From an uncultured Chloroflexia bacterium (lineage in GTDB: Bacteria > Chloroflexota > Limnocylindria > Limnocylindrales > CSP1-4), in the NCBI GenBank assembly GCA_963828165.1, contig CAWHDR010000001.1, forward strand, positions 800,001 to 864,000: a DNA stretch of 64,000 nucleotides, in the 5' to 3' direction. A program made the translations under genes and the position numbers. A model generated the notes under the pieces. It was not told the DNA's origin, did no database searches, and saw nothing but the letters and a program-made list of their open reading frames with translations. Below are positions 1 to 64,000 of the stretch, in pieces. The first letter of the stretch is position 1; the number at the start of each line of letters is the position of its first letter.

Positions 1-18586: not shown

Positions 18587-20239
18587 GTGGCGACCACCGT
18601 CCTGCACCCCGCCGCCCCGACCTACCGCAGCAACCTGTACGACTGGGTGACGACGACCGATCACAAGAAGATCGGGATCCTCTATGTCGTGAACTCGTTC
18701 CTGTTCTTCTTCATCGGCGGGATCCTGGCCATGCTCGTGCGAACGGAGCTCGCCTTTCCGGGCCTCCAGTTCCTGACTGACCAGACCTACAACGAAGTGT
18801 TCACGATGCACGCGACGTTGATGATCTTCCTGTTCATCATCCCGATGCTGGCGGGCTTCGGGAACTACGTCGTCCCGCTCCAGATCGGCGCCCCCGACAT
18901 GGCCTTCCCGCGCATCAACGCGCTGTCGTTCTGGATGCTGCCGCTGGGCGGGTTCCTGATCCTCCTGGGCTTCGTCACGGGCGGCGCCGCGGCCGCTGGA
19001 TGGACGTCCTACAGCCCACTCGCGCAGGACCGCCCATTGGCCTCGGTCGGGTCGGGGCAAGACTTGTGGATCGTCGGCCTGGCGCTCGTTGGCACGAGCT
19101 CGATCCTGGGCGCGGTCAACTTCCTCGTCACGATCTTCAAGATGCGGGCCCCGGGAATGACCCTGTTCCGCATGTCGCTGCTGACCTGGACCGTCCTCGT
19201 GACCGCCGTGCTCGTCCTGCTGGCCACGCCCGTGTTCACGAGCGCGGTGATCATGCTGTTCATCGACCGCAACCTCGGCGGGAGCTTTTTCGATCCGGCC
19301 AACGGCGGCGACGCGATCCTGTACCAGAACATCTTCTGGTTCTACTCGCACCCGGCGGTCTACGTGATGATCCTCATCGCGATGGGCACGGTCAGCGAGA
19401 TCCTGCCGGTCTTCAGCCGCAAACCCCTGTTCGGGTACAAGGCGTTCGTCTTCGCGACGGTCGGCATCGGGGCGCTCGGATTCTCCGTATGGGCCCATCA
19501 CATGTTCACGACGGGCGCGGTGTACCTGCCGTTCTTCAGCCTCATGACGTTCCTGATCGCGGTCCCGACCGGCGTGAAGTTCTTCAACTGGATCTTCACG
19601 ATGTGGCGCGGCCAGCTCCGGCTCGCGACCCCGCTCCTGTTCGCGCTCGGGTTCCTCACGATGTTCCTGATCGGCGGGATCAACGGCGCCTTCGCCGCCT
19701 CCGTCCCGGTGGACTTCGCTCTCCACGACACGTACTTCGTCGTGGCCCATATCCACTACGTGTTGTTCGGCGGATCGGTCTTCGGGGTGATGGCCGGCCT
19801 GTACTACTGGTTCCCGAAGATGACCGGCCGGATGCTCAACGAGACCCTGGGCAAGGTCCAGTTCGTGCTGATGTTCATCGGCTTCAACCTGACGTTCTTC
19901 CCGATGCACGAACTCGGGTTGTCGGGCATGCCGCGGCGGATCGCGGACTATTCGTCGACCGCCGGCTGGAACGACCTCAACCTGGCGGCCACCGTGGGTG
20001 GCTTCCTCATCGCCGCGAGCATGATCCCGCTCCTGTGGAACGTCTTCATCTCGCTCCGCAGCGGCGAGGTCGCCGGCGACGATCCGTGGGAGGGCAACAC
20101 CCTCGAGTGGGCGACCACCTCGCCACCGCCGCCATACAACTTCGACCGGCTTCCGGAGATCCGCTCCGAGCGACCCGTGTTCGACGTTCGCCATGGCCCC
20201 AAGCCCGGTGCCGCGGCCGTGGCTCCGAGCGAGCACTGA
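18587..20239 (+). CDS. coxA: Cytochrome c oxidase subunit I, A2 type
   Basis: DHKKIG, WFYSHPAVY (YS motif), WAHHM, HDTYFVVAHIHY, GMPRR. Confidence 0.97.
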   Translation: MATTVLHPAAPTYRSNLYDWVTTTDHKKIGILYVVNSFLFFFIGGILAMLVRTELAFPGLQFLTDQTYNEVFTMHATLMIFLFIIPMLAGFGNYVVPLQIGAPDMAFPRINALSFWMLPLGGFLILLGFVTGGAAAAGWTSYSPLAQDRPLASVGSGQDLWIVGLALVGTSSILGAVNFLVTIFKMRAPGMTLFRMSLLTWTVLVTAVLVLLATPVFTSAVIMLFIDRNLGGSFFDPANGGDAILYQNIFWFYSHPAVYVMILIAMGTVSEILPVFSRKPLFGYKAFVFATVGIGALGFSVWAHHMFTTGAVYLPFFSLMTFLIAVPTGVKFFNWIFTMWRGQLRLATPLLFALGFLTMFLIGGINGAFAASVPVDFALHDTYFVVAHIHYVLFGGSVFGVMAGLYYWFPKMTGRMLNETLGKVQFVLMFIGFNLTFFPMHELGLSGMPRRIADYSSTAGWNDLNLAATVGGFLIAASMIPLLWNVFISLRSGEVAGDDPWEGNTLEWATTSPPPPYNFDRLPEIRSERPVFDVRHGPKPGAAAVAPSEH

Positions 20240-20243
20240 GCCG

Positions 20244-20909
20244 ATGGCGACCGAGAGCCACGCCCTGACGACCACCGACGACCACAGTCCGGTCGCCGGC
20301 CTGAGCCACGACTCGTCGGGCGGCATCAGCAATGTCGTGCTGGGGATGCTCCTGTTCCTGACCTCGGAGGTCATGTTCTTCGCGGGACTGTTCGCGGCCT
20401 ACTTCGCGGTGCGGGCCAAGACGGACCTGTGGCCGCCGATCAACCCCGAGACGAGCGAGCAGTTCCACCTCGCGATCCTGCCGCTCGTCGGGCCGGCCAC
20501 CGTCCTGCTGATCCTGTCGTCCTTCACCTGCCAGTTCGCGGTCTGGGCGATCCGGCGCGGGGACCACGTCGCCTTTGTCCGCAACATCGCGGTGACGTTC
20601 CTGATCGGGGTCACCTTCCTCGTGATGCAGGCCATCGATTACGTGGAGCTCGGCTCCGAGGGACTGACCATGGCGTCCGGCCCCTACGGCACGACCTACT
20701 TCACTCTCACCGGTTTCCACGGAGCGCACGTGTTCGGTGGCGTGGTGATGCTGGGGGTCGTCCTGTACCGGGGCATGGCCGGGCAGTTCTCGCCTCGCCA
20801 TCACGATGCGGTCGAGGCGACGTCGCTGTACTGGCACTTCGTCGACGTCGTCTGGATCCTGCTGTTCTCGCTGCTGTACCTGCTGCCAGGCAAGACTCCC
20901 CAGGGGTAA
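20244..20909 (+). CDS. coxC: Cytochrome c oxidase subunit III
   Basis: FLTSEVMFF, LTGFHGAHV, YWHFVDVVW. Confidence 0.95.
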   Translation: MATESHALTTTDDHSPVAGLSHDSSGGISNVVLGMLLFLTSEVMFFAGLFAAYFAVRAKTDLWPPINPETSEQFHLAILPLVGPATVLLILSSFTCQFAVWAIRRGDHVAFVRNIAVTFLIGVTFLVMQAIDYVELGSEGLTMASGPYGTTYFTLTGFHGAHVFGGVVMLGVVLYRGMAGQFSPRHHDAVEATSLYWHFVDVVWILLFSLLYLLPGKTPQG

Positions 20910-20913
20910 CTAG

Positions 20914-21108
20914 ATGCATCCGCTGCGTCATCCTCGCAACGCCATCTTCGTCGGCATGCTGTTCGTGATCGTCGGGGCGGTCTACTGGACGGTGCAGACC
21001 GTCGCCGGCTGGGAGGTCGACTACGCCGGGGTGACCCTGCTCGTGCTGCTCGGCGTCGCGATGGCCGTCATGGCCTACGTGCTCATCGCCGGATCCCCGA
21101 ACGACTGA
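20914..21108 (+). CDS. Small two-TM oxidase accessory subunit (CtaF N-terminal-like)
   Basis: 64 aa, two TM helices, DYAGVTLL, operon position. Confidence 0.65.
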   Translation: MHPLRHPRNAIFVGMLFVIVGAVYWTVQTVAGWEVDYAGVTLLVLLGVAMAVMAYVLIAGSPND

Positions 21109-21114
21109 CGCCCA

Positions 21115-22263
21115 GTGCTCGAAGAGATCTGGAACGGCATCCTGGAGCTGATGGCGCAGTTCGTCATCCCCGATTGGGGCGCGCTGATCGCCCTCCTGCC
21201 GGTCTTCGTCTTCGTCCTCACCCTCCTCATCCTCGCGTGGCTCTTCGTGCGTCTGTTCCGCGCACCCAAGCCGCGTCGCGGGATCCAGCGCGTGCCACCG
21301 CGCACGCCGGCCGGCCTGCACATGCCCGGCCCGTCCTTCGCGCCGATCCTGGCCTCGATCGGGGCGTTCCTGCTGTTCCTCGGGGTCGTCTTCCCAGGCC
21401 CGCTCCTGCTGCTCGGAGGGATCGCCCTCGGCCTGACGCTCCTGTACTGGCTCAAGGAGTCGGTGCGGATCTACGACCACGACCTCGGTGTTCGCACGGC
21501 AACGGAGCTGCCGGCCGTCGCCCACGAGGGCCCGCCACCGGGCGTCCACATGCCGGGCCCGTCGTTCCGGCCGTTCCTGGGCGCCGTCGGGACGGGCATG
21601 CTGATGCTCGGGCTCGTGTTCGGCGGCTGGCTGCTGGCCGCCGGGGTGATCGCCCTGATCGCGACGCTGGTCGGCTGGCTGATCGATGCCCGCGGCGAAT
21701 ACGTCAAGACCGTCGAGGCGGATACGACCGGCCACCTGGAGAACATGCCCGCCCCGCGGACCCCGGCGCTGCTGCTCGTCGTGCTGGCCGTGCTGCTGGT
21801 CGGCGGCGTCGCGCTCCAGGCCGGCTGGCTCCCGCCGCGAGATGTGAGTGGTGGCGAAGGGGCCGCGGCCTCTGGTGCCCCGCCCGGTGGCGCGGGCGAA
21901 TCCGGGGGCTCCGGTGAGCCAGGCGGCCCGCCCGGGGGCTCTGGCGAACCGGGCGGCTCAGGTGGGCCGCCGCCCGGTGAACCCGCGGCCGACGCCGTGG
22001 TCCATGCCAAGAACATCGCGTTCGCTGAAAGCAGCCTGACGGCTCCGGCCGACCGTCCATTCAAGCTTGCCTTGGTCAATGAGGACGCAGGCACCCCGCA
22101 CAACGTCGAGCTCAAGGACGCTGCCGGGGCGAGCGTCTACCAGGGCGAGGTCTTCAATGGCGTTGAGACCCGCGTCTACGACGTGCCAGCGCTCGCCGCG
22201 GGGACGTACACGTTCCTGTGCACGGTCCATCCGAGCATGACGGGCAGCGCCACCCTCCAGTAG
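21115..22263 (+). CDS. Subunit-IV-like repeat membrane protein fused to C-terminal cupredoxin
   Basis: Two HMPGPSF-helix-helix repeats, Gly/Pro linker, HNV...CTVHPSM. Confidence 0.8.
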   Translation: MLEEIWNGILELMAQFVIPDWGALIALLPVFVFVLTLLILAWLFVRLFRAPKPRRGIQRVPPRTPAGLHMPGPSFAPILASIGAFLLFLGVVFPGPLLLLGGIALGLTLLYWLKESVRIYDHDLGVRTATELPAVAHEGPPPGVHMPGPSFRPFLGAVGTGMLMLGLVFGGWLLAAGVIALIATLVGWLIDARGEYVKTVEADTTGHLENMPAPRTPALLLVVLAVLLVGGVALQAGWLPPRDVSGGEGAAASGAPPGGAGESGGSGEPGGPPGGSGEPGGSGGPPPGEPAADAVVHAKNIAFAESSLTAPADRPFKLALVNEDAGTPHNVELKDAAGASVYQGEVFNGVETRVYDVPALAAGTYTFLCTVHPSMTGSATLQ

Positions 22264-22333
22264 GGCGCACGCAGCAACGAAGGTCATCGTCACGCCGCGC
22301 CGTCCGATCCTCATCGCCCTGGCCATCGCCGTC

Positions 22334-22804
22334 GTGACGACGGCCGCCATCTGGTGGTTCGTGCGCGTCGGCGAGGCACCGAGCGTCGGCGTCGGGCAAC
22401 CCGCGCCGCGCATCATCGGCACGACGCTCGATGGCGAGGCGTTCGACCTCGCGACGTACGCTGGCCGACCGGTCGTGCTCAACTTCTGGGGCCCGACCTG
22501 CATCCCGTGTCGTGACGAGTTCCCGTTGCTCGCCGCCAAGCTCGCCGAACATGCCGACGACGGCCTCGCGATCGTCGGGATCCTGACCGACGATCCGGCC
22601 CCGTTGGCACGTGACTTCGTGACGGAATTCGGCGCGACTTGGCCGACGGTCGAGGATCCGGACAAGACCTACAAGACGGCCTACCGGGTCCTGGGTCGAC
22701 CGCAGTCGTTCTTCATCGACGGATCCGGTGTCGTGCGCTCCGTGCAGATCGGCGAGGTTCGCGGCAACGATTTCGAGACGCACTACGCTCGGATCGCGCC
22801 GTGA
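22334..22804 (+). CDS. TlpA/ResA-like thiol-disulfide reductase (start uncertain)
   Basis: VVLNFWGPTCIPCRDE, PQSFFID. Confidence 0.85.
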   Translation: MTTAAIWWFVRVGEAPSVGVGQPAPRIIGTTLDGEAFDLATYAGRPVVLNFWGPTCIPCRDEFPLLAAKLAEHADDGLAIVGILTDDPAPLARDFVTEFGATWPTVEDPDKTYKTAYRVLGRPQSFFIDGSGVVRSVQIGEVRGNDFETHYARIAP

Positions 22805-23739
22805 CCGCCCCGGCGGTCCTCGTCGAGGAGGTGCGCAAGCGCTACGACGGCCGGGCCGTGATCGACGGGGTCTCGTTCGCCGTCGCGCCGGGCGAGCTGG
22901 TCGCCTTGCTCGGACCCAACGGGGCCGGCAAGACGACGACCGTCGAGATCGTCGAGGGCTACCGCCGCGCCGACACGGGCACGGTGCAGGTCCTCGGGGA
23001 GGATCCAGCGCGGGGTGGTCGCTCGCTGCGAGCCCGCGTGGGCCTGATGCTCCAATCCGGTGGCATCGACCTTCGGGCGCGACCGCGCGAGACGATCGTC
23101 CAGTACGCCCGGTTCCACGCCGATCCACGCGACCCGGATGAGCTGCTGGACCTGCTTGGTCTGCGGTCCGTGTCATCCACGCCGTTCCGCCGCCTGTCGG
23201 GCGGGGAGCGGCAGCGGCTGGGCCTCGCGCTCGCGCTGGTGGGCCGGCCCGAGGTCCTGATCCTCGACGAGCCGACCGCCGGCTTGGACCCGGAGGCGCG
23301 GGCCGTCGTCCGCGAGCTCATCGCTGACCAACGGGCCGCCGGCGTGGCCATCCTGCTGACCAGCCACGACCTCGTCGACGTCGAGCGCCTGGCCGACCGG
23401 ATCATCGTCCTGGTCGCGGGGCGAGTCGCCGCGTCCGGGTCGTCCTCCGAGCTGGCCTCGGGGGTGGGGCCGCGGCTGCGGTTTCGGCTCGACCGTCCAC
23501 TCGAAACGGATGAGCTCGAGCGGCTGAGCGCGGCGGTCCAGGCCGCCGCAGCGGCAACGGTCCAGCCAGGTGATGACCGGGCCTGGCTCGAGGTCGTCGC
23601 GAATCCATCGCCGGCCCTGATCGCTGCGATCGCGGACGCGTGCCGGGATGCCGACCTGCTCATCGTGGAGGCGCGCACCGGCGGCGGCTCCCTGGAGGAC
23701 GTCTACCTGGACCTCGCCGCAAGGACCGAGCCCTCGTGA
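22801..23739 (+). CDS. ABC exporter ATP-binding protein
   Basis: GPNGAGKT, LSGGERQR, LDEPT; GTGA overlap. Confidence 0.9.
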   Translation: MTAPAVLVEEVRKRYDGRAVIDGVSFAVAPGELVALLGPNGAGKTTTVEIVEGYRRADTGTVQVLGEDPARGGRSLRARVGLMLQSGGIDLRARPRETIVQYARFHADPRDPDELLDLLGLRSVSSTPFRRLSGGERQRLGLALALVGRPEVLILDEPTAGLDPEARAVVRELIADQRAAGVAILLTSHDLVDVERLADRIIVLVAGRVAASGSSSELASGVGPRLRFRLDRPLETDELERLSAAVQAAAAATVQPGDDRAWLEVVANPSPALIAAIADACRDADLLIVEARTGGGSLEDVYLDLAARTEPS

Positions 23740-24473
23740 GCCGGCCTGCGCCGTGGGCGACGGCGGTCCTGGCCCAGGCCGGCGTCGAAGCACGACTCGC
23801 CTCGCGACGCGGCGAAAACCTGCTGGCGATGGTCGGCGTGCCGATCGCCGTGCTGCTCTTCTTGGGGGTCTTCCCGCTCAGCCGCGGCACGGTCGAGGTG
23901 ATGCTGCCCGGAACCCTCGCGCTCGCCCTCGTCGCGAGCGGCCTCGTCAACCTTGGGATCGCGACGGCGTACGAACGCGGCTACGGGGTCCTGAAGCGTC
24001 TCGGCGGATCGCCGCTCGGAAGCTCGGGCGTGGTCGCCGCGAAGCTCGGTGTGGTGCTCGCGATCGCCCTGGCCCAGGTCGTCGGGCTCCTCGCCATCGC
24101 GGCGCTGGTCCTGGGCTGGCGACCCGATCCCGACGCCTCCGTCCTGGCCGTCGTGGTGACGACGGTCGTCGGAGCGGCGGCATTCGTCGGCCTGGGCCTC
24201 GCGATCGCGGCGACACTCCGACCGGAAGCGGCCCTCGTCGTTGCCAATGTCCTCTTCCTGCTGGCCCTCGGGTTCGGGGGCGGCCTCGTGCCGATCGGCG
24301 ACCTTCCGGCTCCGCTCGCCGGCGTCGTGAGCGTCCTGCCGGTTGGCGCGCTCAGCGAGGCTTTTGCGTCTTCGCTGGGCTCTGGCGGGGCGCTTGCGGT
24401 CCCGCTTGCCGTCGTGGGCGCCTGGGCGATCGGATCGCTCGTCCTGGCGGCGCGGACGTTCCGCTGGGACTGA
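23736..24473 (+). CDS. ABC-2 type permease
   Basis: TAYERGYGVLKRLG, C-terminal FRWD; GTGA overlap. Confidence 0.88.
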   Translation: MSRPAPWATAVLAQAGVEARLASRRGENLLAMVGVPIAVLLFLGVFPLSRGTVEVMLPGTLALALVASGLVNLGIATAYERGYGVLKRLGGSPLGSSGVVAAKLGVVLAIALAQVVGLLAIAALVLGWRPDPDASVLAVVVTTVVGAAAFVGLGLAIAATLRPEAALVVANVLFLLALGFGGGLVPIGDLPAPLAGVVSVLPVGALSEAFASSLGSGGALAVPLAVVGAWAIGSLVLAARTFRWD

Positions 24474-24521
24474 TCGGCAAACGAAACGGCCGGCCAGGTA
24501 GGAGCCGTCAGCCTCGGGGAC

Positions 24522-25790
24522 CTAGCCGGGCTCCGGCAGGTGGTGCAACCGCAGGACCCGCGAGCCCACGAGCCAGAGCACGCCCAGGGTCGCGCCGATC
24601 GAGGCGATGAACAACGTCTCGCGCACTCCGATGGCCGCGCCCAGCAGCCCGCCAACCAGCGCACCGATCGGTCGTACGCCGTAGTTGATGAAGCGGAACG
24701 CGCCCGACGAGCGCGACCGGATGCGATCCGGGGTGCGCGCCGACATGATCGCGCCCACGTTGATGTCCAGGATCATCACGCCGAATCCGGCGCCGAATTC
24801 GGATGCGAATAGCAGCCCGAGGATCAGCGGCATCGGCATGCTCGCGTCCGCGATGGGGATGAGAACCAGCGGCAAGGGGAACAGCAGGCAGCCGAGGGCG
24901 TAGGCCGGTCCCAGCCCGATCCGACGTCCGATGCGAGCGGCGACCACGGCGCCGATCAGCCCGCCCACCGCCCCAGCGCCGAGGGCCAGCCCGAGCAGGC
25001 CTGGCTCCACAAGGAGGATCGTCGTCGCATACAGGATGAACAAGGCGTGGAACCCGAAGGTGAACAGGTTGATCGTGGCAACGGCGAGCAGCGTCGGGCG
25101 CATGATCGCGTCGCCCAGGATGAAGGCGAGCCCGGCGAGGATCTGCTCGCGGAGACCTCCTGCCTCGGGCTCGATCGGCGGCTCCGGTGACTGGACCCGG
25201 CGCAGGAAGAGCGCCGAACCAAGGAACGAGACGGCATCGGCCAGCATCGCGAACGGCGCGCTGAGCACCTGGACGAGCACGCCGCCGACCGTCGGGCCGG
25301 CGACATACGCCATCGATCGGCTGCCGTTCAGCAGCGACATCGCGTCGACGAACCGCACGCGCCGCACGACCGCCACGAACACCGTGTTCCACGAGACGTC
25401 GAACACCACGGTCAGGCAGCCACTCAGGAAGCCCACGACGTAGAGCTGCGCCATGCTCAGGACACCGAGCACGTAGGCGATCGGGATGGTCGCGATGAGC
25501 GCGGCCCGGCCATAGTCCGCCCAGATCATCAGGCGACGCCGCCGTTGGACCCGATCGAGCCAGATGCCGGCCGGCATCGAAAACAGCAGGTGTGGCAGCA
25601 GCCCGACCGAGGTCAGATAGCCCATCTGGGCAGCGTCGGCACCCAGGGTCAGGACAGCCACCAGCGGCAAGCCGATTCGCGACACCTCGTCGCCGAAGAC
25701 CGAGATCGTCTGGCCGATCCAGAGGCGGCGGAAGTCGGGGACCCGGCGCAGGAGCGGCGGGATGAGGCGCGCGGGTCGCACCCGCATCAC
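24522..25790 (-). CDS. MFS transporter (MFS_3/EntS-like)
   Basis: DFRRLWIGQTISVFGD, about 12 TM segments. Confidence 0.9.
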   Translation of the reverse strand: MMRVRPARLIPPLLRRVPDFRRLWIGQTISVFGDEVSRIGLPLVAVLTLGADAAQMGYLTSVGLLPHLLFSMPAGIWLDRVQRRRRLMIWADYGRAALIATIPIAYVLGVLSMAQLYVVGFLSGCLTVVFDVSWNTVFVAVVRRVRFVDAMSLLNGSRSMAYVAGPTVGGVLVQVLSAPFAMLADAVSFLGSALFLRRVQSPEPPIEPEAGGLREQILAGLAFILGDAIMRPTLLAVATINLFTFGFHALFILYATTILLVEPGLLGLALGAGAVGGLIGAVVAARIGRRIGLGPAYALGCLLFPLPLVLIPIADASMPMPLILGLLFASEFGAGFGVMILDINVGAIMSARTPDRIRSRSSGAFRFINYGVRPIGALVGGLLGAAIGVRETLFIASIGATLGVLWLVGSRVLRLHHLPEPG

Positions 25791-25848
25791 CGTCGGTCAG
25801 CCATCTTCCCGCCGATGGTAGGGCGGGCCGCGTCGCGTCGTATGGTGT

Positions 25849-26718
25849 GTGGACATGCGTGCTGCCGAGCCGGTGCCCACCGAAATCGTGGTCCTCGTCG
25901 ATGTCCCGATCACGTTCGAGACCGAGGACGGAACCACCGTGCACTCGCCGATGGTCCACGCCACGGTCGGTGGCATCGGCACTCGGCTGATCCTCGACAC
26001 GGGCTCGACCGACCATGTGCTGACGAAGGAGCTCGTCGATCGCGTAGGCGCGGACAGCGCGACCGCCGAAGATGGGACCGACCACGCGGGAGCGGCGGTG
26101 CCCAGCTGGTCGGTCGGGGCCCTCGAGGTCCGCATCGCGGATCGTCCGTTCGCGCTCCGGGACGTGATCGCGATCGCCGGGCCGCCGCCGTTCGCTGGCT
26201 GGGGCGTCGGCGGCTTCTTGAGTCCGCAACACCTGCATCCGGGCGCGCGGGTCCTGATCGACCTCCTGAACGATCGGCTCGTGGTCGTCGAGTCGTCCGG
26301 CGCGGATGTCGATGCGTGGTTGATCGGTCGCGTCCCCTCGCTGCGGCCGATCGCCCTCGATCGGATCACGGACGAGTCGACGGTGGCCGTACCCGCCGCG
26401 ATCGAGCCCTTCGCGACCGTTCCGACGATGCTCAACACGGGAGGTCGTCAGACGGAGTTCGCAAGCGGCGCCGTCCCGGGCCTCCGCGGCACGGCAGACG
26501 AGCAGGGCGGCACGGGCGTCGGCGGAGGCAAGGTCGTCGGGTCGGACGTCGGCGAACGCGTCCTGCAGGTCGGAGGCGCCCGGATCCCGGTCCCGCGGCT
26601 CGTTGTCCGCGACGAGATGGACGGTCCGCCAGGCCTCGTCGGGGTCGACGTCCTGCGCGGCACGGCCCTCATCTGCAGCGCCGATACGGACCTCGGCGTC
26701 GTGTGGCTGGTCGCCTGA
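25849..26718 (+). CDS. Retropepsin-like aspartyl protease domain protein
   Basis: LILDTGS, second lobe MLNTGG, GLVGVDVL. Confidence 0.7.
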   Translation: MDMRAAEPVPTEIVVLVDVPITFETEDGTTVHSPMVHATVGGIGTRLILDTGSTDHVLTKELVDRVGADSATAEDGTDHAGAAVPSWSVGALEVRIADRPFALRDVIAIAGPPPFAGWGVGGFLSPQHLHPGARVLIDLLNDRLVVVESSGADVDAWLIGRVPSLRPIALDRITDESTVAVPAAIEPFATVPTMLNTGGRQTEFASGAVPGLRGTADEQGGTGVGGGKVVGSDVGERVLQVGGARIPVPRLVVRDEMDGPPGLVGVDVLRGTALICSADTDLGVVWLVA

Positions 26719-26797
26719 AGAACCGTTCGCGCAACGACGACGCCATACCCTGTGAGCACGACCACCCTGGCCGTGCCGGACAGATCACGAGGCGACC

Positions 26798-27361
26798 GTG
26801 GACCAGCGAGGGCTCGTGGAGCGTGCGCGGGGAGGCGATCATGAGGCCTTCGCCGAGCTCGCCCGCGCCGCCATCGTGCGGCTGGACCAGGCCGCGCGCC
26901 TGATCCTCCGTGACCCCGAGCTCGCACGCGACGCGGTCCAGGAGGGGTTGATCCGAGCCTGGCGCGACCTCCCGAAGCTTCGGGAAGCCGACCGGTTCGA
27001 TGCGTGGCTGTACCGACTCACCGTGAATTCCTGCATCGACCAGACTCGCCGCCGGCGTCGGCGCGCGATCGAGGTCGAGCTGACGCCCATGCACGCGCCG
27101 TACGCATCTGACACCTCCGGCGCCCTCGCCGATCGCGACCAGGTCGACCGGGTGCTTCGCCACCTGGACGAGCGCGGTCGCGCGATCGTCGTCCTGCACT
27201 ACTTCCTGGGGCTGCCGCTGACCGAGGTCGCGACGACCCTCGGCATCCCGGTCGGGACGGTCAAGTCACGGCTGCATCGCGCCCTGGGCGAGATGCGGAT
27301 CGCGATCTCCGCCGATCCGGCGCCCACCCCGTCACCGGTGTCGGGAGGGCAGCTCGCATGA
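26798..27361 (+). CDS. ECF RNA polymerase sigma factor
   Basis: DAVQEG..RAW, FDAWLYR, GTVKSRLHRA. Confidence 0.93.
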   Translation: MDQRGLVERARGGDHEAFAELARAAIVRLDQAARLILRDPELARDAVQEGLIRAWRDLPKLREADRFDAWLYRLTVNSCIDQTRRRRRRAIEVELTPMHAPYASDTSGALADRDQVDRVLRHLDERGRAIVVLHYFLGLPLTEVATTLGIPVGTVKSRLHRALGEMRIAISADPAPTPSPVSGGQLA

Positions 27362-28668
27362 CGACTGAACGTCGTTTCGAGCGCGACCTCCCCCAGATCC
27401 TGGGCGATCTCGCGACGGGGCCCTATCCCGACTACATCGATGACGTCCTGGCCACCACGGCGCAGCGTCGCCAGCGGCCCGCCTGGACGTTCCCCGAAAG
27501 GTGGCTCCCGATGGTTGCCATCGCTCGTCAGCCCGTTCTCGCTCCGCGCATCCCGTGGCGCTCGATCTCCTTCGCGATCCTGCTGATCGCCATCCTGCTC
27601 GCGGCGGTCGTCGCCTTCATCGGCTCCCAGCCCCGGGTGCCGGCCCCGTTCGGTCCCGCCGCGAACGGCTTGATCGCGTACGAGGCGGATGGCGACATCT
27701 TTGCCGCCGATGCCGTGACCGGGGTCGCCACGGCGGTCGTGACCGGTCCGGATGTCGATGCCGGTCCGCGCTGGTCACCGGACGGGACCCACGTCGTCTT
27801 CGCGCGCGAGGTCCAAGGGGGGCGGGTGCTGCTCACGGTGGCGAGATCCGACGGCAGCGACCTCACCGTGATCACGCCGAAGCCCATCGAGCTCACGGAA
27901 AGCCTCCTTGGCGAGCCGTGGGAACCATACGAGTTCTCGCCAGACGGTCGGTCGGTGGTGTTCGCGGCGGTCGAGCGCGGTCTCCCGACGATCTCGATCG
28001 CGCAGAGCGACGGCAGCGGCGTGCGTGCCCTCCCGGTCGACATGGCGGCCTATGAACCGTCATTCCGGCCTCCGAACGGCGCCGAGATCCTGTTCGTCGG
28101 TGAGGACGCGAACGAACAGACCTGGCATGGCATGTTCGCGATCGACCTGTCGACCGGGGACGTTCGCACGGTCGTCGCACCCTCGCCCGCCTTTGACCTC
28201 GCGGGCGCGACCTGGTCTCCGGACGGTTCGAAGATCGCCTTTTGGGCATGGGCCGGGAGCGAGGGGATCACCGCGCATACCCACGTGATCTCGGCCGACG
28301 GGACGGGCGATCGCGAGCTGCCGAGTCCTCCGACGGCGGCCTGGAGCATCGGGTCGGAATGGTCCAACGACGGTACACGTCTGCTGATCGTCCGGGGGTA
28401 CACGTCGGGCCTTGGCGATGTTCGGGCCGTGGTGATCCCCGTCGAGGGCGATTCGTCGGGGGTCGAGATCCGTGTCCCGGACCTTGTCGGCGGAGAATGT
28501 TGCGCGGCCTGGGAGTGGTCGCCCGACGACTCGCTGATCCTGGCCACACCGACCGACGCGCGGGCCCAGCGCCAACAGCAGCTCATCGTCGACCCATCGA
28601 CGGGTGAGGTGCGTCCAGCCCCATGGTCCGCGACCAGTGACCCGACCTGGCAGCGGCTCGCACCCTGA
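27358..28668 (+). CDS. Putative anti-sigma factor with TM helix and TolB/PD40 propeller
   Basis: ATGA coupling to sigma; QRPAW; TM helix; WSPDG repeats. Confidence 0.8.
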   Translation: MTTERRFERDLPQILGDLATGPYPDYIDDVLATTAQRRQRPAWTFPERWLPMVAIARQPVLAPRIPWRSISFAILLIAILLAAVVAFIGSQPRVPAPFGPAANGLIAYEADGDIFAADAVTGVATAVVTGPDVDAGPRWSPDGTHVVFAREVQGGRVLLTVARSDGSDLTVITPKPIELTESLLGEPWEPYEFSPDGRSVVFAAVERGLPTISIAQSDGSGVRALPVDMAAYEPSFRPPNGAEILFVGEDANEQTWHGMFAIDLSTGDVRTVVAPSPAFDLAGATWSPDGSKIAFWAWAGSEGITAHTHVISADGTGDRELPSPPTAAWSIGSEWSNDGTRLLIVRGYTSGLGDVRAVVIPVEGDSSGVEIRVPDLVGGECCAAWEWSPDDSLILATPTDARAQRQQQLIVDPSTGEVRPAPWSATSDPTWQRLAP

Positions 28669-28720
28669 CGGGGTCTCGCCCCATCGGCGACCCCCGCTGT
28701 CGACCGCGGCGGGCAAGGAA

Positions 28721-28750
28721 GAACCCCGGGTTGGTCGGGACCCGGGGTTC
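28721..28750 (-). terminator. Hairpin downstream of tRNA-fMet (possibly bidirectional)
   Basis: GAACCCCGGGT/ACCCGGGGTTC followed by TTCCTT on the minus strand. Confidence 0.65.
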
Positions 28751-28762
28751 AGGAAAAGGCGT

Positions 28763-28837
28763 TGGTTGCGGGGACTGGATTCGAACCAGTGACCTTCGGG
28801 TTATGAGCCCGACGAGCTGCCGCTGCTCCACCCCGCT
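28763..28837 (-). tRNA. Initiator tRNA-fMet (CAT)
   Basis: Cloverleaf; GGG/CCC anticodon stem, CTCATAA loop, GGTTCGAATCC, CCA end, 1:72 mismatch. Confidence 0.97.
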
Positions 28838-28867
28838 CGGAGATGATAGGCAGCCAGCCCGATTCGG

Positions 28868-30232
28868 TCAAACGCCGGATACTGCCGGCTCCATCGTGGG
28901 CGATCGGCCACTCAGGCGGCGCCTGCCGATCGCGAGGCCCACGACCAGGGCGATCACCATGACCCCACTGAACACGTAGAACGGGTACAGGATGCTGCGC
29001 TCGGCCAGGATCCCGGCGCCGAGTGACGCGGCGATGAACCCGAGCGTGCCCGCGGCCCCGAACAAGCCCTGCGTGGTCGACGACCGACCCGGCGGCGAGT
29101 TCGCGGCCACGACCGCGTACAGGGCCGGGTTGAGCATCGCGAAACCGGTCGCCTCGACGAGGATCAGCGGCACCGCCAGGAACGGATCGGACAGGAACGT
29201 GTACAAGATGCCGGCGGCCGCGGGCAGCAGCGACCCGATGACGATGAAGGCCATCGATCCGCGCCGGTCCACGATCTTGCCGGCCAGTGGCGACAGGATG
29301 AGGATCGGCAGCCCGAACATCGCGAAGGTCAGGCCGATGAGCGGGAGGTCCGCGCCGAGCCCTTGCAGGAACAGGCTCCAGATGACCTCGTAGGTGCCGC
29401 CCCCGTAGTACCCGCCGAGATTGATGATGAGCGCCGCGATCAGCCCGCGGTTGAGCAGCCGCATCGTCTGTGAGGGTCGCTCCGGCTCGTCGGCGGCGAG
29501 GTCTGCAGCAAGCCGACGTTCGAGGAACGGCGAGTCCGGTGGCAGGGTCGTGACGTCCGGCGGCCGCGTCGGGTGGACGTGCCGCTCGTAGCGCTCCTCA
29601 CGTACGCGCAGCGCGATACCGACCGCGGCCACCACCGTCGCGATCGCGCTGAAGACGAAGACGAACGCGATGCCCCCGAACTGTGCCGCCCCGAAGGCGC
29701 CGATCGTCGGGCCGAGCAGCAGCCCGCCCATCTGCGCGGCTCCGTACAGGCCGAAGGCCTCCCCGCGCCGGTCCGGCGGGGTCGCGTCGGTCAGGAAACC
29801 ACGCGCGGCAGGGTCGTAGATGGCGGCACCAAGCCCGGCTCCGGCGCGCAGCAGGACGAAGGCCAGGGGCCCGGTGAGGACGAGCGGCAGCGCCCCGAAC
29901 ACGCCGGTCGCGACGAGGCCGATGACCATCAACGGGACTCGCTCGGTCCGGTCGGCGAGCCAGCCGAAGATCGGCTCGCTGACGAGACGCGCGGCGGGCC
30001 ATGCGGCGATGACGATGCCAAGGGTCGCAAGGTCGATCCCCTGCTCCGTGAAGTAGAGCGGCAGGACCGGGAGCAGGCCCCCGAACCCCAGCCAGACCAC
30101 GAACTCGGCGACGAGGAGCGGCGCGATGCCACCCCATCGTTCGAACCAGGCCGTCCATCGACGGCGGAGGCGGGTGCCGAGCGAGGGGTCGGACGGGTCC
30201 GAGGGGGCGGTTGTCGGAGGGCTGGGCGACAT
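28868..30232 (-). CDS. MFS transporter (TetA/MdtG-like)
   Basis: GWLADRTER motif A, about 12 TM segments. Confidence 0.88.
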   Translation of the reverse strand: MSPSPPTTAPSDPSDPSLGTRLRRRWTAWFERWGGIAPLLVAEFVVWLGFGGLLPVLPLYFTEQGIDLATLGIVIAAWPAARLVSEPIFGWLADRTERVPLMVIGLVATGVFGALPLVLTGPLAFVLLRAGAGLGAAIYDPAARGFLTDATPPDRRGEAFGLYGAAQMGGLLLGPTIGAFGAAQFGGIAFVFVFSAIATVVAAVGIALRVREERYERHVHPTRPPDVTTLPPDSPFLERRLAADLAADEPERPSQTMRLLNRGLIAALIINLGGYYGGGTYEVIWSLFLQGLGADLPLIGLTFAMFGLPILILSPLAGKIVDRRGSMAFIVIGSLLPAAAGILYTFLSDPFLAVPLILVEATGFAMLNPALYAVVAANSPPGRSSTTQGLFGAAGTLGFIAASLGAGILAERSILYPFYVFSGVMVIALVVGLAIGRRRLSGRSPTMEPAVSGV

Positions 30233-30377
30233 GGGACCGGTGCTGCGGGTCGGCGGGCCAGCGTAGCCCACGAGGTCGTACGCGGCTCCCCGGATGCGCC
30301 GGGCAGGACGGGGCCTGTTAACACGCAAGGCCTATACTCGGGTCTCCGATCGACCGAAACCAGGGGTGCGCCACCGC

Positions 30378-31370
30378 ATGGACGCCATCACCGCCGAAGG
30401 CCTCGTCAAGATCTACACGACCCGCAAGAGCGAGGTCCGGGCGCTCGACGGTGTGGACCTGAACGTCCCCGAAGGCACGGTGCTGGGCCTGCTCGGCCCC
30501 AACGGGGCCGGCAAGACGACCGCCGTCCGGATCCTCGCCACGCTGCTCAAGCCGGACGCCGGCCACGCCACCATCGCCGGGTTCGACCTGGAGCGCCAAC
30601 CCGACGACATCCGCCGCGTCATCGGATTGTCGGGGCAGTACGCCGCCGTCGACGAGAACCTGACGGGGAGCGAGAACCTGTGGCTCTTCGGGCGGCTCTA
30701 CCAGCTGTCATCGGCCGAGGCGCGGCGACGAGCCACCGAGCTGCTCGACGAATTCGATCTCGCCGACGCCGCCGATCGGGTCGCGAAGACCTATTCCGGG
30801 GGCATGCGCCGCCGATTGGACCTGGCGAGCGCGCTCATCGGGCGACCGCGCTTGTTGTTCCTCGACGAGCCGACGACCGGCCTCGATCCGCGAAGTCGGA
30901 TCGGGATGTGGGACGTCATCCGTGGCCTGGTCCGGGAGGGCGTGACGCTGCTTCTCACCACGCAATACCTCGAGGAGGCCGACGAGCTGGCCGACCGGAT
31001 CGTGGTGATCGACCACGGCAAGATCATCGCCCGCGGCACCGCGGACGAGCTGAAGTCCGAGGTCGGCGGCGAGCGCATCGAGGTCGTGATCCACGATCGC
31101 GATGCCATCCCGCGAGCCAGGGACATCCTGTCGCGCGATTGCGCCGGCGACGTCACCGTCGATGACCACACGCGTCGATTGACCGCACCCACCAGTGCTG
31201 GCGCGGGCGCCCTCGTCCAGGTCGTTCGCGACTTCGACGAGTCGGGCATCCGGATCGACGACATCTCGCTGCGGCGGCCGACGCTGGACGATGTCTTCCT
31301 GGCCCTCACCGGCCACGCGGCCGAGGAGGAGAGCCTCACCGCCGAGGCCGGGACGGGGAGCGCAGCATGA
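30378..31370 (+). CDS. DrrA-family ABC ATP-binding protein
   Basis: GPNGAGKT, YSGGMRRRLDLA, LLTTQYLEEAD, RRPTLDDVFL. Confidence 0.93.
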   Translation: MDAITAEGLVKIYTTRKSEVRALDGVDLNVPEGTVLGLLGPNGAGKTTAVRILATLLKPDAGHATIAGFDLERQPDDIRRVIGLSGQYAAVDENLTGSENLWLFGRLYQLSSAEARRRATELLDEFDLADAADRVAKTYSGGMRRRLDLASALIGRPRLLFLDEPTTGLDPRSRIGMWDVIRGLVREGVTLLLTTQYLEEADELADRIVVIDHGKIIARGTADELKSEVGGERIEVVIHDRDAIPRARDILSRDCAGDVTVDDHTRRLTAPTSAGAGALVQVVRDFDESGIRIDDISLRRPTLDDVFLALTGHAAEEESLTAEAGTGSAA

Positions 31371-32182
31371 CCGCACGAACGACATCGGCGCCGAGCAGCG
31401 TCCTCGGCAGGTCGGTCACGGACGGCCTCCTCGTCGGCTGGCGGAACCTCAAGCGGATCCCCCGGATCCCGGAGCTCGCGATCTTCGCGATCCTCCAGTC
31501 GATCATGTTCGTGCTGCTCTTCGTGTTCGTGTTCGGCGGTGCGATCAACGTCCCGGGCGATTACACGTCGTTCCTGATGCCCGGCATCTTCGCCCAGACG
31601 ATCGTCTTCGCCTCCGGTACCACGGCGATCGGCATGACCGACGACATCAACAAGGGGATCATCGACCGGTTCCGGTCGCTCCCGATGTCACGCTCCGCGG
31701 TCCTGACCGGCCGGACGTTCTCCGACGTGATCTACAACGCCGGGATCCTCGTGGTGCTCATGCTGACCGGCTTCGCCATCGGCTGGCGCGTCGAGAGCCT
31801 CCCGTCGCTCGTGGCAGGCTTCGCGCTGCTGCTGTTCTTCGCCTACGGCATGGTCTGGCTCGGGGTCTGGCTGGGATTGAACGTCCCGACCGTCGAAGTC
31901 GGTCAGCAGGTGATCTTCACGGTGCTGTTCCCGATCACCTTCATCTCGAACGTCTTCGTCCCGGCCTCGACGTTGCCGGACTGGCTCCAACCGATCGCCG
32001 AGTGGAATCCGACGAGCACCTTGACCGCCGCCCTGCGCGAGATGTGGGGGTACCCGACACCGCCCGTATCGGACAGCCTCGCCTCGACGGAGCCGGCCCT
32101 CGTCACGATCGCCTGGGTGCTCGTGTTCATCGCGGTCTTCGCTCCGCTCGGGGTCCGCCGCTACCGCTCGATGAGCCGCTGA
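31367..32182 (+). CDS. DrrB-family ABC-2 permease
   Basis: PGIFAQT, DRFRSLPMSRSAVL, MP/LPDWLQ..AEWNP. Confidence 0.92.
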   Translation: MTARTTSAPSSVLGRSVTDGLLVGWRNLKRIPRIPELAIFAILQSIMFVLLFVFVFGGAINVPGDYTSFLMPGIFAQTIVFASGTTAIGMTDDINKGIIDRFRSLPMSRSAVLTGRTFSDVIYNAGILVVLMLTGFAIGWRVESLPSLVAGFALLLFFAYGMVWLGVWLGLNVPTVEVGQQVIFTVLFPITFISNVFVPASTLPDWLQPIAEWNPTSTLTAALREMWGYPTPPVSDSLASTEPALVTIAWVLVFIAVFAPLGVRRYRSMSR

Positions 32183-32187
32183 CACAG

Positions 32188-32553
32188 ATGGCGGCGCCGC
32201 CCTGGCTGCTGGCCCTCGGGCTGGTCCTCGGGCTGCTCGTCCTGCTTCCCGCCCGACGCCTGCAGCTCGCCGGCCTCCCGCCGCGGACGATCGGGATGCT
32301 CGCCCTCATCCTGTGGGCGCTGGGGATGCTGGTCGCGGTCAGCCCGGGAGGGGCTCGCGTCCTGATCCCGATCCTGCTCGTGGCCTACCTCGCGCCCTTC
32401 GTCGCTGCGCCCGACCGGGTCGGGCGGATCCTGCGGCGTGGTGGCGGCCCTGGTGGCCGGGGCGGTGCGGCCGGCCCACCGATCAAGAACGTCACGCCGC
32501 CCGATCCAGACAGCCCGGGCGACGCCCGTTCTGATGGCGGCCCGCGGCCGTGA
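32188..32553 (+). CDS. Small hypothetical membrane protein
   Basis: Hydrophobic C-terminal part of the 31195 ORF; PIKNVTPP; GTGA coupling to the next gene. Confidence 0.6.
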   Translation: MAAPPWLLALGLVLGLLVLLPARRLQLAGLPPRTIGMLALILWALGMLVAVSPGGARVLIPILLVAYLAPFVAAPDRVGRILRRGGGPGGRGGAAGPPIKNVTPPDPDSPGDARSDGGPRP

Positions 32554-33278
32554 CCGGGCCCGTCGCGCTCCATGGGGGCGGCGAGTTCCTGCCCGGCGAT
32601 GAGGCGTTCCTGCTGGCGATCATGCGTCTGGCGCCCCGGGTAGGCGGGAGGGTCCGGGTCGCCGTCGTCCCCACGGCCGCGGCTCGTGGCCGGCCGGACC
32701 TGGCCGCCTCCAACGGTGTCGACGCATTCCGGCGCGTGGCGGCGGATGCCCGGATCGCGATCGTCGTGGAGCCGGTGCGCATCGTGGACGACGCCTCTGC
32801 CGCGGACGCGTCCCTCGCCGAGCGCCTGACCACCGCCGATCTCATCCACCTCCCGGGCGGCGACCCGGACATCATCCCGACGCTCTACCCGGGGACCGCG
32901 GCATGGGCGGCGATGCAAGGAGCCCACGCGGGCGGGGCCGTGCTCGCGGGCGCCAGCGCCGGCGCGATGGCCCTCGCGGCGTGGACCTGGACGCGACAAG
33001 GCGGCGTGCAGGGCCTCGGGGTCGTCCCGGGGATCGGCGTCGCGCCGCATGCCGACGCCGCGACCTGGGACCAGGCGGTCGCCCGCTATGGCGCCGTCGT
33101 GCCGCCCGGTCTGGGGTTCATCGGCCTGGCGGAGCGGACCGGCGTCATCGTGCCGGCGTCGGCGCGCGAGCCGTGGCAGGTCGTGGGCCAGGGCGAAGCT
33201 CGCTGGCTGAGCGCCGCGGCGCGGGCCGCCGGCGAGCCGCCGGTCGTGGCCGCGGACGGCGACACGATCGTCCCGTAG
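32550..33278 (+). CDS. Peptidase S51/cyanophycinase-like type 1 GATase-fold protein
   Basis: LHGGGE, VPTAA, LPGGDP, GASAGAM, PH. Confidence 0.85.
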   Translation: MTGPVALHGGGEFLPGDEAFLLAIMRLAPRVGGRVRVAVVPTAAARGRPDLAASNGVDAFRRVAADARIAIVVEPVRIVDDASAADASLAERLTTADLIHLPGGDPDIIPTLYPGTAAWAAMQGAHAGGAVLAGASAGAMALAAWTWTRQGGVQGLGVVPGIGVAPHADAATWDQAVARYGAVVPPGLGFIGLAERTGVIVPASAREPWQVVGQGEARWLSAAARAAGEPPVVAADGDTIVP

Positions 33279-33280
33279 CG

Positions 33281-34477
33281 ATGCGCGCCGACCTGGGCTG
33301 GAGGCTGGATCCAGACGTCACGTTCCTGAACCACGGCTCATTCGGCGCCTGTCCGGAGGCGGTCCTGGCCGTCCAGCGCGAATGGCGGGACCGGATGGAG
33401 CGCCGACCGATCCAGTTCCTGGACCGCGAGCTGGAGGGACATCTCGACGCCACTCGCCGGGCGCTCGGGGCCTTCCTCGGGGCGGACCCGACCGGGCTGG
33501 TCTTCGTCCCGAACGCGACGACCGGCGTGAACGCCGTGCTCCGCTCGCTCCGCTTCGAGCCGGGCGACGAGCTGCTGACCAGCGACCACGAGTACAACGC
33601 CATCCTGAACACGATCGGCGCGGTCGCGAACCGGGACGGCGCGAGGGTCGTCCTCGCGCCGATCCCGTTCCCGACCAGCGGAGAAGACGAGGTCGTCGCT
33701 GCCGTCATGGCGTCCGTGACGCCGCAGACTCGGCTCGCGGTGCTCAGCCACGTCACGAGCCCGACCGCCCTTGTCCTGCCGATCGCGCGCCTCGTCCGCG
33801 AGCTCGAAGCCCGCGGGATCGACACGCTCGTCGATGGCGCCCACGCCCCGGGCACGGTGCCGCTGGATCTCGACACGCTCGGTGCCGCGTACTACGCCGG
33901 CAACGCGCACAAGTGGCTGTGTGCACCCAAGGGTGCCGGCTTCCTGTGGGTCCGCGCCGACCGGCGCGACCGCATCCACCCGACGATCGTCTCGCACGGG
34001 GCCAACGCGACTCGCACCGACCGCGCGCGCTACCAGCTCGAGTTCGACTGGGTGGGCACCGCCGACCCGACGCCTGCCCTGTCGATCCCCGCCGCCATCG
34101 ACTGGGTGGCGCGCCTCGATCCCGGCGGCTGGCCCGCGCTCATGGCCGCCAATCGCGCGCTCGCGCTCGAGGCCCGGGACCGCCTGCTTGCGGCATTCGG
34201 CGGCCCGACGCCCGCGCCGGACGAGCTGGTCGGGTCGATGGTCTCGTTCCCCCTTCACGGGCTTGCGACCGATGCGCAGGCGGAGGCCGTCCATCTCGGC
34301 CTCGTGGACGACAGGATCGAGGTCCCGATCGTGGCGTGGCCCGTCCCAGGAGCCCGCCCGATCCCGACCGATCCCCCGCGGGCCATCCTCGTGCGGGTGT
34401 CCGCGCAGCGTTACGTCGAATCCGACGACATCGAGCGGCTGGTCGTCGCGCTGGGCCGGCGGCTGACCGCCGAGTAG
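33281..34477 (+). CDS. Class V PLP enzyme (isopenicillin-N epimerase/EgtE-like)
   Basis: FLNHGSFGACP, DGAHAPG, NAHKWLCAPKG. Confidence 0.9.
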   Translation: MRADLGWRLDPDVTFLNHGSFGACPEAVLAVQREWRDRMERRPIQFLDRELEGHLDATRRALGAFLGADPTGLVFVPNATTGVNAVLRSLRFEPGDELLTSDHEYNAILNTIGAVANRDGARVVLAPIPFPTSGEDEVVAAVMASVTPQTRLAVLSHVTSPTALVLPIARLVRELEARGIDTLVDGAHAPGTVPLDLDTLGAAYYAGNAHKWLCAPKGAGFLWVRADRRDRIHPTIVSHGANATRTDRARYQLEFDWVGTADPTPALSIPAAIDWVARLDPGGWPALMAANRALALEARDRLLAAFGGPTPAPDELVGSMVSFPLHGLATDAQAEAVHLGLVDDRIEVPIVAWPVPGARPIPTDPPRAILVRVSAQRYVESDDIERLVVALGRRLTAE

Positions 34478-34986
34478 ATCCCGCCGAGGAACCGGCTCGG
34501 GACGCGGGTCAGCGGTGTCGTATCGACAAGACCGGCCTCGGCGGCGAGGCGGGCAAAGGTCGTTGCCGTGAACGGATGCGGGACCCAGGGATTGCCCCGG
34601 TCCGCGTCGTATTCGACCACGATGAACGGCGCGGCGGGCCGGAGGTGGGTCGCCAGCGAGTGGATGACGGCCGCCTGCCCGTCACGCGGCACGAAATGCA
34701 GGCTGTTCGCGGCGATCAGCCCATCGAGCGGCGGCAGCTCCAGGTCGGTCGTGAAGTCGGTACGGAGGGTCGTGAGCTCCACGCCGGGAAAGCGTGCGGC
34801 GACCGCGGCCGCGTTGGACCGCAGCGCACCGGCATCCCTATCCACGGCGACGATCCGTGAGCCCGGGCCGAGCACCTCCGCGAGGGCGAGCGTGAACGCT
34901 CCCTCCCCCGCCCCGATGTCCGCCCAGGTGCCGCCCGGACCCGGGATCCCGCCGCGGATGAGGGCGACGTGGTCACGGTGGTCCAT
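34411..34986 (-). CDS. Class I SAM methyltransferase
   Basis: WADIGAGEGAFT, ANSLHFV, VEYD...NPWVP. Confidence 0.85.
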   Translation of the reverse strand: MDHRDHVALIRGGIPGPGGTWADIGAGEGAFTLALAEVLGPGSRIVAVDRDAGALRSNAAAVAARFPGVELTTLRTDFTTDLELPPLDGLIAANSLHFVPRDGQAAVIHSLATHLRPAAPFIVVEYDADRGNPWVPHPFTATTFARLAAEAGLVDTTPLTRVPSRFLGGIYSAVSRRPSATTSRSMSSDST

Positions 34987-34988
34987 CG

Positions 34989-37826
34989 TCAGCCGGTGTT
35001 CTGCAGGCCGGCAGCAACGCCATTCACGGACATCTGGACGAGTCGCAGGACCCGAGGGCGCTCCGGGTCGTCGTCCGGGAGGCCCCGGAACCTGGCAAGG
35101 AGCCGCACCTGGAGCTCGGAAAGGGCGTCCACGTACGGATTGCGCAGCCCGATCGAGCGTTGCAGGACCGGGGCACCGTCGAGCAGGTGGTCGCGACCGG
35201 TCACCCGCAGGAGCAGGGCCACCGTGCGGTGGTACTCCGCTTCGATCGTCTCCCAGCGGCGGTCGTCGTCCGGGCTCGACGCGAGCGACGCATACCGGCG
35301 GGCGACACCCATGTCCGCCTTGGCCAGGATCATCTCGGCGTTATCGAGCACGGACGCCAGGAACGGCCACGACCGGTACAGCCGACCGATCTCGGCGAGT
35401 CCCTCGTCGCCATGCCTGGCGCGGAACGCATCCAACGCGGAGCCCAATCCATACCAGCCGGGCACGTTGATGCGCGACTGGGACCAGGCGAACGTCCACG
35501 GGATCGCGCGCAGGTCGTCGATCGGGGGCATCGCGGCCCCGGACCCGCCGGCTCGGCCGCGGGCCGCCGGCCGCGAACCGAGACGAAGGTCGGACAGCTC
35601 CGCGATCGGCGTGATGTCGCGGAAGAACCCCGCGAACCCGGGGTCGTCGTGGATGAGCGCGCGATATGCGGTCCGCGCCGTGTCGGCCAGCTCCGCCAGC
35701 AGCGGACCGCCCTCGTGCAACGCTTCCGTGGCGGCGGCATCGTGCTCGGGCGTGGAGGCGATGAGCGCAGCGCCCGTCAGCTGCTCGAGGTGGCGACGGG
35801 CGATGGCGGGATCGGCGTAGTTGGCGGCGATGACCTCGCCCTGCTCGGTGAGCTTGAGCCGCCCATCGACCGAGCCCGGGGCACCGCCCAGGATCGCCCG
35901 ATTGGCCGGTCCGCCGCCGCGTCCGATGGCGCCGCCGCGACCATGGAAGAGCGTCAGCTCGACGCCGTGCTCCCGCGCGACCGCGACGAGCGCCTCCTGG
36001 GAACGATGCAGCATCCAGGCGGCGGCGAGGAAGCCGGACTCCTTGTTCGAGTCGGAATAGCCGAGCATCACCTCCTGGCGGTCGCCGCGGGTCGCGAGGT
36101 GGGCTCGGTAGCCCGGGTCGCGCAGCAGCTCGTCGAGGATCGGGCCGGCCCGAGCGAGCGCGTCGGAGGTTTCGAACAACGGCACGACGTCGAGGCGCGG
36201 GGCCGGGCCTTCGGGCCCGTGAAGGGCGTGGCCCCCACCGTCCGCGCCGCGCTCACGCGCGACCCGCGCGAGGCGCAGCACGTCGGTCACGTCCCGAGCC
36301 TCCGCCGTGAACGAGACGACGAACCGCCGGCACGACTCCTCCCCGAACCGCTCCTGCAGGGCGTCGATGGACCGGAACGTGGCCAGCACCTCGTCGAGCG
36401 TGACGCCCGGCGTGACCTCGCTGCTGCTGTCGGCATCCACCGGACGGGGCGCGTCCCCGAGCCGCTCGAGCGCGGCCCGATGGACCGCGCCGTGCTGTCG
36501 GATCTCGAGCGACGCCAGGTGGAACCCGTAGGTTGCGAGCTGCCAGCGCAATTCGGCGACCTCGCCCCAGGCGATGCGCGCCAGTCCATCGTCCACGAGC
36601 GCCGCCTGGAGCTCGGCCAGCTCCGCGTCGAGGTCCGCGGCCGAGTCGTAATGGCCCGAGCGCGGTCCCGTGTCGTCGGCGAGCGTCACGCGGGTCCGGC
36701 GCAACCGCTCGGCGATGAACCCGAATCGCTGGCGGTAGGGCTCGTCGGGGAACCGGCGGCGGAGCTGTCGGTCGGTCTCGGGAAGGGCCTCGGCATCGCG
36801 GGCCAGGCGGTTCGCCAGGGGCCGCGCGACGCGCGTCGACGTCGTGGCTGCCGAGACCGTCTGCATCAGGCGCATCGCCACCGCCTCGTACCCGTGGAGG
36901 ACGTGATCGGCCTGGATGCGCAGCGTCCGTTCGGTCATCTCGGCCGTCACGGCCGGGTTCCCGTCGCGGTCACCGCCGATCCACGATCCGAAGCGCAAGA
37001 ACGCCGGGACGCGGGGCGGCCGAGCGCCCGTCCGCGGACCCCGGGTGCCCGGGCCGTCCAGTGCCGCGTCGGTGGTGCGATACAGCCGTGGCACGAGCGT
37101 GAACAGCGTCGCGTCGAACACGGCCATCGCCGTGCGCACCTCGTCGAGCGGCTCGGGAGCCACGGAGCGCAGGTCGGAGGTCCGCCACATGAGCGTGATC
37201 TCCTCGCGCAGCCGGCGGCGGACCTCGCGGTCCTCCGATGGGGTGAGGCGCGGGTCGTCCAGTCGCTCGAGCAGCGCCGCGCAACGGCGCAGCGCGATGA
37301 GCGCGGTCCGTCGCCGGGCCTCCGTCGGGTGCGCGGTCAGGACCGGCGTGATGCGCAACCGGCCGAAGATGTCGTCGAGCGCCGCGTCGTCGCGCCCGGT
37401 CCCCCGCAGCCGCGCGATCGCCTCGGCGATCGAGTCGTCCAGGATCCCGTCGCGCGCCGAACGCTCCCGGCGCCGAAGCGCCCGGACGCGGCCGCGGGCC
37501 TCGGCGAGGTTTACGAGCTGGAAGTAGAGGGAAAACGCCGAGATCACCGCCTCCACGGCACCCACGTGCAGGCCGTCGAGCTCAGCCTCGACCCGAGCCC
37601 GGAGCTCCGGGTCGTCAGCGCGCCGGAGGTCGATGGCCGCGCGCCGCAGTCGCTCGACGAGGTCGAAGATCTCGTCGCCAGCTTGCTCCGCGATGACCTG
37701 GCCGAGGAGCACGCCAAGGAGCCTGACCTCGAGCGCGAGGGGGTCGCGCGCGCCGGCCGATCCGATGCCCGTCGGCTCGGCGCGTCGAGCCCGCGGTCCC
37801 GGTCTGCGTCGACCACGTTCCGTCAC
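34989..37826 (-). CDS. ppc: Phosphoenolpyruvate carboxylase
   Basis: VLTAHPTE, GSWIGGDRDGNP, QEVMLGYSDS, FHGRGG, LRAIPW, QNTG. Confidence 0.97.
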   Translation of the reverse strand: MTERGRRRPGPRARRAEPTGIGSAGARDPLALEVRLLGVLLGQVIAEQAGDEIFDLVERLRRAAIDLRRADDPELRARVEAELDGLHVGAVEAVISAFSLYFQLVNLAEARGRVRALRRRERSARDGILDDSIAEAIARLRGTGRDDAALDDIFGRLRITPVLTAHPTEARRRTALIALRRCAALLERLDDPRLTPSEDREVRRRLREEITLMWRTSDLRSVAPEPLDEVRTAMAVFDATLFTLVPRLYRTTDAALDGPGTRGPRTGARPPRVPAFLRFGSWIGGDRDGNPAVTAEMTERTLRIQADHVLHGYEAVAMRLMQTVSAATTSTRVARPLANRLARDAEALPETDRQLRRRFPDEPYRQRFGFIAERLRRTRVTLADDTGPRSGHYDSAADLDAELAELQAALVDDGLARIAWGEVAELRWQLATYGFHLASLEIRQHGAVHRAALERLGDAPRPVDADSSSEVTPGVTLDEVLATFRSIDALQERFGEESCRRFVVSFTAEARDVTDVLRLARVARERGADGGGHALHGPEGPAPRLDVVPLFETSDALARAGPILDELLRDPGYRAHLATRGDRQEVMLGYSDSNKESGFLAAAWMLHRSQEALVAVAREHGVELTLFHGRGGAIGRGGGPANRAILGGAPGSVDGRLKLTEQGEVIAANYADPAIARRHLEQLTGAALIASTPEHDAAATEALHEGGPLLAELADTARTAYRALIHDDPGFAGFFRDITPIAELSDLRLGSRPAARGRAGGSGAAMPPIDDLRAIPWTFAWSQSRINVPGWYGLGSALDAFRARHGDEGLAEIGRLYRSWPFLASVLDNAEMILAKADMGVARRYASLASSPDDDRRWETIEAEYHRTVALLLRVTGRDHLLDGAPVLQRSIGLRNPYVDALSELQVRLLARFRGLPDDDPERPRVLRLVQMSVNGVAAGLQNTG

Positions 37827-37862
37827 GACGCGACCCCGGAGCCTCGCCGTGCCCGCCGCGAG

Positions 37863-37926
37863 CGCAACCTAGCGACGACGCGACCGCAACCTTTCTCGGC
37901 CGCAACCTTTCTTACCCTTGTATCGT
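37863..37926 (+). promoter_or_regulatory. Direct repeats and -10 element upstream of the histidine kinase
   Basis: CGCAACCT at 37863; CCGCAACCTTTCT at 37884 and 37900; TATCGT at 37921, 7 nt before ATG 37934. Confidence 0.6.
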
Positions 37927-37933
37927 GACCACG

Positions 37934-39292
37934 ATGGCAGCCGATCGGACGACGCTTCGCAACGCACGACCGCCGGGTTCGGCGGGCCGGAAGCGCGCGT
38001 CGGATACGGCCGCGACCGCACCTGGCGGGCGGGAGGGCCCAGGCACGATCTCCGCGCCCGACCAGCTCGATCAGCTGCAGTTCATCCACGATGTCGCGCG
38101 CCTGGCCACGACCGCGCGCACCTGGGACGAGCTGCTCGAGACGGTCGTCGACGGGACGCGCGACGCCCTCCATGCCGATGTCTCCTCGCTCTACCTGCTC
38201 GACCGGGACGGAGCGTACCTGACGCTGGCCGCGACGAACGGCCTCGACCGCTTCCAGATCGGCCGGGCGCGAGTCCCGTTCGGCGAAGGCGTGACCGGCC
38301 ACGTGGCGGCCCATCGCGAGCCGCTGATGATCCCCGACGTCAAGGCCGATCCACGCTTTCTGTGGGTCCGCGGTCTCGACCAGCGCCGCTTCGTCACCTC
38401 CATGCTCAGTGTGCCCCTCTCCTGGCACGATCAGACCGTGGGCGTGCTCAACGTCCAGACCGAGCAGCGCCGCGTCTTCAGCCCCTCGGACGTGGCCCAG
38501 CTGAGCGCGGTCGCCGACCTCCTGGCGGGCATCGTCGAGAAGGGCCGCCAGCAATCGGAGGCGGAGGCACGGGTCGAGTCGCTCAAGGCCATCGACGAGG
38601 CGCGCAGCGAGCTCATCGCCCTCGTCACCCACGAGCTGCGAACCCCGCTGGCCGTCGTGCGGGCGTACGCCGACCTGCTCGCCGAGGAGCCGCAGCTCGC
38701 CGGGCGCGAATCGCGCGACGTCGAGCGGCGCAAGACCCGCGCGGACTGGCACGGCGCCACGCTTGAGCAGATCGAACGGCTCGACCGCCTCGTGGATTCG
38801 ATCCTGGCGTCGGTTCGCGTCGTGCCGGACGACGCTCCGTCGGTCACGCCGGTGGACGTCGAGGCCGTGATCGCCGAGGTCCTCGGCTCGTTGCGACCCC
38901 TGCTCGGGCGCCACCGCGTGGACGCCCACGGTGCGCCGCGACTCCACGCGCTGGCCGACCCGCCTCGCCTCCGCCAGATCATCGAGCACCTCGTCGAAAA
39001 CGCGGTCAAGTACGCGCCGTCCGAGACGACCATCACGATCGACTGGGCGCTCGTCGAGGGCGTCATCCACCTCGGGATCAGCGACGAGGGCCCGGGCATC
39101 CCGGACGAATGGCGCGAGCGGATCTTCGAGCCGTACGCGCGACGCGACACGCACACGGCGCGCGGCTCGGGGATCGGCCTGTATGCCGCGAAGCGACTCG
39201 GTGAATCGATGGGAGCGCACCTGTGGTGCGAGCCGGCCAAGCCGCACGGGGCGCGATTCGTCGTCGCGATGCCGGCCGCGGTCGCCATCTGA
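37934..39292 (+). CDS. Soluble GAF-domain sensor histidine kinase
   Basis: GAF (SLYLLD..LAATNGL..GEGVTG..VGVLNVQ), THELRTPL, ENAVKY, DEGPGI, GSGIGL; no TM segment. Confidence 0.92.
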   Translation: MAADRTTLRNARPPGSAGRKRASDTAATAPGGREGPGTISAPDQLDQLQFIHDVARLATTARTWDELLETVVDGTRDALHADVSSLYLLDRDGAYLTLAATNGLDRFQIGRARVPFGEGVTGHVAAHREPLMIPDVKADPRFLWVRGLDQRRFVTSMLSVPLSWHDQTVGVLNVQTEQRRVFSPSDVAQLSAVADLLAGIVEKGRQQSEAEARVESLKAIDEARSELIALVTHELRTPLAVVRAYADLLAEEPQLAGRESRDVERRKTRADWHGATLEQIERLDRLVDSILASVRVVPDDAPSVTPVDVEAVIAEVLGSLRPLLGRHRVDAHGAPRLHALADPPRLRQIIEHLVENAVKYAPSETTITIDWALVEGVIHLGISDEGPGIPDEWRERIFEPYARRDTHTARGSGIGLYAAKRLGESMGAHLWCEPAKPHGARFVVAMPAAVAI

Positions 39293-39307
39293 CCGCTTGA
39301 GAGGACC

Positions 39308-40027
39308 ATGATCAGCATGACCAGCCGCTCCCTCCGCATCCTCGTCGTGGACGACGACCCCGCGATGGTCGGGGCCATCACCGCGCTCGTCGGGACCGAG
39401 GGCCACCAGGTCATCACCGCGTACGACGGGCTGACCGCCGTGAAGCGCTTCCGCGACGAGCATCCGGACCTCGTCCTGCTGGACCTCGCGATGCCCGGCC
39501 CCGACGGGTTCAGCGTGGCCGGCCAGATGCGCGCCGTCGGCCACGCGCCGATCCTGGTGGTGTCGGGCGAGAGCGGCGAGGCGGCCAAGGTTCGGGCGCT
39601 CGGCATCGGGGCGGACGACTACCTGACGAAGCCATTCGGCAAGGCCGAGCTGCTGGCGCGGATCGCCGCAGTCATGCGGCGGGTGGACCGGCCGGGCGCC
39701 AGTGGCGGTCCCGCCGGTCCGCTGGAAGCCGGGGCCCTGGTGCTGGAGCCCGGACGCCATGAGGCGCACGTCGGAGACGTCGCGCTGGCCCTCACCCCGA
39801 CCGAATTCCGTCTGCTCGAGGCGCTGGTTCGCGCGGACGGCGACATCGTGCCGCACCTGCAGCTGGCCCGAGCGGGCTGGCCGGCGGAGAGCGATCCGGA
39901 CCTGCTCTGGCTGAAGCCGCATCTCGCGCGGTTGCGGGCCAAGGTGGAAGCCGCTGGCGGGCCGCACGTCGTGGCGGTCCGGGGCGTGGGTTATCGGCTC
40001 GTCGTGGAAGGAGTCGCGGGGGGCTGA
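39308..40027 (+). CDS. OmpR/KdpE-family response regulator
   Basis: VVDDD, LLDLAMP, GADDYLTKPF, LTPTEF, VRGVGY. Confidence 0.93.
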   Translation: MISMTSRSLRILVVDDDPAMVGAITALVGTEGHQVITAYDGLTAVKRFRDEHPDLVLLDLAMPGPDGFSVAGQMRAVGHAPILVVSGESGEAAKVRALGIGADDYLTKPFGKAELLARIAAVMRRVDRPGASGGPAGPLEAGALVLEPGRHEAHVGDVALALTPTEFRLLEALVRADGDIVPHLQLARAGWPAESDPDLLWLKPHLARLRAKVEAAGGPHVVAVRGVGYRLVVEGVAGG

Positions 40028-40052
40028 CCCGCCGCCGATCGGCGGATCGGCG

Positions 40053-40274
40053 TCAGACGTTCACCGAGATGGCACGGCCGCTCGTGTCGTGCGCGGCGTC
40101 CGCACACGCGACCCGGCACCCGCGGGCGTCGCGCCCGCCGAGCGGATTGAAGTGGAACCACGCGTCACCGGTCGCGGCCAGGCGACAGCCACACGCAGCG
40201 CAGGTGACGGGAGCCGCATGTCCGCCTCGGACGGCGAGGGGGTGGCGAAGCTCGGGTTCGGACGGATGGATCAT
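40053..40274 (-). CDS. 73-aa Cys/His-rich small protein
   Basis: CAACGCRL..WFHF..GCRVAC..H at the C-terminus of the 40053 ORF; AAGG upstream. Confidence 0.6.
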   Translation of the reverse strand: MIHPSEPELRHPLAVRGGHAAPVTCAACGCRLAATGDAWFHFNPLGGRDARGCRVACADAAHDTSGRAISVNV

Positions 40275-40457
40275 GGCGATCACCTTGTCGTGCTGCAGGC
40301 GGGCGGATGGCGGGACGGAGAGGGTCGTCGACGCGGACGGGTGACGCTTCCCCAACATGACATCGAGCGTAGGTTCTGCCTCGGTCCGTGTCGGCAGCGG
40401 GAGGGCTGCGACACGGTTGCGGCTGGGTGGCGAGGTTCGTAGAACAGCGGTCCGCGA

Positions 40458-40482
40458 ATACATGCCATGTCCTGGCATGTAT
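40458..40482. promoter_or_regulatory. Perfect 10-bp inverted repeat (operator-like)
   Basis: ATACATGCCA-N5-TGGCATGTAT. Confidence 0.55.
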
Positions 40483-40614
40483 GGCTGGGATGCTGACGGC
40501 ATCACTCGCGACGTCGAGCTTCTGGCCTCATCGGATCGACCACTCGTGGGCCTATCGATGAGACCAGATGTCGCCCACCATGGCGGCATCGACATCGCCC
40601 AGGAGGCTCGAAAG

Positions 40615-40731
40615 ATGGAAACGCTGTTCGTCTGGATCGTCGTCATCGTCGCGCTCATCGCGTTGGACGCCGGAGCCCTGCTGTGGGGCACCGACTCGCG
40701 CGACCCGTTGCCCGACGACCACCACCGCTGA
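40615..40731 (+). CDS. 38-aa single-TM peptide METLFVWIVVIVALIALDAGALLWGTDSRDPLPDDHHR
   Basis: AGGAGG RBS at 40601-40606; WGxDSR tail. Confidence 0.75.
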   Translation: METLFVWIVVIVALIALDAGALLWGTDSRDPLPDDHHR

Positions 40732-40764
40732 TCATCCCGACTGAGCGCGAACGGAGCCACGACC

Positions 40765-40998
40765 ATGCATCTCCTCTACCACGACCTCGTCATCGATTCG
40801 GAGCGGGAGCGCTCGCGCAAGCACGACGACGCTCGGTATGCCGTCCAGGCCGCCCTGCGAGAACGCGACCACTCCTCGGCAAGGCGGCTACTGGCCATGG
40901 CACTCGCGAGCGTGAGCCGGGCCAGCGCGGCCGGCGTGCGACGCCTCGATGCCTGCCTCGCGGACGACCTGGTCGCCCACGTCGTCGCGACTCGGTAA
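40765..40998 (+). CDS. 77-aa hypothetical protein
   Basis: GGAG RBS; follows the 38-aa peptide. Confidence 0.6.
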   Translation: MHLLYHDLVIDSERERSRKHDDARYAVQAALRERDHSSARRLLAMALASVSRASAAGVRRLDACLADDLVAHVVATR

Positions 40999-41012
40999 AG
41001 GGGTCTCCGGGG

Positions 41013-41279
41013 CTCGCGACACCGCCGATCGATCCCGTCGCCTCGCCGGAGGCCTATCGACGCGAGCTGCTCGCGTGGCTCGGCGAAGACGACCCGGCCG
41101 TGGTCCAGGGAGCCACGGCCGCGCGAGTGCGCGAGCTCGTCCGTGAGGCGGGCGACCGGCTGCGTGTGCGACCGGAGCGGCGCGAGTGGTCGGTGATCGA
41201 ATGCATCGGCCATCTCGTCGATTCGGAGCTCGTCGCCGGCGCGCGGATGCGCTGGATCCTCGCGGAGGACGAGCCGCCA
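41013..41279 (+). pseudogene. Truncated DinB-family gene remnant
   Basis: AYRRELLAWLGEDDP...RPERREWSVIECIGHLVDSE...RWILAEDEP; no nearby start codon, no room for the C-terminal half. Confidence 0.6.
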
Positions 41280-41326
41280 CATCGCCCAGGCCGAGCGGGC
41301 GCTCGCTGCGCTCCGGGGCGGCTAGC

Positions 41327-44300
41327 TCAGACGACGGGCTGGCTCGGGTCCGCTGTCGCTCGTGACACGCTCAACGAGGCGACCGCTGCCGGACCGAGCG
41401 GCACGGCCGGCCGATCGGGTTCGATCGTCGCCGCGACGACCGGTGCGACCGGCTCGACCAACCAGAACGCCGAGGTCGGGGCGTCCAGCCCCAGGATCTG
41501 CCGTCCCAGGGCCGAGCCGGCTGAGGCGTGGTCCTCGAGCAACGCGCGCAGCTCGACCAGCCGCTCGGGGCCGTCGGGACGATCCGCGACGACGCCCGAG
41601 AGTCGGACGGCCGCCACGCTGTCCGCGTGCAGCGCCGCCACGTGGCGGCCACTCGGGTCGTACAGGTACGCCCGCCCGCCGGTCATCCCGGCCCCGAAGT
41701 TCGCCCCGACCGGGCCGAGCACCACGACCGTGCCGCCGGTCATGTACTCGCAGCCGTGCGGGCCGATCCCTTCGACGACCGCTTCGGCGCCGCTGTTGCG
41801 CACCGCGAACCGCATCCCGGCACGTCCGACGAGATGCAATCGCCCGGCGGTGGCGCCGTACAGGACGGTGTTACCGGCGATCGCCTCACCGGCCGCCGCC
41901 ACCGGCAGGTCGGGCTCAGGCGCGATCGTGATCCGACCGCCGGACAGACCCTTGCCCACATAGTCGTTGGCCTGGCCGACGAGCCGGAGCTCGATGCCCG
42001 GACCCGAGAAGGCGCCGAACGACTGCCCCGCGGCCCCGCGCAGCTCCAGGCGGACCGGTCCGCGTAGTTCCCCGCGCTCGAGCGCGCCGGTGAGCCCGGC
42101 GCCGAAGGAGCGGTCGGCCGTCGTCAGTCGTAGTCCGCCGACCGTGACCGGGCCCTGGTCTCGGAACGCCGCCGCGATGCGCGTCTCGAGTGGTGATGCG
42201 GGTGCGTGGCGCGCGAGCCGCGTCGGGAGGCCCGGATCGGCCCGCCGCGCCGCATCCGCGCCCCACGACGAGGCGCCGGTCACCGGGGCGAGCTCGGCCC
42301 GGGCAGCCGGCACCGGTCGGAGGAGCCGCCGGCTTTCGCCGACGATCTCGCCGACGGATCGGGCGCCGACGGCCGCCAGCTCCCGTCGGAGGTCCTCGGC
42401 CACGGCGAGGAAGTACCGCTCGACCATCTCGGGGGTGCCGGCGAATTTCGCGCGGAGGTCCTCGCGCTGCGTCGCGATGCCGGTCGGGCACGTGTCGAGG
42501 TGGCACTGGCGGGCCATGTCGCACCCGACCGCCACGAGCGCCGCGGTCCCGAAGGCGAACTCCTCGGCGCCGAGCAGGGCCGCCACGAGCAGGTCACGAC
42601 CCGTCTGCAGGCCGCCGTCGGTTCGCAGCGCGACTCGGTCGCGCAGGTCGTTGCGCAGCAGGACCTGGTGGACCTCCGCGAGACCCAGCTCCCACGGGGC
42701 GCCGACGTGCTTGATCGAGCTGAGCGGCGACGCCCCGGTCCCGCCTGCATGCCCCGACAGGTGGATGTACGTCGCGCCGGCCTTGGCCACGCCCGCAGCG
42801 ACCGTGCCGACCCCCCGGTTGGCAACCAGCTTGACCCCGACACGCGCCGTCGGGTTGATCGCTCGCAGGTCGGCGATGAGCTGAGCGAGGTCCTCGATCG
42901 AGTAGATGTCGTGATGGGGCGGCGGACTGATGTAGCTCTGGCCGGCCTGGCCGCGCCGAAGGGCCGCGATGTAGGCCGTCGCCTTCCGCCCCGGAAGCTG
43001 GCCGCCCTCGCCGGGCTTGGACCCTTGCGAGATCTTGATCTCGAGCTGGTCGGCCCGGGCCAGGTACGTCGCCGTCACGCCGAATCGGGCCGAGGCGACC
43101 TGCTTGATACGCGCGTCGTGGCGCCGGCCATCCGGTCCCGGCAGGTACCAGGCGGGATCCTCGCCGCCTTCGCCGGTGTTCGCGGCCCCGCCAGCGCGCT
43201 GGATCCCGATCGTCAGCGCCTGGTGCGCCTCCGGGCTCAGTGCGCCCACGCTCATCGCCGACACGACGAAGCGACGGGCGATCCCGCGCGCGTCCTCGAC
43301 CTGATCGAGCGCCAGCGGGACGGACGAGCGGCGCACGCGGAGCTCGTCGCGGGGGACTGCCGGGGCATCCGCGGCGCGACCCAGGGCATTCCGGTAGCGC
43401 GTGAGCGCGGCATCCACCGACGCGGCGGCGGCCTCGCCGTCGATCGACCCGGACAGCACCTGGATCTCCTTGGCGATCCCGGGTGAGAAGAGATGCGCCT
43501 CGCCGTCGGCCCGGAAGCGCGCCCAGCCCGGGTCCGGCAGGCGCGGCTCGCGGCCGGCGGAGGTCGGCGGCAGGGCCACGGCCGCCGCCCGACGACGCAG
43601 GCCGCGTTCGCCGAGGTCGGCCAGCGTCGTCCGGCCGGGCCACGCCGCCGCGTTGGGGAAACAGCGCGCGATGACATCGGGTGCCAGGTCGACGGTGTCG
43701 ATGAGCGTCCCGCCGATGTAGCTCGCGACCGCGCTGATGCCCATCCGCGCGAGGGTCTTGCGCAGGCCCGCCTCGAAGGCGGCGACGAGGTTCCCGATCG
43801 CCGCGGCGGGAGTGACGGTCTCAGCGCCGCGCGTCCCCGCCAGCTCCGCAGCCAGCTCGATGGCGAGTCGCGGGTGAGCGGCCGTGGCACCGACCGCGAG
43901 GGCCATCGCCATCGAATGCACGTCGAGGATATCCGCGGCATCCACGACGATGTCCGTTCGCCCGCGCAGGCCGGCGTCGGTGAGGGCGGTGTGGATGGCG
44001 CCCGCGGCCAGGATCGACGGGACGGGCAAGCGATCGACCGTCAGCGCGGCATCGCTGACGACCAGGACTTCCACGCCCGACTCCGCGGCGCGCACCGCCG
44101 CGGTGGCGAGTGTCTCGAGCGTGCCGGCCAGGCGCGCCGCGCCAGCCGAGGCGGGCCAGGTCGCATCGAGCGTGCGAACGCGCATCCCGCGAGCCTCGAG
44201 GGCCACGGACAGACCCGGAAGGTCGGCGACGATCGGCCGCTCCAGGCGGAGCGTCCGTGGCCCGCGCGGCGGGCCGCCGAGCAGCGCCGGGCGGCGACCC

Positions 44301-45934
44301 AGCTCGACGCGAAGGTCCATGACGACCCGTTCGCGTTCGGGGTCGATCGCCGGATTGGTGACCTGGGCGAAGGCCTGGCGGAGGTGATCGGCGATCGGCC
44401 GGTCCAGGCGGCCGCGCCCGGCCGTCGGCGTGTCGTCGCCCATGCTCCAGAGCGGCTCGTGGGCCTCGAGCACCATCGTCTTGATATCGAGCCGCGCTCG
44501 CTCGGCGTCGAGCCCGGCGAGATAGCGGGCGGCGTGGTCGAGCGGAGGACGCTGCTCCACGGCGCTCGCCGCCGCCTCAGGCGTGTCCTCGTGCAGGGCC
44601 CGGGGCTGGTCGTGGATCGGCAGGTGGCGCAGAGCCCAGGCCTTCGCGTCGGTGTCCTCGAGGATGGTCCGCCGGCCGGGCTCCACCAGCAGCAGTTCGC
44701 CGGGCCCCAGGCGGCCGCGGCGGATGGTCTCCGACGCGGGGAACGGCACGGCCCCGGCCTCCGACGCCACCGCCACCAGCCGGTCGCAGTTCACGGCGAA
44801 GGCCGCCGGGCGAAGACCATTGCGATCGATGAGCGCCCCGACGCGCTTCCCGTCACCGAAGACGATCGCGGCGGGGCCGTCCCACGGGGCCAGCATCCCG
44901 GCGGTCCGTCGACGCAGCGTGGCGACATGGGGATGCGGCGCACGTCGGAGGGCAAGCGCCTCCGGGATCGCGGCCAACAACGCCGGCGTGAGGCCCCAGC
45001 CGGTCGTCGTCAGCAGCTCCAGGCCCTCGTCGAGCGACAACGAATCGGAGCCGTCCGGCGACAGCAGCGGGCCCGCGTCGATCAGGTCGGCGGCGATCGG
45101 ACGGGCCCCGCGGTCACGCGCGCGCCCGCGGACCTGCTCGCGGTTCCCGCGGACGGTGTTGATCTCGCCGTTGTGCGCGATCGAGCGGAACGGCTGGGCC
45201 AGACGCCAGACCGGATGCGTGTTCGTCGCGTAGCGCTGATGGAAGATCGCGTAGCCGAGCTCGACCGGCGCCAGCAGGTCCGGGTACAGCTCGGCCAGGC
45301 GGCCACCAGCGACGAGGCCCTTGTAGACGATCGTCCGGCACGACGCGGACGGCACCGACAGCTCGGCCGCGGCCCCGCCGGCTTCCCTGGCCGCCGTCTC
45401 CAGACGACGTCGGGCGACGACGAGCCGGCGTTCGAAGGCATCGTCGGTGATGGGCCGCGGGTCGTCGGCGCCGCGCAAGGGACGGGCGACGAAGGCCTGC
45501 GCGACGGTCGGACGGGACGAGGCGGCCGCGGCGCCCAGCGCGGCGGGCTCCACAGGCACGATCCGCCAGGCCGCGATCGGGAGCTCCGCGGCCGCGAAGA
45601 CGCGCTCCACGAGTGTGCGCGCGGCGCGGCCCCCGACACGACCCCTGGGCAGGAACAGCATCACGACGGCCGGGCGCTCCCCGGCGGAGGACGGACCGAA
45701 CGACTCGAGGAGCGATGGGTCGAGCGGCAGCGAGACGCCGGCTCCGTCGCTCGATTCGCCGTCCGCCCCGAACGCTCCGCGATGGGCGAGCGCCGCGAGC
45801 CCGGCGAGCGCGAGTGGGAGGACCCGCGCCCGCGATCGGCCGCCCGCGTCCGCCACGAAGCCCACGCCGCAAGCGTCGTGCTCGAACCGTTCGTCGTAGA
45901 GCGGAGTGGCGGAACGTGATCGGTGCGGTGGCAT
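41327..45934 (-). CDS. gltB: Glutamate synthase large subunit
   Basis: DACGVGF, HNGEINT, NTGEGGE, QGSKPGEGGQLPG, CHLDTCPTG, GCEYMTGG. Confidence 0.96.
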   Translation of the reverse strand: MPPHRSRSATPLYDERFEHDACGVGFVADAGGRSRARVLPLALAGLAALAHRGAFGADGESSDGAGVSLPLDPSLLESFGPSSAGERPAVVMLFLPRGRVGGRAARTLVERVFAAAELPIAAWRIVPVEPAALGAAAASSRPTVAQAFVARPLRGADDPRPITDDAFERRLVVARRRLETAAREAGGAAAELSVPSASCRTIVYKGLVAGGRLAELYPDLLAPVELGYAIFHQRYATNTHPVWRLAQPFRSIAHNGEINTVRGNREQVRGRARDRGARPIAADLIDAGPLLSPDGSDSLSLDEGLELLTTTGWGLTPALLAAIPEALALRRAPHPHVATLRRRTAGMLAPWDGPAAIVFGDGKRVGALIDRNGLRPAAFAVNCDRLVAVASEAGAVPFPASETIRRGRLGPGELLLVEPGRRTILEDTDAKAWALRHLPIHDQPRALHEDTPEAAASAVEQRPPLDHAARYLAGLDAERARLDIKTMVLEAHEPLWSMGDDTPTAGRGRLDRPIADHLRQAFAQVTNPAIDPERERVVMDLRVELGRRPALLGGPPRGPRTLRLERPIVADLPGLSVALEARGMRVRTLDATWPASAGAARLAGTLETLATAAVRAAESGVEVLVVSDAALTVDRLPVPSILAAGAIHTALTDAGLRGRTDIVVDAADILDVHSMAMALAVGATAAHPRLAIELAAELAGTRGAETVTPAAAIGNLVAAFEAGLRKTLARMGISAVASYIGGTLIDTVDLAPDVIARCFPNAAAWPGRTTLADLGERGLRRRAAAVALPPTSAGREPRLPDPGWARFRADGEAHLFSPGIAKEIQVLSGSIDGEAAAASVDAALTRYRNALGRAADAPAVPRDELRVRRSSVPLALDQVEDARGIARRFVVSAMSVGALSPEAHQALTIGIQRAGGAANTGEGGEDPAWYLPGPDGRRHDARIKQVASARFGVTATYLARADQLEIKISQGSKPGEGGQLPGRKATAYIAALRRGQAGQSYISPPPHHDIYSIEDLAQLIADLRAINPTARVGVKLVANRGVGTVAAGVAKAGATYIHLSGHAGGTGASPLSSIKHVGAPWELGLAEVHQVLLRNDLRDRVALRTDGGLQTGRDLLVAALLGAEEFAFGTAALVAVGCDMARQCHLDTCPTGIATQREDLRAKFAGTPEMVERYFLAVAEDLRRELAAVGARSVGEIVGESRRLLRPVPAARAELAPVTGASSWGADAARRADPGLPTRLARHAPASPLETRIAAAFRDQGPVTVGGLRLTTADRSFGAGLTGALERGELRGPVRLELRGAAGQSFGAFSGPGIELRLVGQANDYVGKGLSGGRITIAPEPDLPVAAAGEAIAGNTVLYGATAGRLHLVGRAGMRFAVRNSGAEAVVEGIGPHGCEYMTGGTVVVLGPVGANFGAGMTGGRAYLYDPSGRHVAALHADSVAAVRLSGVVADRPDGPERLVELRALLEDHASAGSALGRQILGLDAPTSAFWLVEPVAPVVAATIEPDRPAVPLGPAAVASLSVSRATADPSQPVV

Positions 45935-46029
45935 CGGCTGCCTCCGGGGGAGCGTTGCGATGGGGACGGAGCTACGGCCCATCGGGATCAGGAAGGCGGA
46001 GATCCCGATCGGCCGGAAAGCCCGCGGCG

Positions 46030-47250
46030 TCAGGACTGGTAGGCGGCCTCGCCGTGCGTCGCGAGGTCGATCCCCATCTCCTCATCGGTGGCCGAGACGC
46101 GGATCCCGAGGATCACGTCAACGACCTTCACGATGACGAAGGTCGAGATGACGGCGAAGGTGACCGTGGCCCCGACGGCGATGAGCTGGTAGACGAGCTG
46201 CTGGCCGTTGCCCTCGAGCAGGCCGGTGTAGGCCTCCTGGACGGCGGCCGTCGCAAAGACGCCGGTCGCGACCGCACCGAAGATGCCACCGACGCCGTGG
46301 ACCGCGAAGACATCGAGCGCGTCGTCGATCTTGAGACGCGAGCGCAGCAACGTGGCGCTGTAGCACAGGCCGCCGACAACGAGGCCGATGAACAGGGCCC
46401 CACTGACCCCGACGAAGCCCGAGGCGGGCGTGATCGCGACGAGACCGGCGACCGCACCGCACGCGGCGCCGACGACACTGACCTTGCCCTTGTGGAGATA
46501 GCTCGCAAGGACCCAGGTGATCGTGGCGGCCGCAGCGGCCGTGTTGGTCACCATGAAGGCATTCGCGGCGAGGCCGTTGGCCGCCACGGCGGATCCGGCG
46601 TTGAAGCCGAACCAGCCGAACCACAGGAGGCCGGCACCAAGGACCGTCATCGGAACGTCGTGCGGCTCCATCGGCTCGCCGTTCACGGCGCGACGGCCGA
46701 TCAGGAGCGCGACGACGAGGGCCGAGACGCCCGAGCTGATGTGGACCACCGTGCCGCCGGCGAAGTCGAGCGCGCCCAGCTTGAAGAGCCAGCCGTCGGC
46801 CGACCAGACCCAATGGGCCAGCGGTGAGTACACGAAGATCGACCACAGGAGGGTGAAGAGCACGAACGCGCTGAACCGCTTGCGCTCGGCGAACGCACCG
46901 GTGATGAGGGCTGGCGTGATGGCCGCGAACATGAGCTGGAATGCGGCGAACAACACGAACGGGACGGTCGTCGCGTAGGTGTCGGACGGCTCGAGGCCGA
47001 CGTTGTTGAAGAACGCGAAGTCGAGCCCGCCGATCAGGCCGAGCCCACCGATGTCAGGCCCAAAGGCCAGGCTGAATCCGACGATGACCCAGACGACGCT
47101 GACCAGCGCGAGGCCGAAGAAGCTGTGCATGATCGTCGAGAGGACGTTCTTGCGACGCACGAGGCCGCCGTAGAACAGCGCCAGGCCCGGCAGCATGATC
47201 ATGACCAGGGCCGTGGACATCAAGAGCCAGGCGGTATCTCCGGTATCCAT
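46030..47250 (-). CDS. amtB: Ammonium transporter
   Basis: GLALFYGG, FQLMFA, DFAGGTVVHI, WFGWFGFNAGS, DDALDVFAVHG. Confidence 0.97.
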   Translation of the reverse strand: MDTGDTAWLLMSTALVMIMLPGLALFYGGLVRRKNVLSTIMHSFFGLALVSVVWVIVGFSLAFGPDIGGLGLIGGLDFAFFNNVGLEPSDTYATTVPFVLFAAFQLMFAAITPALITGAFAERKRFSAFVLFTLLWSIFVYSPLAHWVWSADGWLFKLGALDFAGGTVVHISSGVSALVVALLIGRRAVNGEPMEPHDVPMTVLGAGLLWFGWFGFNAGSAVAANGLAANAFMVTNTAAAAATITWVLASYLHKGKVSVVGAACGAVAGLVAITPASGFVGVSGALFIGLVVGGLCYSATLLRSRLKIDDALDVFAVHGVGGIFGAVATGVFATAAVQEAYTGLLEGNGQQLVYQLIAVGATVTFAVISTFVIVKVVDVILGIRVSATDEEMGIDLATHGEAAYQS

Positions 47251-47457
47251 CGATCGCACGTTCCTTCCAGCGCTGCAGCCATACCCGCGAGGAGCTCGTG
47301 CAGGGAAGGCTAGGGTGCGAGGCGGTCGTGGTCGGGGACCCCGGCAGGGCTGACAAGGTGTCGGTTGGGGGACGAAGCGGGTTGCGACGGCCCGATTCGT
47401 TGCGAACCGGGTGCGGATCGAGCGCGGGACGTCCGGAAGCCGGTCGCGATCCGAGGG

Positions 47458-47964
47458 TCAGCCGGGTTCGCTGGGTCGACGCAGCGACGTGGCCACGAGC
47501 AGGATGCCGAGGCCGACGAGGACGAGTGGCCAGAACCAGTCGAAGTCGATCTGGGGCAGGAATTCGCGGGCCAGGAAGAAGCCACCGAGGATGATCAGGA
47601 ACCCACCGAGGATGACGGACGCGGGGAACGTGCTGCGGCCTCCGCCGGACGCGCGGCGGGCTGCGGCGCGGGCCTCGCGGGCGCCCAGCCTGGCAGCCGC
47701 CGGATCGGTTGGAGGTGTCCAGTCCGCTCCGGCGCCCGGTGGTGGCGTCGTGACGAGCGCCTGCCCATCAGCGGACACAGCGGGCTCTTCCGGGACCACC
47801 AGGGCCATCACGATGTACACGAGCAGGGCAATGCCGCCGGTGAAGATGACGAGGAGCGCCCAGATGACCCGGACGAGCGACGGGTCGGCGCCCCACATCT
47901 CGGACAGGCCGCCGGCCACCCCGGCCAGCATCCGGTCATCCCGCGAGCGATACAGACGGTCCAT
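47458..47964 (-). CDS. PspC domain membrane protein
   Basis: RLYRSRDDRMLAGVAGG..DPSLVR; AGGAG RBS. Confidence 0.88.
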   Translation of the reverse strand: MDRLYRSRDDRMLAGVAGGLSEMWGADPSLVRVIWALLVIFTGGIALLVYIVMALVVPEEPAVSADGQALVTTPPPGAGADWTPPTDPAAARLGAREARAAARRASGGGRSTFPASVILGGFLIILGGFFLAREFLPQIDFDWFWPLVLVGLGILLVATSLRRPSEPG

Positions 47965-48125
47965 CGGTCTCCTGAGCGCCGGGTGTTCGGCCCGCGACCC
48001 TCCCTCCGAGGATAACAGGCCGGTCACGCTCCTCCGCCCCTCGGCAGCCGACATCGCAAGCGGGTTGCAACGGCGATGTTCCGGTCCGATGCGACCGGTG
48101 CGGACGGCGTGCGGATACTGGGTCG

Positions 48126-48299
48126 ATGTTGAGCCAAGGCCTGCGCTTCCTGCTGCTGCGCTTCCTGCCCCGCCGCGTGCTGCCGATCCTGACAGCCATC
48201 GAGATCTTCCGACTGGTCCAGCGCCTGCGCCGGCGCGGCCCGGAGCCCGTCGCGCCGCGACGGATCGTCACGGCGGATCCTCCCGATCGGACACCCTAG
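48126..48299 (+). CDS. 57-aa basic amphipathic small protein (not in ORF track)
   Basis: MLSQGLRFLLLRFLPRRVLPILTAIEIFRLVQRLRRR...; GATACT 6 nt before the ATG. Confidence 0.55.
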   Translation: MLSQGLRFLLLRFLPRRVLPILTAIEIFRLVQRLRRRGPEPVAPRRIVTADPPDRTP

Positions 48300-48330
48300 C
48301 CGCCGTCCGCGACCCCGGATCGGGCTCGGC

Positions 48331-48783
48331 TCAGGACGTCGCGACCGGCCGTCGGAGGTCGGCGCTGCCGTCGCCCTCGCCCGTCCACCAGTCGGCATGC
48401 TCCGCATCCAGGCGGATCAGCGCGACGTTCGGGTCTCCGGGACCGTTCGGGAACCAGCGCTCGAGTTCCGGGAGCCAGTACTGCTCCTTGAGCTCCGAGT
48501 CGGTCTCGATCGTCGCGCGGCCGCTGATCGAGATGAAGTCGTAGGTCTCTCCGGCGCGATAGCCAGCCACCGCTTGCGGATGGGCCTGCAGCTCGGCGAC
48601 GAGCCGGCTGTCGCGGGGAGCGAAGAACCAGGATGTTCCCTCCCACTCCACCTGGCCGTTGTTCGACATGGGCCGAGTGTGGAGCTGACCGCTGTCCCCG
48701 CTCGTGGTGAACAGACAGATATCGATCTTCTTGATCAGGGCGGCGACCTCGGGGATGGCCTCGCGGCCGGATGTGTCGGTCAT
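48331..48783 (-). CDS. Pyridoxamine 5'-phosphate oxidase-like general stress protein
   Basis: LHTRPMS, WFF, ISISGRA, WFPNGPGDPNVALI. Confidence 0.85.
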   Translation of the reverse strand: MTDTSGREAIPEVAALIKKIDICLFTTSGDSGQLHTRPMSNNGQVEWEGTSWFFAPRDSRLVAELQAHPQAVAGYRAGETYDFISISGRATIETDSELKEQYWLPELERWFPNGPGDPNVALIRLDAEHADWWTGEGDGSADLRRPVATS

Positions 48784-48954
48784 GGCGGTCTTCCTTCGGC
48801 TCGGGAGGGAGTGGGACACCTACTCTGGGCGAGAGCCGGTCGATCGAGGCACGACGCGACGGCCGAAATCGCTGCAGGACTGTTTCATTCGCGCCGGCGA
48901 TCGCGGGTCACGGCGACGTCGGATGCAAACCCGAGGTGGCTGCCGACCGTGCGG

Positions 48955-49644
48955 TCAATGAGCGTCGGCGCCGGCATGGCCATGCGGAGCGTCGGCCGGG
49001 TCGGGCTGACCCGAGTCGGTTTCAGCTCCGGGATGCGCGCGCGAGCCGTGGCCGTGGCCCTGGCCCTGGCCGTGGCCCTGGCCCTGGCCGTGGCCGTGGC
49101 CGGCTAGAGCGTCTGCCACCGCAAGCGAGGTGGCGAGCGCCACCACGGCGATCCCGACGACGAGCACAGAGGCGGCCACCGCGCTCGAGCGCGCCGCCGG
49201 ACGGCGACGGATTCGCCCCCGGCTCGTGAGGCGGGCGATCAACGCCGCGACGAGTACGACCTGGAGTCCGACGGTCGTGCCATCCGCGAGGCCGACGGGT
49301 TCAGGACCGCCCGGGATCGTCGGTAGGCCGACCGTCCGCGACCAGACCCACGCGCCGATGAGGGCGAGATTGACCGCGACGGCGACGCGCGCGAGCTGGC
49401 GGGACCCGGGATGGGCCAGGAATGCCGCCGCGAAGGTGATTTGGAAGAGCGCGGCCCAGTAGAACCCGAGAGACAGGTCCCCCAGTAACTCCATGTGGCT
49501 CGGCGCTGCCGCAAGGTGGATCGCCCCGGCGCCCACCGAGAGGCTCGCCGTAGCGATCGTCTCCAGGCGGGTCGAATCGCCGAAACTGGTCCCGCGGACG
49601 CGGGCGATCGGCGGGAGGGTGGCGGTTGCCTTGACGGGATACAT
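48955..49644 (-). CDS. Membrane protein with His/Gly-rich C-terminal tail
   Basis: AGAIHLAAAPSH, WSRTVGLP..PEPVGLAD; GHGHGQGQGHGQGQGHGH. Confidence 0.75.
   Translation of the reverse strand: MYPVKATATLPPIARVRGTSFGDSTRLETIATASLSVGAGAIHLAAAPSHMELLGDLSLGFYWAALFQITFAAAFLAHPGSRQLARVAVAVNLALIGAWVWSRTVGLPTIPGGPEPVGLADGTTVGLQVVLVAALIARLTSRGRIRRRPAARSSAVAASVLVVGIAVVALATSLAVADALAGHGHGQGQGHGQGQGHGHGSRAHPGAETDSGQPDPADAPHGHAGADAH
49048..49101. repeat. Hexanucleotide tandem repeat (G/C)TGGCC x9
   Basis: Read directly; encodes (GH/GQ)9 on the minus strand. Confidence 0.9.
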
Positions 49645-49674
49645 GGTCGGAACGCCTGTCTGTGGACGCGAGAA

Positions 49675-49702
49675 GCGGTCGACGGGGGGAGCCGTCGACC
49701 GC
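49675..49702 (-). terminator. 11-bp stem-loop after the duplicated-domain lipoprotein
   Basis: GCGGTCGACGG/CCGTCGACCGC then TTCT on the minus strand. Confidence 0.6.
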
Positions 49703-49718
49703 GAGGAACAGAAGGGGT

Positions 49719-50984
49719 CTAGTTGCCGAACGCGTCCGGCATCCTGGTGACGATGGCCTCGGAGAGGACGTCGCCGGTCGCCCACATGTGGGTGTAGCCC
49801 ATGCCCATCAGCTCGTAGGCTTTGGCGTAGTCGCCAGCCGCGTAGGCGTCGATGGAACCGGCCAGGTGCATGATGTGCGAGTCGAGCTCGGCCGACAGGA
49901 CATCGGCGGGAAGGTCGGTCGCCGAAGCCAGGAAGGCACCGAAGTCGCGCGAGTAGCCGGCGAGGTCCTCGCCCGCCTTGGTCTTCTTGGCGTCGTCCTT
50001 GGTGGCGGTGCCGACCGTGTAGTCGACGAAGAAGCCGATATGGGCGCGCCACAACTCGAGGAACGTGGTCTCGGCTTCGTCACCGAAGACCGATCCGATC
50101 GCGTCGCCGAGGGCGACGGTATTGGTCTCGAGCTGGCCGGCGGCTGCATCGAAGGCCTTGGAGCCCTCGAGGCCACGATGGGTGGCGTTCGAAGCGAGGA
50201 ACGCGTGCTCGCCGAGCGCGCTGTCCAGGGCGATCCGGAGATCGACGGCGGACTTGGTCGCTGCGTCCATGGCAGCGAACTTGTCAGGGAACTTGGCCGC
50301 GATCGCGTCGGCCAGGGTGCCACCGGTGGCGACCATGTGCTGGTACGCCATGTCCGTCAGCTCGTAGGCTTTGGCGTAGTCGCCAGCCGCGTAGGCGTCG
50401 ACGGAGCCCGCCAGGTGCGTGACGTGGTCGTTGAGCTCCGCTTCGAGGACGTCCGCGGGCAGATCCGTCGCGCCGGCCAGGAAGGCACCGAAGTCGCGCG
50501 AGTAGCCGGCGAGGTCCTCGCCCGCCTTGGTCTTCTTGGCGTCGTCCTTGGTGGCGGTGCCGACCGTGTAGTCGACGAAGAAGCCGATATGGGCGCGCCA
50601 CAACTCGAGGAACGTGGTCTCGGCTTCGTCACCGAAGACCGATCCGATCGCGTCGCCGAGGGCGACGGTGTTCGATTCCAGGGCCTCACCGGCAGCCTCG
50701 AAGTCCTTGCCACCCTCGAGTCCGCGATGGGTGGTGAGCGAGGCGAGCAGCGCGTGCTGCCCCAGGCCGCTCGCCAGCGCGTAGCGCAGGTCGGCGGACG
50801 GACTCTTGGTCGTGGGGGTCATCGCGTCGGGTGACGCGGAGGGGGCCATGCTCGGTTCGGTGGATGGGGCCATGGTGGGATCGACCGACGGCGCGGTCGT
50901 GGGTGTGGTGGCTCCGCCGCCGGTGCAGGCCGCGACGAGGATCGCGGTGCCGAGCGTGCTGAGCGCGAGGGTCCTGAGCTTCAC
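49719..50984 (-). CDS. His-rich helical lipoprotein with two tandem 183-aa domains (family often labelled copper amine oxidase-like)
   Basis: AGGAG RBS, GTG start, lipobox VAAC; repeated DLR..L..H...LWRAHIGFFVDY...H..HL...HM. Confidence 0.8.
   Translation of the reverse strand: MKLRTLALSTLGTAILVAACTGGGATTPTTAPSVDPTMAPSTEPSMAPSASPDAMTPTTKSPSADLRYALASGLGQHALLASLTTHRGLEGGKDFEAAGEALESNTVALGDAIGSVFGDEAETTFLELWRAHIGFFVDYTVGTATKDDAKKTKAGEDLAGYSRDFGAFLAGATDLPADVLEAELNDHVTHLAGSVDAYAAGDYAKAYELTDMAYQHMVATGGTLADAIAAKFPDKFAAMDAATKSAVDLRIALDSALGEHAFLASNATHRGLEGSKAFDAAAGQLETNTVALGDAIGSVFGDEAETTFLELWRAHIGFFVDYTVGTATKDDAKKTKAGEDLAGYSRDFGAFLASATDLPADVLSAELDSHIMHLAGSIDAYAAGDYAKAYELMGMGYTHMWATGDVLSEAIVTRMPDAFGN
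49808..50669. repeat. Intragenic 549-bp-period direct repeat with perfect blocks
   Basis: 49927-50120 = 50476-50669 (194 nt) and 49808-49852 = 50357-50401, compared by eye. Confidence 0.85.
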
Positions 50985-51089
50985 GGGATCGAGTTCTCCT
51001 TTGCCTGGGGGCCGGTGTCCTGCGTCCGGTTGTGGCACGCGGAGGACGGCGGGGATACGGCCCCGACCCCGAAAGGGATGACTTCGTGC

Positions 51090-51500
51090 TCAGGGAGTGG
51101 CCGTGACGACGCCCGTCATGAAGTCGTGACGTGCGCAGAAGAACGGGTAGGTTCCTCCGTCGGTGAAGGTGTAGGTGAACTCGACGCCGGTATCGATCTC
51201 GCCAGAGTCGAACAATCCGGACGGGGTCGCGGGCGTGCCGGACGTGACCGTGTGAAGCGAGTCCTCGTCGTTGGTCCACGTGACCGTCGTCCCGACCGGC
51301 ACCGTCAGGTCATCCGGTGCGAACGCAAAGCCTTTGATGCTGATCGCATCAAGCCTCCGGGGCTCGGAAGATGGAGCGGATGCGGCCGGAGCCATCGGTG
51401 TCGAGGGTTCGGACGTCGCCCCAGGACTGGCGCATGCTGCGACCGCCAGGAACGAGACGAAGGCGAGGCTCGCGCGGGCAAGCTTGAGGACGATGGACAT
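51090..51500 (-). CDS. Amicyanin/plastocyanin-like cupredoxin lipoprotein
   Basis: Lipobox VAAC; FAFAP, VTWTN.D...HTVT, FCARHDFMTG. Confidence 0.9.
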   Translation of the reverse strand: MSIVLKLARASLAFVSFLAVAACASPGATSEPSTPMAPAASAPSSEPRRLDAISIKGFAFAPDDLTVPVGTTVTWTNDEDSLHTVTSGTPATPSGLFDSGEIDTGVEFTYTFTDGGTYPFFCARHDFMTGVVTATP

Positions 51501-51623
51501 CGGGATCTCCTGCGATCGGGGATTGGACGACGCGGATACGCAGCCGCCGGCCATCCGGACGAATACGAGGCGCGCCCCGTGGTGGCGCGGGACGGATCTG
51601 GTCGCTGGTTCGTTGATCTTGGT

Positions 51624-52208
51624 GTGACGCCCTCGACGAGCGCCGTACGGCTCCTCCTGTTTCGCGCCCATGACCCCTCGCCGCGCGAGCGCGTCCGCCC
51701 CGCCGCGAGCGAGGACACCGACACGTTCGAGCAGGTCTATCGCGATCACTACCGCGACGTGCAGCGCTACGCGCTGCTCATGACCGGGCGCCCCGACGAT
51801 GCCGACGACATCGTCAGCGACACGTTCCAGCGCGCATTCGCGGCCTGGCGCTCTGGACGCGGACCCGCGGGTCGGGCACTCCCGTGGCTGCTCCTGATCG
51901 CGCGCCGGATCATCACCGACCGCTGGCGTCGAGCCCGCATCATCCGGTGGCTGCCGCTCGGTGTTGCGGGCTCGACTGAACCGCGCGATGCGGACCGCGA
52001 GACGGATCGCTCGGAGTTCTGGCTATGGCTCGGGCAGCTCGCCCAGGTGCTGCCGGACCGCCAACGAGAGGTCGTCTACCTGCGCTACCAGCGCGACCTG
52101 AACGACGAGGAGATCGGCGAGATCCTCGGGCTGTCCGCATCCGGGGTCCGATCCCTCATCGCGAGGGCGATCGCCGCGCTTCGAAGGCATCCGGAGCTGT
52201 GGTCATGA
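51624..52208 (+). CDS. ECF sigma factor (start uncertain)
   Basis: FEQVYRDH, ADDIVSDTF, PWLLLIARR, LPDRQREV..LRY, GVRSLIARA. Confidence 0.88.
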   Translation: MTPSTSAVRLLLFRAHDPSPRERVRPAASEDTDTFEQVYRDHYRDVQRYALLMTGRPDDADDIVSDTFQRAFAAWRSGRGPAGRALPWLLLIARRIITDRWRRARIIRWLPLGVAGSTEPRDADRETDRSEFWLWLGQLAQVLPDRQREVVYLRYQRDLNDEEIGEILGLSASGVRSLIARAIAALRRHPELWS

Positions 52209-53749
52209 CCATGGATCCGCGTGAGGCGGACGTCTGGGCGGGCCTCCTCGAGCGGCTCGAAGGGGTCGAGCGGCACCTGACGGAACCGCAGCCCTGGCGC
52301 GGCGCAGAGCCCGCGGGGACTGGGCGGGACGGGATCGCCCTGGGGCCTACGCTCGTCGCCCGCAAATCACCGGCGTCCCGCCGGCCTTCGTCTCGCCGGC
52401 CGCTCGGCGTGGGCAGCCTGGCCCTGGTCGCGGCGCTCCTCGTGGTGGCGCTCGTGGCGAGCCCGGCCGGACGGGATCGGTTCGGTACGTCGCCGCCACC
52501 GTCGGCATCCGGATCCGTTCCGCCGTCCGATGCAGCGGTGAGCGCCTGGGGCCCCCTCGCGGTCATCCCGCGCCAGGACGGCGCCGACACGGCGCGCACG
52601 GAGGGCACGCTGCGGATCACGGATACGTGCGTGATCCTGGAGCGACTGGGCGAGGTCCAGCTGTTGTTCTGGCCCGCCGACCGCACGACATGGGACCCGG
52701 GGTCACGAGCCATCACGTTCGAGAATTTCGACGGGACCGTGGTTACCGTCGGCGATGGCGACGACGTCGTCCTCGGAGGCGGTGGCGACAGCGAATCGGA
52801 GAGCGGCCTTTCGGGCGAGGCGTGGGTCGATCGAATGGAATGGGTATCGCCGCCGGGCCCGTCGTGCCCGCTCGAGACGCGCTGGGGCGTCGGTGCGGTC
52901 GAACGGGTCGGGGCCGGACCTGTGGCGTCGCCGGTCACGACCGCCACAGAACTCGCCGGCCTGAGGATGGTGGCCGCCTTCGATCGGCTGGAGGTCGAGG
53001 CCGGCGGCACCGTCACCGTCGCGCTGAGCATCGAGAACACCCGCGCGACGGACGTGGTCTTCGACGAGCCATGCTCCATCCAGACCATGACGGTGGAGGT
53101 TCGCGCCCCGATCGAGCCGATCGGCCGGGATTGGGATGGGATCGCCGCCGCCTTCAAGACGTACGCGCTGGAGGCCAGCGGCGGTACGCCCATCGAATCA
53201 TCGATCCGCGAGCCGCTGGAGACCGTCGCCAAGGCGCTGCCCTGCCACGCACCAGAGGGCGGCCTCGGGGTCGGTGGCGGCCTGAGGCTGATCGAAGCGG
53301 GCACGACCTACGAGACCGAGCTGACCTGGACCGCCGAGATCGTCCCCGACGTTCCTGCGGTCCCCGGTCCCGCGCCCTTCTCCATCAAAGTGCAGTTCGA
53401 CCACAAGGAGGCAGCCAACGGCCTGTTCACCATCGAGACGCTGGAGGTGACCGACACGATCGAGGTGCTGGACGGCGCACCGAGCGCGATCAGCGCCGGC
53501 CAGGCGCTCGACGCCGCGCTCGGCGATCGGCAGTTCGTGGACTGGCTCGAGCAGCAGCCGAAGGACGCGTGGGGGAACGCGAACCTGTTCCTCCAGGGCC
53601 GCGCGTTCGGTGTAGATGTACTGCCGGAGGTCCCCTACTGGGACGTGGAGCTGTACCGCGAACCGCGGAACTGGGCGGTCCTGTACATCGACGCCATGAG
53701 CGGCGACGTCCTACGCCGGAACTTCTGCAACATCCCCTGCGACCGCTGA
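52205..53749 (+). CDS. Putative anti-sigma factor with TM helix and large extracytoplasmic region
   Basis: ATGA coupling to sigma; one TM helix; Cys pairs; C-terminal CNIPC. Confidence 0.7.
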   Translation: MTMDPREADVWAGLLERLEGVERHLTEPQPWRGAEPAGTGRDGIALGPTLVARKSPASRRPSSRRPLGVGSLALVAALLVVALVASPAGRDRFGTSPPPSASGSVPPSDAAVSAWGPLAVIPRQDGADTARTEGTLRITDTCVILERLGEVQLLFWPADRTTWDPGSRAITFENFDGTVVTVGDGDDVVLGGGGDSESESGLSGEAWVDRMEWVSPPGPSCPLETRWGVGAVERVGAGPVASPVTTATELAGLRMVAAFDRLEVEAGGTVTVALSIENTRATDVVFDEPCSIQTMTVEVRAPIEPIGRDWDGIAAAFKTYALEASGGTPIESSIREPLETVAKALPCHAPEGGLGVGGGLRLIEAGTTYETELTWTAEIVPDVPAVPGPAPFSIKVQFDHKEAANGLFTIETLEVTDTIEVLDGAPSAISAGQALDAALGDRQFVDWLEQQPKDAWGNANLFLQGRAFGVDVLPEVPYWDVELYREPRNWAVLYIDAMSGDVLRRNFCNIPCDR

Positions 53750-53778
53750 GCTGCCGGACCGCCAGGTCGGGGCAGCAC

Positions 53779-53905
53779 CATCCCGCTCGTCTGCCCGATG
53801 GCTGGCATCGCGCGAAGCGCAGCCTCGAGTGTCGACGTGGCCCCCTCCGAGTCGCGCTCGCGCTGATGCCAACCGAGAACGGGCCGAGGCAAGGAGCGCG
53901 GGATG
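53779..53905. ncRNA. Candidate 127-nt rod-like structured element
   Basis: Six nested complementary blocks around a common centre. Confidence 0.35.
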
Positions 53906-53942
53906 CGGAACCGTGCGACGCGCGCCAGCCTTTGTCGGCGCG

Positions 53943-54488
53943 TCATGCGAGCGGGCGGACGAAGGCGAGCGCCGTGATCTCGGGGGCCTGTCCGTAGGGA
54001 AAGAACTCCCGCGCGGAAAAGTCGAACGATCGATCGCGCACGAAGCCGGTTCGCTCATACAACCTCATCGCGGACGTCATGAAGGCCGCGGTATGCAGGG
54101 CGATCGCGACCCGGGCGTCTGCTCTTGCCCGTTCCAGGCAAGCCTCGACAAGAGCGATGCCGAATCCGTGACCACGACCGGCCGGATCGACCGCCGTGGC
54201 CCGGATCCCCGCCGTGCCGGGCGGAAACCCCGGGCCCATCCCCTCGTCGTTGGCCTCGCGAAAGTACGTGATCGTTCCGACGATGCGGCCGTCCAATTCC
54301 GCGACCAGAACGTCACCGCCCGCGGCGAGGCGTCCTTCGAGGTCGGTGGCACTGGCCAGGTAGGAGCGGAAGAATCCCTGGGGGACCTGTCCTTCGAATT
54401 CGGCGTTCGCGCGAACGATCAGGGCGCGTGTCACCTCGAGCTCGCTGCTTCGGACGGGATGGATCTTCGAACTCACCATCGCCAGCAT
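53943..54488 (-). CDS. GNAT family acetyltransferase
   Basis: AVDPAGRGHGFG, ALHT..M..AMRLYERTGF; GGGAGG RBS. Confidence 0.88.
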   Translation of the reverse strand: MLAMVSSKIHPVRSSELEVTRALIVRANAEFEGQVPQGFFRSYLASATDLEGRLAAGGDVLVAELDGRIVGTITYFREANDEGMGPGFPPGTAGIRATAVDPAGRGHGFGIALVEACLERARADARVAIALHTAAFMTSAMRLYERTGFVRDRSFDFSAREFFPYGQAPEITALAFVRPLA

Positions 54489-54503
54489 CGTCATCCTCCC
54501 GTA

Positions 54504-54546
54504 TACTCCAAGTTGGAGTACGGCCTTTTTACTCCAGAGTGGAGCA
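54504..54546. promoter_or_regulatory. Tandem palindromic operators TACTCCA-N3-TGGAG(T/C)A
   Basis: 54504-54520 and 54530-54546 between divergent GNAT and PadR genes. Confidence 0.8.
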
Positions 54547-54553
54547 ACTGTCA

Positions 54554-55213
54554 ATGCCGAATCTGCGACTGTCCCCCACGTCCTACGCGATCCTCGGCCT
54601 GCTCGCGATCAAGCCGTGGTCCACGTATGAGATCACCAAGCAGATGCGGCGCGCGCTCCTCCATGTCTGGCCTCGCGCGGAGAGCAACCTCTACAAGGAG
54701 CCGCAGCGCCTCGTCGAAGCTGGACTCGCCACAGCCAGGCGGCGCCTGGTCGGCCGCCGGGAACGCACGGAGTACGCGATCACGACGGCGGGTCGCGCTG
54801 CGCTCGAAGCCTGGCTCGAGCGGCCATCGGCCCCCACGCGGCTTGAGTCCGAGGCGATGCTGAAGGTGCTCTTCGGAAACTACGCGTCCACCGCGACGCT
54901 GCAACGCAACCTCGCCGACTTCGCCACCGAGGCCGAGCTGACCGACGCGCCGTGGCGCGCGATCGCCCAGGAGTACATCGATGGCCAAGGGCCCTTCCCG
55001 GAGCGCATCCATGTCAACGTCCTGTACTGGGTCCTGCTCGATCGATGGGCGCGTCTTCGCGCCGACTGGGCTCGCTGGGCCGCGGCAGAGGTCGCGCGGT
55101 GGCCGGATGCCGGCGGTCCGGTCGATCGCGGCGAGATGCTGGCGATGCTCGAACGAGCGCTCGGGGATGAGCCGGACCTCCCGACTCGGCGCGCCGACGA
55201 GCCCGGTCGGTGA
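54554..55213 (+). CDS. PadR family transcriptional regulator
   Basis: YAILGLL..P.STYE, WPRAESNLY, YAITTAGRAAL..WL. Confidence 0.92.
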   Translation: MPNLRLSPTSYAILGLLAIKPWSTYEITKQMRRALLHVWPRAESNLYKEPQRLVEAGLATARRRLVGRRERTEYAITTAGRAALEAWLERPSAPTRLESEAMLKVLFGNYASTATLQRNLADFATEAELTDAPWRAIAQEYIDGQGPFPERIHVNVLYWVLLDRWARLRADWARWAAAEVARWPDAGGPVDRGEMLAMLERALGDEPDLPTRRADEPGR

Positions 55214-55226
55214 GTGAGGTGGGACC

Positions 55227-55301
55227 TGGCGAGCCGGGTGGGATTCGAACCCACGACACAGGGATTAAAAGTCCCCTGCTCTGCCGCTGAGCTACCGGCC
55301 C
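55227..55301 (-). tRNA. tRNA-Lys (TTT)
   Basis: GGGCCGGTAGCTCAG...CTTTTAA...GGTTCGAATCCC...CCA. Confidence 0.97.
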
Positions 55302-55318
55302 GCGGGAAGCGTACCGCG

Positions 55319-55867
55319 CTAGGCCCGCTCGTACGCCTCGCGCAGCCAGCCGCGGACCTCGTCGTCCAGCTCCTGTGGCCCGGATAGCCGCACCCGGTGC
55401 GTGCACATGCCAGTCGAGGCCTCGAGCCGCCCGTTCGGCTCGACGCCCTTCAGGTTCAGTCCGATCTCGAGACGTCCACCCGACGCCGGCCCGACCGTGC
55501 CGAACTGCTTCGATCGGCGCAACGCCACGTAGGCCTGCTTGGGCGCGAGCTCGATGTCGTCGCCGAGCCCACGCGCCAACGCGACGACCTGATCGTGGAG
55601 GGGCCTGAGGGATGCCTTCGGGCCGGCGTAGATGGTGTCGACGAGGGCGTCACCTTCCGGCGCGGTCGGGCCACGCAGCGCGGTCAGCGCGACCCGATTG
55701 GCATTGCCGTGGGACAACCCGTGCTCGGACTTCAGCCACGCCAGCACCTCCCCGTGCCGGGTCTTGCCGCTGGCGTTGACGAGCTCCGTCCACGCCGTCA
55801 TGGATCGGCCGGTCGACTGCTCGATGTTCCTGATCTGGGTCTGGAGTGCGTCGTCGAGGGTCGCCAT
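55319..55867 (-). CDS. DUF4287/DUF5655 domain protein
   Basis: NIEQSTGRS..W, WLKSEHGLSHGNAN, PKQAYVALRR, WLREAYE. Confidence 0.85.
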   Translation of the reverse strand: MATLDDALQTQIRNIEQSTGRSMTAWTELVNASGKTRHGEVLAWLKSEHGLSHGNANRVALTALRGPTAPEGDALVDTIYAGPKASLRPLHDQVVALARGLGDDIELAPKQAYVALRRSKQFGTVGPASGGRLEIGLNLKGVEPNGRLEASTGMCTHRVRLSGPQELDDEVRGWLREAYERA

Positions 55868-55886
55868 GGGTCTCTCCTGCTCCGGC

Positions 55887-56867
55887 TCAGGCCGGCGGCG
55901 GTACTTCGGTCGGTAGGGGCTCACCGCGCACGCCGGCCAGCAGGTTCGCCGCCGCCATCGCGGCCATCTTGCCGCGTGTCGCGCGCGACGCCGAGGCGAT
56001 GTGCGGGACGATCAGGCAGTTGTCGAGCCCCACCAGCGGGTCGTCCATCGGGATCGGCTCGGGGTCGGTGACGTCGAGGCCGGCCGCCCAGATCCCGCCG
56101 TCACGCAACGCATCGGCAAGCGCCCGCTGGTCGACGACCGGACCGCGCGACGTGTTGACGAGGACGGCGGTCGGCTTCATCCAGGACAGTGTCTCGGCGT
56201 TGATCAGGTGCCGCGTGACCTCGGACAGGTTCACATGGAGCGAGACGAAGTCGCTCCGCGCCAGCAGGTCCTCGAGCGGCAGGAACGTCGCTCCGAACGG
56301 TTCCGTGACCTCGCGCGGCAGCTCCTGGACGTCGTGGTACAGGATCTCCATCCCGAACCCCTGCGCCCGTCGCGCCACCGCCTGGCCGATCCGCCCGAAC
56401 CCGACGATCCCGATCGTCGCGCCGTGGACATCTGGGCCGAGCAGGAGCAGCGGTCCCCACGTCTTCCAGTTGCCGGCGCGCACGTACCGGTCGCCCTCCG
56501 GCAGCCGTCGGGCGGCGGCCATCAGCAGCGCCCAGGCAAGGTCCGCGGTCGTATCGGTCAGCACGCCCGGGGTGTTGCCGACCGGGATGCCCCGCCGGGC
56601 GCAAGCGCCGACGTCGATGTTGTCGAAGCCCACGGCGTAGTTCGAGACGACCCGAAGCTTCTTCCCCGCGGCGTCGAGGAACTCGTCGTCGACCCGATCG
56701 GTCAGCAGCGTGAGGACGCCGTCGCAGCCGGCGACCCGGCGCAGGAGCTCGTCGCGTGGCGGCGGCAGGTCGCGTTCCCACAAATCCATCTCGCATGCCG
56801 CGCGGATCGCCTCCAGGCCCTCGTCGGGGATGACGCGCGAGACGAAGACGCTCGGCCTGTCAGCCAC
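55887..56867 (-). CDS. D-glycerate dehydrogenase/glyoxylate reductase
   Basis: [38 protein letters not shown]. Confidence 0.92.

Positions 56868-64000: not shown

Follow-up and report, generated by a model that had tools for sequence, protein, structure and literature searches.

We describe here a histidine kinase and response regulator pair specific to the class Limnocylindria, a group of uncultured Chloroflexota. In our main reading, to which we give a probability of about 0.55, the kinase reads the nitrogen-to-carbon balance via a GAF domain related to that of PtsP, and the regulator controls genes preceded by a conserved direct repeat. The domains, the gene linkage, the repeat and its conservation are direct observations, and the evidence for the locus is stronger than in the first-pass annotation of this DNA. 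No description of the pair was found in the literature searched.

Gene content of the locus

Positions below refer to the window (the whole 64-kb stretch of DNA that was analysed).

34989-37826, minus strand: ppc, phosphoenolpyruvate carboxylase (PEPcase E 3e-262), divergent from the kinase gene
37863-37869, 37885-37891 and 37901-37907, plus strand: three CGCAACC half-sites in the common ppc/kinase promoter, a predicted autoregulatory site
37913-37926, plus strand: two tandem -10-like hexamers, TACCCT and TATCGT
37934-39292, plus strand: soluble GAF-HisKA-HATPase histidine kinase, 452 aa (longest frame from GTG 37925)
39308-40027, plus strand: OmpR/PhoB-family response regulator, canonical phosphorylation pocket, family-specific recognition helix WLKPHLARLR
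40053-40274, minus strand: conserved gene for a 73-aa Cys/His-rich protein (93 distinct sequences)
40366-40371, minus strand: -10-like hexamer of the small gene, TACGCT
40404-40432, minus strand: direct-repeat box of the small gene (40415-40432, overlapping a second at 40404-40421), 23.1 bits, ending 43 nt before the hexamer
41327 to about 45865, minus strand: gltB, glutamate synthase large subunit (longest frame begins at 45982)
46030-47250, minus strand: amt ammonium transporter, without glnK
47307-47312, minus strand: -10-like hexamer of the amt-gltB operon, TAGCCT
47357-47374, minus strand: proximal amt direct-repeat box, 22.7 bits, ending 44 nt before the hexamer
47398-47415, minus strand: distal amt direct-repeat box, 14.1 bits, ending 85 nt before the hexamer

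Domain searches recovered every part of the arrangement first proposed, a soluble GAF-HisKA-HATPase kinase and an OmpR-type regulator divergent from ppc (whose product scores 812 bits against an NCBIfam cut-off of 815). The pair had also been placed 1.3 kb from an amtB-gltB operon; gltB and the transporter gene were confirmed and the gap between regulator and gltB is 1,299 bp, but it is occupied by the conserved small gene, which has a box of its own and had been overlooked in that reading. The transporter, noted earlier as an amtB lacking glnK, is better named amt because TIGR00836 is over its cut-off and the AmtB equivalog under. No gltD adjoins gltB, and none scored over the cut-off in the genome. 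Rfam searches of the window gave no regulatory RNA and two tRNAs only. Public RNA runs contained only a fraction of 0.06 of the words, in contigs of relatives, and so carry no information on expression.

The kinase comprises GAF (68-201), HisKA (226-296) and HATPase_c (345-451) domains and shows no segment resembling a transmembrane helix (19-residue hydropathy peaks at 1.15 vs 2.42 for Amt). Its likely start is ATG 37934, because GTG 37925 overlaps a conserved -10-like hexamer and the closest homologue has 452 aa; the position of the second hexamer, 7 nt 5' of this ATG, suggests a leaderless transcript. The regulator gene, 15 bp downstream, encodes a receiver and an OmpR winged helix. Features of class I two-component systems are present in both proteins: intact H, N, G1, F and G2 boxes in the kinase translation and, in the regulator, the receiver acidic pocket, phospho-Asp, Lys and winged helix (D15, D16, D59 and K108 invariant in 14/14 aligned members). 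From the adjacency of the two genes in 33/33 loci of the genus and 25/25 other clade-1 loci, we infer phosphotransfer from kinase to regulator.

Distribution and genomic context

The pair was found only in the class Limnocylindria (28 of 401 phylum genomes examined) and falls into three paralogous clades, each adjoining gltB/amt, ppc or arginine genes. The genus loci keep the order ppc-kinase-regulator without exception (33/33) and gltB in 30/33, the three misses being short contigs. Among the 25 clade-1 loci of other genera, ppc adjoins the pair in 16, and in eight the sequence retrieved contains neither ppc nor a nitrogen gene. Members of clade 2, with about 50% identity, lie 3' of the arg operon in 7/7 genus loci and have arg, gltB or amt neighbours in 13 of the 15 other loci. 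Clade 3, from another family, lies directly 5' of gltB-amt in five and beside amt in one of 14 stretches around gltB or amt; it came from neighbourhood reads and the regulator profile, the class search at E 1e-60 having given 1/80 in family f3. An independent genome scan placed nitrogen genes at most 8 kb away in 25/36 family loci; as a control, 2/17 kinase genes of the present genome have such neighbours. Related genomes are not independent in these counts, owing to kinship. The linkage to nitrogen genes that had been put forward from this one locus is thus conserved, recurring in three clades despite rearrangements.

More tightly linked to the pair than any metabolic gene is the small gene (33/33 genus and 23/25 other clade-1 loci), which was found in only 3/22 clade-2 loci. 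Its product carries the motif CxxCxC...HF...GRDARGC...C....H and is a probable metal binder. No Pfam family was found for a homologue, a fold search with its model (pLDDT 77) gave no solved structure at or above Z 2, and in the atlas it fell with unnamed Chloroflexota clusters only, at 0.96. An atlas match to HEWD at 0.89 serves as a lead only.

A conserved direct repeat and its predicted regulon

De novo motif discovery in 34 regions upstream of amt gave an 18-bp box, CGCAACC-N4-CGCAACC. OmpR/PhoB regulators bind direct repeats with this 11-bp geometry, and the recognition helix of the regulator, nearly invariant over all three clades, matches the conservation of the box. A matrix trained without this genome ranked pfk 1, amt 4, gdhA 5 and pckA 6 among 2,991 genes, and none of 100 shuffled matrices placed any of pfk, gdhA or pckA, which were chosen after the scan was seen, in the top 15. 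The two glutamine synthetase genes of the glnA operon rank only 1330 and 1785 of 2,991, and a box at this operon was rejected for this genome.

In relatives (threshold at least 11 bits, upstream vs downstream, this genome included in every count) the box precedes pckA in 14/30 vs 0/30, gdhA in 15/30 vs 1/30 and pfk in 5/29 vs 0/28. For glutamine synthetase the figures in relatives are 4/30 vs 2/27; four relatives have the box 20-33 nt before the glnA -10 hexamer. The amt box, paired at fixed spacing, is present in all three families checked; in the distant families, outside the training set, 6/8 amt genes have it. The small gene has the best-conserved box (88/93). Boxes at gdhA, pckA or pfk occur in 15/27 clade-1 genomes, in only 1/9 genomes with clade 2 alone and in 0/2 genomes without the regulator. 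The ppc/kinase promoter of this genome has only a weak box (10.1 bits, approximately 120th in rank); among clade-1 promoters it reaches at least 10 bits in 30/56, 21 of these ending 21 nt before the first hexamer.

Box position suggests the sign of regulation. Once phosphorylated, the regulator would switch on amt-gltB and the small gene, whose boxes have a fixed orientation and a fixed distance of 43-44 nt to the -10 hexamer. Repression is predicted for gdhA and pckA-mdh, where orientation and spacing vary and the box at times overlaps or lies 3' of the hexamer. For pfk and the operon of the pair itself, activation is considered probable, since these boxes end 21-24 nt before the hexamer. For ppc no conserved -10 hexamer was seen by eye, and the regulator may either activate or repress it. 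Taken together, an OmpR-type partner acting through the direct repeat at genes of the carbon/nitrogen junction is very probable, the binding being predicted from sequence.

The GAF domain and its possible ligand

The GAF words quoted in the first-pass annotation, which had likened the domain to that of PtsP/EI-Ntr, are present in the kinase translation, and the resemblance held in part. PtsP provides the closest solved relatives both by profile (PtsP GAF 3ci6, 1e-30; an unnamed Geobacter GAF, 3e0y, 1e-29; PtsP GAF 3trc, 4e-25; the match after 3trc, 7e-19) and by fold (3trc and 3ci6, followed by a cAMP-binding GAF, TM 0.81 vs 0.89). The kinase N-terminus matches positions 10-183 of the 748 in the PtsP model PRK11061 (E 1e-22), and V86, S88, Y90, T104, L107, F145, Q178 and R183, common to the kinase GAF and PtsP, are present in 7-25% of other GAFs. 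A single-sequence search ranked a cyanobacterial cyclase GAF pair above PtsP, and a word-limited search for longer homologues returned no PtsP. Nine PtsP GAFs score 80-107 bits, the 99th percentile of 1,171 other GAFs being 85; the background pool consists of multi-GAF proteins, the sole type among the best 150 matches to the GAF profile from 1.84 billion representatives.

In descent the resemblance is less clear. In a careful tree of 40 rows, picked by us from a 140-row tree run in quick mode, the PtsP GAFs form a clade (support 100/99) that leaves out the kinase GAF, and the group holding both (94/81) also takes in nine unrelated GAFs, so that the kinase GAF is not clearly sister to PtsP. 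One of these nine belongs to a kinase within a mycobacterial Calvin-cycle cluster. Polar strand residues of the GAF are strongly conserved across clades; three invariant or near-invariant polar positions differ from PtsP (T124 for V, S162 for G, N176 for mostly V), and the ligand may therefore differ as well. No structure with bound glutamine was among the GAF hits. Given the tree position and these polar differences, glutamine/2-oxoglutarate binding is a matter of inference, and that the domain reads glutamine and/or 2-oxoglutarate is, in our estimate, only slightly favoured.

A streamlined family without gltB, amt or PII (0/11 each) has kept the kinase core and lacks the GAF in 5/5 genomes tested, as judged from a profile search together with two 3.2-kb loci; the loss may be one deletion.

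Comparison with known nitrogen-control systems

Known transcriptional nitrogen control mostly runs via PII proteins or glutamine synthetase complexes. We found no PII gene in this genome (87.7% complete) or in 60 relatives, and PII occurs in 5/251 Limnocylindria genomes; RpoN, GlnD and GlnE were each found in 0/5 genomes. The earlier suggestion that the pair replaces NtrBC, GlnR and PII control stands as regards the near absence of PII, but a wholesale replacement is overstated: glutamine synthetase has no box here, an ArgR is encoded in the arginine operon itself, which has a conserved palindrome 5' of it, and in family f4 the pair is missing from many of the genomes without PII.

PtsP/EI-Ntr (E. 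coli, Sinorhizobium, Caulobacter; 3ci6, 3trc) resembles the kinase in its GAF, by profile and fold and in the rare residues common to both, and in the proposed input: according to the available text of PMC4848567 and PMC13104625, PtsP is controlled by glutamine and 2-oxoglutarate via its GAF. The output of PtsP is a PEP phosphotransferase, whereas here HisKA and HATPase_c follow the GAF, with no PEP-utilising enzyme I domains, which excludes membership; the kinase GAF also lies outside the PtsP clade.

The regulator is of the OmpR family, like actinobacterial GlnR and MtrA (PMC10704036, PMC10235972; 8HML, 8HIH), which are among its top winged-helix matches at only E 5e-14 to 5e-11. The box here reads GCAAC-n6-GCAAC, close to the M. 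smegmatis GlnR box given in the available text of PMC10704036 (t/gTAAC-n6-Gc/aAAC), which is a likeness only; such a 5+6+5 direct repeat is the predicted site 5' of amt and gdhA. Activation of amt with repression of gdhA, predicted here, is carried out by GlnR in S. coelicolor. GlnR is described in the same text as an orphan with a non-canonical, unphosphorylated receiver that a signal reaches indirectly; our regulator has a canonical pocket, an adjacent kinase and another recognition helix (WLKPHLARLR vs TVDVHVRRLR of GlnR, aligned to 8HML), and this genome has neither PII/GlnD partner genes nor a glnA box. The paired kinase, receiver and helix exclude it from GlnR.

NtrB/NtrC and Geobacter GnfL/GnfM (PMC2995071) likewise pair a soluble kinase with a regulator over nitrogen assimilation genes, and GnfM appears to repress gdhA (PMC2995071), but they use PII input and sigma-54 enhancer-binding output. 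Here the output is OmpR-type rather than a sigma-54 AAA+ activator, and PII, GlnD and RpoN were not found, which sets the pair outside NtrBC. The PII-independent nitrogen response of Pelagibacter, as given in the available text of PMC3870248, is a precedent from another phylum of a free-living lineage without PII and NtrBC.

Proposed mechanism and alternatives

In the main reading, the soluble kinase would read glutamine and/or 2-oxoglutarate through its PtsP-related GAF, glutamine inhibiting and 2-oxoglutarate stimulating it by analogy with PtsP only, and the regulator would bind the repeat 5' of amt-gltB, gdhA, pckA, pfk and the Cys-rich gene. The net effect would be a PII-free shift from glutamate breakdown (GDH, PEP carboxykinase) to its synthesis out of ammonium and carbon derived from sugar (PFK, PEP carboxylase, glutamate synthase, Amt).

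A less probable alternative keeps the pair and regulon but has the GAF bind glutamate, aspartate, arginine, PEP, pyruvate or oxaloacetate, the system being a switch between growth on amino acids and on sugar rather than a nitrogen-starvation sensor. In its favour, carbon genes (pfk, pckA-mdh, ppc) account for half of the best sites, and in this genome the box is missing from glutamine synthetase, which normally stands at the centre of a nitrogen regulon; clade 2 lies 3' of the arginine operon, and the tree position and polar residues of the GAF fit as well. Against this, the ammonium-scavenging amt carries two boxes at fixed spacing and has the box in every family checked, boxes at the carbon genes are patchy and mostly absent where clade 2 is the only clade, and four relatives do have a glnA box 20-33 nt before the hexamer.

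It is unlikely that the kinase is signalled indirectly, by a partner (the Cys-rich protein or Amt) or a nucleotide or redox cue, with the GAF as a docking or dimerisation module. The tight linkage and best-conserved box of the small gene, the cyclic-nucleotide GAFs as next relatives and the lack of a glutamine-bound structure among the hits would agree with it, but the conserved polar strand residues would suit a small-molecule pocket and the small gene is rare in clade 2. Equally improbable is that a different transcription factor recognises the box, the pair being merely inherited next to it without a functional connection. In favour of this, regulator binding is a prediction, the pair's promoter has only a weak box in this genome, and eight clade-1 loci outside the genus lack metabolic neighbours. 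Against it, the repeat has OmpR/PhoB geometry, as the GlnR boxes of PMC10704036 do, the linkage is seen in three clades that differ in gene order, recognition helix and box are both conserved class-wide, and the two genomes without the regulator have no box at any gene scored.

Implications

A broader version of the main reading, which we hold only tentatively, is that the whole class replaced PII by a kinase binding glutamine/2-oxoglutarate via a PtsP-type GAF, with an OmpR regulon coupling Amt-GOGAT, GDH, PEP carboxylase/carboxykinase and PFK and inducing a metal-binding microprotein as feedback regulator or PII stand-in. If true, this would be a separate nitrogen-control architecture beside NtrBC, GlnR, TnrA/GlnR and NtcA, and would offer synthetic biology a one-protein, PII-free glutamine sensor. 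The system, two soluble proteins and an 18-bp site, is small enough for tests in vitro or in E. coli, and the predicted box could serve as a readout of nitrogen status for Limnocylindria in metatranscriptomes. A kinase reading glutamine/2-oxoglutarate, if confirmed, would show that GAF sensing of the PtsP type also occurs outside the phosphotransferase system, and would show PII-free control of Amt and glutamate synthase in an uncultured class where PII was found in only 5/251 genomes.

Organization of the locus

The layout reported in the first-pass annotation, a kinase and a response regulator on the plus strand between the minus-strand genes ppc on one side and gltB and amt on the other, was confirmed:

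34989-37826 (-), ppc, next to the kinase
37925-39292 (+), GAF-HisKA-HATPase kinase, frame from GTG 37925
39308-40027 (+), OmpR-type regulator, 3' of the kinase
40053-40274 (-), small Cys-rich gene of 73 aa, before gltB
41327-45865 (-), gltB, glutamate synthase, with amt on the same strand

The distance of 1.3 kb then given from regulator to gltB is accurate (the gap measures 1,299 bp), but the small gene within it had been overlooked. Named homologues assign the source organism to Ca. Limnocylindrales (Chloroflexota). No membrane-like stretch was found in the kinase, whose translation probably begins at ATG 37934, with a conserved -10-like hexamer 7 nt in front of it. The small Cys/His-rich protein, a possible feedback regulator, has neither a Pfam family nor a fold match and clusters only with unnamed Chloroflexota proteins; in another locus (L339) its gene stands, with the box described below, after a more distant OmpR gene. 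GltB of the source genome matches the central-domain model at E 1e-65, versus 1e-113 to 1e-121 for GltB of some sister genera, and no GltD scored over the cut-off in this genome; the enzyme is possibly ferredoxin-linked. The window also holds a truncated DinB_2-like frame (41001-41327, +) running into the gltB end, with fuller copies in relatives, two small unnamed ORFs common to a few relatives (about 40558-40731 and 40766-41000), and two tRNA genes (28766-28837 and 55230-55301, both -).

Conservation of the neighbourhood

Within the genus, the order ppc-kinase-regulator-small gene was retained at 33 of 33 loci, with gltB at 30 (the other three lie on contigs of 3-9 kb) and amt at 21, a conservation that, taken alone, could be attributed to inheritance. 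Of the 25 loci of the same kinase clade (clade 1) outside the genus, 16 contain ppc, 10 gltB, 10 amt and 23 the small gene; eight have neither ppc nor a nitrogen gene within the fetched stretch. Clade 2, a paralogous group about 50% identical and not found in the source genome, stands after the argC-J-B-R-G operon in 7/7 genus loci; elsewhere arg, gltB or amt genes adjoin it in 13 of 15 loci, some of which have a rearranged gene order or come from a second family. Kinases of clade 3 (families f3 and f5 of the class Limnocylindria) carry a degenerate second GAF. Among 14 stretches fetched around gltB or amt, five have such a kinase immediately in front of gltB-amt and one has it next to amt. 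A separate scan found a nitrogen gene at most 8 kb away in 25/36 family loci, the control being 2/17 kinase genes of the source genome with such neighbours. Linkage to nitrogen genes, on which the original proposal depended, is thus conserved, recurring in all three clades.

The winged helix of the regulator occurs in 28 of 401 genomes of the phylum, all within the four families of the class (in family f4, only 2/17 genomes). The streamlined family f2 yielded gltB, amt and PII in 0/11 genomes each; its kinase core is retained without the GAF in the five genomes tested, and in one f2 genome the kinase begins right behind trxB. One single deletion may account for the absence of the GAF across this family. 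A streamlined-family locus (L338) has a regulator with a degenerate acidic pocket and no adjoining kinase, an apparent decay of the two-component system.

Two further features accompany these loci. A divergent Amt-family protein (E 1e-36; L067:7419-8501, also L070, L091 and L113) adjoins clade-2 kinases, in a cassette that also encodes a Na+/H+ exchanger and a TPR protein. The argC promoter is overlapped by a pair of near-invariant palindromes, TGCATGACTAT...ATAGTCAT (L068, L070, L072, L073, L101, L103, L104, L107, L108, L112); we take these to be, probably, ArgR boxes.

A direct-repeat box and its predicted regulon

A motif search of 34 amt upstream regions gave a direct repeat of 11-bp period, idealised as CGCAACC-N4-CGCAACC. 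With a matrix trained on 32 of these regions (source genome and nearest relative left out), the top intergenic sites in the source genome precede phosphofructokinase (pfk), the small gene, amt, glutamate dehydrogenase (gdhA) and pckA-mdh. Among 2,991 called genes pfk ranked 1, amt 4, gdhA 5 and pckA 6, and in 100 trials with column-shuffled matrices none of pfk, gdhA and pckA entered the top 15. Since these three genes were picked after the scan, the footprint in relatives is the test that counts. Across the 30 best loci per gene in 41 genomes (one pfk locus was dropped as too short), boxes of at least 11 bits were found upstream versus downstream in 14/30 versus 0/30 loci for pckA, 15/30 versus 1/30 for gdhA, 5/29 versus 0/28 for pfk and 4/30 versus 2/27 for glnA; shuffled matrices gave 1-2%.

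Of 93 sequences of the small gene, 88 carry the box, in every case on the strand of the gene; in 53 cases it ends 43-44 nt before a -10 hexamer. Boxes of amt fall at two spacings, ending 43-44 nt (20 cases) and 84-86 nt (18 cases) before the amt hexamer, and amt genes of distant families, outside the training set, carry one in 6/8. The pfk box ends 21-24 nt before the hexamer; those of pckA and gdhA vary in orientation and spacing, some abutting or following it. The kinase promoter reaches at least 10 bits in 30 of 56 clade-1 loci, the source genome's own site being weak. A box at gdhA, pckA or pfk is found in 15/27 clade-1 genomes, 1/9 with clade 2 only and 0/2 lacking the regulator, whose recognition helix is nearly invariant across all clades. 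Against this distribution we consider it improbable that another factor owns the box.

In the source genome a box is lacking at both glutamine synthetase genes of the glnA operon (ranks 1330 and 1785) and at argC (rank 222), which argues against the simple reading. In this genome, at L150:886-6070 (contig positions 1682885-1688069), a 497-aa gene without an NCBIfam match, presumably PucR-like, is followed by a 719-aa glutamine-synthetase-like protein and glnA; it may be a route of glutamine synthetase regulation in this organism.

Conserved leaders of pckA and gdhA

The pckA 5' leader contains a strongly conserved element of about 55-90 nt in 27/30 loci (L185-L214), in which two invariable words, GACTGYGRAAGCCGAC and GCGCGGCCGGTC, would base-pair and enclose a hairpin of variable sequence. 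In the source genome it falls in the region L185:3266-3500 (contig positions about 494765-494990, -). In six pckA loci submitted to Rfam the element had no match at E 0.1; it is a candidate for a riboswitch of a new type or a leader bound by a protein. In the gdhA leader, 19/30 loci (L215-L244) share a hairpin-like word around GTCCGGGAGACG; four submitted to Rfam had no match in the leader. A SAM riboswitch (L185:3419-3525) precedes a threonine-synthase-like gene divergent from pckA.

The GAF domain and its relation to PtsP

The kinase GAF had been likened by eye to that of PtsP (EI-Ntr). When a single sequence is the query, PtsP GAFs rank below an unnamed Geobacter GAF (3e0y) and a pair of cyclase GAFs; a 32-sequence profile puts 3ci6 (PtsP, 1e-30) first, ahead of 3e0y (1e-29), 3trc (PtsP, 4e-25) and a next match at 7e-19. 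The predicted model (pLDDT 87) fits best to 3trc (TM 0.89) and 3ci6 (0.85), followed by a cAMP-binding GAF (0.81). On the family profile, nine GAFs of PtsP or PtsP-like type reach 80-107 bits, the 99th percentile of 1,171 other GAF domains being 85. Among genes called in the source genome no second PtsP-like GAF was found (best other domain 56 bits). A kinase GAF from a Calvin-cycle cluster on a mycobacterial plasmid (L116:3273-8480) scores 102 bits, and a GAF of this type may act in the control of carbon fixation there.

In trees, PtsP GAFs form a separate clade (100/99) with the pair's kinases outside, and the group joining the two (94/81) takes in nine others. Counting from GTG 37925, V86, S88, Y90, T104, L107, F145, Q178 and R183 are rare residues common to the kinase GAF and PtsP; T124, S162 and N176 differ. 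We infer that these residues line the pocket. Given the profile and fold ranks, the PtsP clade without these kinases and the residue differences, the likeness survives as "PtsP-related", "PtsP-derived" would go further than these results do, and the ligand is assigned by analogy.

EI-Ntr is inhibited by glutamine, an inhibition abolished in a GAF mutant (PMC4848567), and glutamine and 2-oxoglutarate act oppositely through the GAF, as validated in some bacteria only (review PMC13104625). By this analogy the GAF most likely responds to low glutamine or high 2-oxoglutarate, at a probability of roughly 0.55. Another central metabolite as its input is a weaker possibility, in keeping with the residues that differ, and an indirect signal to the kinase seems improbable.

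Missing regulators and known systems

PII was not found in the source genome (87.7% complete), which extends the earlier remark that no glnK lies beside amt, nor in any of the 61 genus and order genomes searched; 5/251 class genomes have it (control genomes 13/14), two with PII adjoining a more distant amt (48-49% identical) without the box. Searches for RpoN, GlnD and GlnE, each in five genomes, gave 0/5. Class tallies (e.g. PII, gltB, amt) include some unpublished genomes (G175, G291, G201, G158, G265, G145, G141), on which no other claim depends. The suggestion that the pair replaces NtrBC/GlnR/PII control agrees with the missing PII and RpoN, but not with the boxless glutamine synthetase genes of the glnA operon.

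In predicted output the pair is like actinobacterial GlnR, which in S. coelicolor activates amtB and represses gdhA, and its box is similar to the consensus published for M. smegmatis (PMC10704036). The regulator is nevertheless not GlnR, because it has an adjoining kinase, a canonical receiver and a different recognition helix (PMC10235972). NtrBC and Geobacter GnfLM are likewise two-component pairs (PMC2995071), but with PII and sigma-54 parts, both of which the present pair lacks; the likeness to PtsP is in the sensor only. A literature search, mostly at the level of titles and abstract openings, found no description of the pair, and the main text of the main paper on the class (PMC13212565) is without the terms "two-component", "histidine kinase", "glutamate synthase", "ammonium" and "PII".

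A proposed model for nitrogen and carbon control

From the observed domains, linkage, box and conservation we regard the pair as a real, undescribed form of nitrogen/carbon control by a two-component system, for which the predicted regulon is well supported and the ligand is proposed by analogy. The regulator would bind the box, activating amt-gltB and the small gene, and probably pfk and its own genes, and repressing gdhA and pckA-mdh. The net effect would be a shift away from glutamate catabolism and gluconeogenesis, towards forming glutamate with sugar carbon and ammonium.
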